A stretch of DNA of 64,000 nt, from positions 310,001-374,000 of the forward strand of contig OW569384.1 of NCBI GenBank assembly GCA_937625935.1, read 5' to 3'. A program made the translations under genes and the position numbers. Of this stretch, positions 1 through 64,000 are shown in pieces; the first letter of the stretch is position 1, and the number at the start of each line of letters is the position of its first letter. Below the pieces are notes generated by a model. The model was not told the DNA's origin and searched no databases. It worked only from the letters and a program-made list of their open reading frames with translations. This stretch comes from Tetramitus jugosus. Lineage: Eukaryota > Protista > Heterolobosea.

Positions 1-196
1 CCTCAGCATCCATTTCTTTCATGGTAATGAACGGAACGTGCAATAAATGAGGAAGTAGCACGCTTTTGTTTCCTAAATGAAGCATTCTCATTAACCATGA
101 TTTGATACTGGTTCGTTGAAGGCAACCCTGACCCGAGAAAATTCAAGGTGGTTCAGCGAAATGGACTCCTTCACACATCATTAAGTATGCTTATAC

Positions 197-1333
197 TCAC
201 ATAAATTGAAATTCACAGTCTGAATCAAAAATATCAAACCCAGGATACAAGTCGAGATCACCGAGACTACGAAAAGCAACACCTAAATCCTTTCCATTGA
301 CTGAAAAACTCATTTCGCCATTCTCAAGTGACACTCCAATCACTGTTCCATCACAATAAGCTGGTTGATTGGAGTATGATTTTCCATGGGAACTACTTTG
401 TGAGAACAAACGACCATTTAACCAATGAAAGTACCGTCCAAAGCTCTTAAAATTTAAATCCTTGTTGGTTGTTCTTGGAGTCATTCCGATCATTAAGTTA
501 GTGCAATTCTTGATCAATCGAACTGAAAACGAATCACATTTGGTTCCAAGTGCTCCACAGTTAAAACCATTCTTCCCCGTTTTATGAATTCTCTTGTTGT
601 CCTCCGAAAGAGCTGCTTCGCTTCCAACATACTGGGGATCAAACACAACCTCGTTTGACTTGATATTTGCATTGCTTCGAACTGCTTTTTTGATTGCACT
701 ATTCAAGATATAACAATATTGTGTTCGATTCTCAACGTCAAAATCAATCCAAGAATTGACAGCAAACACCGCATCAAGCTCATTGTATTTGTGAACCAAC
801 ATTTCCAATGCGTAGACCCATTTCTCAACATTAAGAGTCAAATATGTATCTCCTGCCAATATCTTGTCTGATGATGTTTGAAACTCTTGTTTCATCTTTT
901 GTTTGACTCGTCTGAATTGATCCTGTTCCAAATCCAAGTGCAAGCATTGTAAAACATTTTCATGATCTATAGTATTGACCAAATGATCAATAAGAATAGA
1001 AAGCAAGGCAACGAATTGGTACTTTTGTGCCAACAAAATCCAAGGAATAACTTTCTCGTCTTCAATCGATAGTTGGCCATTATAAACACACTTGATCAAA
1101 TCAGTCAGCAATTTTTCATTCTCCTCGCCTTCCTCTTCGAGTCTGACAATTCCTTCTCTTGACTCAATCATGTCGTACTCGAAACAAGCTCTGAAAAAGT
1201 CACTGGATGGCACGAGAATGAACTTGTTCAGGAACAATGTTGTGTTGCTCTCTGTGAACAACACTTGGCAATCAGACAAAGAGGAATTGTTGAAATATTG
1301 TCCATGGTTGTTTGCAAATGCAACGTGTCTCAT
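197..1333 (-). CDS. BTB/POZ-BACK-SPRY domain protein (copy 1)
   Basis: N-terminal BTB (SDCQVLF..LNKFIL..SDFFRACF..DMIES) and SPRY-like C-terminus (GTVIGVSL..FSVNGKDLGVAF..LYPGFD); clear paralog of 1620..2768. Confidence 0.85.
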   Translation of the reverse strand: MRHVAFANNHGQYFNNSSLSDCQVLFTESNTTLFLNKFILVPSSDFFRACFEYDMIESREGIVRLEEEGEENEKLLTDLIKCVYNGQLSIEDEKVIPWILLAQKYQFVALLSILIDHLVNTIDHENVLQCLHLDLEQDQFRRVKQKMKQEFQTSSDKILAGDTYLTLNVEKWVYALEMLVHKYNELDAVFAVNSWIDFDVENRTQYCYILNSAIKKAVRSNANIKSNEVVFDPQYVGSEAALSEDNKRIHKTGKNGFNCGALGTKCDSFSVRLIKNCTNLMIGMTPRTTNKDLNFKSFGRYFHWLNGRLFSQSSSHGKSYSNQPAYCDGTVIGVSLENGEMSFSVNGKDLGVAFRSLGDLDLYPGFDIFDSDCEFQFM

Positions 1334-1619
1334 TTTCTGGCCTTGTGTTTGTTTCTTCTTCGTCGTCGTACCGAACTTGAAAACAATTCCGATGCATTTC
1401 GGAGATTGCGAGGCAACAGTGCACTGTATTCTGGTGTTCGTGGGTCAACGGAGTACCTTTAGGATGATTCGCTGGTTTGACTTCTTCATGGCCAGTAGCG
1501 ATATGATGCATTCACATCATTCACATCTGAGCACCACCAGAATCTAACGGTCGATTGAGTTGATACGATTGTTCTGTCGAATGACAGTACCTTGGATTGA
1601 TGGTTGCAGAGCTTTGAAC

Positions 1620-2768
1620 TCACAGAAACTCAAACTCGCAACCCGAATCATAAATATCAAAAGCGGGATGCAAGTCAATGCCTTTGACACCACGAAAAGC
1701 GACACCTAAATCTTGGTCATTGACTGAATAACTCACCTCCCCATCCTGAAGTGACACTCCAATCACTACTCCATCTTGGTCAATTGATTGGTTGTAGTAT
1801 GGTTTGTTGTAGAATGATTTGCCATAGCCACGTTGTGAATACAAACAACCATTTTCACAACACAAGTACCATCCACAACTATTGCAGTTTTTACCATCCT
1901 TGTTGATTGTTCTTGGCGCCATGCCGATCATCAAATTAGTGCAATTCTTGATCAATCGAACTGAAAATGAATCACATTTGGTTCCAAGAGCTCCACAATT
2001 AAACCCGGTCTTCCCAATTTTCTTAATTCTCTTGTTGTCCTGAGAAAGTGTAGCTCTGCTTCCTGTGTACGATGAAATAAACAAAGTTTCACTCGATTTG
2101 ATGTATTCAGGACCGTAAACAGCTTTCTTGATTGCAGAATTTAAAGCATAACAATATTGTGCTCGATTCTCAACGTCAACCTCAATCCAGGATTGGACAG
2201 CATAAAATGCGTCCAGAGCGTTGTCCTTGTGAACTAGCATTTCTAATGCACACATCAATTGCTCAACATTCAGAGTCGAGTAAGAATCTTCTTTCAATAT
2301 TTCATCTGATAAAGCATAAAGTTGTTGGTGCATCATTTGTTTAACTTCTTTGAATTGTTCATTCTCCAAATCCAATTGCAAACACTGTAAAATGTTGCTG
2401 CAATTTATATTCTTAATTAAATGCTTGATGAGTACATCAAGCAATGCATTCAGTTGAAATTTTTGTGCCAACAAAATCATGGGAACAATGTCTTTTTGGT
2501 CTTCAATCGATAGTTGGTCAGTGTATAGACTCTTGATCAACTTTGTCACTAATTTTTCATTGTCTTCTGGGTAAATTCGAACGATTCCCTCTCGGGACTC
2601 AATCATGTCATGCTCAAAACACGCTCTGAAAAAGTCACTGGATGGCACGAGAATAAACTTGTGCAGAAACAATCTCCTGTTGCTCTTTGTGAACACCAAT
2701 TGACAATCAGAAAGATTCTTGTTGTTGAAATATTGTCCACGATTGTTTACGAAAGAAATGGTTTCCAT
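1620..2768 (-). CDS. BTB/POZ-BACK-SPRY domain protein (copy 2)
   Basis: Same architecture; shares long identical stretches with copy 1 (e.g. GALGTKCDSFSVRLIKNCTNLMIGM). Confidence 0.85.
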   Translation of the reverse strand: METISFVNNRGQYFNNKNLSDCQLVFTKSNRRLFLHKFILVPSSDFFRACFEHDMIESREGIVRIYPEDNEKLVTKLIKSLYTDQLSIEDQKDIVPMILLAQKFQLNALLDVLIKHLIKNINCSNILQCLQLDLENEQFKEVKQMMHQQLYALSDEILKEDSYSTLNVEQLMCALEMLVHKDNALDAFYAVQSWIEVDVENRAQYCYALNSAIKKAVYGPEYIKSSETLFISSYTGSRATLSQDNKRIKKIGKTGFNCGALGTKCDSFSVRLIKNCTNLMIGMAPRTINKDGKNCNSCGWYLCCENGCLYSQRGYGKSFYNKPYYNQSIDQDGVVIGVSLQDGEVSYSVNDQDLGVAFRGVKGIDLHPAFDIYDSGCEFEFL

Positions 2769-2859
2769 TGTGTATGTTTCCTCTATTCTCTTCTTTAGGC
2801 GGCTTGATCACAGTTTTTATAAACCAGGGGTTAAAAAAATCACAGTTTCTGGTTTTGGG

Positions 2860-3334
2860 ATAAACTCAACCTAGAATATCAAAAGCAGGATACAAACAAA
2901 GTTAATCGGACATCACAACTTATTGATTTCAACTGTCAAATTGACGAGGCGTACGACTTTACCAATCAATCGACTTCATTGCAAGTATCTTGTGCCAATA
3001 TGTGTTAACATTCAGTGTTAAATATGAATTCCCTTTCAGTATCTCAAGAGATGATTCTATAAACTGTTGCCGGGCCTTATGTTTGACTAGGGTGAATTGT
3101 TCTTCTTCCAAATCCAAATGCAAGCATTGTAAAACGGTACTGCCATCCATAGTATTGATCAAGTGATCAATGAGAACAGGGATCAATGCATTCAATTGAT
3201 ACCTTTGTGACAGAATCGTTGGAACAACATCGATCTCGTCTTCAATCGAAACATGCCTTGAAAAAGTCACTGGATGACATGAGGATGAACTTGTGCAAAA
3301 ACAATGTTGTTTTGCTCTTTGTGAACACCAATTC
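2860..3334 (-). pseudogene. Deleted/frameshifted BTB-SPRY paralog (copy 3)
   Basis: 3250-3334 encodes LVFTKSKTTLFLHKFILMSSSDFFKACF, joined out of frame to SIEDEIDVVP..VLQCLHLDLE..YLTLNV; 2860-2895 resembles the family C-terminus (YPAFDI); no intact start or full ORF. Confidence 0.75.
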
Positions 3335-3673
3335 TAGGACACAAGATCACGCTAACCACGTATTCCGTTGTGATAGGACAGCAGTGCTTGAGACGCAGGC
3401 TGTCGTTGTTTTCAACACGTGGTACGCAGGCTGAAACCCCTAAAACTGAAAATCGAAGTTCGCCTGAAAAGAACCAGACAGCTTTAGTGCATTGGTTTTG
3501 TTCACGAACATCTATTGCTGATCTAAGTCAATTCTGACAGTTGAAAACACTTTCTCCTGCCAAGCAACAAAGCTAAAAAGGTGGTCAACACAACGAGAGG
3601 TGGGTTGGCCAATCGATCAATTTTAGTCAATACTTCAACAATCAGTCATCCTTCAATAATTTGAGTAACTCCT

Positions 3674-4186
3674 TCATTTACTAGAAGATATTTGTTGGAT
3701 TAATGCTTGAGACCACTTCTCAAAAGATTTGTCAAACTCAACTTGATTAGAAACATCACCTTCCTCACACTCAATGACAGCATTTCCCACAGATGTCTTC
3801 TTCGCGAGGCTCTTTTTCACAAAACGAGAGAACTTTTGGTAAGTTTCAACATATCTCGAATCACCATTTCCAAACACTGAAAACTTCAATGGTATCTCCT
3901 CTTCCTCCTCTTCATCTTCGACCCATTCCTGTAGTGCGTCGAAAAAATCCGAAGCGGATTCTGGCGGGCTTCCTTTCTCCGCTGTCGTCAAAATGAATGC
4001 GAAAAGCGTGTTTTCTTCGCCCAACAGCTCTGAGAGTGATTCTTCGTCAGAGAACCAATCATCGATGGATGAAACTTGAATCTCACATCGTGTTGCAGCT
4101 GATTGGAGTTTCTTTTTCAGTTGGTCTGCTAATTGCTCGCTGCCACCAGAGCGTGTGGCGAAAATGATTTGCACTTTGTCCGTCAT
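3674..4186 (-). CDS. Stand-alone flavodoxin / FMN-binding domain protein (CPR/MioC-like)
   Basis: ATG at 4186 (MTDKVQ); IIFATRSGGSEQLA (FMN phosphate loop), TTAEKGSPPES, FSVFGNGDSRY motifs; about 170 aa, acidic. Confidence 0.8.
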   Translation of the reverse strand: MTDKVQIIFATRSGGSEQLADQLKKKLQSAATRCEIQVSSIDDWFSDEESLSELLGEENTLFAFILTTAEKGSPPESASDFFDALQEWVEDEEEEEEIPLKFSVFGNGDSRYVETYQKFSRFVKKSLAKKTSVGNAVIECEEGDVSNQVEFDKSFEKWSQALIQQISSSK

Positions 4187-4256
4187 CTCGTTGCTTGTTT
4201 TTTTGTAGAAGTAAAAATTTTTGAAAGTTTTGTAACTTGTTTTACAATCAACCTGT

Positions 4257-5765
4257 TTATTTTGTATCGCGAGGAACCAGTTTGAGTTCTTGGAAATCAA
4301 TCTTGATGGTGATTAAAACTCTCTCCTTTGGTTGTGTGTCTTCTCTGTTGAATTCAACCTTGTATTTCTGGAGCAGTTTGCTCACAATCACCACACTTTC
4401 AACAAGACTGAACGTCATACCTGCACACTTGCGAGAGCCGTAGGAGAATGCCAGAAAAGATATTGGGTCATACTTTTCATAGAAACGATCTGGATTGAAT
4501 CTGTAAGGATCCTTCCAGTTGTTCTCATTCAAATGAGTCAAATATACGTCAAGCCACACAACAGTGTCCTTTGGTATCTTATAACCAGACAAAACATCTG
4601 ATTTCATTGCTCGCTTTGGTGCAGCCTGTGTTGGTGCATGTAGTCTCAATGATTCCTTGATACAATTGTTGACATAGGTCAATTGAGTCAAGTCGTCATA
4701 TGTGGCATCTCTTCCATCTTCTAGCACTCGTTGAATCTCTTGATATGCCTTTTCTTGGATATCCTGATGACGAGCAAACTCAACCAACAACTGACCAATT
4801 GATGATGCGCTTGTCTCATGACCTGCAAACATGAACAACCAGGCATCAGCGATCATCTCTCTAGCACTCAATTTCTCATCTTCTTGCTCATTGGAATTCA
4901 CAAGCAAACTGAGCAAATCAACTCTCTTCTGATTCAAATTAGACTTACGCTCTGCAATAATCTCCTGCAAATACAACTCGACTTCATCGACAGCAGTATG
5001 AATTTGCTTCAGAATCGGCAATGGTAGCCATCTTAGCCATGAAGGTACGATGACTCTCTCAGCGACACCCTTCATGTTCGTAATCTCCAACGCGTCATAA
5101 AATGACATCTTATGTTTAGTCTCATCGAACAGTGTGTGCTTCAGTTGATCATCTTCCTTTTCATTGAAAATGTGCAAGTTGTAACCAAAGGCAGACTTTC
5201 CAATAATGTCCATCGTAACATCTGTTAAATCCTTGTTCACCTCCAAAATGTTTTCATTTCTTTCACATCTCTTCAACAGCATATCTGTCGAGCGATTCGA
5301 TATATCAACCAATTCTCTCAGATTACTCTCCTTGAAAGCAGGCTCCACAATCTTTCTGTGTCTCCTGTGAACATCTCCTCCAGGAATACTGACAATGTTC
5401 TCACCATAGATGCGCAACGAATCATATCCATCTGGCTTCTCATAATTGGACGCATTCTTGAGATACACATGCTTAGTGTCCTCCAAGTTATTCAAAACGA
5501 CCAAGGTCGATCGGAACAGTGTGATACGGAACAAGGGCTTATCACCAAACTTCTCCTGACCCAACTTTACAATAGTACGATAGGAACCAACAAACATGTA
5601 GGGAGCTAGAAAAGGGATATACAAGGGCATCATCGGCAGCAATTGACTCACCCCAGGTATGTGCTTCTGTTTCTGGATCTCTTGAATGTGCAGATAGATG
5701 GCAATGCTGAGACCAACAATCAACAGAGCAACGATCACTTGCAAAATCAAAAACAATGACATCAT
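4257..5765 (-). CDS. Cytochrome P450 (membrane-anchored)
   Basis: N-terminal TM anchor from ATG 5765; I-helix AGHETS, ExxR (ESLR), FNPDRF, heme motif FSYGSRKCAG. Confidence 0.95.
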   Translation of the reverse strand: MMSLFLILQVIVALLIVGLSIAIYLHIQEIQKQKHIPGVSQLLPMMPLYIPFLAPYMFVGSYRTIVKLGQEKFGDKPLFRITLFRSTLVVLNNLEDTKHVYLKNASNYEKPDGYDSLRIYGENIVSIPGGDVHRRHRKIVEPAFKESNLRELVDISNRSTDMLLKRCERNENILEVNKDLTDVTMDIIGKSAFGYNLHIFNEKEDDQLKHTLFDETKHKMSFYDALEITNMKGVAERVIVPSWLRWLPLPILKQIHTAVDEVELYLQEIIAERKSNLNQKRVDLLSLLVNSNEQEDEKLSAREMIADAWLFMFAGHETSASSIGQLLVEFARHQDIQEKAYQEIQRVLEDGRDATYDDLTQLTYVNNCIKESLRLHAPTQAAPKRAMKSDVLSGYKIPKDTVVWLDVYLTHLNENNWKDPYRFNPDRFYEKYDPISFLAFSYGSRKCAGMTFSLVESVVIVSKLLQKYKVEFNREDTQPKERVLITIKIDFQELKLVPRDTK

Positions 5766-5970
5766 AGTAGTGTGGATGGAGGTTTGTTTTATGGTTTGTT
5801 TTTCAGGGTGTGGGTCGCGAAAGTGCTCCACCAGAAAAAGATGATCGGAAGTACCGCGAGACGGATTCGAAATTTACCATTCATGATCTGTGATTTGTGA
5901 CAAGCATGCGTGATGTTGAACTGTTTCTTTTATTTCAATGATTGTATTGTCGCAGAGTAGAAGGTAGCAT

Positions 5971-8157
5971 TTACAGAATGGCTCTAAACATGCTATCAAC
6001 CTCTTGACTTTGACTAACAACAGCAGGTTGCAGTGAATAGTTGGTTGTTTGTGCCATGGGTGAATTCATTGGTGGAGCATTGTGCATTTGCATGCCTTGG
6101 TTCATCATGGGCTGTTGATTCATTTGGTTTGGAGGAGGTTGCATCGTAGGATTATTCATAGACTGTTGTGGCATGAGCATGGTTGGTCTATTGCCATTCA
6201 ACATGGCAAAGTAGTCGTACAGATCTTGTTGATGCTGTTGAATCAGTTGCAACTGTTGTGTTGTTATACTCTGGGAATAGTTGGGGATATTGTTGTTGTT
6301 GTTGTTTGTTTGTGGGTATGGTATGCTATTGCTGCTGGAGCCAACAGATTGTGAGAATTGATCAGTAGGTGCTGCATACAATTGCCGTTGCATTTGTTGA
6401 TGCTGCTGCATTTGTTGTTGCTGCTGCTGCTGTTGCTGTTGTTGAGACATCTGTTGTCCATTTCTATAATTGTCCATTGCACTGGTACCAAAGTACTTTT
6501 GATAAATGAATTCTCGCTCGTGAGGCAAGCATGACTCAATCAATCGACACAGCAGTGACTTTCTGTCCTGATCGTTCATCTTCTGGAATGAACTAGCAAT
6601 CGTGCTGATTCTCTCTGGATTCTTCTCCATTTGCTTCTCAGAAAACTTGGAAAAGTCCGTGTCGTTCAAGCAACCCAATAGTTCATCAATCACCTCAGCA
6701 GGTATATCTGAAGCAGTATCAAGATCGAGTGATGCACGTGAATGCAGCAAGCTGGATCCAGAAGATGCTGCAGGATATCCAGAAGGTGTCTGCTGTTGTA
6801 GCATCATTGAGGAAGAGTGTTGCTGTTGTTGGAACGACGAGGATTGAGCAACGGATTGCTGTTGTTGTTGCATCTCTTCTTCCTTCATCTTCTTGGCACT
6901 CTGAGGTGTGTCCGAGTCCGAGTCGTCTTCTACGCTCTTGCGCTTCTTGAGTGCCTCCTTTTTCTTGGATCCTGGCTTAGCAATTGGCTTCTTGGCACGA
7001 ATTGTGAAGGCAGGTGAGATCAAGCAGCAGCACAAGTTGGCAGAACCGTTGCTCGTATCAGTCAGACTCGTACTACCATTACTGGGCTCATACAGATAAA
7101 TGACCATTCTAAACTTTCTACCGTCTTGCTTGTAGGAGCAAATATTGAACGAGAAGGGACCAATGGTCACAGTGCTCAACAGTGAATCCTGTGGCGAAAC
7201 ATTTCCGTTTGTACTGCCATTGGTACCAACACCTCCAGGAGAAGTAGTAGCATCTGGCGAGGAAGAAGCAGATGGTGCATTGTTTGTGCCTGATGATGAG
7301 GATGATGATGATGATGGTGTCGTGTTGCCAGAATTCATATCATCCAGTGTGTGATGAGCCACAGAGGAACACATGAAACTGTTTTCATTGTTTGTAATGA
7401 CAGAGTTCTTGTCCTTTCCACCTCTCTTGTTATTCATCATTCCACCACCACCACCTCCACTCGAAGAGTTGTTCTGTTGATAGTGATGATAGGGTTGATT
7501 CTGATTGGAACCACCACTCGACGAATTTGAAGAAGATCCACCACTACCATTGGCACTGTTGCCTCCACCTGGTGTTGCATTATTGTACAAGACCACTTTT
7601 TGTCCATCTTCATAGTTTAAATCGATGCATGCCATGACATTTTGATTCTCAGTCATGTTCTTCACATCAAGACTCATGTGATACTTGTATGGTGCCTTGT
7701 ACCAAATGTCGGAGAATTCATCCGAAAAGTGATCTTTTCGCTTTTTGCAATATTTGAATTGAGGAATGCCTAATTTCCACCTGATTCGTTTCTCTTCGTT
7801 GAACCATTGAACAATCCAACCTGCCATACTATCATTCAAGTATTCAACATGAGGTGATGAACCAGTACTGTTGTTGGTAGGAGTGTTGGTGGTAGTAGTT
7901 GTTGTTGTTGTTGTTGGAGGAGCAGTGCTGTTTGGAGGTGGAGGTGGTGGTGGTGAACTCATGTGATGATTGTTGTTTGATTGTTGTTGTTGCAAGTGAT
8001 GATGTTGTTGTTGTTGTTGAAGATGATTGTGTTGAAAGTGTGCGTGATGGTGTTGTGCTTGTTGTTGTTGTTGCATGGTAGAGTTTGGAGACAAGTCATT
8101 GTTGCCGTAGCTTTGTTGATGCATCAATTGTTGATGTGAATGAAGGTGTGGATTCAT
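5971..8157 (-). CDS. Low-complexity putative transcription factor (possibly CudA-like core)
   Basis: Poly-Q/H/S/T tracts around a globular region (FSFNICSYKQDGRKFRMVIYL..ISPAFTIRAKKP) followed by a basic NLS (KKKEALKKRK). Confidence 0.55.
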   Translation of the reverse strand: MNPHLHSHQQLMHQQSYGNNDLSPNSTMQQQQQAQHHHAHFQHNHLQQQQQHHHLQQQQSNNNHHMSSPPPPPPPNSTAPPTTTTTTTTTNTPTNNSTGSSPHVEYLNDSMAGWIVQWFNEEKRIRWKLGIPQFKYCKKRKDHFSDEFSDIWYKAPYKYHMSLDVKNMTENQNVMACIDLNYEDGQKVVLYNNATPGGGNSANGSGGSSSNSSSGGSNQNQPYHHYQQNNSSSGGGGGGMMNNKRGGKDKNSVITNNENSFMCSSVAHHTLDDMNSGNTTPSSSSSSSSGTNNAPSASSSPDATTSPGGVGTNGSTNGNVSPQDSLLSTVTIGPFSFNICSYKQDGRKFRMVIYLYEPSNGSTSLTDTSNGSANLCCCLISPAFTIRAKKPIAKPGSKKKEALKKRKSVEDDSDSDTPQSAKKMKEEEMQQQQQSVAQSSSFQQQQHSSSMMLQQQTPSGYPAASSGSSLLHSRASLDLDTASDIPAEVIDELLGCLNDTDFSKFSEKQMEKNPERISTIASSFQKMNDQDRKSLLCRLIESCLPHEREFIYQKYFGTSAMDNYRNGQQMSQQQQQQQQQQQMQQHQQMQRQLYAAPTDQFSQSVGSSSNSIPYPQTNNNNNNIPNYSQSITTQQLQLIQQHQQDLYDYFAMLNGNRPTMLMPQQSMNNPTMQPPPNQMNQQPMMNQGMQMHNAPPMNSPMAQTTNYSLQPAVVSQSQEVDSMFRAIL

Positions 8158-8573
8158 GTTTGATTGTGTCGTCGTGTGATTTGTTGTTGTTTCGTGTGCT
8201 GGTCGTTAAAAAGTGTATTGGTTTTTCTTAAACAAAGCGCGGTGGGGTAATAGCTCTTTAGCTCTATGAAACAGAGGAAGAAATATTTGAGAGCTATGTG
8301 TGAGAAAATAGAGTATGTACTTGGAGTTGATGTTTTTTAAGATTTTGTGTGATGTGGATGACAATGGTAATGATAGGCAGGGTTATTCGTTTGAGTTTGT
8401 ATCCTCAAGAGACATTTAGGGCTGTTGGTCCTGTTATGTTCTGGTGTTTCACGTGGTGGTTGAATTGGATCCGTTTGTTTCGGTGCTTCGAACAGTTGGA
8501 TTGATGAATTGGAAGGAAGGCGGTCCGATTCGCCAACGGCCAATTTTGTTACAAGCGAGAAGTTTCATTCAAA

Positions 8574-9860
8574 ATGGTGATTGTTCGCGAACGATTGTGC
8601 GCAAAAGGAATGAAAGAGAGGCAGGGAATCACAAGTTCCTTGGCGGAGCGTTATTTACTGTCTCCCAGTCTTCATAGGCTGACAAGAATTATTAGTCATC
8701 TTCTCCCCAATGATCCTTCGATTGTGCACTCCGATTTGACTGCTTTTTCCGGTGATGGTGACGGAGAAGCAAAACCGTTACAAAATTTTACGGAATTGTA
8801 TTTTGGAAATTTGTTTTGTTTCGAATTTGCAGGTAATGTGCATCACTTGACAATTGAAAATGCCAATACATACATTGATGATTTTACAGAGGAAGAAAAT
8901 GGCTCATTGCGGAGAAGCTTGTTGAACACAAACAATGATGTTTGCAGATTCACTCAAGTACTGCATCAGCTGGCACTCGCACATGGAATCCACGATCTGA
9001 GGTGCGAAATATATGGCCACATTTGTGCCAACAATCTTGTTGAAAGAATTGACCGGTTTCATTCGATGACTCACGGGGATCATACTCATTCTAATATCGG
9101 TACAGTCTGCTATTATTCTGGTCATGGTCGATCTGCATCTCATGCCGCCTGTGATCAGAATGTTACGAGCAAAGATACTTCATTAGATCTCAGTCTTGCT
9201 AGCAATGTGTTTGATCACAAGAGTGAAGAATTGGTCTCGGTGAATGCCGTTTTATCCAGATTGCGTAGTAAGGGACCTATACTATTGATCTTGGAATGTT
9301 GTCACAGTGGAGCTGCTGTCCTGGATAATATGGGCTCTTTCGATGAAAATAATCCGTACGTTAATGTATTTATATTGTCGAGTTGCAGTGCTGATGAATT
9401 GTCGGGTGCATGGATTATGGATGGCATGGATTCCGGTGCTATCATGACAAAGGTACTCACGGATCCGATAGGGACATATTTTAAGATTGCATATCAAGTG
9501 TTTTATGATTTTGGAGGTAGCTGGTTAACAATGTCCAAGAACAATCAAAGAACATTGTATGAGTTGTATGACCAATATTCAGATATGATCATTGATGAGT
9601 GGCGGTCGAATTATCCCAACTCATTGCATGTTAAAGCTTTCAACTGGTTGCGAGAACATGCTCCTCACATCTTCGTACTGTTCAAGAATTTTCTTTTACT
9701 TGTACGGTATGGCCACAAGTTGCACATGCCACAAGCAGCCGTCAGCTTTCCAGATTTGTCTGCTACGAAGAATAGTCATCATTGGACTGCATTCGAACAA
9801 GTCATGGAAAACTCAATCCTTCAACTATGGGATGATAGATGCAAATCGATACCAGAGTAA
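8574..9860 (+). CDS. Stand-alone Raptor N-terminal (RNC) / caspase-fold protein
   Basis: YYSGHG, ILECCHSG, LSSCSADE, KVLTDPI, LFKNFLL, VSFPDL..HHWTAFE match Raptor-N motifs in order; start codon uncertain. Confidence 0.7.
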   Translation: MVIVRERLCAKGMKERQGITSSLAERYLLSPSLHRLTRIISHLLPNDPSIVHSDLTAFSGDGDGEAKPLQNFTELYFGNLFCFEFAGNVHHLTIENANTYIDDFTEEENGSLRRSLLNTNNDVCRFTQVLHQLALAHGIHDLRCEIYGHICANNLVERIDRFHSMTHGDHTHSNIGTVCYYSGHGRSASHAACDQNVTSKDTSLDLSLASNVFDHKSEELVSVNAVLSRLRSKGPILLILECCHSGAAVLDNMGSFDENNPYVNVFILSSCSADELSGAWIMDGMDSGAIMTKVLTDPIGTYFKIAYQVFYDFGGSWLTMSKNNQRTLYELYDQYSDMIIDEWRSNYPNSLHVKAFNWLREHAPHIFVLFKNFLLLVRYGHKLHMPQAAVSFPDLSATKNSHHWTAFEQVMENSILQLWDDRCKSIPE

Positions 9861-10435
9861 ATGATCCATTAGTGGGGTAAGTACAATGAGTGGGCTGTCT
9901 GCCTTGGTTTCACGGTTTTGTGTTTTATTTCATGATCTAATTCATATTGGACGAAACAGAACCATTCATCATCCTGTATGCCTATTCAATTGTATGGTCA
10001 TATGAACAATTGGCAACAAATGCCATTGTCCGGATTGGTCGTGAGTTGTCCCTGGAAAAGAAGCAAGCGATTGGACTCTCCGCGATGGTAGAGGACTACT
10101 CTGTTGACTTGGTAATGATTGAGCTTACTCTTTGAACTTTCATCAATACGGAGGAAACATAACAACTCAATTTCGGGGAATGACCTTTGAAGAGTTGCGG
10201 TGGGAGATAGACGGCATCCGAACCAGCTAACTTTTGTTCGGATCTTTCAACAATTATCTTGCTTCTATCTTAAAGTACATCTTGGGTATCACTGGGATGC
10301 AGAGATTGCGCACTGCAACGGCTTCCAGAATAGAGAACATTTCCAAACCCAATCCATTCGAATCTGCGACTTTTGCTGGTCACTCGTCGTGCTAAATGCA
10401 AATCAATAAAACGTACAATCGAACTTTAACACTGT

Positions 10436-13420
10436 TTATTCAAAGTCTGGTGTGGTGGTTGAGAGCAAAGGAGCTGGGTTAGATGAGTTAAAGACGTTGA
10501 TCATCTTTCTAGCACGATCAGCAACATGAGTATCGCTGATACCAAACTTCTTGTACACTTCCTTGTATGGACCAGAAGCACCGAATGTTGTCATTCCGAT
10601 TTGAGAGTGAGAGTACTTGGTCCATCCTTGGACGGAAGAAGCTTCAACGCTCAAAACTGGGACACCAGGAATCAACACAGATCTTCTATATTCCAAGCTT
10701 TGTTGGTCGAACAACTCCCAAGCAGGCATACTGACAACGTTGACCTTGATGTCAGTCAACTTCTTAGCACCATCGATAGCAATAGCGACCTCAGATCCAG
10801 TGGCAATAAAGATAATGTCTGGCTTCTCGAATTCACCATTCTGGAACACAACATAAGCACCCTTCAATGCATCTTGGATAGTAGCACGTTGGAGAAGTGG
10901 CACACCTTGACGAGTCAAGCAAATAGCAGTTGGGGTCTTTGTGGACTCAATAGCAAACTTGTATGCAGCGTTGGTCTCAGTTCCGTCAGCTGGTCTGAAG
11001 ACGACCAAGTTTGGAATAGCTCTCATCAATGGAAGCATTTCGACAGGTTGATGTGTTGGACCATCTTCACCCAAACCAATAGAATCGTGAGTAAAAACAT
11101 AGATCAATGGCAAGTGAGAAAGAGCGCCAAGACGCATTGCACCGAGACCATATCCACCAAAGATCAAGAAGGTTGAAACGTATGGAATCAAACCACCATA
11201 GTATGCCATACCGTTACCGATGGAAATCATGGAATGTTCACGAACACCAAATCTGATGTATCTTCCATCTCTAGACTCTGGTTGGAAGTCCTTGGAGATG
11301 TCCAAGAAGGTCAATGTGGATGGAGTCAAATCTGCAGAACCACCAACCAAATTGCCAATCACTGGAGCAATGGCGTTCAAAACAATTGAAGAGCACTGTC
11401 TGGTAGCCAAATCTGGCTTTTGCTTGGTAAAGTCAGGCAAGCACTTGTCCCAGTTTTCTGGCAACTTTCTGTTGATAAAGTTGCTCAATTGTTGTCCCTT
11501 TTCTGGATTTTCGCTGATCAATGCTTCGAGCGTCTTGTTCCATTGAGCCATCAATTGATTTCCTCTCTCACCAATGCGTTCAAACTCTTGCTTGACTGCT
11601 GGTGGGACAACAAAACTCTCATCAGGATTGAATCCAGAGACTTGCTTCATTGCCTTAACACCTTCAGCACCCAATGGGGATCCATGAACACCGCTGCTGC
11701 CTTGCTTCTTACTGGCATAACCAATGGTGGTTCTAACACAGATCATAGAAGGCTTGTCAGTGACCTTTCTGGCATTGATAATAGCTTGTTTCAATGAGAC
11801 CAAATCAGAGTCACCATCCTGAACTCTTTGTACGTCCCATCCAAAACCCTTAAGAACAGTTGGGATATCTTCAGTGAATGCCAAACTGGTACAACCATCA
11901 ATGGTAATATGATTGTCGTCATAAATAACAATCAAGTTTCCAAGCTTGTGATGACCAGCAACGGACAATGCTTCAAGAGCAACACCCTCCATCAAATCAC
12001 CATCACCACAGAATGCATAAATAAAGTTATCAACAACCTTGTTGTTTTCAGTGTTAAAGCGAGCGGCAAGGTGTTGAGAAGCCATAGCCATACCGACACA
12101 GTTGGTAATACCTTGACCGAGAGGTCCAGTGGTGGCATCAATTCCATCAGTCCATCCATATTCTGGATGACCAGGTGTGTTGGAGTCCAATTGACGGAAA
12201 TTCTTCAAATCGTCCATGGTGACCTTGAATCCAGCAAGATGCAACATCAAGTAATGCAAAGCGCATCCGTGACCGTTACTGAGGACAAATCTGTCTCTGT
12301 TGAACCATTTAGAGTCACTTGTACTGACATTCAAGAAGTACTTCCACAAAACGTAGCCACATGGTGACATACCGATTGGCATACCAGGGTGACCACTGTT
12401 TGCTCTCTCAACGATATCACTGGCCAAGCATCTCATGGTGGCAACAGATGTATGTTGAATAAATGGCTTGATAACTCTTGCAGCAGCCTTGACATCTCTG
12501 TCAGTGGCAGCATGAGCAAGTGCAATGAGCTTGGCATTGGACTCATCACTGACAATGTTCAACAATTGCTTGTACAGAGCATCGTTTTGAGCCAAAGCTT
12601 GGAAAGCTGCCTTGGATGCAGGCAAAAAGTATGTCTTTTCAGATGACTCAACAATGACGTCCTTGGAAGCAATGACTTGAGCCAACTTGATTGCAGCGTC
12701 CTTCTTTGCGCCAGAGACAGCACTATTGACAACAGCAACATCAACAAAGTAGTTCTTGTTTCCATTCTCAGCAGTGAGAATTTGAACATTCAAACCATCA
12801 ATGGTTTGGTTGGCAGCATATTGACTGTAACCGACCAAAACAGCGTCCTTTGTGTTGGCAAAGTACTCCTCAAATGTCTCAATCTCAACAGCATCAATCA
12901 CCTTCTTGTACTTTGCAATAAAGTCCTTTGAAACTTCAGCAGCAGAGGTTGGAAGACTAGAAACAGAGTCAACATAGTGCATGGCAACATGATAGTCATC
13001 AGCCACTCTTGGATAAACCAATCTCAAGCCCTGTTGATCCAACAAATCGTAAACAGTCTTTACTCCGCTCAAATTGGCGCCAGAAGTAGAAAACAGGAAT
13101 TGAGAGGCCAAATACTGAGGAATACCATAGGATTTTCCGCTCACCTTTCCACTCTCACTGACAAAAGAGAAGATGTCTTCTTGAGAAGCAGTTTGAGAAA
13201 GCTCAGCAACAACTCCTTGTTTCACCAAGTGAGGCAAAAAGAGGGAGTCAACGACAAACACATCAGGATAGGTGGATGATGTGTGATCGTAGCTGTCAAA
13301 GGTGACAAACTCCAAGTTGAACTCTCCAGAAACAGCAGTTTGGAAGTGCTTGATAATGGATTGTTTTTGTTGGCAGGAGTTGATTGTAGGGAAGAGACCC
13401 ACAGTGATCGTGTTACTCAT
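10436..13420 (-). CDS. Thiaminase I-like domain - transketolase fusion
   Basis: ATG 13420 (MSNTITVGLFP); N-terminal ~320 aa thiaminase-like (PDVFVVDSLFL, YGIPQYL, GYS, YFVD); C-terminal transketolase (ANSGHPG, NRDRFVLSNGH, GDGDLMEG..DDN, FGVREH, THDSIGLGEDGPTHQP). Confidence 0.92.
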   Translation of the reverse strand: MSNTITVGLFPTINSCQQKQSIIKHFQTAVSGEFNLEFVTFDSYDHTSSTYPDVFVVDSLFLPHLVKQGVVAELSQTASQEDIFSFVSESGKVSGKSYGIPQYLASQFLFSTSGANLSGVKTVYDLLDQQGLRLVYPRVADDYHVAMHYVDSVSSLPTSAAEVSKDFIAKYKKVIDAVEIETFEEYFANTKDAVLVGYSQYAANQTIDGLNVQILTAENGNKNYFVDVAVVNSAVSGAKKDAAIKLAQVIASKDVIVESSEKTYFLPASKAAFQALAQNDALYKQLLNIVSDESNAKLIALAHAATDRDVKAAARVIKPFIQHTSVATMRCLASDIVERANSGHPGMPIGMSPCGYVLWKYFLNVSTSDSKWFNRDRFVLSNGHGCALHYLMLHLAGFKVTMDDLKNFRQLDSNTPGHPEYGWTDGIDATTGPLGQGITNCVGMAMASQHLAARFNTENNKVVDNFIYAFCGDGDLMEGVALEALSVAGHHKLGNLIVIYDDNHITIDGCTSLAFTEDIPTVLKGFGWDVQRVQDGDSDLVSLKQAIINARKVTDKPSMICVRTTIGYASKKQGSSGVHGSPLGAEGVKAMKQVSGFNPDESFVVPPAVKQEFERIGERGNQLMAQWNKTLEALISENPEKGQQLSNFINRKLPENWDKCLPDFTKQKPDLATRQCSSIVLNAIAPVIGNLVGGSADLTPSTLTFLDISKDFQPESRDGRYIRFGVREHSMISIGNGMAYYGGLIPYVSTFLIFGGYGLGAMRLGALSHLPLIYVFTHDSIGLGEDGPTHQPVEMLPLMRAIPNLVVFRPADGTETNAAYKFAIESTKTPTAICLTRQGVPLLQRATIQDALKGAYVVFQNGEFEKPDIIFIATGSEVAIAIDGAKKLTDIKVNVVSMPAWELFDQQSLEYRRSVLIPGVPVLSVEASSVQGWTKYSHSQIGMTTFGASGPYKEVYKKFGISDTHVADRARKMINVFNSSNPAPLLSTTTPDFE

Positions 13421-13845
13421 GGTGATGGTGGTGGAAGTGAAGTGTGTTTTTGTTTTTTTGGGTGGTGATGTATGTAATGGGTGGCCGCCACTAATTTTTT
13501 TGTGCACTGGGTGTTTTGGAGAGATCACAACGGGTGAATCTCCGTTGATCGAGATCGGGTTTTTTGTCCACTGGTGAAAAAAACTACAGCAGCAGCAGAT
13601 AAGAGCCAATAAAGCCAATCTAAAGCTCCCATCTCATAGGTGCAAGTGATTTGATACACAATGTTTATTATGCAAAGAATGACGTGCGCATGATGTTGCT
13701 CCGCGGTTGTTGCGATATTTCTGCGAAAATTCTTGGTTGTGTCACGTCATGTGAAATAATTCTCTTGTTGGATGGACAAGGAAAGTCTACAGGAAATTGT
13801 CCAGATGCCATGGTGTTGGTTGTGTATGTATCTCAATATTTAAAT

Positions 13846-15351
13846 TTATTTGATAGTTCCGGCGACGTCATCCTTGTCAACCTGCTTAATAGTGATCTTA
13901 AAGTATTGCTCAAATTGCCTGATGATGTTCAAATCTTGAGGACCAGCACACAAGTTGATTGCAGTACCTGATCGACCGAAACGTGCCGTACGACCAATAC
14001 GATGCAAATACGAAGAGAAGTCACCTTGAGCAGTTGCACCACCGTTCATTGGTCCATTACGCGTTTGTCGCACAAAAACAACAGGCAAATCAAAGTTCAC
14101 AACGTGTGTCACCGTTGAGATATCGAGACCTCTGGCCAACACATTTGTTGAAATCAAGACCTTTGAGTTACCCACCTTGAATTCAGTAATGGTCTTCTTT
14201 CTCTCCTCGGGCAACAAACCAGAGTGGAGCATAGAAACCTTGAATCCGTCGTTTCTCAATCTGTTACACAAAATGGTGGCAGCATCCTTTCTGTTCATGA
14301 AGATGATCGTTTGACCAACTTCCAATTCTGTAAACATATCTTGCAGGACTCTTTCCTTTCCTTCATCATTTCCACAGTCGACATAGTACTGTTTCATGTT
14401 GGACAATGTCAATTCTTCCTTTGGGACGAGAATCATCTTCAGTGGTTGTGGAACAATGCTCTTTGCAAATTCGAGCACTTGAGCTTCTCTGTCTTGTTGT
14501 TCCTTGGCTTCCTCTCCAGTCAACATTTCATCCTCGGCATAGGTGGCAGAGAACAGGACGACACGAGCCGTCTTTGGTAGAGCTCTCTGGATTAGCTTAC
14601 ATTGGTCAAACATGATATTGTTACTTTCCTTTTCAAGCATTTGATCGGCTTCATCAATCACAAACATGCTCACATTTCTTGTGTCAATCAATCTCCTTTT
14701 CACCAAGTCAGAAAGTTTTCCAGGTGTTCCTACGACAACGTGTTCAGTAATTCTAGATTTGATGGTATCACCCTTCAGTGTAGCCTTCACAGTAATCTGT
14801 GTAAACTTTGTTAATTTTAGGAGAACGTTGCAGATTTGATCAGCCAACTCCAATGAAGGAGCAACGACAATGGCTTGTACTACAGGCTTTGTTTCATCAA
14901 TGTGTTGCAGAGTACCGAGACCAAAGGTGGCAGTCTTACCAGTACCACTCTGTGACTGTGCAATCAAATTCATATTCTTCTCTTCAATTAAAATAGGAAG
15001 TGCTCTTGATTGAATCTTGGATGGCATGTTATACTTGAGAGCGTACACTCCCTGGAGCAAGTTCTCCTTTAGACCAAACTCCTCAAACTTTTTCTTTTCA
15101 CTAAACAGTGGATTGTTGACGTCCAATTGTTGTGCTTCTAGGTTGACACCAGTTGCAGCAACAAATTCCTCTGCTAGAGGTGCTGATGTTGTGGTGACTG
15201 CTGTTGTTGCTGGTGATGTGGTGGTTGTTTGTAAAGGTGTGGCAGTAGTGGTAGCTACTGTAGAATCACCTTCTTCCTCCAGGTCGGCCCATGATTTTTT
15301 GGCAGTGTTGAGGCTCATGCTCTGGAGCTTATCTTCGACTGATTGAGACAT
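13846..15351 (-). CDS. DBP5: DEAD-box RNA helicase DBP5/DDX19 (mRNA export)
   Basis: AQSQSGTGKT, DEADQML, FSAT, TNVLARGLD, YLHRIGRTARFGR; NNPLFS..FEE N-terminal motif. Confidence 0.9.
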   Translation of the reverse strand: MSQSVEDKLQSMSLNTAKKSWADLEEEGDSTVATTTATPLQTTTTSPATTAVTTTSAPLAEEFVAATGVNLEAQQLDVNNPLFSEKKKFEEFGLKENLLQGVYALKYNMPSKIQSRALPILIEEKNMNLIAQSQSGTGKTATFGLGTLQHIDETKPVVQAIVVAPSLELADQICNVLLKLTKFTQITVKATLKGDTIKSRITEHVVVGTPGKLSDLVKRRLIDTRNVSMFVIDEADQMLEKESNNIMFDQCKLIQRALPKTARVVLFSATYAEDEMLTGEEAKEQQDREAQVLEFAKSIVPQPLKMILVPKEELTLSNMKQYYVDCGNDEGKERVLQDMFTELEVGQTIIFMNRKDAATILCNRLRNDGFKVSMLHSGLLPEERKKTITEFKVGNSKVLISTNVLARGLDISTVTHVVNFDLPVVFVRQTRNGPMNGGATAQGDFSSYLHRIGRTARFGRSGTAINLCAGPQDLNIIRQFEQYFKITIKQVDKDDVAGTIK

Positions 15352-15638
15352 GTTGGTGATTTTTTGTTACAAGTAGGTTGAGTGAGTTGTTGTGTGGTCT
15401 GTTTGTTTTTGCGTGGTGTGGCTTTGATCAAATCACGAAAGTTCGTGTTCTCGGTGGGCGGGAAACAATTTCAAAAAAGTTATTGAAATTGTCGGCTTAT
15501 TCGGTACGATTCTCCGATATGAATATTCAATGGTGTTGTGCATCCATCTGGAGGAGAAAAATCTTTCACAGGAGAAAGAAAAAAAAACGCAACAACGGAT
15601 TTTGCTTTTTGACCTTCAAGAGACTATATACAACAACA

Positions 15639-16122
15639 ATGGCTGACGAAATTGAGTAAGTGACAACGTTCATTCTTTGTCAACCACAGCAACAAGAGCT
15701 ACTTTACTCACTCCCAACATTTTTTCTTCACTCTTTGTAGTCATGATAACTATGGAGAAGACGAAGTCGATGATTTCGATGATGATGCACAGGATTTTGA
15801 CACTGAAGTCGTTGCTGACGAGTATGGACAGAGCGACGAGGCAGTGAAGCAACTTGTGGGTCACGATCCAAAGCGTGTTGCTGAAAAAGACAGAAAAACA
15901 ACAAAATTTATGACAAAATTCGAAAAGGCTCGTGTATTGGGAACGAGAGCTCTTCAAATTAGTATGAACGCTCCAGTGATGGTTGAGTTACAAGGTGAGA
16001 CTGATCCTTTGGAAATTGCTAGAAAGGAGTTAACCGCCAGAAAAATTCCAATGATTATTCGAAGATACTTGCCTGATAAGAGTTATGAAGATTGGCATGT
16101 GAATGAACTCATTTTTGATTAA
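15639..16122 (+). CDS. RPB6: RNA polymerase I/II/III shared subunit RPB6; intron 15656-15740
   Basis: [35 protein letters not shown]; GTAAG..TGTAG intron restores frame from ATG 15639. Confidence 0.95.
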
Positions 16123-16367
16123 GCTTTGCGCGCAAAAAGCTTTTTGATGAAAACGCGCTGTACAGTAATGCCGTCCGTCAGAAAAATTATTTTTTTTTCT
16201 GGGAGGTTTGCTTGCGCGCAATTGTTGATTTTGCTGTAGTTTGCTTCTTCTGAAAGGAAAGTGTGGAGACAAATGGTGGTGAGATTAATGAGAGCAAACC
16301 TTCTTCATCTCTCTCTATTATTTTATTATGATTATGTGTGATCTGTCTGTTGGTCACATCAAGCTTT

Positions 16368-17453
16368 TTATTTTGTAAACAGTGTGGAAGTAATTTGTGA
16401 CCACGACTGAGCAATAAATAGTGTTTTGCTCTCTGTTTGATAATGATTTGTTGATGTGCTTGTTTCTTGTTTCTCTTCCCGTTGTTGACTAGTTTCTGTC
16501 AATTGTTGTTGTATTCGCTGCTTGGCATCTTCAATATTGAGAAGTTGGATATGCAGCTTTTCACAAGCTCTTTGCAGTGAACTTGAGATGCGGCTCGTTT
16601 CTGGATTTGTCAGGATAATGCCAATATGAGCTCTTGTGAGACACAAGAGATCATGCAGTGAATCTCCAACGAAAATGACTGTAGGGCTTGTGCCGTCGTG
16701 CTGTAATTGCTCTTCCTTAACCAGTTCTGATTCCATGCATTGCCACTTTTCTTCACTGGAAACAATTTGAAGCAACTGGAAATTGCCTGTCGATATCATG
16801 TCATCATCTAATTCTAGTTCATTACAATAGACTGGTATCTCATAGGGCATCGCACTCTCTTTATCAGTTGAAACCAGATGATGATTCTTGACGTCCTGCT
16901 TGTTGCTCAATTTGAACTTGAATTGGTTGGCTCTCTCCAATTGATTCATGCAGCTTTCCACAACAGAGTAGCTCCAATTGGCACTCGTTATCGTTATGCT
17001 GGCTTCCCGTGTCAAACACAATGGAACAACCTTTTGAAAGAATACATTCAGATCAGAACGAATACGCTGTTGTTGTCCCAGTTTGTTCAATTGATCTCTT
17101 GAAATGCGGGATAGGCATTTGCGGTCAATCGTATTTCTCACACCATAGTACTCCACCTGAGACAATGGAGAGATGAAATGATAAACTTTGTCGCTTTCTC
17201 GAGCACTGTCCAATTGCTTTTGGAGTGTGTCGTCATACAGATCAAGGTACTGCTTAGAAACTTGTTCCCAGACATCTCTTTTCGAACGTAACAGTGGAAT
17301 CAGAGTACAGACATCATTGAGTGTGCATGTGCTGTCAAAGTCCAAAAAGAATGCCAGCTTTCTTGTCCGGCGTGCCATCATCCTTTGTTTATCAAAGTTT
17401 TGGTTTTTATGAAAAATCTTTCGCGAACCACAATAAATTGATTGGCGTGACAT
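16368..17453 (-). CDS. HAD-family phosphatase, TH2-like thiamin monophosphate phosphatase domain
   Basis: DFDSTCT (motif I), SANW, NEL..ISTG, FVGDSLHDLLCL..AHIGI, SSSLQR; start 17453 or 17381. Confidence 0.7.
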   Translation of the reverse strand: MSRQSIYCGSRKIFHKNQNFDKQRMMARRTRKLAFFLDFDSTCTLNDVCTLIPLLRSKRDVWEQVSKQYLDLYDDTLQKQLDSARESDKVYHFISPLSQVEYYGVRNTIDRKCLSRISRDQLNKLGQQQRIRSDLNVFFQKVVPLCLTREASITITSANWSYSVVESCMNQLERANQFKFKLSNKQDVKNHHLVSTDKESAMPYEIPVYCNELELDDDMISTGNFQLLQIVSSEEKWQCMESELVKEEQLQHDGTSPTVIFVGDSLHDLLCLTRAHIGIILTNPETSRISSSLQRACEKLHIQLLNIEDAKQRIQQQLTETSQQREEKQETSTSTNHYQTESKTLFIAQSWSQITSTLFTK

Positions 17454-17911
17454 GAGTAGCTTAACAACACTCAAAACGACTAAACAATCCGTGTTTTACT
17501 CAATATTGAGATGATTATCAACCAAATATATAATTCAGAATAATTGCTACTACTGATTCTTCTCTGAAGAAACTCTGAACATGATCAACTTGGCTTTTGG
17601 GAAAATGAAGAAAAAAACCCACATTGCAACTGGACGGAAGTGAACTTTCAAAAAATAAGACCAATGGCATTAGAAAAAATTTTAGCTTGCACTGATGAAA
17701 ACACTTTCTACTTATATAGTCTTCTTTTCCCATCTGAAGTTCCAAAACATATCTGTTGACAAACCTATTCAAGACCGAATATGTCTGAGCTTGTCTTTTG
17801 GTCATCATCCACCGAATGTCTTTGGCGCCAAAAACACCATTTCCAGTTTTACGGGATATCACAGCTGGACGCAAAAATCAAATAGCAAACAAAGGAGTCA
17901 AGAGATAAACC

Positions 17912-18541
17912 ATGGGTCTTTTAAGTTTACTTCGAGGTTTGAAGAAGAGCGAAAAGGAAGCTAGAATCCTAATTCTAGGTCTTGATAATTCAGGCAAAAC
18001 AAGTTGCTTGAAAGCTCTAGCAGATGAAGAAATCTCTCAAGTGATGCCAACTCAAGGATTCAATGTCAAGTCTGTTGTAACAAAAGGATTTAAACTCAAT
18101 GTTTGGGATATTGGAGGTCAAAAGTCGATCCGTCCTTACTGGCAAAACTATTTTGAAAATACAGATGCAATGGTATGTCATTCAACATAGAACTGTTCAT
18201 TTCTTAGCATATGTCATCATGACAATGGAAACTTATCGTTGGTCTCTTTCTTTCTATTGTGTGCTTAGATTTATGTAGTTGATAGTGCAGATAGAAAGAG
18301 ACTGGAAGAAACTGCGTTGGAATTGGGTCATTTGTTGGATGAGGATAAACTCGCAGGTGTGCCAGTCATGGTGTTTGCTAACAAGAGTGACTTGCTGAAT
18401 GCTCTATCCGCAGACGAAGTTGCTGAAGAGTTGAACTTGCACATGATTAGAGACCGAGTTTGGCAGATTCAAGCTTGCTCTGCAAAGACTGGAGAAGGAT
18501 TGAACAAGGGTATGGAATGGGTTGTGAAACAACTCCAATAA
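17912..18541 (+). CDS. ARL3: ARF-like GTPase ARL3; intron 18173-18268
   Basis: [44 protein letters not shown]; GT-AG splice joins the frames. Confidence 0.92.
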
Positions 18542-18967
18542 ACTCCACGATTGTACTGTAAACCTCCAAGAGAACCTCGTCTCTACCCAACCCTAAAGAG
18601 GCAAAACTCAACCTGGAGGTGCAATATAAGATACCTGTGAACCATTCTTAACTTCGGCTCCTTTGTTGGGGTGTGATTCTTCGTCCAATGTGATAGTCGA
18701 CACGTACGAATTTGAGGCATCTTCCTCTAGCTTGGAAGTTCACATTTTTCACCAGTTCTGTCAAGGCCTAGTTTGAGCACATGTCCCTACGGACCTCCGG
18801 TGCGCAGTCCGTCCGACGACGGGCAAATAAGATTTTTGTCCCCGGAATTTAACGCAGAATCTGGTTTCACAAAAAGCTCTCAAACTAACCGGTCTGCTGC
18901 GACAATTTAGCTTTATTGCGCATAAACTCTTGCAAAAACACACGTCGACACTCACATCTCGATCATC

Positions 18968-21604
18968 ATGAACATGGAAACAACATCTCCATCACCTCCT
19001 TGTGACACTCTCTCACCGTCATCCATTGACAGCAGTCAAAACACCAGCACACTGTCGACCAACACATCAAAAAACTCGTGCAAACATTGTCGTGAAAGTC
19101 ATCGAAAATGTGATCGAACCTTGCCTCAATGCGTGCAGTGCACCAAGAGAGGCCTTCGATGCATCTATGAACCTTCCAAAAAGCGTCGTTCAAGAGCTGC
19201 CATGGCAGAAGAAGCTGAACAGCAATCACAACATCATCAACAACAACCAGTATTACATCATTCATCATCATCATCATCAGTATCATCGTCTGGCTATGAA
19301 TCATTTGAACAACAAGCGAAAATGGCAAAGCTCTCTCATCCAATCAACAACATCAACACCACCACTGGTGCAACAAATAGTACTGCCGCCAATCATCACT
19401 ATCTGCCGAGTGCAACCATCATGGCACCACCATTTCCACCACCATCTCATCACCATAATCTATCTCATCATCATGAACATCAACATTCTCACCATCATCA
19501 TCATCATAATCAGCAACATCCCAATCATCAATATTTCCAACCACAACTGCTTCAACCAAGTTATCTGTCTCAACAACCACAGATTCTATTGCAACTGTCA
19601 CAACCACAATCACAACCACAGCAACAACAACAACAGCAACAACAACAAGTACCACCACCTCTAGCACCGCCTCAAGCACCATCGTTGCAACAAATGGTGA
19701 GTCATCCTAATTTCAACCTTGAATCCCTAATGAAAATGAGTGGTCAACATCAAGATGCATCAACAACAACAACAACAACAACATCCATTGTGCCCAATGC
19801 TCAATCAACAGTATCACTGCCCTCTCCCTCCACAATATCAGGCTCAGCCATATCAGCCATGTTGGCACCAAACTCTGGTTCTCTCAATGATGTTCTCAAC
19901 TTGTGCTTCCAAATTCTGCCGACAGAGCATCGATCCAGTCTCACTGCACAATTCCTGTGGAGTCAATCGTCCAATCCTCCCAAGAATAAGAATGATGAGA
20001 ATGATGGTATTATCAGTGTCAATAGTGATAGGGAAGCAGAAGAAGAATTGGACAGAAAGGCGGGTGAGGCCATGTGGTTCGCTTCGCAAGCCGTATTGTT
20101 GCAGTACCTACCGTCGAGTGATCCACATCGATTCATTGATTTGGACGCAGAGGAAATGTTCTTTGACAAGATGTGTGAGAAGATTTTCTTGTGTTTCCAA
20201 TTGATTGATCGGAATAACATGAGTGGTGTTAGTGGAGATTCATCTTGTGAACCAAAGTTGGTGAGACCAGCGTCATCATCGTCTATGTCCACTACTGGAA
20301 AGGGTAGTGGGAGTGGACCATATGCTCACTTGATGCGAAAGTTTACAAGAGAACAATTGTTGGACGCTGCACAACAAATGTATCGATTGAGCAAGGAGAT
20401 TCTGTTGGATCCAAAGGTTTTCCCTCATATTTCCAATCATTTCAAGTTTGCTCAATCCTGTTCTTTCCTCGTGTTCTACTTGTTGTCTGTGGGCAATGAA
20501 CAATCGGAGACTCACGTGTTTCTAAAGGCGGTCAAGGTGTTCATGGATCGGGCCAAGGGAATTGTCGAACAGAACAGCAAGATTGTTGTGATGAACGAGT
20601 TTAGCAATGGTCATATCACCAGAAGCAGCAGCAATGGCAACATTAGTACATCCAGTGTGGACAGCAATGAAGAAGCAGAGTATCAATGCTTAGTGCTGGA
20701 TCATATGGCCGATGGGTACTTAGGTCTAAAGGTAACTCTATTTAATGATACAATCGCCTTTAACAAGATATGGATCCGAAAGTTCATCAAGCTCTCATTG
20801 AAGGCACTTGATGCCAGAAAGAATGAAGCTCATTTCGTTCAGGCACTCTCGAGGCATCAAGCAGAAGCCTTGAAGAAATTGAAAAAGCTTCTGTCAGAGA
20901 TTAATGGTACTACACTTGTGCACTGGAACAAGTTTATTAGTACGTGCCGAGAGATACGGTTATCGGTGAAATTCCATGACAAGCATCCACAAACCATCTG
21001 GAATTTCTTTATGCTGTCGTTCGAAATGTATGCATTGCAAGCAGTGTGCGTAGAGGACAATGGTGTCATGCCGAGCTTGCTTAGCACAATGCAAGTGAAC
21101 CTGGCAAACGAAATATCAGAGATTCTCATCGGTAACGTCACTTTGTCGATGGTTGCTGGATCGCGTCTGCGATTGTTTTTGGAGTTTGTCACGAGGGTTC
21201 ATATCGCACATGCTGAAGTGTTGTGTCGTTCGATATCGGCCACTAAGGAGGAAATGGAGGACGCGTTAAAGTACTTACGGATGGATGCATTGATTGTAGA
21301 TGTGATAAGAGGTCGTCACAACAATGCACGGTGTAAAGAGTTGCACAAACTTCTGCACCAACACATGGTTAGGCATACGATGACCATGGGCAGGCAATAT
21401 GATCCAAACTGGCACGATCAAATGGCTCTCGTTATATCAAAGGTGCAGATGGACCAGGAATCCAAACTACTGCCGTCTATTGACAACAAGGCAAACCCGG
21501 TTTTGTCAATACAAGATTCAGATTTCTCAGACCAAGGATTCCTGATGGAGTTGTTCGACATGGATCAGGATTTCCTGTACTTGAATGACCAATACAACAA
21601 TTAA
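18968..21604 (+). CDS. Zn(II)2Cys6 binuclear cluster transcription factor
   Basis: SCKHCRESHRKCDRTLPQCVQCTKRGLRCIY then KKRR; poly-Q/H region. Confidence 0.88.
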   Translation: MNMETTSPSPPCDTLSPSSIDSSQNTSTLSTNTSKNSCKHCRESHRKCDRTLPQCVQCTKRGLRCIYEPSKKRRSRAAMAEEAEQQSQHHQQQPVLHHSSSSSSVSSSGYESFEQQAKMAKLSHPINNINTTTGATNSTAANHHYLPSATIMAPPFPPPSHHHNLSHHHEHQHSHHHHHHNQQHPNHQYFQPQLLQPSYLSQQPQILLQLSQPQSQPQQQQQQQQQQVPPPLAPPQAPSLQQMVSHPNFNLESLMKMSGQHQDASTTTTTTTSIVPNAQSTVSLPSPSTISGSAISAMLAPNSGSLNDVLNLCFQILPTEHRSSLTAQFLWSQSSNPPKNKNDENDGIISVNSDREAEEELDRKAGEAMWFASQAVLLQYLPSSDPHRFIDLDAEEMFFDKMCEKIFLCFQLIDRNNMSGVSGDSSCEPKLVRPASSSSMSTTGKGSGSGPYAHLMRKFTREQLLDAAQQMYRLSKEILLDPKVFPHISNHFKFAQSCSFLVFYLLSVGNEQSETHVFLKAVKVFMDRAKGIVEQNSKIVVMNEFSNGHITRSSSNGNISTSSVDSNEEAEYQCLVLDHMADGYLGLKVTLFNDTIAFNKIWIRKFIKLSLKALDARKNEAHFVQALSRHQAEALKKLKKLLSEINGTTLVHWNKFISTCREIRLSVKFHDKHPQTIWNFFMLSFEMYALQAVCVEDNGVMPSLLSTMQVNLANEISEILIGNVTLSMVAGSRLRLFLEFVTRVHIAHAEVLCRSISATKEEMEDALKYLRMDALIVDVIRGRHNNARCKELHKLLHQHMVRHTMTMGRQYDPNWHDQMALVISKVQMDQESKLLPSIDNKANPVLSIQDSDFSDQGFLMELFDMDQDFLYLNDQYNN

Positions 21605-21625
21605 AGTATTATTTTACAAAAACAA

Positions 21626-23977
21626 TTAGATCAAAACTATGTCGTCTTCGTCAAGCGTATGATCAGGACGTTGATACACGTGCACTAACTCCTGTGGTGA
21701 TTCAGAGCTTGACGTCCGTTGACTCTCCTCATATTCTCTACATTCATTTACTTCCTCCACTGATATACATTCGAAATCGTCATCACACGAATCATCGTCA
21801 AATTGTAAGCTTTTCCTGGCCTCAGGTTCTGGCTTTGATTCAAGTTCTGATTTGACTTCAGGTTTCACTTCAGTTGTTTTCGTTTTCTTCTTCTTCGTTT
21901 GAGTTAATTTTTTCGATCTACTCGATGAATAGAGTGACGGCCTAGAGTAAGAAGTGGACCAGATGGGAGCTTTGAACTTGGCAAGCTTTAGTGCGTGTTG
22001 ACAAAACTCATCAAAATCTTTCTTGTCCTTGCACATGAATCCAATGGCCAAAGATGGATCAATGTCACTAAATCTCATGCGCAGAGGCTCACGGCTGTGG
22101 TACGAGCTCTGTCTGAACGATTTCTTTTGTGTCGTGTGAGGATCCAGATAAATCAAGTGATCATCCTGATATCCTACAAAGTAGAGAGAAGATCTTGGTT
22201 TTCCACCCATGATACCAACACACTGTGGCGACTGGAGAACTTCCTTCAATGATGGAATATAGATGGGATTGATACAGTCGAGTCCCAGTCGCAATGGAAC
22301 CAAAATCAACACAGGACGCCAAAACTCCTCCTTGGAATCCGCTGTTTTGCTCTGAACCTTCCTTGGAGTCACATGTTCATTGTTATCTTGCTGCGGTGGT
22401 TCATGCGAATCGGAAGCAGCAGAAACATCACCCAGCATATTGGCCAACTTTTGTTGCAATTGCTTTGCCTGTTCCATCATGAGATCCGACGTTTGATCCG
22501 TACACAGTTGCATAATCTCATCAATATAAATTCCTCCCTGTTCTGCAATGTGAACAAAAAATTGATCACTCATGTGACAATCCACAAGTCTCTTGAGAAC
22601 GTTGGATGTATCAGTCGGACCGAACCACTCTCCAACCTTCTTGTTGAACAATGTGCCGCAGAGAGCAATGCGATGAATCGAATAGGGAGCATCTTCTTCA
22701 TCAATAAACCATCGCACAATCGTACGATATTGATTCATCAGTGCGGCCTGTTGTGGTTGATGTGAGAAAACCTCGGGCATCAACCGAAACTCCCTCCCAC
22801 AGAACAAGTGCAAATACGCCTGAGCAAGCAACATTTGTCCACTTCGCATCATGCAGCCCCAACCACTGTCACTCGTATAGCAACTCCACGACTCGTACAA
22901 CTTTGTTACAGCACTCTTGCCCGACGACAAATCATTGGACCTTCTCTTCTTTTTCTTCTTCTTGGATGATGAGGAAAAGAGGTGTGAGTGAGAGTGAGAG
23001 TGACTGTCATGTCCTCCGCTTGTCCATTCTGGATCGGAAAATGATGGTGAACTACTCGCTGTATAATAAAACGACGACGATGATTGATTGTTGGGAGGTG
23101 GATAACTACCACCACCACTGCCAATCGAACTCGTGTCACTCATGTATCCCATGTTGAATATATTGTCACCCAGTGCACTGAGACTATGAGACGATGGAGG
23201 TGATGGCGAAGACATGTAATCCATGTAAATCACTTGATTACCATGATTTGTTGCAATCATGTTGTTATTGTGATTCTTGCGTGGACTGGAGCTATTAGTA
23301 GTAATTGCGTTCTTGTTCATGATCAAATCATTGGTAAACATTTGATGCAAATGATCATTGTTTCTGGAAAACATTTGATTCAATTGTTCCTTGTCGGCAG
23401 GTGTCACAATCGGTGCAAAATCTCTTCGATAGGAGAACCATAACCGCGTTTTAAAATCACTCATCAACGCTTCTTTTTGTACCTTGTAATAAAATTCGAA
23501 TTCTTTCTGTTCTAATCTCTGTTGTTGCAACTGTTGTTGATTCAACGCTTGATTGTGATGCTGTGATTGCTGTTGTTGCTGTTGTTGAGGCACGAGATGA
23601 TTCGAAACCAATGCAGCAGTACTGTTGCTTGATGCATGAGATGTTTGAGTCAATCCGATCGCAGCAAAACGAAAGAGTCTACTCAACGATGAAGAAGATG
23701 GATTCTTGGTGGGAGATGTCGACAGGGATGACGATGAAGGATTATTAGGATCTACATAGTACATGGAATCATCATTGTTGTTGTTGTTATTACTATTCTG
23801 ACGACGATGATGATGATGGTTATGATTGGGATCAATTGCCGGAGATTGTTGCAATTGTTGTTGCTGTATCGATTGTGGTTCTGCAGCAGTAGCAGTGATT
23901 GGAGTGGATGGTGCACGAGGTAAATAACGGATACCCAATATCCAAACTGGTTCTTCAGATTCTGAAAAATCGCACAT
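21626..23977 (-). CDS. ATG4: Autophagy cysteine protease ATG4 (peptidase C54)
   Basis: RLWFSYRRDF, SDSGWGCMMRSGQMLLAQA, GEWFGP, YLDPH, IDPSLAIGF; long low-complexity inserts. Confidence 0.95.
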   Translation of the reverse strand: MCDFSESEEPVWILGIRYLPRAPSTPITATAAEPQSIQQQQLQQSPAIDPNHNHHHHRRQNSNNNNNNDDSMYYVDPNNPSSSSLSTSPTKNPSSSSLSRLFRFAAIGLTQTSHASSNSTAALVSNHLVPQQQQQQQSQHHNQALNQQQLQQQRLEQKEFEFYYKVQKEALMSDFKTRLWFSYRRDFAPIVTPADKEQLNQMFSRNNDHLHQMFTNDLIMNKNAITTNSSSPRKNHNNNMIATNHGNQVIYMDYMSSPSPPSSHSLSALGDNIFNMGYMSDTSSIGSGGGSYPPPNNQSSSSFYYTASSSPSFSDPEWTSGGHDSHSHSHSHLFSSSSKKKKKKRRSNDLSSGKSAVTKLYESWSCYTSDSGWGCMMRSGQMLLAQAYLHLFCGREFRLMPEVFSHQPQQAALMNQYRTIVRWFIDEEDAPYSIHRIALCGTLFNKKVGEWFGPTDTSNVLKRLVDCHMSDQFFVHIAEQGGIYIDEIMQLCTDQTSDLMMEQAKQLQQKLANMLGDVSAASDSHEPPQQDNNEHVTPRKVQSKTADSKEEFWRPVLILVPLRLGLDCINPIYIPSLKEVLQSPQCVGIMGGKPRSSLYFVGYQDDHLIYLDPHTTQKKSFRQSSYHSREPLRMRFSDIDPSLAIGFMCKDKKDFDEFCQHALKLAKFKAPIWSTSYSRPSLYSSSRSKKLTQTKKKKTKTTEVKPEVKSELESKPEPEARKSLQFDDDSCDDDFECISVEEVNECREYEESQRTSSSESPQELVHVYQRPDHTLDEDDIVLI

Positions 23978-24836
23978 TCGTTTCTTATCTACATTCCAAT
24001 AAAAAGAATAATCAACATCAACCTGTTAGATTACACACACATGTGAAGAACAAAAACAACAATAATAGTAGCTCAAGAGAGAGACAATGATGAATCAAAC
24101 ATACTAGAGTACGAATAGAGAGCAGTTTTGAGTTGACTGGTCATAAACACCTGTTTAACAAAGGTGAGAAGAAGGAGAGTGATGAGGATAGTAGTAGTGA
24201 GCAATGTCAGCTGTTATAGTATATGTATGATCGTGATTATCGTTATTTAAGTGATAATGATAACGAATAATGGTGATGATGGTAAGATGGAGTTGTAGTA
24301 TTGTGGTGGAAATGATGATGATGATGGTGAAAAATGATGGTAAGAAGTAGAGGAAAAAGCAGACAACATCAACTTGTTCGATATATCGATGGTTTGTGTG
24401 TGTGGGTGGATGAAGAAGGTTTTTTTGATGGCAGCGGCGGTTCGTTTCTGAGCTAATGAGCTACTACTTGTTTTTCGTTGGGAGAATAACACACAGAGAG
24501 GCAACGACTTGTGGTTTTTTTCAGTTGTTGACTGAGAGCGATCTGGATGTGATGGAGATTATCAAAAACACACGCGACGATGATGTCCCTGACTCAATTT
24601 GTTTTGCTTCCGGTTCTTTTTTGTTTTTTGTTGCGCCTTTTGCTGGTCGTTTGCTTTTTGTGTTCCTTTGGCTTTTAGGCGCTTCTAAACACCAATTCGA
24701 TCCTAATTTTGGGGCACCCGAACAAGAACGTGTTCGCGAACGGAGTTTTGGCGCTAAAGATGAGCGGCAAAATCTACGATGCATTTGGTTTTCATTTTTT
24801 GAGAGGAGAAAACGATTTAGTAAGGAGAATTGAATA

Positions 24837-25635
24837 ATGGGACAACAAGAGAGTCACTTGGGTTCGGGCAATAGGATGGGCGAACTACCCTTATTGCAAT
24901 CTTTTGACTGTTGTTTGAAGTTAATAGTCATTGGTCCTAGTTCATCCGGAAAGACCTCTCTGCTTCACAACCTCAAGACGAGCCAGTTTCTAATCGACCA
25001 AGATCAAACGATTGGTGTTGAGTTTTCGTCCAAGTTGATTCAGCTCGGAGAAAGAAGAGTGAAGCTACAGTTGTGGGACACTGCAGTTCGTAATTGTGAA
25101 ATTCTTCCTTGTGTTGTTGACAAGTGTTAGGAAAACTAACATGGAATTAAAATGTTAAATAGGGTCAAGAACGGTATCGAAGTGTCACACAATCCTATTA
25201 CACTGCAGCTGCTGGCATAGCACTAGTGTTTGATATTTGTGACAAGGATAGTTTTTTGTCACTGGATGCATGGATAGAAGACATTAGACAATTGGCTCCA
25301 CCCGATGTGGTCATCCTAATATGTGGGAACAAGAAAGATAAAGAAGAATCTAGGGTCGTTTTCTATGAAGAAGGATCTAAGTATGCGCAAGAAATTGGAG
25401 CTCTATACACTGAAACTAGTGCCAAGGATCATGAGTCCGTGTTAGAAGCCTTCACTCTTTTAACCAGCGAAGTACTGCCAAAGGCGGAAGAAGGTATGTT
25501 CTGAACTAATCATGAAAATTACTGGATTCGAAAGTACTCACCGAGGATATAGCATTTCTCGCTCGTCAAGATGATAATTCTGTCATAGATGGAGTGGATC
25601 TACAGACATTAACCTCACGGGGTTGTGCATGCTAA
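24837..25635 (+). CDS. Rab GTPase (Rab2/4/14 group); introns 25086-25162 and 25494-25552
   Basis: GPSSSGKT, TIGVEF, LWDTA|GQERYRSVT, GNKKD, ETSAK; spliced C-terminus GCAC* (CxC prenylation). Confidence 0.88.
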
Positions 25636-26090
25636 GTTTTGAGTCTTGCTAGCAACAACAACCTACAATGGAGATCTCGGACAATCAAAGATCAATGATC
25701 TTCTCGCATAGGACATGATAAGATCCATCCTAACAAAGTTGAACCACATCTCCTCTCTATCTTGTGAATACACTCGAATGCGGCCTAATCTCCCTCGTTT
25801 GTTCATCCATTTGTAAAGTTTTTCCGAAAACAAAAAGCTTTTTTTTCAGTGTGTGAGTTGGCTCTTCACCTTCTTGATCATCATCCGCCATCTCTTCTTA
25901 CACACAAGCAAAAACAAATTTCATCCCGCCTCCAGCGCTCAAAAAAAAAGTTCACACACAATCAGTGCAACAAACGTGATTCACCTTCTCTTTGCTGCAA
26001 AATCAACAACAACAACAACCACGACCAATAACAAGATTTTAATTCAATCATCAACAGTATTTGTGTAGTGCAGACAAGAACATTCAAAAA

Positions 26091-27299
26091 ATGAATCCAA
26101 ATTACGCCAATTACTCTCCTCAACAGCAGTACACCCCACTAACAACTCCATCTCCAATAGAATCTACACCTATAGAGACACCACAACAACAAAGCTTCCT
26201 TGAAAAGGCGAAATCTGTTTACAATAAGCTTCAAAAACCAAACAACCTTCCAAGCGCTCCAAAATATGGCGATTTCAATGCTGAGGCCAAAAATATCTTT
26301 GTGTCAGCCAATGAAATGGGTGATGGTGTCAATATACAGAAGGCTCGTACTGTCAGTGCCAGTGCCTATCACGAATTCTCTGTTGTTCATGGCTTATCGC
26401 TTGCTAGCATGATGAAACCTGCTGAATACAATATTACATTGAACAATGGAAGCACAACTGGTCTTTTGTATGCTCAATACACCTCCAATGGTGTTTTTGT
26501 AGGTAATATGAAGCAAAAGGTGATGAAGGGAATGCAAACTGAGGTCTTATATATTGTATGTACTAGTTGGTCAACTGCAGTGTCTGTCTATATGATGACG
26601 CTCGTTTTTTTTATGATTGTTCTTTGTATTTTGTTGTTTGATGCCAGAGCTAACTGTTTGCACACTGTTTTTTTTTATTGTAAATGCATTTTGCGCGCGA
26701 TCACCCAAAAAATCAAACACCACGATTTTACAATGACGTCATTCTCAACACACAATTCATAGAATGCAAATGATACCTTCAAAGTCAAAAACGACTTTAC
26801 AGGACGTGACTTTACAATTGAGAGTGAATGGGACAAGGACAAGGGACGAATAGCTCTCACCTACATGCAAGGTCTGCTCAAGGATTTGTCCGCTGGTGTG
26901 CAAGGCACTTATAAAACATCGGACAGAAAGAGCACAATCTCTGGTTGTGTGTGCTATGATGCTAATGATTTGGAGTTGGGTGCAGAGTATGCTGTGAGAG
27001 GCAGTGGACCATCCACCAATGTTCACAGTCTCAAGGCCAGTATTGCTCAAAAGTACGATGATCAATTGTCACTTGCCACTGAATTGAACTATAACTTGAC
27101 TGAGCGTGACGCATCGTACAGAGTCGGTTTTGCATACCAATTCTTGAACGGAAAGGTGAGAGTGACAACTGATGAGAAGTTTATTCTGAAGAGCAGTTTT
27201 GACTATCGCGTCACTCCATCTTCGAATGTGAATGTGGTCATGGAGGCTGATGCTGCAAAGTCTGACTTTAAGTTTGGATTCAACATTCAAATTCAATAG
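26091..27299 (+). CDS. TOM40: Mitochondrial import channel TOM40 (porin-3 family); intron 26556-26762
   Basis: Beta-barrel pattern, TYMQGLL, LSLATEL, C-terminal beta-signal FKFGFNIQIQ; phase-0 GT-AG intron. Confidence 0.75.
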
Positions 27300-27494
27300 A
27301 TATTGATGATGGACAATTTTGGTGGTGGTGGTGGAGATGATGTGGACAGAGAGGAATGAAACATGGGTCGCCCCGAGAAACGAGCTGCATACATTGTGAA
27401 ATCTCTCCCTGAAAGTTCTAATCCTTACAACAATAACAACAAAAACATAATACACTGTGATGTTTCTTTTCAATTTGACGTCAAAATTCAGTAT

Positions 27495-30089
27495 TTAGTA
27501 CAGAGTAACAACCATGTCGTTGAGTGATCCACCGTTGATGTCTTCAATGGCATCAATATCAACCGTCTCGACAATTTCAACAAAGTTTAGCAACTGTTGC
27601 TGTTGTTCTTGTGTCAGTGACATCCATGCTTTTTCGCTCATCATCAAAACTGGTTTCTTCTGCGCACCTACAACTTCGACGACTCCACTGATGGCATAGT
27701 TCTGTTGTTGTTCACTGGTGACGTTAATGATGGTACGCTGTCCATTGTGAGAAAGCAGAGTTCTCAGTTCAGCCAGATCTCCTTCTTCGATCATTTCTGG
27801 GCAGATCAGAGCGAACTTGCTGCCAACAAAGACCACAGAGTTGGTGTTGTTATCAACATAGAGGTTGCTTTCGTTTTGCTTCTTGATGTTGAAGACATGA
27901 GTGGAGAAGCCAATGCTCTTCATGCACTCTGTAATAGCATTGATAGTATCAGGGTTCTCGCCTTGTGCCCGGGCCACAAAAGCTCTTGCTGCGGCTCTGT
28001 CAAAAACGACATTACCTCCGTGGAATTTCTCAGATTCCTTGGTTGCAATCTTGTTGAACTCAACAACATTTTCCTTTCCGTACAGTTTCTCAATGAGTTC
28101 GTTCAATCCTTCCTTTCTTTCTGCCTTTGGTGATTCAGGCAGTGGGAAGAAAATGGCCTTACCATTGATTGTTGTCAATAAATGAGCAGCAAAGACAGCA
28201 TCTCTGTTCTTGTCATTGGTGTATTGTGCAAACAAGAAACTGTTCACGTCATACACGTTCAACAAACCGTCCAAGTTGGAGAAGGACAAGTTCAAGGATT
28301 TGTCTGCAGTGGTATCAGCATTCAAGATAGTGTCCACACTGTGAATGAAGGATCTTGTTTGGTTGATGGACGATCCTTCTCCTGTTGTGTTTGTTCCATG
28401 TTCTTCAATGTGCACTGGAGAAGATGTGAATCTCATGCTTGTTCCTCTGAGATGATCTGGGTTGAGTGGACGAGATCTGGAAGCACTTTCAAGGTCTTCT
28501 TGGTGCAGCTCAATGTGGGAGTGATTCTGATGCTTTGGCTCAACAACTCCTGTTGGATCATAGTAGGATGGAGAGACGAGCAACACATTCTGGCACAAGT
28601 CAGATGCGACACCTTCTCTCTTGACCAAAACTTCAGCAGGAACCACTGGTGCATCAACAGCAGCTTTGTGATGCTTAAAGTTGATAGGAGCAGGTTGACG
28701 TTGCAATACTTGAGAGCAGCAATGCAAGCAACCAAACATGGAAATCATACCAGAGAAGTCAATCACTTGCACATCACCGTCAAAGTGTTCACTCTGGAGA
28801 ATGGTACGGCCAGTGCTCTCATCAGCACAGACCAAGAATCCATTGCCCAAATTCAAAAAGTTGATACCATAGGCAGATTGTTGCTCCTGAGTCACTGGAA
28901 TAATGTGATATCCCTCTTCTTGCACATATCTCGACAATTCAACATCCTTTCTCGTCACAATATATTCTTTGTGTCCAGTCTCAGCGTTCACAATTTGGGT
29001 ATACTCTGTCACGAGACGACGGATTGGAGATTGTTCGCCAATCATGGTATCCAACATGACAACACAATTGTTTGAGCAGACGTTGAACACAGTGTCCAAA
29101 TGCATTCTTTGTTGATCACAGTCAAACAAATCTCTGCAGACAGCAACTCTCCTTGTTCCGAACCAATCATTTTGCAACAATTGATCAATTGCATGCTGAT
29201 TGGTTCTTAAACCAGTTCCAATAAAGCACAAATCAGCCCCACCACTGATAAAATCACCTCCCTCACATGTTCCAGGTGCTTCAATCTTACCCAAGATGGG
29301 CACACTCAACTTGTTGAAACAAAAGTTCATAATTCTTGTTTCTCTCAGTCTCTGAATACTGCCCATGTTCATCAGAACGAGTCCCTTGTTGGTCACAATC
29401 TGTTGATCACGTGTAAATGTCAAATTCAACAATGGCTTCATTTGCAAGTTGTCCAATCTCAGTGGAGTGTTGCTGTGAGAGGCAGCCAAACCGCAAGTAG
29501 GACCCAACATGATCAAATCAATCAAATCATTAGTTCCCATCTTAGCTAAGCATTGTCTCTTGTAATCATCACTCAACAAGTGCTTTTGAACTTTGGTCAA
29601 GCTTGACGTATCCACTGAAATTTGTGCAGAGTGAACCGTAGATGCAGCTTGATTGGCGCCAGTTGTATCCACCAACGGACTAATTGCAGAAACTCCGTGT
29701 GATGAAGCAGCGGAGGTAGGAGAAACAGATGGTCCGACAGTGTGCTTCTTCATCAGCTTGTACTGTAGCACTTCGAGTGCCAATTCTTCCAGTGCGACAC
29801 GATAACGCAAATTATCTTCGCAGTGCATGGCCAAAATCTCTCTGACGCTCAACACTTTGACACCCTTGTTTTCCATTGACTTTCTGAATTGCATGTGATC
29901 GTCTCTTGCCTTTTGGATGTTGACTGGTTTTTCGAATAGGGAACCACTGGCATGCAAACTGCCAATCAATGCCTCCAGACCAGGTTCATGCACGAGAACG
30001 AGCTTTGCAATGTCATTCTCATGGCACTGTTGAGCAAGGTTGAGTACTCTGTTGTGTGATTGTTGTTGTTGTTGTTGATTATCCGCCAT
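27495..30089 (-). CDS. Arginine deiminase fused to a degenerate second amidinotransferase-fold domain
   Basis: ATG 30089; VLVHEPG, FTRDQQ, EGGD, MHLDT, GCLHCCSQ in domain 1; DAVF..VVFDR..NTN..GGSL in domain 2. Confidence 0.88.
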   Translation of the reverse strand: MADNQQQQQQSHNRVLNLAQQCHENDIAKLVLVHEPGLEALIGSLHASGSLFEKPVNIQKARDDHMQFRKSMENKGVKVLSVREILAMHCEDNLRYRVALEELALEVLQYKLMKKHTVGPSVSPTSAASSHGVSAISPLVDTTGANQAASTVHSAQISVDTSSLTKVQKHLLSDDYKRQCLAKMGTNDLIDLIMLGPTCGLAASHSNTPLRLDNLQMKPLLNLTFTRDQQIVTNKGLVLMNMGSIQRLRETRIMNFCFNKLSVPILGKIEAPGTCEGGDFISGGADLCFIGTGLRTNQHAIDQLLQNDWFGTRRVAVCRDLFDCDQQRMHLDTVFNVCSNNCVVMLDTMIGEQSPIRRLVTEYTQIVNAETGHKEYIVTRKDVELSRYVQEEGYHIIPVTQEQQSAYGINFLNLGNGFLVCADESTGRTILQSEHFDGDVQVIDFSGMISMFGCLHCCSQVLQRQPAPINFKHHKAAVDAPVVPAEVLVKREGVASDLCQNVLLVSPSYYDPTGVVEPKHQNHSHIELHQEDLESASRSRPLNPDHLRGTSMRFTSSPVHIEEHGTNTTGEGSSINQTRSFIHSVDTILNADTTADKSLNLSFSNLDGLLNVYDVNSFLFAQYTNDKNRDAVFAAHLLTTINGKAIFFPLPESPKAERKEGLNELIEKLYGKENVVEFNKIATKESEKFHGGNVVFDRAAARAFVARAQGENPDTINAITECMKSIGFSTHVFNIKKQNESNLYVDNNTNSVVFVGSKFALICPEMIEEGDLAELRTLLSHNGQRTIINVTSEQQQNYAISGVVEVVGAQKKPVLMMSEKAWMSLTQEQQQQLLNFVEIVETVDIDAIEDINGGSLNDMVVTLY

Positions 30090-30371
30090 GATGAATTTGT
30101 TGTTGTTTGAATTTGACAAAATGGTGTTTGTTGGTTTGTTGTTGTTGAGAGGATGATTTTTCTGTTTTTTTCTTGTGTGTGCAGAAGAAGAGCATGTCAA
30201 TGCGGGCTTCGAATTGAGATGGTGGGGGTCGTAGCTTTTTCTTATTTCGGTATTGTGGCTGTGTGACGTGAGGCGACGAAGTCTGGTCAGCAGTGAATCA
30301 GGATTAGGGTGCATGGTAATACCTTACAACTCACAATTCATTCGAGCAATGAGGAAAATGGTCACGTTTTA

Positions 30372-32580
30372 TTAATGCAGGATCATGCCGACAACTCGGA
30401 GAAAGAGATAGAGGACAAACGATGACATGAGGATGAACGCCATGTTATAGTAATCAGCTAGAACTCTCAGATCCAAGCTATGCCATCCAGTGACAGAACG
30501 CAGGTACAGTGTGAGATAGACCAGCGGTTTCACAAACAATTCATTCTCAGTCGTGTCTGGTGGTCTGAGTAACCGGTCGTACTTTGGTGGCTCGAAACCG
30601 TGCCGTTGTTCCATCTGAGGTAGCACAACACTCAATGATATAATTTGTTTCAAGTTGTTGCATATCTCGTCCAACTCTTCTGCATTCTTGTTGGGCTTTA
30701 TAAATAGGGTTAGTTTTGTTGGTTCTCGTCGTTTCGTAATGAGACATGTACTTGTAACAAACAGGGAGACAACTCGTCCAATCAGTTTCAAGTGCTCTCT
30801 CGGCGAGTCAGACAGATTAATCTTACTGATAAAAAAGAGGAATCTGTTAAAGAGGTTCCAGTACATCTCCTGGTTCGCTTCGATATATAGGTCCCATTTT
30901 GGACTGTATTTGTTCTTATAGACTGTCCATGGTTGAGTATAGGTGATCCACAAGCACAAAATAGCTGTGAATGGCATTCGCTCTCCAAAAGGCCAACTCA
31001 CAAATGATGCTTCAATTAGAGAGTACAAATCTGGTAGCAATTCTCTCAAGAGTGATGACTGGGGCACGTATTCTTTGTCAATATAACCTCTAATGTCCTC
31101 AAATTTGATAATGTGTTTCACAAGTTGTAATGCGAGATAGATGACAGATTGTGCATTTTTGCAGAACATTGGATCGAATTCGTATCGAGCTGGTTTCTCC
31201 TGAATCATTACTTGTTGATTCATCCAAAATGAACCCATGATATGCACAAATAAATTTGCATACAGGTTGCTAATGTCCGTTCTACTTCTGTCCATTGTTG
31301 AACCCATGTCCTCTGGTAATGGTAGGAAGAAGTGAAGATATTGATCCAAGATTTCTTGAACGATACCTCTTCGAGAGGTGCTCGTACTACTCTTGGATGA
31401 TGATTTTGAACTCAATGGCGATATGAGGTTCAAAAGTCCATCAAGTACCGCTTTACTCGCACTTCCACCAACACCACCATTGATCAAATTCTCATCTTCC
31501 ATCGATCGCCTCGTCACAACTGGAGTGCTTGCAGAAGCTGCTGAGTACATTGTCGATGAAGACTTTAAAGGAGTCGCATTAACGGAGGATAAATTAGTGG
31601 GAGAGGATAGTCTCGAAGAAGAAGTCATCATTGGCGTCGTGTGTCCTCCTACAACTCCGGATCGTGATCCAACAAGCGGCGAGACAGTCATTGATTTGTT
31701 TTGCATGGCATAGGGGCTAGCAACACTCGATGGTTGCAATCGTCGATTGGCCAAGGAGGGTGCAGATGATGAAAGAGCAGACTTGGATGCAAAATTGTCC
31801 AACTCTTCCTCCTCTACAAAGAAATCATGAAAATAGTGACTTGCACTGCCTCTGATATCTCGATTCGTGTGATTGAAACCCATGTTGCTCATTCCAATCA
31901 TGCTATTGTTCATTGATAACTTGTCAGCCAGCGTAAAAAAGGTTTCATCGGGACCATTGACAGCATAGAATGCAAATCGATAGAGAAAATAATCGAATAG
32001 GGCTATTGCATTTTCACACAAAATGACATTTTGTTAGTACATCACACAACAGACAACAAACAACATGTTCAGTTGAAAGCAATGATCACATACGAATCCT
32101 GACAAAACTATCCATCGAGTCACTTCGTACACCATACTATTCACAAAAGTACATTCGTTCATTATCACATGCAACACAAAAAAAAATTGTTAATAAAAAA
32201 TTTTTCACACAAGGGGCTTTTGACTGCTTGATCCTCATGCAGACGCAACAACCACCATGAAAATAAACAATACGTACTGGCAATTGACTCCGTGAAAACT
32301 CAAATAGACCACATCTTTGATTCCATTCATGCAACAATGTTAAGAATGAATCAGGTTTCAACAGCATTTTCAAGTGAAGGTAAAGCTCAGAGTTGTACCG
32401 TGATTCATAGAGCCATGACCTTGCACCAAACAATCGACCCATAATCTCCTTCATTTCATCAGAGAATTGCTGCCTGGTTCGTGTAGGATTGTGGAACTGA
32501 TCATGCAGATACTCCCTTGTTTTTTTGATGGCAATCACTGGATCATTGTGATAGAGAAAGTGAAGGAAGGTGGACGACAT
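30372..32580 (-). CDS. SMPD4-like (neutral sphingomyelinase 3 family) membrane protein; exons 32278-32580, 32094-32136, 30372-32002
   Basis: Spliced PLFDYFLYRFAFY, WITYTQPW, ENELFVKPL, LRVLADY and a C-terminal TM; TACTAAC branch point before the last acceptor. Confidence 0.6.
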
Positions 32581-32713
32581 TGTGGTGAGTGAAAGCTTTT
32601 TGCTGCTTTCAAAAATGGGGGTTCAAATTTAATGGCATAAGCGTCATGTAATTTGGGCGCCAAGATCAAAAAAAGCGGAAAAAAGTTTTTTTACGGGAAT
32701 GGTGTTTTGGGAT

Positions 32714-35700
32714 TTACTGGAATTCGATTGTTCCAGCAAATGGGTCACATTGACTCACTCTCACGTGTATGATGTCTCCTCGAGCAACCTTCTTCGTTAG
32801 GTACAAGTTTGTTTTAAATCCAACTTCCATGAGGTAGACAAATCCAACAGCTCCTCTCATACTCACACTGGAATCTGTCTTGGTATCCAGGATAAGTGCT
32901 CTGTATTGCTTGTCATTCTTCATGTTCTCTTGGAAATATTTGAAGAGCCAGAATCGCTCACTCTTTCGTTGCAGGTTACCCACCAGTTTGCTGGTTGACT
33001 CTAGATTTACAAGTAATTGTTCCAAATCTTCCCAGGATAGTGGAGGAGTGTCACCACGAATACCAGCCTTTAGTTGGTAGTGGACAAGCAGATCACTATA
33101 CCTACGAATGGGTGAGGTGGCTTGAGTGTAGGCTGACACACCAATTCCATTATGCCATGAAGGTGTTTGTGTAACACAGGCACCAAATACTGGCTTGAAC
33201 GACTCATGGTTGTCCAAGATTTGAGAAATGAGTTCAGTTTCAGATGGACTGGTAATCATATTAATCGTGTTCTCAATCTCCTCCTCTGAAGGGCGATCAA
33301 GAATAACACCACTACCTCCTCCTAGACCTCCCATTGTTGCTCTGAATGGTATTGTTATTCCTTTGTCTGCAGCAAACTTAGCAGAGACTTCATTCGCAAC
33401 TATCATACATTCTTGAATCATCCTTCTGGAATAGCTTGTTTCCTTTGACCTAGTAACCTCTATGACACCACCACCCTTCACCTTAATTTCTGGTTTTGGC
33501 GTGGAATAGGACACAAAAGCACCATTCTTCATTCTATGACGCAATCTGGTGTTTGCCAGAGCCATCAACCGTTTGAGAGATTCATAGGTTGTGTGCTCCA
33601 CAGAGGTAATGTTGGACAGGATTTGGTCAGCTTCGTCATAATCAATCTTCCTCACCTTATTTACGATGGCTGGGAAGACATCATATTCAGCAATTTCGCC
33701 ATCAGGAAGAAGTTTTGCTTTGAACGTAAGAACATAATTAGTTCTAGCATCTGATAAACTCATCAAATCAGTACTCAGTTCCTTTGGTAGCATAGGAATC
33801 TTCTTATCAGGCAGATACACACTTGTTGCAGTGTCAGAGGCATACTTGTCCATGTCACTACCAAAAGACATAAATCTTGTGGCATCAGCAATGTGAACAT
33901 AGAGATATTCAGTGCCATCTTCAGTAATCTCTAAACTAACACCGTCATCGATTTCAACAGTTTCTGGATAACTGTCAATCGTGAACACGCGCAAGTGAGT
34001 CAAGTCTCTTCTGTACTTCTTATCTAGATCTGGGCCTGGTTCCTTTAACATTTGCTCAGCAACCATTTGTATCATTGGAGGGAATGTTTTGTTCATTGCT
34101 GATCGCAACAAATGTATGTTAGGCGTATCGAACAATCTCAACTTCATACAGAACTCCATAATACTGGCATCACTATTGTAAACAGCAAAAGGCTTCAACA
34201 GTTTTTCATATGTTGAACTACTTCCATCTGCTAAAGGATGTTGCTTCAGGCATAGCACCTTCAATGCTTTGATAAACTTGGAATCAGATGGTTCCTTGCT
34301 CAAGTCAGCCGATGAATCTGTAAAGTCTGGTTGCCAAATGCGAATGGCTTGCAGAGCTTCAAACTTGACCGATGCATAGAACTTTTGATGTGGCTCCAGC
34401 GAGATGAGTTGATTGGCCATTTTGATCATAAACATCTTCTCTTCAATCATGAGTTTGCGTTCTTCCCCGTCAATCTTTCTCAAATTTTCGACCTCTCTGA
34501 TCGATCTGCATTCGAACACTGCCTTGCCATGTTGGTTCTGACAGCTGAAATACAATGGATTCGCGTACAAAAACTTGTGAGCAGCATAGAGAGAAACAGG
34601 GGATTGAGAGTGGAACAGGTGTTCTGCAATGTCTTCGCATGTGACTTGAATTGCTGTCCTGCTCGACAAGAATTCTTTCCAGATACTCTCAGCTCTCTCC
34701 TGATGTTGCTGAGCCATGTTCAAGCACTGAATCTCCAATTCCTTCACATAGTCTTCACCAATACTCGTCTTTTCCATCTCATTGACTGGCCAATGGTATG
34801 TTAACTGACTTGCATCAATAATGGTTGATTTACCTGTGGCATCAATCAACTTCCACTTGTTATTCTTTTCAGAATTACTCGTTTCTCCTTGAGACGAATT
34901 TTGAGTCTGCACAGATGACGAGGATGGTGATGACGACACAGAGGATGACGAGCCAGATAATTGATGAGGACTCACAATGACACCCAACTTTCGCAATCCA
35001 TCCAAATTTTCATACTCTACCAACATGTTCTTTGAAGTTTGAATACTTCGAGACAATTGTTGTGTCATTGAGAAATTGATACGGTTCGAGTTTAGTTGAT
35101 GAGCATTTCGTGTTGCTGGATTAGGTACAGAAACAATGGGCATTGCGTGCTCAACAGTTGTTTTTTTGGTTGCTGTTGTTGATGGTCGATACAATCTAGC
35201 TCCTATACTCCTAGTGGTATTGATGACTGCTTTTGTAGCGGCTGGTGTATGCTCACTGTGACTCACCATTTTTGATGGACCATTACTAGTGCTCGATGGT
35301 TGCTTCTTTTTTGGTGATGGTTCTTCTCTTCTTCGCGGTGGGTCATAAATTGGATGAGGTACTGTTCTACTGTGATGATGCGCTTGATAAGGTTGTGAAT
35401 GTGAGGTGAATGGCACAGGTTGTGGTGGTTGATAGGGCACAATTGGATATCCATAGGCATCTAGCATCACTTCACGATTGTTATTTGCATTGTTGTTGTT
35501 ATTGCTAGTTGAATTTGTAGGATGCGTAGATGATGCACTTGTTTGACTGTGTAGTGGCGCTTGATGTTGTGACTGTGGATGATGATGATGGTGTAATTGT
35601 TGCGGTGACGAATAATGGGCACTATTATTTGATTGATGAATGTGTGGTTGATGTGCTGAATGATGAGTGTGGACACTATTGGGCAGATAAGGTGGTGTCG

Positions 35701-35959
35701 TCGAAGTAGCTGCAGAGTGATGTGTGAGAGTGTGATAGAGCGGTTGGTGATGTTGTGCTGTTGGATGATGGTGTGGGTTCGTGTGGTGATGAGGATGATT
35801 ATGATGTGCAGCAGATGGTTGTGTTGCGCTCGTTGTCGTCGCAGTGCTCCTTATTCCAACATTGTGGGAAGAGGCAACAACGTTTGTGCCTCCATTGTAT
35901 ATTTGTTTGAGTGATTGATGGAAGGGACCCACTTGGAAGGAGCGACCATGTCGTGACAT
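32714..35959 (-). CDS. RNB-family 3'-5' exoribonuclease (RNase II/DSS1-like)
   Basis: FTIDSYPETVEIDDGVSL, VHIADA, TSVYLP..PMLP, YTQATSPIRRYSDLLVHYQL. Confidence 0.9.
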   Translation of the reverse strand: MSRHGRSFQVGPFHQSLKQIYNGGTNVVASSHNVGIRSTATTTSATQPSAAHHNHPHHHTNPHHHPTAQHHQPLYHTLTHHSAATSTTPPYLPNSVHTHHSAHQPHIHQSNNSAHYSSPQQLHHHHHPQSQHQAPLHSQTSASSTHPTNSTSNNNNNANNNREVMLDAYGYPIVPYQPPQPVPFTSHSQPYQAHHHSRTVPHPIYDPPRRREEPSPKKKQPSSTSNGPSKMVSHSEHTPAATKAVINTTRSIGARLYRPSTTATKKTTVEHAMPIVSVPNPATRNAHQLNSNRINFSMTQQLSRSIQTSKNMLVEYENLDGLRKLGVIVSPHQLSGSSSSVSSSPSSSSVQTQNSSQGETSNSEKNNKWKLIDATGKSTIIDASQLTYHWPVNEMEKTSIGEDYVKELEIQCLNMAQQHQERAESIWKEFLSSRTAIQVTCEDIAEHLFHSQSPVSLYAAHKFLYANPLYFSCQNQHGKAVFECRSIREVENLRKIDGEERKLMIEEKMFMIKMANQLISLEPHQKFYASVKFEALQAIRIWQPDFTDSSADLSKEPSDSKFIKALKVLCLKQHPLADGSSSTYEKLLKPFAVYNSDASIMEFCMKLRLFDTPNIHLLRSAMNKTFPPMIQMVAEQMLKEPGPDLDKKYRRDLTHLRVFTIDSYPETVEIDDGVSLEITEDGTEYLYVHIADATRFMSFGSDMDKYASDTATSVYLPDKKIPMLPKELSTDLMSLSDARTNYVLTFKAKLLPDGEIAEYDVFPAIVNKVRKIDYDEADQILSNITSVEHTTYESLKRLMALANTRLRHRMKNGAFVSYSTPKPEIKVKGGGVIEVTRSKETSYSRRMIQECMIVANEVSAKFAADKGITIPFRATMGGLGGGSGVILDRPSEEEIENTINMITSPSETELISQILDNHESFKPVFGACVTQTPSWHNGIGVSAYTQATSPIRRYSDLLVHYQLKAGIRGDTPPLSWEDLEQLLVNLESTSKLVGNLQRKSERFWLFKYFQENMKNDKQYRALILDTKTDSSVSMRGAVGFVYLMEVGFKTNLYLTKKVARGDIIHVRVSQCDPFAGTIEFQ

Positions 35960-36178
35960 AATTAATTGTGTATGTAATCAGAAAAGCTCTGAACGAGAGT
36001 AGCTTTTGAAGCAAGGGGGTTGAGAAGTTTTTTTTTTCGTTGGTTGTTCAAAAAAAAAGTGTGTGGCTCTTTCGCAACTGAGAAGAACTGGGGTGTCTCG
36101 GCTTTGGCCAAAATTGGATTTTCGCCCAGCGGACTCCCGACAGAATTTTTGCGATAGCGGATTTTTTTCGTGCAGGCT

Positions 36179-37480
36179 TCAATTCGAAACCAAGCATGGG
36201 CAGCCTGCTACTTTGATAACTTTGCCCTTCTCACTCTCTGTCACTCTCTTCAGAAAGCGATCACTTTCGATCCACCAATCATAGACCACAGAGTTCTTCT
36301 TGAAGGTTTCCCTTCTTTGCTCAATCTTTGGCAATACTGAGCCTCGCCACTTGAAATGATCGATAATGAGTTGGTTCGGGTATGGTTTTGGCTGATAAAT
36401 CTTGGATTCTTCGACTCCATGATGTCCACCGTACAGGGATCTGAGATGAGATCGGTAGAGCATAATCTTTTTGGTCATTCCCTTCATGACAGCAGCAGTA
36501 ATTGGTGGTGTGCATGGATACTGGTTGAAAAGAGAGGAAGCATTGGCACCAAACCGCAGTGCATCATGAAATCCACAGTCGTTTGCAATTCGATCTCGTA
36601 AGTTTCCCATGACATAATCAAGATTAAACTCTTGCATCATGTAGAGAAGATGTTGAAGGGGGCTTTGATTCGACTTTGGATTCATGCGCTTATCGTTCGA
36701 AGGTATATTCTGACTCCTAAGGAACTTGTCAATCCTAGCAGAAGAGTAGTCATGAAATTCATCTGTGTCCGTGTGCATTACCCAGGCATTTTCTTGAGGA
36801 ATTGTGTTTTCAATCACTTCATCAATGAGATCCCGCTTCCGGAATGACTCGAACACCCCTGACCATATTGCCATCACCGGCACTTGCTTAGAGGTACAGT
36901 AGTCCAACATACTCTTCAAATTCGTATTGAACATGGGATTGGAAGACGAGTGCAGGACTAGTCTCATGTTTCTAGTGGGAATGCCAACCTTATTCTCATA
37001 ATGATCAATGTAGTAGGGGAACAAATCTTTTTCATAGTCGACACTGACAACAGCCACCACATAGACGGGAATAGAAGCTGTTTTTGATTTTGATATGAGA
37101 GGTACAACATGATTGTTCTGATTCATCAAGAATTTGTTTTGGATAGCTAAATATTCATCAATTGAAAACACTGGCACATTTCTTCGGATTTCTACAGGCC
37201 TAGATAGCGTCATCTGATTGATGCGTTGCTCTTTCTGCATTTTTGATTGATAGTAGTAGCCTTGTCCATCATATAGCTGTGAGTCAACTAATTTTGTTTC
37301 CCGTTTCAAACTCAGCATGGGAGATTCCTCCTGCACACGATTATCACGAAGTACTTGATGGTTCCTCTCTGGAGAGTCAGATTTCTTGAGAAATGACATT
37401 ATTGAGATAGCTCCAATGATTAATAAGCATAGCTTGATCCATGTGAGCTTAACTGGCCGAGAGGACTTGATCTTCTTCAT
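36179..37480 (-). CDS. Type II membrane glycosyltransferase (GT-A fold, GT2/GT92-like)
   Basis: N-terminal TM, YIDHY, WVMHTDTDEF (DxD motif), HFKW. Confidence 0.7.
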   Translation of the reverse strand: MKKIKSSRPVKLTWIKLCLLIIGAISIMSFLKKSDSPERNHQVLRDNRVQEESPMLSLKRETKLVDSQLYDGQGYYYQSKMQKEQRINQMTLSRPVEIRRNVPVFSIDEYLAIQNKFLMNQNNHVVPLISKSKTASIPVYVVAVVSVDYEKDLFPYYIDHYENKVGIPTRNMRLVLHSSSNPMFNTNLKSMLDYCTSKQVPVMAIWSGVFESFRKRDLIDEVIENTIPQENAWVMHTDTDEFHDYSSARIDKFLRSQNIPSNDKRMNPKSNQSPLQHLLYMMQEFNLDYVMGNLRDRIANDCGFHDALRFGANASSLFNQYPCTPPITAAVMKGMTKKIMLYRSHLRSLYGGHHGVEESKIYQPKPYPNQLIIDHFKWRGSVLPKIEQRRETFKKNSVVYDWWIESDRFLKRVTESEKGKVIKVAGCPCLVSN

Positions 37481-37763
37481 TATTCACTGTAAACTTGGCT
37501 TTTCCGGAATAATAGAGAAAAGTTTCAATTCAAGTGTTTGGGCTCAGGGTGTGAGGCAGTACAGTAAATCGATCGACATATCTGCAATTATCAGAAGAGT
37601 CATTCTCGATCAAAACCCATATCATGCAAGATGTATTGAGAGTATGATGCTTTCTACTCAGGATCGAGTCAGAGATATTTATTTGGGTTGGGTTTTATTT
37701 GAGTTGATGATTACTTGGAGATTGTTAAGTGTACATCTCGATCCGCTACTACCTTAACAAACA

Positions 37764-38822
37764 TTAATTCTTTGTTGGGGGAACATTTGACTTTCTTTGT
37801 TGATTTGATGTCGGTTGCTTAGAGTACGTGGCAGCAGCAGCCATTGCTGGATTGTATGTTCCTGGAAGACCAAACCCGAAGTTGTTCTGTTGTATGAGCA
37901 ATGGTTGGGAGTTGATTGGATTGAATGCAGCTGCGGGATTGAATGGGTTGGACCTTGCTGTGACATTTGAACTCCCAGGTGTCATCATACCTCCGGTCAA
38001 ATTTCCTGAATTGAATGGATAGGCTGTCATCGAATCAGGGGCAACCTTTGTCTGATTGACACTGTTGATATTGTGATTTGGTTTAGCTTTGCTCTTCTCT
38101 GCTTCTTGATGATGGATGAAATGAGCTATCGCAACGTGTGATGAATTGCGATTGTGCGACTTAGGTCCCGATTGACTCATTGGAGGACATGTATTCTTAC
38201 TGGCCAAAAAACGTTTAAACGAGCTAAGTGTTCCACTAGTCAGACTATTGGGCAGTGAACTTGATAGCGGAGGTGGTAATTTGTACATGACAGATCCTGA
38301 GTACTTCTTCTTAAACTCTTCCATTGTTCTCACAAAGAGTGAATCAAATATAGATAGAGAATGAGGAGGTGGATCTAACGATTTTCGAATTAAGAAATCA
38401 TTGTCAAGAGCTCTCTTGTTAAATGGTACATTGGTAATAACGGCTGAGTCTGCAGTGATTGCTGATACACCTTTTTTAGTCTTATTTGATCCCTCTGTTT
38501 CTGTTTTGTTTCTCTTATTCGACTTTGAATTCACTTCTGCTTTTTCGGTATCTGAACTGCTCTGCTTTGTGCTTTTGGATGGTCTTCCTCTCTTCCTTCC
38601 CGTGTTACTCGGAGGAGTAAAAGTAGGCGTATCTTCAACCACTGTGGGTGGTCTTCTCTTTCGGGGTGGTTTTTCAACAGGACTGTCTCTCTTCTCCTCC
38701 TGGTCAGAGGAGTCACTGTTGGCTACTATCTTCTTTGAAGCTAACTCTGCTCTCTGAATTCCGTCTTGAGAGCACAGTATCTGAGCAAAGCTCATAAGGG
38801 CACTGACACCTTCATCACCCAA
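37764..38822 (-). CDS. Hypothetical nuclear protein with AT-hook
   Basis: RKRGRPSK AT-hook, PRKRRP NLS-like motif; 352-aa ORF. Confidence 0.6.
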   Translation of the reverse strand: MGDEGVSALMSFAQILCSQDGIQRAELASKKIVANSDSSDQEEKRDSPVEKPPRKRRPPTVVEDTPTFTPPSNTGRKRGRPSKSTKQSSSDTEKAEVNSKSNKRNKTETEGSNKTKKGVSAITADSAVITNVPFNKRALDNDFLIRKSLDPPPHSLSIFDSLFVRTMEEFKKKYSGSVMYKLPPPLSSSLPNSLTSGTLSSFKRFLASKNTCPPMSQSGPKSHNRNSSHVAIAHFIHHQEAEKSKAKPNHNINSVNQTKVAPDSMTAYPFNSGNLTGGMMTPGSSNVTARSNPFNPAAAFNPINSQPLLIQQNNFGFGLPGTYNPAMAAAATYSKQPTSNQQRKSNVPPTKN

Positions 38823-39224
38823 CTGAATCTATTCTCAACAAAGTTAGTTTGGATACTTGTCATTCAAAGAATAAAAGTTCACCTACTGATTTCTCTGTTG
38901 TGGAGCTCACAACACTGCTTGGATCTCTTCCATGATTATTATCGGTTGACTCCTCTTTCCGAGAGTTCCGAGCTGTGGTTCTTTGACGAGATCTAGGTGC
39001 AGGTTGTCGTTTTACCTTGGATGTCATGTGTTGGATGAAAGACGCAATCGAACGGAGTTGATGTGTTCTTGTGGTTGTAGACACGAAAAACCCGCCAAAA
39101 AATGATTAATTTGATGCAAGATGACCATTCTGCTGAACCAATGTGGAGCGCGGATGCCGAACTCAGATCACGCTGTATACACTGTGGAGCACGGATGCCG
39201 AACAAGCCGGCACCACTGAGCATG

Positions 39225-39368
39225 CAGTCACCAATGTGTAAGTAAATAAATCAATTATAACATCCTGTTATATCAGATATATGATTATGTGATGATACCA
39301 GTTGTTTCAACCAGAGAAAAGCAGAATTTCGCCTTGAATTCAACTGTGTACTGTATCCGCGTTCCACA
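39225..39368. repeat. 144-bp direct repeat, copy A
   Basis: cagtcaccaatgtgtaag...ccgcgttccaca; identical to 41365-41508 except at 39314 and 39338. Confidence 0.97.
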
Positions 39369-39526
39369 GACAAGATGGTAATTGACAGTACCATATAAAC
39401 TTTCATGTTTTTATTAAGACGCTTCATTATTGTATTCTTTGAACTAACTTCGATCATTCATGTATCTGGTAATCCGTTTCAGGATGTACTGCATTTTGGA
39501 GAATAGTTGCATGATCTTGCTTCACT

Positions 39527-41341
39527 TCATTCAGGAGCAAATTCTTCTACTTGTATCTCTGTTGCATAAGCATCTGCTGCAATTGTTTTTGCTTTTCCAA
39601 ATTTCTTTTCCTCAATATCATACACAAATGTGCTGAGATACAACTTCAATTCTGAACTGGACTGCAATACAAGGTGATGATATGCATAGTTCTTTTCCTC
39701 CATCTGCTTAAAAGCTTTCCTGACAAGAGCTCCTACGCTATTCTTTGATTCGTCTTGCACTACTTTAAACTCAATAATATGCATTGATTTATTCAACCTG
39801 ATAAAGAGGTCCAGATTTCCATTTGATGTTGAGCCTTCTGACAAAAAAACCATATGTGGGAAATACTGTTTCAAATGCAACAAGGATAAATACATAGCAA
39901 CAGCATACACAGCTTCGATTTTCCCAGCATGTATCTCACGATTGGATATAGTCCTAAAGATTGGGTGAGGAAATGATTTGATTAATCTTCCAAGTTGTTG
40001 GAACAATTGATCCATATCTTCCTTCATCAGTGCCTCTTTCATCTTGATGATAATATCATTGTTGTCCAGCAATTCCAACTTTTGTGATAGATCACTAATC
40101 AATGTTTCTCTAACAGAATTGTTTGGTACTGTTAACTTGTTATCTTTGATTGTCAAGTATCCTGTTTCATAAAACAACTTCTGCAGAGTTCGTGTTGAGG
40201 GTTTCACCAACTCATCCAAATCTATGGACTGATCAAAACCTTTCACTTCTTGTGGTTCAATTATTTCAAGAATGGAATGAACTGTCGGATTGAATAATGA
40301 CCAGAGATGCATGGGTCTACCTCTTGTTGCCCAGAAATTTTCAAATATCTGCTTCTTCAGCAGTTGATTAATATCCCAAGGATTTAAGAGTCCATCTTTT
40401 GTAGCAGTGCAGAATCTGAATCCATTATACTCTTTGATGATCCTCTCATCCAAGTTGGTGCCATATATTCGCAATAGTTCCTCATATGCATTAGTGTATG
40501 TATTTTTCACCTCCTCCAATGTATATCCTGTCAGTGCACTAAATGAAATATCAGTGGATACATCCTCAAGATCATTCATTGATGAAAATAGATTGGTATA
40601 TGAGAACTTGGACACACCAGTAATGAACAACAAATGAATCATTGATCCAAGACCCTTGAGTGGAGAAAAGAAAGCTCTGAGCAAGTCTCGATTCTTCCTT
40701 GCGAGTGATATATTTCCCACATCTGTCATATTCTCAGCAATTGCTTTCGTAATTGGGCTATCATATTCGTCAATCAAAATGATAATTCGTCCAGATTCTG
40801 ACTGACTAGCAAAATAGCGAACAGTCAATTTTAGCATCCGTACAATACTCCCCTTTAGCCGAAACTCTTCTTCAACATCTTCAGGAACTTGCAATCCATT
40901 CAGTTTGAAGCTATTCATGAGCTCATCAAATAATTCAGTAACGAGGTTATGTGCATCTATCAAAGAAAGATCCAAATGTAACACAGGCATTCTTTTCATG
41001 AACAAGTCCTCAGAATTGTAGATCTCAAATTGTTGTTGGTTGTTCTCTAGTGGTCCAAATGCTTCTCTATTTCCCAACGCAACAAGTTTCATTTGCTCAA
41101 TAGTCAACGACTTTCCCATCTTTCTAGGTCTTGTGAAGAAAATCTTCCTACCATGTTGTAATCTCATCAGTGCTTCAATCAACTTTGTTTTATCAACAAA
41201 CTTTGCACCTCTTGTTGAACGCTCTAGATAGAAGTCATGAGTGGTTGGTATCTTCTCGAGTGATTGATTGCGTTGTTGAGTCTTAAAATTGATTGAGTAG
41301 AAGAAACAGTTTACTCTTTGCAAGGTACGTGTTCTCAGCAT
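39527..41341 (-). CDS. AAA-ATPase-like + C-terminal PD-(D/E)XK nuclease protein (bacterial-type)
   Basis: FVDKT, RPRKMGKS (Walker A), ILIDEYD (Walker B), FITGVSKF, LNPWD, FWATRG, YETGYLTI, VPNNSV, GNLDL..IIEFK, A..Q..EKNY; intronless; ATG 41341. Confidence 0.9.
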   Translation of the reverse strand: MLRTRTLQRVNCFFYSINFKTQQRNQSLEKIPTTHDFYLERSTRGAKFVDKTKLIEALMRLQHGRKIFFTRPRKMGKSLTIEQMKLVALGNREAFGPLENNQQQFEIYNSEDLFMKRMPVLHLDLSLIDAHNLVTELFDELMNSFKLNGLQVPEDVEEEFRLKGSIVRMLKLTVRYFASQSESGRIIILIDEYDSPITKAIAENMTDVGNISLARKNRDLLRAFFSPLKGLGSMIHLLFITGVSKFSYTNLFSSMNDLEDVSTDISFSALTGYTLEEVKNTYTNAYEELLRIYGTNLDERIIKEYNGFRFCTATKDGLLNPWDINQLLKKQIFENFWATRGRPMHLWSLFNPTVHSILEIIEPQEVKGFDQSIDLDELVKPSTRTLQKLFYETGYLTIKDNKLTVPNNSVRETLISDLSQKLELLDNNDIIIKMKEALMKEDMDQLFQQLGRLIKSFPHPIFRTISNREIHAGKIEAVYAVAMYLSLLHLKQYFPHMVFLSEGSTSNGNLDLFIRLNKSMHIIEFKVVQDESKNSVGALVRKAFKQMEEKNYAYHHLVLQSSSELKLYLSTFVYDIEEKKFGKAKTIAADAYATEIQVEEFAPE

Positions 41342-41364
41342 TGTTTTTTTATTAGTTGAAGGTT

Positions 41365-41508
41365 CAGTCACCAATGTGTAAGTAAATAAATCAATTATAA
41401 CATCCTGTTATATCAGATATATGATTATGTGATGATACCAGTTGTTTCAACCATAGAAAAGCAGAATTTCGCCTTGATTTCAACTGTGTACTGTATCCGC
41501 GTTCCACA
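41365..41508. repeat. 144-bp direct repeat, copy B
   Basis: 142/144 identical to 39225-39368; offset 2140 bp. Confidence 0.97.
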
Positions 41509-41621
41509 ACCAAGAAGACCACTAATGTAAACAGGTTTCAAATATGAGATGTGGATAACTTCCAATTCTTCTGCAAGCTCCTGGATCACAAACGGAGAAG
41601 ATTTCCCACCAGAAAAAAAAC

Positions 41622-44102
41622 ATGAACACAACCGTTGTCAGAAAGAGCATTGTGGCTTGTTTCGACTCATTCAAGGATTGTTTGAGTGCTCAAGAGATTG
41701 GATCCATTGTGTTAAACTCCCTGGCCAAACACTCACCATATATCCATCAAGAAACACTGGCTGCTGATCATCATACCAACCATCATAAGCTGGCGTTTGA
41801 TCTAGTCAATGTTCCTCTATCCGATGGTGGTGAAGGATTCTTGCATGCATTCCAACAAACCCATTCTGAGAATGAGTATGAGATGCGATCACATCGTGTA
41901 GGTCATGTGATGGAATCAAGGAGACTCAGAGGTGAAACTGTGGATGCACAATACATGTTATTGAAGAAGAACGAGGGATTGAATGGTGGTGCGAGTGAGG
42001 TAGCAGTCGTGGAGAGTGCCAAGTGTGTTGGTATTGAGTTGGTGCCTGTTGTAGAGAGAAATCCGATGCATACGAGTACGTTTGCGTTGGGAGAGCTGAT
42101 CAAGCATATTGTTTTCGACCAAAAGATTCGTCATTTGCGTGTGGGTCTAGGAGGTAGTGCAACCAGTGATGGTGGACTTGGACTGTTGCAAGCATTAGGC
42201 GTTAAGCTTTGGTGTCTAAACGAGCAAACGAACGAGCGATTTGAACCCGATGTATTTTATGGTCGACATTTGCCAATGTTGGTTGATTTCGATGCAAGTG
42301 AGATGATTGAATCTCTGCCTGATGATATCCGTATGGAGTTGGCCTGTGATGTGACCAATCCCTTTTTAGGTCCTCTCGGAGCTGTTCACGTGTTCTCTAA
42401 ACAAAAGGGAGCCGTTGAGCAGACTATGAGAGATATGTTGGAGAGTGGTATGCACAAATTAAACAGCTTGTACCAAGAAAAATTTGGTATTGATTTGTCT
42501 TTGGTCGCTGGTTCTGGTGCTGCTGGAGGGATCAGTGGAAGTTTGTATGCTGTCCTCAGACAAAAGAATACTGAAGCTGTAGCAATGAGAAAGGGAATTG
42601 AAATCATTGCAGACAGTGCCAACTTGAGGGAAAAAATTGCCAGAGCAGAATTAGTACTAACTGGCGAGGGTTCCTTTGATGGTCAATCGAGTGCAGGAAA
42701 GGTTGTATCACTCGTCCAAGAAATTGCATACGAACACAACGTTCCGTTAGTAATTATATGTGGTCAAAGTCATGTTAATGATTTAGGCAAATTTTCACAT
42801 AACACTAAGGTCCTTCCTCTGGTGCCTGATCAATTCTCTTTTGAAGAATCGATGAAGAACACAAGGAATTGTTTAGACTTACTTGTTCAAAGAAATGTAC
42901 ATCAATTCCGTTTCAAACCTTATCACACTGTGTATAATCTATCCTTCTCTACACCTCGAAGATATCGAATTGATCTCGAAACAAAACCCGAAGAACGGTG
43001 GGCTCCCATTATCAAGGATTATTTGCCTCAACTGCATGTGTTTAAGAATTATCTCATGGATAATATGAGAATCGAGTTTGGAAGTGTGAAACTTGCTTCT
43101 GCTATGCAATCAATTGCTGGATGGGCTAGTAAGAACATCTATACACCATCTGAAATCGTACGGGAATTAAAAGGAATAGCGGCCATAACTCAGCAAGCTT
43201 GTGGCTTGAACTATGACGATTTGCTCACGTTAAATATGGGGTACAATTGGCTTGCCCATTGTACAAGTGCTGTATGCTTGGATCACTCCACGGATCATCC
43301 TCCCTATCACTTCAGAAATATGGATTGGGATCTGGAGCTGAGTAGAGAGCTACGAAATATGACGATTGACGTGGAGTTCTATCAGAACAACAAGCCTCTG
43401 TATATTATGACGACATGGGTCTGCTTTATTGGTGCCACAACAGGTATGAGATATAGTGAGGAAATGTCAACTGACTATCCAAAGGGATACAGCATATCGA
43501 TTAATTATCGTAAGACAGATGAGTCAGCTGGTATTATGAAGAACTTTGTGTCAGGTGTTTGTTCCTATTGGCCAATTGAAATGTTGCTGCGTACTGTTCT
43601 CAGTCAAGAGGACACATTCAGTCGAGCACTATATAAGCTAAGCAAGGAAAATGTAATGGCTCCTTGTTATTTAACAATATGTGGATCTACTAATAATGAA
43701 GGTGTCATTCTCACTCGAGGACGACACCGTGATGAGAAGCGACTTCAAATTCATCCAGAAAGAACGCCATTCATAGTGCAGACGAACATTGATCATTGGA
43801 TGAAAGAAGTAGACAGAGTATGGGCAGGTACAGATATGCTTCTCCACAGTGCCATAGATAGAAAAATTGCCGCAACAAACTACTTAACCAACGGTAGACA
43901 ATCATCCATCGAAAACCATTACGACCAGAGTGAATTTGCTGTCAGAGTCGGTTTTGGTTGTCTGGCCAATTACCCGAACATGAACCCTGAAACAATCTAC
44001 ATGAATGTGATGAGACCTGCCACAGGCTTATACTTGTCACGTGTGGCTCATAACCCAATGGATCAGCAACAATTCGACCAGTTCCAACAAGACCATACGT
44101 GA
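41622..44102 (+). CDS. Glycerate kinase (GlxK/GarK type) - acid ceramidase/NAAA Ntn-hydrolase fusion
   Basis: DSFK, PLSDGGEG, GLGGSATSDGG, CDVTNP, GSGAAGG, TGEGSFDGQS; then IDL..PEERW, ELKGIA, HCTSAV, RNMDW, QTNIDHW in one uninterrupted 826-aa ORF. Confidence 0.88.
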   Translation: MNTTVVRKSIVACFDSFKDCLSAQEIGSIVLNSLAKHSPYIHQETLAADHHTNHHKLAFDLVNVPLSDGGEGFLHAFQQTHSENEYEMRSHRVGHVMESRRLRGETVDAQYMLLKKNEGLNGGASEVAVVESAKCVGIELVPVVERNPMHTSTFALGELIKHIVFDQKIRHLRVGLGGSATSDGGLGLLQALGVKLWCLNEQTNERFEPDVFYGRHLPMLVDFDASEMIESLPDDIRMELACDVTNPFLGPLGAVHVFSKQKGAVEQTMRDMLESGMHKLNSLYQEKFGIDLSLVAGSGAAGGISGSLYAVLRQKNTEAVAMRKGIEIIADSANLREKIARAELVLTGEGSFDGQSSAGKVVSLVQEIAYEHNVPLVIICGQSHVNDLGKFSHNTKVLPLVPDQFSFEESMKNTRNCLDLLVQRNVHQFRFKPYHTVYNLSFSTPRRYRIDLETKPEERWAPIIKDYLPQLHVFKNYLMDNMRIEFGSVKLASAMQSIAGWASKNIYTPSEIVRELKGIAAITQQACGLNYDDLLTLNMGYNWLAHCTSAVCLDHSTDHPPYHFRNMDWDLELSRELRNMTIDVEFYQNNKPLYIMTTWVCFIGATTGMRYSEEMSTDYPKGYSISINYRKTDESAGIMKNFVSGVCSYWPIEMLLRTVLSQEDTFSRALYKLSKENVMAPCYLTICGSTNNEGVILTRGRHRDEKRLQIHPERTPFIVQTNIDHWMKEVDRVWAGTDMLLHSAIDRKIAATNYLTNGRQSSIENHYDQSEFAVRVGFGCLANYPNMNPETIYMNVMRPATGLYLSRVAHNPMDQQQFDQFQQDHT

Positions 44103-44293
44103 AACGTTGCACGATTCCATAAAAGAAAAACAAGCGACGCATCTTTGATAGATGACACATTTTTCTCCGACCACAAACAATTCAGAACTCTGGGAGTGTG
44201 CAGAAAAAAAGCGACCACAAGACACGCCCTACCTAGGCATCTACAACCACAATTAACAACAACAGAACATAGAAAGACAGTTGCCATCACCTT

Positions 44294-45673
44294 ATGGACG
44301 ATTTTATAGAAAGCTTAATTCCCCACTCCGACACATTTTTCCACTTTGCCAATTCTCTGACAGCCGCCGCCAGCAACACTACGGCTCCGATTATAACACC
44401 CGCACAACAAAATGTACTCCGCATCACAAAGATTGTGATTGGCTCACTGAGCTTTGGCACCACATTTCTCTATGTTCTCTATGTACTGATACGCACGTTA
44501 TACACCTTTCCATTCAGACTATTATTCCAATGTATCACTAAAAAACAAACTTCTCATCGGTCACGATCATCGTCCACATCCTCATCCAGACGAAAGAGCT
44601 CCAAAAAACGACATCGAAACGTCAATGGCAATCTCAGTAGCAAGTTAACGAGCAACGACAGAACTGAACCATTCTTACTCATCAATGAATCGCATGAAGC
44701 TACCATTTCACATAACGATGTTGGTGATGAATATGATGACAAGAGTATTCAGAATACTCTGACGACGACTCGTGACGACATTACCACTTTTCGTCGTGCA
44801 GTCACATGGAAACAAGTGCGCAATGCCATCACTTCTGATTGCTACTTCTTCGCTAGGCCTTTAGCTCGCATCTTCTTTTGGCTACAGTTTTGTGAGTGTA
44901 TTGCAGTGACTTACACGTTGTTTGAAGTGGCTGGATGGATGAGCACTGCCATTTGTCACTATCAATTCTTTGTGATTCAGTTCTTTGGATTAGCAAAGTA
45001 TGGATGGGGATTGATGATTGCTGTTTGGATGTTTTGGATCCTGGCATTGCGCAAAGGAAATCAGCATCTGTTGAAACTGGAAGTGCTTTCGCATGTGATT
45101 GTCTGGATCAATGCCATCATATTTACAGTGATTCCGATTGCAACGCGGTCCATTGGAAACTCTGGTAGTTATTGTTGGATATTGGGCACTGGATATCATA
45201 ATTATATTCGATTCACGCATTACATTCCATTGTGGACAATGATTGCCATTATTTGTTGCATCTATGTCATGACGTTCACTGCGGTTTTCAAGTCTCAATG
45301 GCTATCGTTTCGATCATCGAATCGAAGCAAACAAATGCTTCACTTTTCTACTAGTGCCAAGCTCTATATTAAGTTATTGGGATTCCCGTTGGTGTTTGTG
45401 ATTGTATGGATCGTGCCTACTTTCCGGCGTTTTGTCGAGATGGTTTGGACTTGGAAAAAAGTTTCCAAGCAAATGCCGTTCTCCGTGCTATATGTTCATG
45501 CAATCACTAGTCCTGCGAATGGATTTTGGTATTCTGTCGTGTTTGTAGCGAGTGAACTCGTTGGTGTTTGTTGTACTTGCATGAGAAAGAGAACAGAAAA
45601 GTTGAAGACTGTGCAATTACAAGACGACGAAACAGAATTAGATAGCGAGTACATGTCATTCGAAGAAGAATAA
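44294..45673 (+). CDS. 7TM GPCR, cAMP-receptor-like (Dictyostelium CAR / GCR1 type)
   Basis: Multiple hydrophobic helices; C..Q.F.IQFF, G.YCWI, Y.PLW, FPLVFVIVW, NGFW.S.VF. Confidence 0.78.
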   Translation: MDDFIESLIPHSDTFFHFANSLTAAASNTTAPIITPAQQNVLRITKIVIGSLSFGTTFLYVLYVLIRTLYTFPFRLLFQCITKKQTSHRSRSSSTSSSRRKSSKKRHRNVNGNLSSKLTSNDRTEPFLLINESHEATISHNDVGDEYDDKSIQNTLTTTRDDITTFRRAVTWKQVRNAITSDCYFFARPLARIFFWLQFCECIAVTYTLFEVAGWMSTAICHYQFFVIQFFGLAKYGWGLMIAVWMFWILALRKGNQHLLKLEVLSHVIVWINAIIFTVIPIATRSIGNSGSYCWILGTGYHNYIRFTHYIPLWTMIAIICCIYVMTFTAVFKSQWLSFRSSNRSKQMLHFSTSAKLYIKLLGFPLVFVIVWIVPTFRRFVEMVWTWKKVSKQMPFSVLYVHAITSPANGFWYSVVFVASELVGVCCTCMRKRTEKLKTVQLQDDETELDSEYMSFEEE

Positions 45674-46027
45674 ACGGTGTTGTACTTCACAATGTAGAGA
45701 CCTGGCGTAACTTAGATTTCAAGTAAATATGTCCTGTAGTGAGATTACTCCGTCGATCAGCTACAATTTCTCCTGTTCAATCAAAATGGTTCAATCTGAT
45801 TATGGACATTCCTTCGTCTGCTTCTGTGTAAATTGAATGACTCTTTCCCACCAATGTTAGGTGTTGGAATTGCTTCAATCCCTACTTCAGAACGGAACAA
45901 CAATTCATCTCGTAAACGTCCATCCCAGTCATTGAGCAAGGATTCTCCAAGAACCAAACAAAAAAAGCGATTGATCAACAAAAAAAACGAAACGAAAACA
46001 TCCATTATTAGCAACAGCGACATCATC

Positions 46028-47359
46028 ATGAGCAAGTCCATTTCTTCCTATGACGACAAGTATGCCTACCAACCAGGCTACTTGAACCATTGTTCCACAG
46101 AAGCACTGCCCAACGCGATTCCAAAGGCTCAAAACGCACCTCAACAGTGTCCTTATGGTCTCTATGCAGAACAACTCTCTGGAAGTCCATTCACTGCCCC
46201 TCGAACAAAGAACTTGAAGAGTTGGCTCTACCGCATTAGACCTTCCGTCACCCACGGCGTTTTCCGCGAGTACAAATCTCCTACAGTGTCGGAGCAATGT
46301 CTTGACGCGGATTTCTCCCGCAATGCCACCCCCAAGCAATTCCGGTGGATGCCCCCTACCATACCGGATACACCAACGGATTTTGTCGACGGTTTGTATA
46401 CGATGGTGGGTGCAGGTAGTCCTCAGCTAAGAAGCGGTTTTGCTGTGCACATGTACATGTGTAATAGCAGCATGGTTGATAGAGCTTTCACAAGTGCTGA
46501 TGGAGATATGCTCATTGTGCCTCAACAAGGTGACTTGGATGTGCAAACAGAGCTAGGTTGGTTGTATGTGAAGCCAAAGGAAATTTTGGTGATTCCAAAG
46601 GGCATTCGCTTCTCAATCAACGTCTCTGGACCCTCTAGAGGATACATTGCAGAAGTGTTTGAAGGTCATTTTGTGATCCCTGATTTGGGTCCTATTGGTG
46701 CCAACGGTCTCGCCAATCCACGTGATTTCTTGACTCCGGTAGCTGCCTATGAAGATGTTGACAAACCGTTCCAATTGATTCACAAGTATCAAGGCAAGTT
46801 GTTTGTTGCTGATATGGACCACTCGTTGTTTGATGTGGTCGGATGGCACGGTAACTATGCACCAGCCAAGTACGATCTCACCATGTTCAACACGATTAAC
46901 ACTGTGAGCTACGATCATATTGATCCATGCATTTTCACAGTGTTGACCTGTCAATCGGCTGAGCCGGGAACTGCAGTGTTGGACTTTGTGATTTTCCCAC
47001 CAAGATGGAGCGTTGCTGAGCACACGTTCAAACCACCATACTATCACAGAAATTTGATGAATGAGTACATGGGTCTCATTGAAGGTGTCTACGAAGCCAA
47101 GGAAGAAGGTTTCGTTCCAGGAGGTTCCTCACTGCACAACTGCATGTCTGCTCATGGACCAGAGATGGCTGTGTTCGAAAAGGCATCCACCTGTGAGTTG
47201 AAACCAGAAAGAGTTGCTGAAGGATCATTGGCTTTCATGTTCGAGTCTGTGTACATGATGAATCCAACAGAATGGGCACTCAACAATGTCAAGATGGACC
47301 AAAACTATCAAAAATGTTGGACTGGAATTAAGAAGCACTTCAATCCAAACAAATTGTAA
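46028..47359 (+). CDS. HGD: Homogentisate 1,2-dioxygenase
   Basis: GLYAEQLSGSPFT, SWLYRIRPS, GPIGANGLANPRDF, PPYYHRNLMNEYMGLI, HNCMSAHGP, AFMFES. Confidence 0.97.
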   Translation: MSKSISSYDDKYAYQPGYLNHCSTEALPNAIPKAQNAPQQCPYGLYAEQLSGSPFTAPRTKNLKSWLYRIRPSVTHGVFREYKSPTVSEQCLDADFSRNATPKQFRWMPPTIPDTPTDFVDGLYTMVGAGSPQLRSGFAVHMYMCNSSMVDRAFTSADGDMLIVPQQGDLDVQTELGWLYVKPKEILVIPKGIRFSINVSGPSRGYIAEVFEGHFVIPDLGPIGANGLANPRDFLTPVAAYEDVDKPFQLIHKYQGKLFVADMDHSLFDVVGWHGNYAPAKYDLTMFNTINTVSYDHIDPCIFTVLTCQSAEPGTAVLDFVIFPPRWSVAEHTFKPPYYHRNLMNEYMGLIEGVYEAKEEGFVPGGSSLHNCMSAHGPEMAVFEKASTCELKPERVAEGSLAFMFESVYMMNPTEWALNNVKMDQNYQKCWTGIKKHFNPNKL

Positions 47360-47484
47360 CAAACCAGGACTCCTCGATGTGTCGACCAATATCGAAGAAG
47401 TAAATGTCATATTTTTGAAAGTAACTATCGAACTTATTGTCTAAACTCATCGTGCATCATTTATTGACCATCGATCTCGATAAC

Positions 47485-49074
47485 TTAGAATAAATATCTT
47501 GTGGAGACATAAGCTCGAATATTATAGGCATGCTTAATTATCTTCTCCAAGTCCATGTTCTCAGCAGGCAAAAATCGCAAGAACAACCGGATCTCACTGT
47601 AGTCCAACTCCATCAATTCTTCCTGGAAATGTTGCAATATCGCTAAACATACATAGTAATGCAAATCGAAATCATCTGTCGCAAAGTATTGATCATAGAG
47701 TCGACAAACAAAATTCATTGGCAGTTCACGCGATAGCATGTACCGTATCCATGGATTTGCCCAATCATTTGGCTCAACTTCCTCTTGCTCAAAATAACGA
47801 TACAGATCGATTTGAGTCGATCGAAACAGTGTCATCAATTTACCAACAGATTGATTGAGTTCCAGACCAATTGGAAATCTCGGTAAAATCTTGTTCATGA
47901 ACGCTTCGAAACAATAGTAAATGTCATGCTCTACTCCATTCAATGCGTAAACAAATGGACATAATAAATCAATTAATCCAATATCAAAATTCTGTTGCAA
48001 GCTCTGGAGACATTGTATCTTTTGTTCGGTTTGCTCACTACCATGATTACTAGTGTGGCTTGTCGTGTTTTGCAACAAAAACACCAACAAAACATGCTCC
48101 ATCTGAATCAGAATACTCTTTTTGCGTTCTTCATCATCTTCATAATTCTGACCAAAATCATCTCCCATTAGTGTTCCACCACCACCACTCGCACTGTTCT
48201 CTCTAATGTTAATATTGACACTTCCTCCACTGATATTCGACTCCATCATATCACTCACATGTTTTCCCATGTTATTGTTATTATTATTACTACTGTTATC
48301 AATCATTTTTCCACTTGATTGACCTCCAGCACCACTACCATTACTACCATTACCACTACTACTACTACTACTGCCACCACTACTACTGTTACTATTACTC
48401 TTTGATGAATTCAATGAAACTCTCAATCTTTTCATCAAAAAATGTTTTTCATGATTCAAGCATGACTTAATCTTCATAAACAATTGCTTGTAATGAGGTA
48501 AACTCGTTGCATCATCACTCATCATCACCATCATCACAGTAGAGTTGCATCGATTGACATAACTCATTTTCAACTGCTTCAATCGAGTGACTTCTTGTGT
48601 CTTGTCAGAACTTGTTACACCCAATAGATATCTCCAGACTTGACCTCTCAGGGCATCAGGTATGCCGTGACGAGAGAGATCTTTGAGTCGATCCATGTCT
48701 ACATGAGTCTCTGCATCAATCAACTCTGTTAGCTCTCGTTCGACATCATTGTCTTCTATTGTTTTTCTATATTGTTGTTGTTGTTGTTGGTGTTGTTGCT
48801 GGTGGTGGTAGTGTGAAGAAGTGTGATGATGATGATGGTGTTGGAGGTGTGAAGGACTAATGTTGGTGGTCGTAGCTGTAGTGGACTTATTGGCGCCAAA
48901 AGTAATTGATTTTCCGGTAGGAGTATTGGAGGAGTAAGGATTGGCGGAGCGGCGAATTATGACCGGTTGGAGGAGAGAGGAGATGGTGGCGTTGTTGTGG
49001 TTGGTGGTGGTTGTTGTTGATATTCTGGGTGTGGTCGCCGCGCTCGTACGACCTCCAATCACTGAATGATCCAT
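47485..49074 (-). CDS. TBC-domain Rab GAP-like protein
   Basis: HGIPDALRGQVWRYLLG, WANPWIRYMLSREL, RLYDQYF, YVCLAIL. Confidence 0.82.
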   Translation of the reverse strand: MDHSVIGGRTSAATTPRISTTTTTNHNNATISSLLQPVIIRRSANPYSSNTPTGKSITFGANKSTTATTTNISPSHLQHHHHHHTSSHYHHQQQHQQQQQQYRKTIEDNDVERELTELIDAETHVDMDRLKDLSRHGIPDALRGQVWRYLLGVTSSDKTQEVTRLKQLKMSYVNRCNSTVMMVMMSDDATSLPHYKQLFMKIKSCLNHEKHFLMKRLRVSLNSSKSNSNSSSGGSSSSSSGNGSNGSGAGGQSSGKMIDNSSNNNNNNMGKHVSDMMESNISGGSVNINIRENSASGGGGTLMGDDFGQNYEDDEERKKSILIQMEHVLLVFLLQNTTSHTSNHGSEQTEQKIQCLQSLQQNFDIGLIDLLCPFVYALNGVEHDIYYCFEAFMNKILPRFPIGLELNQSVGKLMTLFRSTQIDLYRYFEQEEVEPNDWANPWIRYMLSRELPMNFVCRLYDQYFATDDFDLHYYVCLAILQHFQEELMELDYSEIRLFLRFLPAENMDLEKIIKHAYNIRAYVSTRYLF

Positions 49075-49208
49075 TTTTGTTGTTATTTCTTTTTTTTATG
49101 TGAGTTTTGTTTTCTGAACTTTTTGTTTCCCCTCTTTGAATCAAATTCATGGACATTGAGATGGCTATTGGATGATTTTTATTGTTAACAATGTGGGTCG
49201 CTGAGACC

Positions 49209-51224
49209 TTATGATTTTGTGAGCTTGATCTGTATTTCCTTCATCTTTTGCTCCAGCATGTCACTCTCTTCGTCAATGCATTGGAGAGATCTGAGATGGA
49301 CGTCGAGAATCCGAACAATCTTCTCCATTGCAGTGTTCATTCCTTCGCTCTTTAACGTGTTTTCGTACTTTTGATTCAATAGGTTGAGTGTGTTATTCAA
49401 TTGCTCGCTCATTGAATCGAGTTCATGATTGATGCTTTGAGCCATATTGTAGGTTTGTTGACGATACATGTCACTGTCAGATCTCTTCTGGTCAGTGAAT
49501 TTGCTAGCTCTCGATTCTAAAGTATTGAGTATAGTGTCCAAGGATTCTTGTTGAGATTTAATGGCCTCAATCTGGTTCTTCAAATCCTTTTGTGAGGAGT
49601 TGACACGGCCAGATTGCTCGCACAAAGCTGACAACATCTTCTCACTATCGAGAATTTCTTTGTCCCATTGATAGACTTGAGCAGCAAATTCATGGAAGTC
49701 TTCCACATCTTGCTTCAACTCGGTGTTCCAATTATCAATGATCGAATTCACGGACAAGTGACTGAGACTGGTTCTAGGAGGTTCGTTCTTGATTGTAGAG
49801 GCAGTAGTCTTTGTTGGTTGGGTTGTTGTGGTTGAGAATCCTAGTGGCGCAGAAGTAGTAGTAGTGGATTCTGTGGATGGTTTGGTTGTGTCGGCAGTCT
49901 TGTCACCAAAGCCAAATGAAGAAGCAGTGGTGCTTGTTTGCTCCGATGAAGGCTTGTCTGCTCCAAAGCTGAATGATCCACCGGACGATCCTCCTGTAGT
50001 TGTTGTTGAGGCTGGTGCAGTTGTACTGAGCTTGTCTCCAAAGCCAAAACCTGTTGTTGAACTGGTTGATACTGGTGGCTTATCAGTACTATCGGATCCG
50101 AAGCTGAATGATCCACCAGAAGAACCTGTAGTTGTTGTTGATGGTGCAGTTGTACTAGGCTTATCTCCAAAGCTAAAACCAGTAGAGCTGGCTGCAGGCT
50201 TATCTGTTGTTGTTGCACCACTGCCAAACAGAGTAGTTGTTGCAGAGTCAGAAGTAGATGATGGTTGTCCAAAGCTAAATGACCCACCTGATGTTGTTGC
50301 TGTGGTAGATGCAGGTGGCACAGTCGTTGTCTTTACGCCAAAGTCTCCAAAATTCAGAGCAGTAGGTGTGGCCTTTGGAGCTGGTTCTCCAGATGTTGGT
50401 TTATCACTTGCTCCTCCAAAGCTAAAACTACCACCACTGGTTGCTCCGGTTGTAGTACTTGTAGTTGTGGCGGCAGGCTTATTACCAAAGTCAAATGATG
50501 ATGATCCGAATGATGCCGTGGATGATGGTGCTGTAGTTGATGTAGTGTCTTTGACGCCGCCAAGAGGTCCCAAGCTAAATGATCCACCACTAGTTGTTGT
50601 AGAAGTAGGTGGTGCATTGAAAGAGAATCCACTGCCTGCTGTAGAAGTAGGTGCAGTAGTTGATGGAGCTGATGTTGTAGTAGTTGTTGGTGCTCCACTG
50701 CCAAACAAGGTATCAGTGGCTGATGATGATGGACCTAAACCAGATGATCCAAAGGAGAAACCAGTAGATGTTGCAGGTGCAGGTGCACTGGTTGATGATG
50801 TTGTTGATGCCGCTGAAGGTTGTCCAAAAGCGAATCCACCACTACTACCACCACTACTGCCTCCAAAAGTAAAAGTACTGTCTGTTGGACCTCCTAAAAA
50901 TGATGAAGTTGCTGGTTTGGTTTTTTTTGTGCTCGATTCGTCTAGAGCAGAACTTGTTCGTTTTGCGGATGGTGCTGCGAAAGCTCCCGTGTCTCCCATT
51001 GCAAATCCACCGAATGAAGAAGGTGCGGTTGATGATGTTGTTGATGATGGTGGTGCTGTACCAAAAGAAAAACTCGTTCCTGCTGTTCCACTGGCTCCTG
51101 TTGGAGCTCCAGTTGTTGTTGAGGTTGTAGATGTGGGCTGACCAAAAGAAAAGCTTGGTGGTGCTGTGGATGAACCAGTGGTATTAGTGGAGAAACCACT
51201 ACCTCCAAAGTTGAAACCTGACAT
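49209..51224 (-). CDS. NUP62: FG-nucleoporin Nup62/Nsp1
   Basis: Repeated GGSFSFG/FSFG units; C-terminal coiled coil IIDNWNTEL..QVYQWDKEI..IVRILDVHLRSLQCID. Confidence 0.92.
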   Translation of the reverse strand: MSGFNFGGSGFSTNTTGSSTAPPSFSFGQPTSTTSTTTGAPTGASGTAGTSFSFGTAPPSSTTSSTAPSSFGGFAMGDTGAFAAPSAKRTSSALDESSTKKTKPATSSFLGGPTDSTFTFGGSSGGSSGGFAFGQPSAASTTSSTSAPAPATSTGFSFGSSGLGPSSSATDTLFGSGAPTTTTTSAPSTTAPTSTAGSGFSFNAPPTSTTTSGGSFSLGPLGGVKDTTSTTAPSSTASFGSSSFDFGNKPAATTTSTTTGATSGGSFSFGGASDKPTSGEPAPKATPTALNFGDFGVKTTTVPPASTTATTSGGSFSFGQPSSTSDSATTTLFGSGATTTDKPAASSTGFSFGDKPSTTAPSTTTTGSSGGSFSFGSDSTDKPPVSTSSTTGFGFGDKLSTTAPASTTTTGGSSGGSFSFGADKPSSEQTSTTASSFGFGDKTADTTKPSTESTTTTSAPLGFSTTTTQPTKTTASTIKNEPPRTSLSHLSVNSIIDNWNTELKQDVEDFHEFAAQVYQWDKEILDSEKMLSALCEQSGRVNSSQKDLKNQIEAIKSQQESLDTILNTLESRASKFTDQKRSDSDMYRQQTYNMAQSINHELDSMSEQLNNTLNLLNQKYENTLKSEGMNTAMEKIVRILDVHLRSLQCIDEESDMLEQKMKEIQIKLTKS

Positions 51225-51435
51225 GATTTATTGATTATGATCAGTAAGCTTTCAATGATGAGAGTTATCGTATTTTTGGACAGGTGAATTTTTTTGCGTG
51301 TGCAAAAGAGCGCCAATTCAATTTGTCTTCGTTTTTGTTGTAAGTTCATTGAGTTGGATGAAGCGCCGCAATCGAAAAAGCATTTTCACCCGACAACAAA
51401 AACAAATTTCAATCAACACAATCATATCGAGAGCC

Positions 51436-52686
51436 ATGCACTGCATTATTAGTCGAAACCGAAAGCAATTGACTCACCATCTCCTGAAACATCAGCCACA
51501 ACTCTTCCGTACTCCTTCTCTCCGTCACTCCTCCACCAATACTCCGATTGAACCATCGGAAGAATACAAAAAGAGTTTACAGGAATGTCAAACGAGGAAT
51601 CACCGCGCCATTAACATGATTCACCGACACGTACAATGTCAATTGAGTTCATTTGTGGTAGCTGACACCTCTGCACCCAACATTAAGAGCACCAACGTTC
51701 CTTATGCTCTCTTCCCTAAGCAAAAGAAGGAATTGTACTTTGATCCGTCTCAACAAGAACTCGCCACAGAAAAACCAACAACAACGGCCATTCCCAGCAA
51801 GCACAAACCAAGCTCCAAATCCAAAAAAGCTTCAGCTCCTTCTTCGACTGCTAATTCTTCTGCTTCTTCTGCTTCTTCTGCCGAATCAGAGCAAAATGGC
51901 AACACTGCACAAATCAACCATCAAAAAGTAGTGTACACAGAGTTGGATCACTATGAAATGGTGTTTTGTGTGAAAAAGGACTCACAGCACGTGGAGAATT
52001 TGGCACATGTGGACAATGTGTTTCAAACAGGAAACTCAGAGTTGGTCCAGTTGGACAGCAATGGTGTACTGATTGATAATAAGCCTGATTTTTATTCGAC
52101 CATGGTGAGTATGACGTTTGGTTTGGCTGATCCAAAATTGACTTCACTGTTTCGTAATATTGAGTTGCTTCCACCGAGAACAGTCTTGTGTGGGGATGTG
52201 CAGTATGTGCCCGATGGTTCCAAAGCGTTTTCTTCGCTGTGGAAAGAGTACTTTAGACCTCATCCGAATGTGGCGTACGAACTGAGAATGGATCAAGTGA
52301 AAATGTATCGTTTGAGCAATGTGAGATCTGTTCACTTTATGGATTTGTCAATGAAAATGTTGCCTATTGAATCTTTGCCATCGTTTGTTCAAATGAAGGC
52401 AGATGGATTGCCAGGCGCTAGACACATGATCCACAAGTTGAACTCTCAACCAGCACTGTTGAACAAGGTGACCTCGAAAATCTACAATTTACAGATTGGC
52501 AGTGCATTTGTATTCGATATTGATCAGTGCGGAATCAGAGTATTGGGAAGACCAATGATCAAGGACGAGAATCAACAAACAGTTGAATCAGAGCAATGGA
52601 ACGAGTATTATCTCGATTTTGGCTACATCGTTGACAACGAACCAAAATTGACCAACTTTTTCATGCAAGTTCAATCAGTCATATAA
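51436..52686 (+). CDS. Probable mitochondrial PNPOx/HugZ-like split-barrel protein
   Basis: Basic, Ser-rich presequence-like N-terminus; RTVLCGDV, YFRPHP, MIHKLN, DIDQCGIRV pattern. Confidence 0.5.
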   Translation: MHCIISRNRKQLTHHLLKHQPQLFRTPSLRHSSTNTPIEPSEEYKKSLQECQTRNHRAINMIHRHVQCQLSSFVVADTSAPNIKSTNVPYALFPKQKKELYFDPSQQELATEKPTTTAIPSKHKPSSKSKKASAPSSTANSSASSASSAESEQNGNTAQINHQKVVYTELDHYEMVFCVKKDSQHVENLAHVDNVFQTGNSELVQLDSNGVLIDNKPDFYSTMVSMTFGLADPKLTSLFRNIELLPPRTVLCGDVQYVPDGSKAFSSLWKEYFRPHPNVAYELRMDQVKMYRLSNVRSVHFMDLSMKMLPIESLPSFVQMKADGLPGARHMIHKLNSQPALLNKVTSKIYNLQIGSAFVFDIDQCGIRVLGRPMIKDENQQTVESEQWNEYYLDFGYIVDNEPKLTNFFMQVQSVI

Positions 52687-52724
52687 ATTCGAAGGGTAAT
52701 AATTTAAGTTGTTTATGAAATGTT

Positions 52725-53954
52725 TTAGATTTTACAAGAAGAAGCCAGGTACTTGTCAAAGCCCAGCTGATTCATCATGTTACAGAATCCAGAAGAAAAG
52801 TTTTCAGCAAACAGGTGCACAATCTTCGCAGGAATTACGTCGTCCAAATCCTCGTCATCCAGACCCATCATGCCTAGTTCTTCGCCGACACGTTGCATCA
52901 CATCAATCAACGCCTGGCAACTAATACCGTACAATTCTTGAATACATAGAATTTCGTGCAACGTGCTCACAGTATCCGTACTAATGAACGATGATTGATA
53001 CTTTGGCGAGTTCTTTGATGATTCTGTTGCCTCCTTTAACTTTGCTTCCTCTTCTTCACTCACTGCTGCTTGATGTGCTGCTGCACTCTCCTCACCCAAC
53101 TCCTCCTCATTCTTATCTTCTTCTTCGTGATCTTCATGAAGATCTTCCTCGTCATCATCTGCATAGCTATAGTCATCATCGTCTTCACTGCATGTCACAC
53201 TGCTCCTCGTTGATGACATTTCACTATCAGTGGATCGCGCAGACGTCTTATCTTCACTCGGGTGAGACGCCTCTATCCTTGATCCTCTTCTATTTTGTCT
53301 GCTCCTCATCAATCTTCTCTTTTCATTCTCTTCCTGCTTCTTCTGTCGTAACTGGTGCAATTGATTGACTCTAACAACCATTCCTGCACTAAACAATCTG
53401 ACGAACCAATCACTGAACGCCTGTTTTCCATTCTCTGAACTAATTTGTTTCCACATGTGTAACGTACACTGAGCTTGAATCTCACTCTTGAAGCTCTGTT
53501 GATCAATCCATTGGTTCGAACTCGATTGATTCGAAATGTCCAACAGCGAAGCAAGACCCAGACTTAATTTTCCGCCTGTTGCACCACCAATCTGATTGTT
53601 CTCTGCATGAGCACCACCAGCAGCAGTCGCCACATTGGCACTATTATTGTTATTGTTCATATTGGGAGAAGTGACTTGAACGCACCAATGAGAAAATTTG
53701 ATCAAATCGTCCATTGAAAATTTTCCATTCTTGTCAACGTCGAGCATGAACAGAACGGCCAACCTTCGGAAATCAATGGGATAGTTTTCGAGTGATTGAA
53801 GCTTCTTGGCTTCGTCTACAGTCAGATATTCGATACCGCCACTGTTACTATTAAAGTTACTACCATTGTTATTACTGTTGGAAGCTTTTTTGCTGACTCT
53901 TTCAAATTCGGATTCAATGTGTTGTTCACGTATGATAGAGTCCACGTTGCCCAT
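52725..53954 (-). CDS. EF-hand protein, probably N-myristoylated
   Basis: MGNVDS; LDVDKNGKFSMDDL EF-hand loop; acidic tract. Confidence 0.7.
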   Translation of the reverse strand: MGNVDSIIREQHIESEFERVSKKASNSNNNGSNFNSNSGGIEYLTVDEAKKLQSLENYPIDFRRLAVLFMLDVDKNGKFSMDDLIKFSHWCVQVTSPNMNNNNNSANVATAAGGAHAENNQIGGATGGKLSLGLASLLDISNQSSSNQWIDQQSFKSEIQAQCTLHMWKQISSENGKQAFSDWFVRLFSAGMVVRVNQLHQLRQKKQEENEKRRLMRSRQNRRGSRIEASHPSEDKTSARSTDSEMSSTRSSVTCSEDDDDYSYADDDEEDLHEDHEEEDKNEEELGEESAAAHQAAVSEEEEAKLKEATESSKNSPKYQSSFISTDTVSTLHEILCIQELYGISCQALIDVMQRVGEELGMMGLDDEDLDDVIPAKIVHLFAENFSSGFCNMMNQLGFDKYLASSCKI

Positions 53955-54206
53955 TATTTTCTTATAGTGTACAGAGGTGATGGTTTTTTGTTTGTTGTTT
54001 GTTGTTTTTTGATTCTCTGTGCGACCGTTGTTTGATGTTCATATCGGCAGCGGAGAAGGATGATTTTGGATGGGTGACAAGGCGTGAAAACAGTTTCGCC
54101 GTCAATCCGAATTCAAGCGATTTCTGGAACGCGGCACAAGAAAAACAGAGAAAGCTGTTGTTTTGTGCCCTTGTGAAAACCAACATACAGATCAATAATT
54201 ATCATC

Positions 54207-56625
54207 ATGTCTCAAGAAAATCAATTGTTCTCCCAGGCAGACAAACGATACTCTCAATTGAGAAACAGATCAACCAACAATGGAGAAACTGTTGCTGATG
54301 ACGAGGAAATGTACGTCAAAACTTGTACTTTTTTTTTGAGTCTGTTCAAACGAGTCAACAATGATGAGTGCTCACACACACTGTTTATTCTTCCTAAAAA
54401 AAATATACGGGTATATAGAAATCCAAATGATGTGTTGCGGATTCTGGTTGCAACAGACAATCACTTGGGATACATGGAGAGAGATCGTGTCAGAAAACAT
54501 GACTCATTTATTACAATGCAAGAAATTTTGGAGGTTGCAAAGGAACAAAAAGTTGATTTCATATTGCATGGTGGTGACTTGTTCCATGAGAATAAGCCCA
54601 GTCGTGAAACATTGCACAAAACAATTGAATTGTTCAGAAAGTATTGTTGTGGTGATGAACCTGTGCCACTGGTGATTCACAGTGATCAAAAAATGAATTT
54701 TCAGAGCAAGTATGTGAACAAGAAATCAATTGATTGACCATTTTAACTTTGCATTCTTATTTGTTTATGCTGGTGGTGATATTAATCGAAAAATGAAAAA
54801 CTACAGTTTTGGAACAGTGAATTATGAGGATCCAAATTTCAACATTTCGTTGCCAGTGTTTGCAATTCATGGCAATCATGATGATCCAACAGGAGAGAAT
54901 GGATTGTCTGCCATGGATCTCTTATCTGTCACCAATCTGATCAATTATTTTGGAAAGACTGACAATATCGATGACATTCATATAAAACCGGTTTTACTGT
55001 CAAAGGGCAGCACAAAGGTCGCACTCTACGGAATGGGGTGGATCAAGGACGAAAGACTGTATCGAACATTTGAGCAGAAACATGTGAAATTTTATAGACC
55101 ATCACAGTCCAAGGATGATTGGTTCAATCTGTTTGTTCTTCATCAGAACAGACACCAACATCACTCAAAGAAGGCGAACATCTCTGATTCTATGCTCCGA
55201 GGATTCTTTGACGTGGTGATTTGGGGTCATGAACATGAACAGCAAGTGGTGCCAACAAAGAGTGCTGAAGGCAATTTTGATGTGATGCAACCTGGAAGCT
55301 CTATTGTAACATCGTTGTCCCCAGAGGAATCCAAACAGAAGAAGATTGCAGTTCTCGAAATTTACAAGGATCAATACCGTTGTGTACCCATCGATCTAAA
55401 GACAGTTCGACCTTTTGCTATGAATGCCATCAGTTTGCAAGATTTTGATGAATTGGATGATGAGAGAAATAATCCTGAAGAAATTGCTGACTTTTTGGCG
55501 AGCAAAGTGGAAGAACTTATCGAGGAAGCGAATGATCGATTACCTCCAACTAATATTCTACAAAAGTATCCCTCACTAAAGCTACCTCTGATCCGATTAA
55601 AGGTTGACTACAGTGGTGGATATGCTTCCATTAATCCTCAGCGATTTGGTCAACGTTTCATTGACAAAGTGGCAAATCCTTCCGACTTGTTGATTCTCTC
55701 TCGATCAAAAACAAGAAAGACTACAAAAGGAAAAGCTAGCGACGAGCCTCAAGCTACCAAGGAAGAAATTATTAGTGCCATTGTATCTGGAAAGAATGTT
55801 GGTGGAGACTTTATCGCAGGCAACACTGCCACCGATGGTATTACGATCGATGATTTAGTTGCAGAATTCCTAAAACAAGATAACGGTCTGGATATGATCA
55901 ACGAATTACAGTTGGCAGATGCTGTTGTAGATTATGTGGAAAAGGAGGAAACTCACTCGATCAACGATTTTATTGAGCGACAAATTAAGGAAGTCAGAAA
56001 GCGATTGTGGAAAGACAGTAAGAAGCTGTTACAAGACAATGAAACAACTACTATCGAAGAAAAAGATATTGAGGAACTCGTGCACAACTATGCCGAGCAA
56101 CAAAAAGCAACGATGGAGCTTCGATCTGACAAAAGAAGAGCAAACCGTGCCAGCAAAGGATTAGAACACGACGAAGAAGATGAAGAGGAAGAAGTACCAC
56201 GCAAGGGTAAGAACAAGAAGAAGGTTGACAGTGATGAAGAAGAATTCGAATCTGCTTTGGCCTCTGTGAAGAATGAGAGATCAGATGAAGAAGAAACGAC
56301 GACCCGAGGACGAGGAAAGACCACAACAAGAGGCAGAGGACGAGGCAGAGGAGCCAAGTCAACCTCAACAAGAAAAAAGAAGGTTGACTCTGACGAAGAT
56401 GAGGACGACGACTACGAAGAAGAAGAAGAGATCAAACCAAAGAAGACCACAAGAGGCAGAGCTGCTGCATCCTCTTCCAAATCAAAGGCTGCAGCAACCA
56501 AGAAGAGAAAGGCTCCATCATCAGACGATGAAGTCATCGCCCTGGATGACTCAGACGAGGAAGCACCTCCACCAGTCAAGAGAAGGAGAGCCACCACCAA
56601 AAAACCAACTTTCAAACCCTTGTAA
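54207..56625 (+). CDS. MRE11: Double-strand break repair nuclease MRE11; introns 54311-54418 and 54710-54806
   Basis: [44 protein letters not shown]-rich GAR motif. Confidence 0.96.
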
Positions 56626-56734
56626 AATCAAACATCTTTTATTGGCACATACGTTGTTGTATCCATTGAAACCTGTCAACTTGACAAGGCTCAGAGGATC
56701 CAAAACACAAAAAATCTGACCAACAACAAAAACC

Positions 56735-57475
56735 ATGTCAACAACCATACCGAGCGAATCAACAACACCAACAATCAACAACATCAATGACCTTGAATCA
56801 ACGTTAGCCAACGGATTGCTTCACATCTTGGAACCACTCGCAGCAGAATACGATCAACACATTCGATCCATTCAACTTGCTCAAGCCAATCTCGCCTCTC
56901 AAATCGACTCACTTCAGCAAGTCATCACACTGTGCAACTCTGAGACTGTGGCATTCATCGACGTTCAGCCCCATCTCGTCAAATTGGCACTCACCAAAAA
57001 AAAAGTGGCCAACAATGCTTCTGTGCTATCCATCATCAATGAACGGTTGAATCGATTGATACGCCTCAGTAGAAACAAGTTTCCTGAGATGGCTCACTTG
57101 TATGAACAGGAAAAGCTAAAGAAACTACAACAACTACAACAACAAGCAGTGTCCATGCCACCATTGAATGATGATGTCTTGAACACAGAAGAAGAGCAAG
57201 AAGAGCAGACATCGCTCAGAAATGAACCCACGACGACGATAACAACAACAACAACAAGCAATGAAGATGAAAAAGCGTATGAAGAGGTTGTGACTACTAT
57301 GGAAGAACAAGACACAAGCGAAACGACCCATCTAGATGAAGAAGCAGCAACCAACAATGACAACAACACTGTAACAACACTACCACAAGAAGAAGAAGAA
57401 GAGGAACGACAACAAGAAGCTCCCAATTCTTCTTCACAGGAAGAGCAACAAGATGAAGAAAATGCCCAACAATAA
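56735..57475 (+). CDS. Snapin-like BLOC-1/BORC subunit with acidic tail
   Basis: LANGLLHILEP..SIQLAQANLASQID..DVQPHLVKL..KKV..INERLNRL coiled coil. Confidence 0.7.
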   Translation: MSTTIPSESTTPTINNINDLESTLANGLLHILEPLAAEYDQHIRSIQLAQANLASQIDSLQQVITLCNSETVAFIDVQPHLVKLALTKKKVANNASVLSIINERLNRLIRLSRNKFPEMAHLYEQEKLKKLQQLQQQAVSMPPLNDDVLNTEEEQEEQTSLRNEPTTTITTTTTSNEDEKAYEEVVTTMEEQDTSETTHLDEEAATNNDNNTVTTLPQEEEEEERQQEAPNSSSQEEQQDEENAQQ

Positions 57476-57676
57476 AACACATGAATACCGACCAAGGTTC
57501 ACTTGCGTGTCGTCATTGTGTTCCCTTCGAACATGTGCCTCGAACGCATTTTTGTGAATGGTGGTGGGGATCAAATTGGAGCGCTTGAACAACAAAATCA
57601 AACAACGAAAAAAGAAAACAAGACTCCAAAAAAATCAGTCATAATCATCATTCAATCATCTGATTAATAATAATAA

Positions 57677-59516
57677 ATGGCGTTCAATTATCCAATTGCG
57701 ATACCCTACATCATACTCGCATCTGTTTTTGTTGCCATTGCCATCTTTTTGGCTGTTTTTACATGGATGCTCAAGCATCGTGATGAATCAGCAAAGATAC
57801 CCTATGTGGTGACAGTGTTTGGTCTGTTGGCCATTTGTCTCTGTCTCATGATTATACCTGTTGATATTTTCAATGTTTCAAAGCAGAGTGATCCCATGAA
57901 ACATGCAGCGATCATCAAATGGATCTACTATGGCAGTTATTTGACACTGTTGGTGTTTGCTTTTGTGTTGATTCCTTTTGCTTACTTTTTCTATGAAGAA
58001 GCAGATGAAGAGGTATGTGTGCCACATCATAGGATGGAGTCCTCGGTTTTTCTGTTGCCATTTTTTGTATTTGTTTTTGCAGTTGAAAAGCTTTTTCAAA
58101 TGTTCGTTTGTGTTAAACACTGAATTTTGCTGTATTTTTCTTGATGTTATATCGTTTGTTGTTCATTAGCAAACATTGGTTTGGCGATTGGTTCATACGT
58201 TGAAATTTACCGTGTTTACGGTAGCAGCCGGTGTTTTGGTTATTATCTTGGCTTTGGTGCTGCGATTCGGTGCCAGTTCAACCAAGGACAAGTGGAGCTG
58301 GATTAAAAACATTGTGGATTACAATAATTTTGGTGATCGGGCCATTGGATTTATTGTGGCATGCTTGGCTATGCTCGGTCTCTTTGCTTTCAACATTTAC
58401 ACGGCGTATGGTCTCGCTGCGTTCCCTATTGGTCTCATGAAGCGCGACAAGAAGGTGTATCAAGAGTTGGACAATGTTGGCGAAGAGATTCATGAAATTC
58501 GAGCAAAATTGAATGTGAGTGCACGAGCACAGGAAATGTCTGGTAAGCCCTTGAACAAGAAGCAAGAACGAGAACAAAAGAAATTGAAATCAAAGTTGAG
58601 TGAACTGGAGAGAAGGAGTAGATATTTTGATGAGAAACGAGGAAGTTGGATGCACAAGATGGAACCGTTCATGTATCCTGTTAAGTTTGTAATTGGCGTT
58701 CTGCTGTTGTTGTGCACTGTTGCAATTGTTGCATCCTTGATTATTACGCAGATTGATCGCGCAGTATTCAGTGAGTGTGGTATTCGATGTGGCTTTATTC
58801 TGAATAAGCACCACCCTTGGAACCCGCTTGATCTTTTGTTGACATATGCAAGCATTGCATTCCCTGTTGACTATGTACTCACTGGTCTATTTATCGCATT
58901 GTTCATGTTGGGATCACTTGTTGGACTGTCCAATATTGGAATTCGATTTTTGTTTATCAAGTTGTACAAGATTAAGTTCCGCAAGACTCTTCCACAGGGA
59001 TTGTTGACCGGTTGTATATTTTTGATGTTTATCATCACGGTCTTTTCATTCTCTCTAGTGAGTTTTGCGCCTCAGTATGCCACATTTGGAAGTCAAAAGT
59101 ATAGGGATGCACAAACAAACAAGCTAGTTGACTGCAATATGAATGCACTGTACAATGGTACTGTCACTCACAACAGTACACTCACAGAATATGATCCTAT
59201 GGTGTTCAATTCTGGCTCTGTATATGTCGGTCGTCCATGTTACATGTCTCAAATTGCTACTCTTGTGAATAGTGTGGCTGTTCGCGTGCCCGTGTTCAGT
59301 GCAATCTTCTATTTTGCAAACTGGGTGTTTGTTGCCATGTATTTATTCTTTTTCGTTGTTGCTATCTTCAGAAGACCAGCTGTACTCATCAGTACAGAAG
59401 ATTCTGATGACGAAGAAGAAGACCTGATCGAGAAAGAACCATTAACGAGAAGGAGAGAGTCAAGAACTCGCACTGTCAATGCAACGAGCAAATACTCGAC
59501 AAACTATGATATATAA
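57677..59516 (+). CDS. LMBR1-family membrane protein (LMBRD1-like lysosomal cobalamin exporter); intron 58013-58169
   Basis: IPVDIF, IPFAYFFYEE, YTAYGLAAFPIGL, FPVDY, APQYATFGSQ; multiple TMs. Confidence 0.88.
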
Positions 59517-59534
59517 TTAGACGCTTTGTGTTTA

Positions 59535-60695
59535 CTAACTTATTGGTTTGTCACTGTTGCTTAGTTCTGCTGATGCCTCCTTCAACTCCTTTACAACATC
59601 TACACCGTTGTAATAAAAGGTAGTCATACGTTTTTTGGTACCCGTTATATCCCTATAATCCTCGTTGAATTCTTGAATTAGATGCTGTAGTCTCTCGTGT
59701 AATTGCTCGAGAACAATGTTCTTTCTCAGGAGGTCAGCTTTCAATCCTCTCGTGGCTGCCTTGTCTTGATCCTGTTCACTCTTGCTGATCATGATGTTTA
59801 AAGATTCAATCTCAAGTACTATCGATTCCCTCGCGTTAATGGCTTCAAGAACATCAATCAGCTTATCCCTGCATATTACCAACAGATTAATTTCACCTAT
59901 GATCGCCACTTCGTTCCGCTTGACATTATTATTGATATGAACGTCAATAAACAATTGTCTTCTCCGAACTGGAATAAGGAGGTCATCCCAGAGAACAAAC
60001 AACGCTTTCTTGGCAGCTTCAAAGGTCATACCAGCACTGTAATCCTCCACGTTGGCATCTCTGTAGATATCAAAGAAACTCCAATCAATCTCCTGACTCT
60101 GATCCTGTTTCGCTCCATTCTTCTTGTACGGCATATCTTTCTCCATTCTCTTCTCCATCTGTTTCATGTGCTTCTTGAATGATTCAGTTTTTACATAATC
60201 GCAATTCGAGTCCTTTCTAGCATCATATTCTGTCATTGATGTTGACAAGGAGTCATCCCAGTCTCCACTGTGGAAGTACATGTTGATAGCTGACATAGAT
60301 GTCTTCTTCTTGTGAGTTCTTGGTGTTCTTGGTGTTCTTGGTGACTTTTTCTTCTCTTCATCCAGCTTTACGAGTTTAAACATGCTCTTCCTCATGGGGC
60401 TATCAATATATGCATGAACAGTCTTCTCTGGTAGACGAGGATAACTTTTGGATAGAACACTCTCATCCTTACTCCCAGGATCACTACAAGAAGTCTTCCT
60501 CGGAGTACCTTCTCCCTCCTGGATGTAACCCAAGGGTCGCTGTAATTTCTGTCTATACTTTACAAGTTTAATATACCTCTTCACTGGTTGAGGTAAATTG
60601 TTCTCCGAGTTTTGATTCACAGTCATTATTACCTCCTCAGCTCGAATCGTCTTTGGTGTTGCGCTGTCAGACCGGGTTATCTGTGCGTTGGACAT
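59535..60695 (-). CDS. Hypothetical coiled-coil protein (paralog of 60801..61853)
   Basis: Shared domain EIDW..FDI..DAN..MTFEA.K.AL..LW.D..EINLLV.CRDKL..EFNED. Confidence 0.75.
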   Translation of the reverse strand: MSNAQITRSDSATPKTIRAEEVIMTVNQNSENNLPQPVKRYIKLVKYRQKLQRPLGYIQEGEGTPRKTSCSDPGSKDESVLSKSYPRLPEKTVHAYIDSPMRKSMFKLVKLDEEKKKSPRTPRTPRTHKKKTSMSAINMYFHSGDWDDSLSTSMTEYDARKDSNCDYVKTESFKKHMKQMEKRMEKDMPYKKNGAKQDQSQEIDWSFFDIYRDANVEDYSAGMTFEAAKKALFVLWDDLLIPVRRRQLFIDVHINNNVKRNEVAIIGEINLLVICRDKLIDVLEAINARESIVLEIESLNIMISKSEQDQDKAATRGLKADLLRKNIVLEQLHERLQHLIQEFNEDYRDITGTKKRMTTFYYNGVDVVKELKEASAELSNSDKPIS

Positions 60696-60737
60696 GGTTT
60701 TATTGATACTAAGACAATTCTATTTGAAACTGAATTC

Positions 60738-60762
60738 ATGAACGGTGGTTTTAACCGTTCAT
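60738..60762. repeat. Inverted repeat/hairpin in bidirectional intergenic region
   Basis: ATGAACGGT-ggtttta-ACCGTTCAT, perfect 9-bp arms. Confidence 0.8.
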
Positions 60763-60800
60763 TGGTTGAAGTTTCAGTGCGATGAGTACGGACTGCATGG

Positions 60801-61853
60801 ATGGTGCGCAGAACAAAACAAACTCGCATGTCGTCGCAATCACCACCAAACAAGCTGACCCCCTTACAGTGGAGAGATAAGATTACACAAAAGAGAAGAG
60901 TTTCGAGTGCTGATAAAGATAAATATAAGCTTGTTCATGAGATTACTCTCTCCGCGTATCTGGCGAGTACTCCTGTCAAAGGAAAAGTCGATAACCACCC
61001 AAAAGGCCTTCGAAGACGCTCTCACAGTTCAATAGATCAATTATCGAGAAGGGACAGCTCTCCTCTTTCTCAAAGGAGTCACAGCAGTTTATCGGACCAA
61101 GAAAATGGAGGAAACAATAAGTTAGTTCCTCTTCGACAACCATTTCGACTAAAGCGAACTGATGTCGATCCTAGTTCTCCTGTGACCCCTCAAAGCGCTT
61201 CACCTACCGCCCGAAAACCAACTCGAGGTTTAAGCAGTGAATCTCCTGACAGCTCATCTGAGGATAATAGAAAAGATAAATTAATCACTATTCACAGGTT
61301 TAGAAACAGTCCAACGAGTGGAATCAAAGGGGAAATAGATTGGGGAAGATTTGACATAGTTAATGACGCTAATATTGATGAATTGAGTCAAGAGATGACA
61401 TTTGAAGCTTCGAAACGGGCATTAGCTATACTGTGGAGAGATATGTACATCTCTGAGGAACATCAAAGATCATTCTCAGATCTCCATTTCTCCAATAAGA
61501 ACACACATAGTGGGGCTTCTATTTTAGCAGAAATTAATCTGTTAGTTATGTGTAGAGATAAACTTGTTGAAACAATTAAGTGTATTCAAAAATTGGAGGA
61601 AGTGACAAAGACTGTTAGGAGCATCGAGACTTTGTCTTCCCCAGGATCACTACAAGAAGAACTGGACAAACAAAAGCAGAAGATGAGGAGATTATCCTCT
61701 GAACTACTCGACCTCATGCTGGAATTCAACGAAGACCATGCCAATGTTGTTGGTGGGACATCAGTGGGAACTAAGAGGTCATTCATCTTCAACGGGGAGG
61801 ACCTTATGAAACGGCTCTCAAGCAAACTACCTCGCTCAATCAATAAAATATAG
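60801..61853 (+). CDS. Hypothetical coiled-coil protein (paralog of 59535..60695)
   Basis: Same C-terminal domain; Ser/Arg-rich N-terminus with many SP sites. Confidence 0.75.
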   Translation: MVRRTKQTRMSSQSPPNKLTPLQWRDKITQKRRVSSADKDKYKLVHEITLSAYLASTPVKGKVDNHPKGLRRRSHSSIDQLSRRDSSPLSQRSHSSLSDQENGGNNKLVPLRQPFRLKRTDVDPSSPVTPQSASPTARKPTRGLSSESPDSSSEDNRKDKLITIHRFRNSPTSGIKGEIDWGRFDIVNDANIDELSQEMTFEASKRALAILWRDMYISEEHQRSFSDLHFSNKNTHSGASILAEINLLVMCRDKLVETIKCIQKLEEVTKTVRSIETLSSPGSLQEELDKQKQKMRRLSSELLDLMLEFNEDHANVVGGTSVGTKRSFIFNGEDLMKRLSSKLPRSINKI

Positions 61854-61952
61854 GGCCTGTCAATAATTGAAGTTTTATAAAATAATAAGGAAAATTGGAT
61901 TTGGAGTTTTGGGCATTGGAGTGGATAGTCTGGGCAGCTTTAGGTATACTAT

Positions 61953-63224
61953 TTACAAAAAGTATTCTGGGTTAGGCTTCTTACCAGGGATACCACGAGC
62001 GTCCTGAGGAGCAGCCTCGAATTCCTTAAAGTTCTTATTCAAATTTTCGTCTAGTTCCAATATGGCGGCAACGTTGCCACATCTGTAGCAATAGTTTGGA
62101 GCGGACCAAACGGTAACCAACGTGTCATTGAACATGTGCTTGTATCCTTCCATGACAAGCTGATGAGCTCGAGCAATCAAGCTAATCTTATTGGTTTGAT
62201 TGAATTGACTGACGACATCTCCACCAAACAAATAACCGGCACCTCTTGGACTCAAGCCCCATCCATCAATGTCCTCAGGGTCAGACCACAGTAAATCACA
62301 CATGGAGCCATCGTGAGGAACTTCTTGCTTTCTATCAATTTTACGAATCTGAACACACACACACACAGGGAGAAACAATGAGAGTTTGGTGTCAATAAAA
62401 TAGTCTCACACATAAAGGATCTCACTCACAAATGTCACACGAAAATATCAAAAGTGGTGATACATCAAAATGATACATCAAAAGACCCACACACCCACAC
62501 ACATACCTGATCCAGTGTTGTTATAGATGGAGACAAACCTCCGTGCACACAAAAGATTCTCTCTTCAATCAGAGCGGACAAGCTCAAATAATCAAATATT
62601 TCAGTGCAATAGCGCCACACATTTACACTTCCGTACTTTCTCAGACATTCATCATAAAAGCCATACACTTGTGTAATTTGTCTGCTTTCATGGTTGCCTC
62701 TAATCAGTGTAATACGGTCAGGGTATCGGACTTTAAGAGCTAATAATAACAAAAAGGTCTCAACACTGTAGAAACCTCGATCCACAAAATCACCCATAAA
62801 TAAGTAGTTGGTGTCAGGTACATCACCACCAACTTTGAACAATTCCTTCAAATCATAAAATTGTCCATGAATGTCACCACAAACCTATCATTGAGTCATA
62901 TGTTGGATTATTTTTGTTACAATGTGAGTGATGATATCACATGGCAAAGCGCGAGAAGGGGAATCCATTTTTTTGAAGAAAAAAACGTGCCGTCGTCAAA
63001 AAAGTGTGAAAATTAGCAAATGTGATATTGCGCGAGTGAGAAGCATCAATTATTGAGAGAAAACTTACAGTAACTGGTGCAAAGACGCGTTGAACGTTGG
63101 CTTCTTCAACAAGAATTTCCTTTGCTTTTTGGCACAACTGTTTGACTTCTGCTTCTTTGATAAGCTCGCAGTTTTTCAGTTGTTCGATTTGTCTGTCTAA
63201 ATCTGATGATGAAGGGCCACTCAT
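61953..63224 (-). CDS. PPP4C: Ser/Thr protein phosphatase 4 catalytic subunit; exons 63069-63224, 62507-62884, 61953-62348
   Basis: [44 protein letters not shown]-terminal YFL; spliced product 309 aa. Confidence 0.93.
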
Positions 63225-64000
63225 ATTGTGTTTGATGTTTGATGTTGTTGTTAGCGGATTTTCGTGTGCTTTTTGTTGAATTTCTCAAGCTTTCTGTGCG
63301 CTTTTGTAACCGGCGAATGGTTACAAAGCGGAGAAATAATGAGAACAAACATCAGGAACATCAAACATCGTTGCACAAAAATACAACACCAAGAATACAC
63401 GCTCGGGATATCCTGTTCGCAGGAGTAATTCATTTATTCGCTGACTGTTGATGGGTACAGTGCCTTGGCTCTCGTTTGGAAATGGAAGAAGTCTGGTCTT
63501 GTGTTCACTTGTTCCATGGAGCTAAAAGCATGGCAGGTGAACGAATCATGTGTGTGAACAACAGTCAGACAGACATTACCTGTGTTAGTGATCGATACAG
63601 TGGCCAGATGGCAAAAGAGAACAAATTGTGTGAATGGTGGTGAGGTGAACATACACTTTGCTGTACGCTTTCGATAGACGAATGTCGTCCCATTTGTACG
63701 ATGAGACAATGTACTTGACAAATGCAAATGATCCCACAAGGCAAACAACTATACACTCCAATGCAATCTACGACATGACAAGAAGAGAAATAGGACAAAA
63801 ACATGTGCATTATTAGAGAAAAGATTCACTTGTGTGCGAGCTATTCTTCTGATCATGATACTTACATCAAATGGCAAAGAGGAAGCTTCTCCGTGCAGTT
63901 TCATATCTGTGATTTTCAACGTGAAAGTGTCATTTCATGATATTAGTTCGTTCATTATGATTTGACAACATTTATACGGTCCAAGAAAAAGAGAACATTT

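What the first reader, a model, noticed from the sequence alone, without database searches (positions are those of the whole stretch)
12460..13420. Thiaminase I domain fused to transketolase appears catalytically dead (Cys to Ala, Glu to Gln)
Established: Naegleria gruberi has thiaminase I fused to transketolase; thiaminase I uses a nucleophilic Cys (Cys113 in the Paenibacillus/Bacillus thiaminolyticus enzyme, in a PQxLC motif) and a Glu (Glu241, GYSE motif). Seen: this gene reads YGIPQYLAS (GCC Ala at 13106-13108) and GYSQ (CAA Gln at 12821-12823), while the transketolase half keeps its ThDP-binding GDG..N motif. Inference: a pseudo-thiaminase that may bind thiamin/ThDP and act as a cofactor sensor, store or delivery module for a ThDP enzyme rather than destroying it.
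Basis: partly seen in the sequence, partly recalled or inferred. Interest (0 to 1): 0.8.

Follow-up and report, generated by a model that had tools for sequence, protein, structure and literature searches.

The report
Dead thiaminase domain on transketolase
The only transketolase of this soil protist carries, fused to its front end, a well-preserved copy of a vitamin-B1-destroying enzyme that has lost exactly its two catalytic residues, so it probably still grips a thiamin-like molecule without cutting it.

Summary
One intronless gene (13420..10436, minus strand, 994 aa) joins a thiaminase-I-like domain (residues 1-323) to a complete transketolase with no linker. Alignment to solved thiaminases puts Ala105 (GCC 13108-13106) at the nucleophilic Cys and Gln200 (CAA 12823-12821) at the activating Glu. 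Contigs from four independent public runs carry the same letters.

- Both losses are shared by all five members of an environmental clade of such fusions (A/A/S/S/S and Q in all five). Of 115 other family members, 113 keep Cys and 113 keep Glu.
- The loss is narrow. Of the eight columns at least 90% conserved in bacterial thiaminase I, only these two are gone. Overall the domain is no more diverged than the active Naegleria fowleri domain.
- The fold is intact (pLDDT 94; Z about 33 to 4hcw, 4kys and 3thi).
- It is under purifying selection (dN/dS 0.29).
- It sits on the genome's only transketolase, and the genome has no other thiaminase I.

This is a conserved pseudo-thiaminase. I think it most likely binds a thiamin-family aminopyrimidine for the attached ThDP enzyme, but no binding or function was tested. 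No paper found describes it. The scan's note s1-532743 covers this same stretch, not other DNA.

The parts
10436..13420 (-). Whole coding sequence, 994 codons plus stop, no intron: thiaminase-I-like domain fused to transketolase
   Evidence: ORF list and translation. Pfam Transketolase_N, Transket_pyr and Transketolase_C_1 at residues 322-961. The start ATG aligns with the start of ortholog P0002. The open frame upstream to 13618 has no similarity to the upstream extension called for P0001.
12452..13420 (-). Thiaminase-I-like (periplasmic-binding-protein type II fold) pseudoenzyme domain, residues 1-323
   Evidence: 4hcw E 8.9e-31, 4kys 1.3e-22, 2thi 1.4e-17. TIGR04541 97.3 bits, below the 175 cut-off. 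AF2 pLDDT 94.4. Z 33.7/33.6/33.2 at rmsd 2.2 A to 4hcw/4kys/3thi.
13106..13108 (-). Codon GCC = Ala105, in the column of the nucleophilic Cys (Cys113 of the Paenibacillus enzyme)
   Evidence: Unchanged in contigs of four runs.
12821..12823 (-). Codon CAA = Gln200, in the column of the activating Glu (Glu241)
   Evidence: Unchanged in contigs of four runs.
13289..13291 (-). Tyr44, equivalent of Tyr50; kept in all five clade members
   Evidence: 93% Tyr in the family.
13247..13249 (-). Asp58, equivalent of Asp64; kept in all five clade members
   Evidence: 97% Asp in the family.
12827..12829 (-). Tyr198, equivalent of Tyr239; kept in all five clade members
12740..12742 (-). Asp227, equivalent of Asp272 (YSDV motif); kept in all five clade members
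   Evidence: 90% Asp in the family.
12437..12466 (-). Linker-less junction ...IKPFIQH|TSVATMRCLA...: the last helix of the N domain runs straight into the first transketolase helix. The motif is shared with the active Naegleria fusions.
   Evidence: Alignment of six fusions. Helix 307-322 in the model. The transketolase match starts at the second residue after the junction.
10436..12451 (-). Complete transketolase, the only one found in the genome
   Evidence: TIGR00232 820 bits against a 682 cut-off. 5hje E 1.6e-209, with the SGHPG, SNGH, TPGHPE, GDG..EG, DDN, VHG, ATR, SADLTPS, VREH, THDSIGLGEDGPTHQP and LTRQ motifs kept. Single locus in G000.

Best explanation
The gene encodes the organism's sole transketolase with an N-terminal pseudo-thiaminase I.

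Shown: the domain descends from the same thiaminase I-transketolase fusion found in Naegleria. It has an intact thiaminase I fold. It has lost the Cys that attacks C6' of the thiamin pyrimidine and the Glu that activates that Cys. It keeps every other near-invariant family residue and is kept by purifying selection. It therefore cannot run the thiaminase I base-exchange reaction.

Inferred: the cleft still binds an aminopyrimidine compound of the thiamin family (thiamin, ThMP/ThDP, HMP or an analogue) without cleaving it. The C143S mutant of the Clostridium botulinum enzyme, crystallised with thiamin in 4kys, does the same. Because the domain is held by a linker-less, conserved junction next to the ThDP-binding domain of transketolase, the bound ligand most likely serves the enzyme. 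It could capture or hold cofactor or precursor, or report vitamin status. The organism lacks de novo pyrimidine and thiazole synthesis and lives on salvage.
For: - Homology and catalytic columns.
- Clade-wide loss: A, A, S, S, S and Q in all five, against 113 of 115 Cys and 113 of 115 Glu elsewhere.
- Narrow loss: of 8 columns at least 90% conserved in bacterial members, only Cys and Glu are lost. At 75% and above WIN and active N. fowleri both keep 18 of 28. At 60% and above they keep 34 and 33 of 65.
- TIGR04541 scores are 89-105 bits for dead domains and 75 for active N. fowleri.
- Tyr44, Asp58, Tyr198 and Asp227 are kept in all five.
- Fold: pLDDT 94.4, pTM 0.92; Z 33 at rmsd 2.2 A to three thiaminase I structures, against Z 25 or less for sugar-binding proteins.
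- Selection: dN/dS 0.29 at dS 0.23 for P0154 vs P0005. In deeper pairs pN is 0.24-0.35 against pS 0.66-0.81.
- No frame breaks in four full-length orthologs.
- The junction motif is shared with the active fusions, and the tree joins the two clades (96 SH-aLRT).
- Only one transketolase and only one thiaminase-like locus in the genome.
- The transketolase is intact.
- Salvage genes are present (TPK, ThiE-like, TenA-like), but there is no ThiC and no real Thi4.
- C148A/E269A abolishes activity in CcThi1 (PMC10499793).
- The 4kys chain, titled as a thiamin complex, carries Ser in the nucleophile column.
Against: - No binding was measured, and no model coordinates were available to inspect the cleft.
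- Several residues conserved in active enzymes at the start of the domain are replaced throughout the clade: the Tyr18 equivalent to Thr/Ser, Pro to Asn/His/Asp at position 14, Trp to Gln/His at position 27, and the Tyr270 equivalent to Phe. The pocket is therefore altered, and the ligand could be something else or nothing.
- The domain evolves two to four times faster than the transketolase half.
- Retention could reflect only a structural dependence of transketolase folding or assembly on a rigidly fused neighbour.
- Transcription was not shown: the RNA-labelled runs may contain DNA.
Confidence: 0.5

Rival explanations
1. Structural relic. The domain lost catalysis and also ligand binding. 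It is kept only because it is rigidly packed against transketolase and is needed for folding, stability or oligomer assembly.
For: The junction has no linker and is conserved. The N domain evolves 2-4 times faster than transketolase. One side of the cleft is remodelled.
Against: All near-invariant cleft residues other than the catalytic pair are kept in five lineages. A purely structural role would not single these out.
Confidence: 0.22
2. Re-targeted binding module. The periplasmic-binding-protein cleft now binds a different metabolite, for example a sugar phosphate of the pentose phosphate pathway, and regulates transketolase allosterically.
For: The fold is a general solute-binding fold, with sugar-binding proteins at Z 23-25. 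Clade-specific replacements sit at positions 12, 14, 27, 112, 115 and 269.
Against: Equivalents of the Asp64, Tyr50, Tyr239 and Asp272 residues typical of thiaminase I are invariant in the clade. There is no sequence similarity to sugar binders beyond the fold.
Confidence: 0.15
3. Still an enzyme. It cleaves or modifies thiamin or an analogue by another mechanism, for example water activated by Asp227, or Ser as nucleophile.
For: Asp227 is kept. From memory of the abstract of Kreinbring et al. 2014, which is not held in the library, an Asp272 was proposed as catalytic base in N. gruberi. Three clade members have Ser in the Cys column.
Against: Two members, including this one, have Ala, so the column is not held for a nucleophile. 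P0002 has no Cys at all in the domain. The Ser form of the C. botulinum enzyme was crystallised with thiamin in 4kys; that its thiamin is uncleaved and the mutant inactive is from memory of Sikowitz et al. 2013. The double Ala mutant of CcThi1 is inactive.
Confidence: 0.06
4. Assembly or sequencing error: the true codons are Cys and Glu.
For: None found.
Against: Contigs from four runs of four studies agree at both codons. Four related sequences from other samples share the losses.
Confidence: 0.01

Closest known systems
Naegleria thiaminase I-transketolase fusion (N. gruberi thiaminase I, PDB 4hcw/4hcy; N. fowleri CAG4713849, N. lovaniensis XP_044555404)
   Same: Same two-part architecture and the same linker-less junction motif (K/R-P-aromatic-I/L-Q-H, then the first transketolase helix). 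Same fold (Z 33.7). The two groups join in the family tree.
   Different: The Naegleria domain keeps PQYLC and GYSE and, for N. gruberi, is a proven enzyme. Here these read PQYLA and GYSQ. Identity is only 29-31% in the N domain against 57% in transketolase. The Pfam model PF22156, which hits the Naegleria domain, does not hit this one. Gene neighbours differ.
Bacterial secreted thiaminase I / thiamine pyridinylase (TIGR04541; PDB 2thi, 3thi, 4kys)
   Same: Homologous over the whole domain, with the same fold (Z 33). Equivalents of Tyr50, Asp64, Tyr239 and Asp272 are kept.
   Different: No signal peptide, fused to transketolase, below the family cut-off (97 against 175 bits), and lacking Cys113 and Glu241.
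C143S mutant of Clostridium botulinum thiaminase I with bound thiamin (PDB 4kys)
   Same: A thiaminase I without the nucleophilic Cys, crystallised in complex with thiamin. It is the natural model for what the dead domain may do.
   Different: It is an engineered single mutant that keeps the Glu and the full thiazole-side pocket. The domain here also changed Glu and several cleft residues.
Periplasmic thiamin-binding protein TbpA/ThiB
   Same: Same fold class. It is described as the structural relative of thiaminase I that binds thiamin without cleaving it (PMC5627462).
   Different: No detectable sequence match here, and not among the 50 best structural matches. The domain is derived from a thiaminase, not from TbpA.

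Membership tests
Thiaminase I (EC 2.5.1.2, TIGR04541 thiamine pyridinylase) | Sequence homology to characterised members | tested here: met
   4hcw E 8.9e-31, 4kys 1.3e-22, 2thi 1.4e-17.
Thiaminase I (EC 2.5.1.2, TIGR04541 thiamine pyridinylase) | Score above the curated equivalog cut-off (175 bits) | tested here: not met
   97.3 bits. The active N. fowleri domain also fails at 74.8 bits, so this cut-off does not separate active from dead eukaryotic members.
Thiaminase I (EC 2.5.1.2, TIGR04541 thiamine pyridinylase) | Type II periplasmic-binding-protein fold of thiaminase I | tested here: met
   Z 33.7/33.6/33.2, rmsd 2.2 A over 311-314 residues. Model pLDDT 94.4.
Thiaminase I (EC 2.5.1.2, TIGR04541 thiamine pyridinylase) | Nucleophilic Cys (Cys113 / Cys143) | tested here: not met
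   Ala105 here; A, A, S, S, S in the clade; Cys in 113 of 115 others. No conserved Cys elsewhere in the domain.
Thiaminase I (EC 2.5.1.2, TIGR04541 thiamine pyridinylase) | Activating Glu (Glu241 / Glu271) | tested here: not met
   Gln200 here and Gln in all five clade members; Glu in 113 of 115 others.
Thiaminase I (EC 2.5.1.2, TIGR04541 thiamine pyridinylase) | Thiamin cleavage with a nucleophilic co-substrate | not testable with these tools
   Needs an enzyme assay. The C148A/E269A mutant of CcThi1 is inactive (PMC10499793).
Transketolase (TIGR00232) | Score above the equivalog cut-off, with all three domains | tested here: met
   820.3 bits against 682.25. Pfam Transketolase_N, Transket_pyr and Transketolase_C_1.
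Transketolase (TIGR00232) | ThDP/metal motif and catalytic His, Arg, Glu and Asp residues | tested here: met
   Alignment to 5hje keeps SGHPG, SNGH, TPGHPE, GDG..EG, DDN, VHG, ATR, SADLTPS, VREH, THDSIGLGEDGPTHQP and LTRQ. Assignment of these motifs to the yeast residue numbers is from my own knowledge.
Heterolobosean thiaminase I-transketolase fusion | N-terminal thiaminase-type domain joined without a linker to a full transketolase through the conserved junction motif | tested here: met
Thiamin-binding proteins (functional class, e.g. TbpA) | Binds thiamin, ThMP or ThDP without turnover | not testable with these tools
   Inferred only from the kept cleft residues and the precedent of 4kys.

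The most novel reading that the evidence does not exclude
The dead domain is a working intramolecular thiamin/ThDP (or HMP) receptor that loads, holds or senses cofactor for the attached transketolase. If so, the ancient purpose of fusing thiaminase I to transketolase in heteroloboseans would be cofactor handling rather than vitamin destruction. That would give an experimental handle on the long-unexplained biological role of thiaminase I.
Probability: 0.3. Interest if true: 0.8.

Novelty: new variant of a known kind. Interest (0 to 1): 0.62.

Why it matters
The biological role of thiaminase I is called a mystery in the literature (PMC5627462). Why Naegleria fuses it to a ThDP-dependent enzyme has no explanation in the papers I could search.

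This locus is a natural experiment. A sister lineage kept the fusion, the fold and the binding-type residues on its only transketolase, under purifying selection, while discarding exactly the two catalytic residues. That suggests the domain does something for transketolase that does not need thiamin cleavage.

Comparing active and dead fusions for binding, cofactor loading and growth under thiamin limitation is now a direct test. It would also add a clear case to the catalogue of pseudoenzymes derived from vitamin-degrading enzymes. It also cautions against annotating such proteins as active thiaminases in protist genomes.

Tried and rejected
- A first AF2 run on a 4-sequence alignment gave an unusable model (pLDDT 38). 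It was replaced by the 102-sequence run.
- The word-index protein search with the domain alone found nothing. With the N. fowleri domain it found only itself. These blanks say nothing, and the exhaustive profile search supplied the family.
- Pfam's thiaminase models (PF22156, PF22141) do not hit the domain. Only a weak SBP_bac_1 hit appears.
- The key papers were not held: Kreinbring 2014, Sikowitz 2013 and Soriano 2008. Statements about Asp272 as base and about thiamin contacts are from memory and are marked as such.
- Synteny could not settle orthology with the Naegleria gene. P0001's contig shares the DEAD-helicase and Rpb6 neighbours, but the N. fowleri locus does not.
- An alternative Cys nucleophile is rejected. 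The only Cys of the domain (Cys16) is not conserved, and P0002 has none.
- Sequencing error is rejected.
- Expression could not be shown. The RNA-labelled runs hold long contigs and may contain DNA.
- The language-model atlas search gave only thiamine pyridinylase and generic solute-binding clusters.
- Model coordinates are not exposed to scripts, so no pocket geometry or docking was done.
Full report
**Observation**

The minus strand of 13420..10436 is one uninterrupted reading frame of 994 codons.
- Residues 322-961 match the three Pfam transketolase domains.
- The transketolase part scores 820 bits against NCBIfam TIGR00232, above its 682-bit cut-off.
- Residues 1-323 match solved thiaminase I chains: N. 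gruberi 4hcw at E 8.9e-31, C. botulinum 4kys at 1.3e-22, and Paenibacillus 2thi/3thi/4thi at about 1e-17.

In those alignments the query reads 'gipqylAsqfl' against 'gfpqylCsnfl' (4hcw) and 'glpqiLCtnll' (2thi, Cys113). It reads 'vgysQ' against 'vgysE' (4hcw) and 'igysE' (2thi, Glu241).

Contigs from four runs of four different studies cover 12452-13420 in one piece. They are a soil metatranscriptome library, a groundwater metagenome and two organism-labelled runs. They differ from the window only at 13084, 13174, 13184, 13214 and 13286. Three of those changes are synonymous and two are conservative (S113A, I83V).

**Not a private accident of this genome**

A word-index search with the full protein found three other fusions, P0001-P0003, at 55-59% identity in the N domain. 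An exhaustive profile search of 1.84 billion representatives added a fragment (P0005), the active Naegleria type (P0006) and about 200 mostly bacterial thiaminase I relatives.

In a 120-sequence alignment the nucleophile column reads A, A, S, S, S in the five clade members. The Glu column reads Q in all five. Of the 115 other sequences, 113 have Cys and 113 have Glu.

The codons trace single-base steps: TGT (N. fowleri), TCT (P0154) and GCC (window, P0001), and GAG to CAA/CAG. No Cys is conserved anywhere in the clade's N domains, and P0002 has none at all.

**The loss is narrow**

| Conservation among bacterial members | Columns | Kept in window | Kept in active N. fowleri |
|---|---|---|---|
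| at least 90% | 8 | 6 (only Cys and Glu lost) | 8 |
| at least 75% | 28 | 18 | 18 |
| at least 60% | 65 | 34 | 33 |

The bacterial TIGR04541 model scores the dead domains at 89-105 bits and the active N. fowleri domain at 75 bits.

The equivalents of Tyr50, Asp64, Tyr239 and Asp272 (Paenibacillus numbering, read off the 2thi alignment) are Tyr44, Asp58, Tyr198 and Asp227. All four are invariant in the clade.

What does change throughout the clade lies mostly in the first strand-loop-helix of the domain:
- the Tyr18 equivalent to Thr/Ser
- Pro to Asn/His/Asp at position 14
- Trp to Gln/His at position 27
- the Tyr270 equivalent to Phe

**Fold and selection**

With a 102-sequence alignment, AF2 gives pLDDT 94.4 and pTM 0.92. 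The model aligns to 4hcw, 4kys and 3thi at Z 33.7, 33.6 and 33.2, with rmsd 2.2 A over 311-314 residues. The next matches are sugar-binding proteins at Z 25 or less.

Between the two closest clade members with DNA available (P0154 and P0005), the N domain has dS 0.23, dN 0.066 and dN/dS 0.29. In deeper pairs synonymous sites are saturated, but pN stays at 0.24-0.35 against pS 0.66-0.81. The domain evolves faster than the transketolase half: 47-61% identity within the clade against 73-88%. It is nevertheless clearly constrained.

**Relation to the known fusion**

P0006 is a 1020-aa N. fowleri protein, with a 91-97% identical N. lovaniensis ortholog. It has a thiaminase I domain with PQYLC and GYSE followed by transketolase. 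The N. gruberi crystal chain 4hcw ends exactly at the junction.

The window's protein shares 57% identity with P0006 in transketolase but only 29-31% in the N domain. A quick maximum-likelihood tree gives the dead clade 99 SH-aLRT support. It joins the clade to the Naegleria pair plus two long-branched sequences at 96. The careful search did not finish, and rooting is by midpoint only.

The junction has no linker and is conserved across both types...IKPFIQH|TSVATMRCLA... here and ...LRPYLQH|IAVATLRCLT... in N. fowleri. This points to a single ancient fusion with a fixed domain arrangement. Whether the two types are orthologs or old paralogs is not settled. P0001's contig shares the DEAD-helicase and Rpb6 neighbours with the window. 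The N. fowleri locus does not.

**Genomic context**

The 26.35-Mb assembly has one transketolase locus and one thiaminase-like locus, and they are the same gene.

The transketolase half keeps the ThDP/metal motif and the catalytic His, Arg, Glu and Asp motifs when aligned to 5hje. Assignment of those motifs to function is from established transketolase knowledge.

Thiamin metabolism in the genome looks like this:
- Present: a thiamin pyrophosphokinase, a ThiE-like gene, a TenA-like gene next to it, and one NMT1-like match.
- Absent: ThiC. For Thi4 there are only dinucleotide-binding-motif matches.

The organism therefore looks dependent on external thiamin or its halves.

**Mechanism**

Shown: An experimental C148A/E269A mutant of a myxobacterial thiaminase I is inactive (PMC10499793).

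Inferred: the cleft still binds an aminopyrimidine of the thiamin family. The Cys-less C143S enzyme in 4kys does the same; its chain carries Ser in that column and is titled as a thiamin complex. Its position, fused directly to the ThDP-binding domain of the only transketolase, suggests capture, retention or sensing of cofactor or precursor.

I give this about 0.5. Rivals:
- a purely structural relic, 0.22
- a re-targeted binding module, 0.15
- a residual enzyme with another mechanism, 0.06
- sequencing or assembly error, 0.01

**Known or new**

Full-text searches found no paper that combines thiaminase, Naegleria and transketolase, and none that describes a pseudo-thiaminase. [quoted passage not shown]

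I file this as a new variant of a known kind: a naturally inactivated, conserved derivative of the heterolobosean thiaminase I-transketolase fusion. It is not a member of thiaminase I in the enzymatic sense, because two defining residues were tested and not met. It is a member of the fold and of the fusion architecture.

**Limits**

The sequence occurs in soil, sediment and groundwater libraries.
- Transcription was not demonstrated.
- No pocket geometry, docking or full-length model was possible.

Noticed in passing
window 16371-17474 (-): The 368-aa ORF that another first-stage note (s1-532974) reads as a TH2-like ThMP phosphatase gave no Pfam family at E 0.01 or better. The proposed 'thiamin micro-cluster' with the transketolase gene has no support from this test.
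   Followed up: partly
G000 contig C3, 17654-18220 (-) and 18483-19031 (+); loci L007, L018: A ThiE-like domain (TMP-TENI, 194 bits, in a 525-aa frame) and a TenA-like domain (106 bits, in a 520-aa frame) lie head to head about 260 bases apart. This may be a divergently transcribed thiamin-salvage gene pair.
   Followed up: no
window 13846-15351 (-) and 15844-16122 (+); locus L003 1070-3658: The DEAD-box helicase and the Rpb6 gene next to the fusion gene are also its neighbours on the contig of ortholog P0001, so this three-gene arrangement is conserved within the dead clade.
   Followed up: partly
window 8574-9860 (+): The 428-aa ORF just downstream of the transketolase gene has a weak caspase-domain match (Peptidase_C14, 36 bits). 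This agrees with another first-stage note on a metacaspase-like protein.
   Followed up: no
window 13420-13480: Contigs from all four runs laid on the stretch end 2 to about 60 bases upstream of the start codon, next to an A-rich, CCA-repeat stretch. This may be a transcript 5' end or just an assembly break at low-complexity sequence.
   Followed up: no
locus L019 (P0005), last codons: The fragment P0005 departs from its close relative P0002 in its last five or so residues and then stops at the very end of a 1286-base contig. This is probably a contig-end artefact rather than a truncated gene.
   Followed up: no
proteins P0036 and P0064: Two short (342 and 304 aa), very long-branched thiaminase-I-like proteins group with the heterolobosean fusion domains in the tree and keep both Cys and Glu. 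Their origin is unknown. They might be stand-alone eukaryotic relatives.
   Followed up: no

Follow-up and report, generated by a model that had tools for sequence, protein, structure and literature searches.

What makes an ATPase-nuclease gene of bacterial type lie between two near-identical direct repeats in an amoeba genome, and which of the two, gene or repeat, is the mobile part? Alignment agreed with the 142/144 identity that the first-pass annotation had given for 39225–39368 (copy A) and 41365–41508 (copy B), with mismatches at 39315 (G/T) and 39339 (A/T), and a repeat search returned 39225–39375 against 41365–41515 at a spacing of 2140. Immediately to the right of the two copies, 5/7 bases agree, a similarity that would be explained as well by a segmental duplication or by a microhomology junction. 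BLAST of a 146-mer against the whole genome found two places only, copies A and B (E-values 1e-70 and 1e-66). The repeats bracket one intronless gene, as first described: a single uninterrupted ORF that requires no intron lies between them, and the reported spacings of 23 bp from copy B to the ATG and about 160 bp from the stop to copy A were measured as 23 and 159 bp. The gene does not stand out as AT-rich, GC content being 0.38–0.40 at the locus versus 0.39–0.45 over the window (the whole stretch of DNA analysed, 64,000 nt).

The possibility that the repeat is an assembly artefact was dismissed, its junctions being present in an independent groundwater metagenome (X4, ~1.3% diverged from the assembly), where contigs connect the repeat end with the gene's 3′ side and with the right flank. 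A collapsed tandem array is not supported, gene depth being equal to flank depth in X4, and the gene was found in 4/4 runs examined. The features of the locus, including the short element E discussed below, are as follows.

37764–39026, minus strand: host gene Z, serine/proline-rich, without a Pfam family (ORFs, Pfam search)
39137–39141, no strand: ACCAA, left putative target-site duplication of the whole candidate composite, identical to 41509–41513 (direct sequence reading)
39142–39368, plus strand: copy A of E, full length, core 39183–39368 (repeat search, family comparison)
39225–39368, plus strand: 144-base repeat copy A, equal to E positions 43–186 (repeat search, alignment)
39369–39526, minus strand: 3′ untranslated region of the ATPase-nuclease gene, AATAAA at 39415–39410 (RNA contig)
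39527–41341, minus strand: ATPase-nuclease gene, DUF1703-type, intact, 604 aa (ORF, Pfam, alignment, transcript)
41342–41364, minus strand: 23-bp leader, start codon to copy B (sequence reading)
41365–41508, plus strand: copy B of E, without E positions 1–42 in the assembly, right inverted repeat intact (repeat search, alignment)
41509–41513, no strand: ACCAA, right putative 5-bp target-site duplication (sequence reading)
41622–44102, plus strand: host gene, glycerate kinase fused to a NAAA/acid-ceramidase-like domain (ORFs, Pfam search)

Gene Z probably starts at 39026 and has a short intron near 38823–38880, which would place copy A upstream of it, ~116 bp from the start. The glycerate-kinase fusion gene is divergent from the ATPase-nuclease gene and from gene Z.

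The flanking repeats as copies of element E

The 144-base repeats are two same-orientation copies of a short non-coding transposable element, E. It is ~186 bp long, starts with TGTGG, ends with CCACA and has 14-bp terminal inverted repeats (TGTGGAACGCGGAT...ATCCGCGTTCCACA) that are found at every full copy, imperfectly in older ones. E is present at ≥6 further loci with unrelated flanks, between-locus homology being limited to ~186 bp, and its copy number is very low (~8). The left-end 21-mer occurs nine times in the genome versus 0 for a control pattern; sequence identity reaches 99.5% between the C46 and C21 copies (named for their contigs); and coding capacity, by sequence reading, is limited to short ORFs that differ between copies. 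In copy A, the stretch homologous to other members is 39183–39368, and a 41-bp tandem repeat doubles the left end, such that 39142–39162 and 39183–39203 are both left inverted-repeat units. This doubled left end is common to copies A and B and absent from other members of the family. E was also considered as a known RNA gene, but neither strand matched Rfam at E ≤ 1 and ARAGORN found none; by sequence reading, compensatory changes in the terminal pairing are absent from copy to copy, and the ends are thus inverted repeats rather than an RNA stem.

E moves on its own. In JGI metagenome contig L047 it lies between two copies of TGTATG, and the uninterrupted site with a single TGTATG is found in this genome at C9:288495–288500, giving a site that is filled in one strain and empty here. 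Target duplications were also seen at C46 (GACGGT) and C39 (ATAAA), while none surrounds E at C1 or C21; the C21 copy consists of E together with 111 bp of flanking DNA of the C9 type, with 100% identity to L047. Duplications are 5–6 bp, those of the two best-defined solo insertions, which belong to a different subfamily, being 6 bp. An autonomous partner was not found in a genome search for the inverted-repeat 14-mer and for integrase loci: at ≤1 mismatch the 14-mer gave only E copies and two isolated matches, and 6 of the 14 integrase (rve) matches were compared with E, none of them similar.

E is a small MITE-like family of this heterolobosean soil amoeba, sharing with MITEs and Pack-type elements its short length, absence of coding sequence, inverted repeats, target duplication, unrelated flanks, presence/absence between strains and the foreign flanking DNA carried by one copy. 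It differs from them in having ~8 copies and no autonomous partner found, and in a 24-nt internal core that is perfectly conserved at 6 loci, in contrast to variable outermost 9 bases. What a Pack element contains is fragments of genes within one element, whereas at the amoeba locus a whole gene lies between two. The TGTGG ends fit the termini TGTNR...CA of Ginger2/Tdd elements (TDD-4 and TDD-5 of Dictyostelium), and duplications of 5 or 6 bp compare with 5 bp for TDD-4/5 and 4–5 bp for the superfamily (PMC2836005). This is a resemblance only, as Ginger2/Tdd elements have inverted repeats of 45–300 bp and encode an integrase-like transposase (PMC2836005), none of which was linked to E. The family is new, with a proven filled/empty site pair. 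To our knowledge, no repeat library has been described for the heterolobosean lineage of the host.

The ATPase-nuclease gene and its paralogs

The ORF (39527–41341, minus strand) encodes 604 aa from the ATG with no internal stop. The architecture proposed for it, AAA-ATPase plus PD-(D/E)XK nuclease, was upheld by a Pfam match to AAA-ATPase_like (PF09820, E = 3.4e-30, residues 43–252) and by the nuclease residues kept in the alignment. RPRKMGKSL and ILIDEYD align with invariant columns, and GKS, DEYD, E502, D511 and E524-x-K526 are all present, as is every residue that the family holds invariant, in the family alignment, where E502, G508, D511, E524 and K526 are invariant among 14 aligned eukaryotic and bacterial members; the predicted active-site residues are intact. 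PDDEXK_9 (PF08011) missed the E = 0.01 threshold on this protein but is precomputed for nearly all homologues. Defence-system and NCBIfam models gave no match to the protein, and an ESM Atlas search returned the same family only. The nearest non-self relatives are ~30% identical and mostly from metagenome contigs; those with names are bacterial, including Chlamydiia and Babeliales. A transcript was seen in a soil metatranscriptome, the RNA contig of run X7 extending to ~39390 (loose end at 39408), ~20 bases short of copy A, and between-strain variation in the C-terminal half consists mostly of amino-acid changes.

The DUF1703 family has many copies and pseudogene pieces in this genome, the paralogs of the ATPase-nuclease gene being mostly subtelomeric. 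As in bacteria, where Cardinium cCpun has a 25-paralog expansion (PMC6387759), it combines the same two domains and motifs in a multi-copy, recombining, fast-diverging family; unlike the bacterial one, it is nuclear, lies mostly near telomeres (subtelomeric) and has insertions specific to eukaryotes as well as N-termini that resemble presequences. Seven other family loci were identified, three with intact genes and four with fragments, and at all seven flanking repeats, of the 144-base or any other kind, are absent; nor was E found near paralogs. The nearest paralog is only 88% identical. Homology to paralogs is confined to 39530–41292 (codons 17–604), codons 1–16 having no counterpart among them, and both untranslated flanks (including 39369–39526) have no second match in the genome, in which a donor site for these flanks was likewise not found. 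The suggestion of the first-pass annotation that the gene may be an undescribed selfish or defence element which excises through recombination of its repeats is not supported: the paralogs lack repeats, and no empty allele was seen. Because the paralogs lack E and are mostly subtelomeric, self-mobilisation by the ATPase-nuclease is not supported, and the gene appears to be cargo rather than the engine of movement.

A candidate composite transposon and the alternatives

The reading that fits best, and which we consider on balance probable, is that E-gene-E is a composite transposon (39142–41508; 2367 bp) that moved in as a unit. A transposase would act on the two outer ends, the left one of copy A and the right one of copy B, and cut out or copy the whole unit, which would then have landed in the interval from gene Z to the glycerate-kinase gene and duplicated ACCAA there. 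As cargo it would carry an intact, transcribed DUF1703 gene from the mostly subtelomeric family, arriving without its native 5′ end; since that end is lost and the start codon is now 23 bp from copy B, the promoter is probably provided by copy B or DNA beyond it. After insertion, copies A and B may have exchanged sequence by gene conversion and gained strain-specific deletions.

The outer ends of the pair are intact, face outward and form a 13/14 complementary inverted repeat, with ACCAA directly outside each (39137–39141 and 41509–41513). The flanks of each copy taken singly do not match (ACCAA/GACAA for copy A; AGGTA/ACCAA for copy B, in X4). Movement of the unit is suggested by this single 5-bp duplication, one case of a 5/5-base match for which chance is estimated at ~0.1% per trial, or ~0.5% allowing for the alternative boundaries examined. 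The composite occurs once in the genome, with no second copy found elsewhere, and the absence of the cargo's untranslated flanks from the rest of the genome is as expected after cut-and-paste from a donor site. A resident single E with an ACCAA duplication, expanded in place, would yield the same outer flanks. Of the mobile cassette first proposed, the repeats have turned out to be mobile-element DNA and the anatomy of the unit fits a transposed cassette, while the notion of a self-spreading ATPase-nuclease element is not supported; solo repeats exist, E being found at other loci without the gene, but no paralog has the same flanks.

Related strains carry variants of the locus. Copy A of X4 has a single left inverted-repeat unit (loose end at 39162), and the X4 leader between gene and copy B has 5 extra bases, with sequence that differs past 41364. 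The first 42 bases of copy B, missing from the assembly, appear to be retained in related strains: a k-mer chain in X4 links a copy B with its left part to the gene, the full-length copy being reconstructed from contig ends (8-base overlap and exact k-1 arithmetic) rather than read from one molecule, and contig L016 retains the left part but has lost 53 bp internally and 54 bp at the right end. This genome contains neither the sequence that follows the gene in X4 nor the sequence flanking an additional E copy that was seen in both X4 and X14. A read joint from 39358 to 41553 (a 2194-bp skip) was considered as an empty site and rejected: 39358 has its copy B counterpart at 41498, and L016 shows the joint to be copy B shortened by the 54-bp deletion. 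In addition, the left part of contig L016 is only 87–90% like the flank of copy A, while X4 also has the true left flank, at 98.5%. No empty allele at ACCAA was found in four runs or L016, and a 23-mer taken from the repeat matched nothing in JGI metagenomes.

Alternatively, and with a lesser though appreciable probability, the structure was built in place, from one E at ACCAA to whose edge the ATPase segment and a second E were added later. Possible routes would be Campbell-type integration of a circle carrying E and the gene, or excision of E followed by faulty repair of the gap, each broken end copying E from the sister chromatid and the gene being captured as filler. This would give the identical outer ACCAA flanks, the 5/7 similarity to the right of A and B could be a microhomology junction, and A and B are mutually closest relatives that share the odd doubled left end. 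However, more steps are required, as is a donor that already had E beside the gene, and no intermediate allele was present in the four runs or L016; for the circle route, all junctions of the circle also exist in the chromosome, so contigs would look alike with or without one. Insertion of a circle by homologous crossover, put forward initially as a recent event, lives on as this route, although a recent date is at odds with a unit common to strains 1–2% apart. It is improbable that the gene was resident and that two E insertions occurred independently on either side of it. A five-base match can occur by chance, and E does land in short intergenic regions beside genes elsewhere, ~100 bp from the start codon at both C1 and C46, but neither copy has a target duplication of its own, though divergence is only 1.4–5%, both have the private doubled left end, and the first 16 codons and both untranslated flanks are unlike every paralog, which fits a relocated 5′-truncated copy.

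Direct repeats with TG...CA termini, when a 5-bp duplication encloses the entire unit, form the classical signature of LTR elements, and E could in principle be a very short LTR, its other copies solo LTRs and the unit a TRIM/LARD-like non-autonomous retrotransposon. The same orientation of the repeats, termini of the TGTNR type (PMC2836005), the 5-bp duplication around the unit and the 14 integrase-domain matches in the genome all agree with this, yet it is very unlikely, and the LTR proposal of the first-pass annotation was set aside: in either orientation, sequence reading alone found no TGG within 5 bases of the inner edge where a primer-binding site would lie (nearest at 7) and no polypurine run at the other inner edge. 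Neither reverse transcriptase nor integrase is seen inside the unit, the gene transcript stops ~20 bases before copy A and not within it, the two copies are unequal in length in every strain, and no integrase locus examined resembles E. Least probable of all, and largely refuted, is a selfish or defence cassette spreading with its own 144-bp repeats, or else an artefact or collapsed array. The many family copies and pseudogene pieces, the little that paralogs share beyond the coding region and the DUF1703 gene reported inside the Tribolium Medea composite transposon, as related in PMC6387759, would suit a cassette; against it, no paralog has E or flanking repeats of any kind, E copies occur and move where the gene is absent, and the apparent 2194-bp skip is the deleted copy B described above, while the X4 depth and junctions argue against an artefact or array.

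Relation to known composites and significance

In bacterial Tn5/Tn10, maize Ac/Ds pairs and the Drosophila foldback-flanked TE, as in composite transposons and macrotransposons generally, the transposase works on the outermost ends of two nearby copies, so that all the DNA between the copies moves, with one target duplication around the whole. The favoured composite reading places the E pair, with one duplication around the whole, among these, although movement as a unit is here deduced from one 5-bp duplication. Composite transposons are textbook knowledge in bacteria and rarely documented in eukaryotes, and no literature example of a MITE-like pair carrying an intact expressed gene is known to us. 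In Medea of Tribolium castaneum, two DNA transposon copies bracket cargo that includes an intact DUF1703 gene (Lorenzen et al. 2008, as cited in PMC6387759). On that cited account, the amoeba locus is similar in having two DNA-element copies around cargo in a eukaryote, the cargo being a bacterial-type AAA-ATPase_like plus PDDEXK_9 gene. The Medea insertion is much larger, with several genes, and is flanked by Tc1 transposons, whereas the locus described here is flanked by ~190-bp non-autonomous units and has a single gene as cargo. We know of no drive or killing phenotype at the amoeba locus.

What looked like a gene with private 144-bp repeats turns out to lie between two copies of a short element shown to be mobile, and the locus bears the footprint of one insertion. 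After Tribolium Medea, as presented in the citing paper, this would be the second case, and an independent one, of a DUF1703 gene associated with a composite transposon, and may hint at the role of the family; the copy inside Medea is suspected to be defence- or toxin-like. It is conceivable, if rather doubtful, that the DUF1703 genes of the amoeba are conflict genes (defence- or toxin-like) repeatedly relocated by small transposons, that this locus is an E-pair composite still mobile and with an E-supplied promoter, and that MITE pairs are vehicles of gene transfer within, perhaps between, protist genomes. If the composite reading is true, a MITE-pair composite with a whole expressed gene would be a route by which genes leave subtelomeres and gain new promoters in compact protist genomes.

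The repeat pair, its gene and the DUF1703 family

Repeat search places a direct repeat in two copies at 39225-39375 (copy A) and 41365-41515 (copy B), spaced 2140 bp apart, with an unbroken match from 39225/41365 to 39368/41508 containing two mismatches in pairwise alignment. One gene lies between them:
39527-41341, minus strand: ATPase-nuclease ORF, single open frame between the repeats, 604 aa from ATG
The protein matches AAA-ATPase_like (Pfam, E = 3e-30), and alignment with paralogs and bacterial homologues shows all invariant residues of both domains to be present (Walker A GKS, DEYD, and the nuclease triad D511, E524-x-K526, with E502). The near-identical direct repeats around one gene described in the first-pass annotation are thus real, as are its distances: the ATG is 23 bp from copy B, and the stop codon is 159 bp from the start of copy A (given as about 160). 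The AT-rich look that it ascribed to the gene was not borne out, GC content being no different from the surroundings. BLAST of a 146-mer of the repeat against the whole 26.35-Mb assembly, the search it had proposed for further copies, recovered copies A and B and matched no other place.

Both contig ends carry TTTGGG telomere repeats, indicating that contigs are complete small chromosomes of Tetramitus jugosus. Among named matches, the window's homogentisate dioxygenase, a conserved enzyme, comes closest to those of Naegleria, Acrasis and Willaertia (61-64% identity), which places the host among heterolobosean amoebae, with no close relative sequenced. Near-identical DNA is present in metagenomes (soil, groundwater and others) and soil metatranscriptomes. 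The right-hand neighbour of the repeats (41622-44102) encodes a glycerate kinase fused to an NAAA/acid-ceramidase-like domain; it has one 98% relative, in a metagenome, other matches being ≤36% identical, covering no more than about half of the query and lacking the NAAA domain, so that this fusion seems private to its lineage. At 18968-21604, an 878-aa protein has a fungal-type Zn(2)-Cys(6) binuclear cluster domain, here in a heterolobosean amoeba.

In the literature the gene's family is named DUF1703, and some symbionts have recombining multi-copy sets of it (PMC6387759). Besides several broken paralogs, T. jugosus has three that are intact (68-72% aa identity), and the family is mostly subtelomeric:
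C13, both ends, 8-10 kb from telomere: two intact DUF1703 paralogs
C49, right end: one intact DUF1703 paralog
C41, left end: DUF1703 pseudogene
C47, right end: DUF1703 fragment
The copy in the window has an internal position, 83 kb away from the C41 end, and is most closely related to the pseudogene at the left end of C41 (88% nucleotide identity). Similarity to every paralog is limited to 39530-41292 (codons 17-604); codons 1-16 and both untranslated flanks are unrelated to the paralogs and have no other match in the genome. Flanking direct repeats, a feature that the first-pass annotation had suggested seeking at paralogs, are found at none of these loci. The ends of C13 share an inverted 7.7-kb terminal block (99.4% identity; C13:1-10000 vs C13:557007-577006) that holds a tandem array (period ~102 bp, ~5.1-6.4 kb from the end) and is followed by the DUF1703 gene, 94.5% identical between both ends.

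Element E, a short mobile element

Copy A is preceded on its left by a pair of 21-nt units, at 39142-39162 and 39183-39203; each opens with 14 bases that are reverse-complementary to the final 14 of the repeat. Genome search with this unit gave nine matches (control, 0), and the aligned loci have ~186 bp in common, starting TGTGG and ending CCACA, with unrelated DNA on both sides. This sequence, E, is a newly defined short element of the MITE family kind, to which the repeat relates as follows:
144-bp repeat: E positions 43-186
Copy A: complete E, left end doubled
Copy B: E without its first 42 positions, in the T. jugosus assembly

Close to its left end E has a 24-nt core, CGGATGCCGAACAAGCCGGCACCA, which contains a 5-bp hairpin and is perfectly conserved at six loci, where the outermost 9 bases and the middles of E are strongly divergent; the core could be a transposase-binding or regulatory site.
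Loci of the 24-nt core: window 39192-39215; elsewhere in the assembly C1:523197, C19:114009, C21:118737, C39:113999 and C46:239500
At C1 and C46, a start codon follows E at a distance of ~100 bp; at the window locus, E is upstream of both gene Z (the left neighbour) and the ATPase-nuclease gene. The C46 and C21 copies are 99.5% identical across 185 bp, and no further. An RNA gene was considered and rejected: the repeat matches no known RNA gene (Rfam, ARAGORN), and in old copies the two inverted ends have decayed each on its own, without co-variation, so that E looks like a transposon. Its termini conform to TGTNR...CA, a pattern of integrase-type elements such as Ginger and LTR elements, and TDD-4/5 of Dictyostelium make 5-bp duplications (PMC2836005). 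No element combining E-type ends with a transposase was found in the genome, and six integrase-domain loci compared with E, of 14 matches, have no similarity to it.

E is demonstrably mobile. JGI metagenome contigs scanned with the 24-nt core yielded one contig, L047 (Ga0256889_1036229), in which an E of the C46/C21 subfamily lies between TGTATG on both sides. Its flanks match C9:288081-288500 and C9:288495-288898 of T. jugosus, which adjoin without E and overlap by exactly the six bases TGTATG; L047 shows the filled and C9 the empty state of one site, with a target duplication of 6 bp. Other target duplications of E are GACGGT at C46 and ATAAA at C39. C9 itself lacks E in the assembly, while C21 carries E plus 111 bp of C9-type flank (C21:118729-119024; 100% identical to L047), indicating at least one movement of E with neighbouring DNA: either E took adjoining DNA along, or C21 received a filled C9 allele by recombination.

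The locus in other strains

The ATPase-nuclease gene was found in all four sequencing runs compared with 38000-43000. The collapsed tandem array envisaged earlier is not reflected in read depth: in X4 (groundwater metagenome, ~1.3% diverged) the gene, at 19.7, equals its left (19.2) and right (16.4) flanks. Run X3 shows many two-letter positions in this region at about half depth each (for example 38559, 38634, 38968) and short contigs, as would be expected of a collapsed assembly made from a heterozygous diploid or a mixed culture. The gene is transcribed, as indicated by a 1956-nt soil metatranscriptome contig that spans the coding region and stops ~20 nt past AATAAA.

A read joint 39358 -> 41553 in X4 and X14 was rejected as an empty site: 39358 in copy A equals 41498 in copy B, and in the ENA contig L016 this joint is where a copy-B-type element has lost 54 bp from its right end. 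L016, which includes the neighbouring gene at 98% identity, also has a 53-bp internal deletion in this element; still present in it are E's left part and, from the doubled left end, the 20-bp spacer (~87% identical to copy A). The spacer suggests exchange between the two E copies. The X4 contig leaving the gene's 5′ end has 26 further letters unlike the T. jugosus assembly, the last 8 of which, with exact k-1 = 30 arithmetic, chain it to the start of an L016-like contig, giving the reconstructed order gene, 48 bp, full-length copy B in those strains. The T. jugosus assembly has apparently lost 109 bp at the left side of copy B. X4 also contains the right end in undeleted form, together with its flank, and a copy A that has one left unit; the 41-bp tandem duplication of the E left end (39139-39203) is in the T. 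jugosus assembly and missing from X4 copy A. Together, the strain comparison indicates that the E-gene-E unit predates the split of the compared strains and has collected deletions since.

Copies A and B differ by 1.4% in the 144-bp part and ~10% in the left part, a marginally significant contrast that suggests gene conversion between them. Between T. jugosus and X4, all 13 coding differences (nine amino-acid-changing) fall in codons 283-592 (39530-40495), with none in ~600 bp of the ATPase domain on the same X4 contig, suggesting relaxed or diversifying selection, or a conversion tract.

The E-gene-E unit as a probable composite insertion

Most likely, the ATPase-nuclease gene is cargo of a composite of two E copies (39142-41508). 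Copies A and B have the same orientation, so that A's left end and B's right end form an outward-facing inverted pair; these outer ends are complementary at 13/14, and ACCAA lies directly outside both (39137-39141 and 41509-41513). The chance of a 5/5 match is ~0.1% per trial at local base composition, and neither copy has matching flanks of its own. With 39142-41513 excised, the starts of the divergent gene Z and glycerate-kinase gene would lie ~220 bp apart, which would be normal spacing for this compact genome. Insertion of the whole 2367-bp unit in a single event, as in bacterial composite transposons, is the simplest reading. Cut-and-paste of the unit would be consistent with the lack of a donor copy of the cargo flanks, and the gene may be a relocated copy whose transcription depends on its new surroundings, consistent with its replaced 5′ end.

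Identical outer flanks would also come out of assembly in place, in which one resident E with its ACCAA duplication was later expanded at the site, through homologous integration of an E-plus-gene circle or through errors of gap repair; we give this about a quarter of the weight. Two independent E insertions around a resident gene are disfavoured by the missing individual target duplications and by the private left end common to A and B. An LTR-type element with E as terminal repeats fits in part (direct repeats, TG...CA ends, 5-bp duplication), but there is no primer-binding site, polypurine tract or internal retroelement gene, and the gene's transcript stops before copy A rather than inside it. 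Neither an artefact nor the self-mobilising selfish or defence cassette with its own repeats that had been proposed is supported: E copies occur and move independently of the gene, and E is carried by none of the other DUF1703 members.

The E-gene-E arrangement belongs to known kinds, a composite or macro-transposon and a MITE family. The sign of movement as a unit is one 5-bp duplication, which lowers the significance of the finding. A parallel adds somewhat to it: in Tribolium, the Medea element has a composite Tc1 transposon that reportedly contains a bacterial-type DUF1703 member (PMC6387759).
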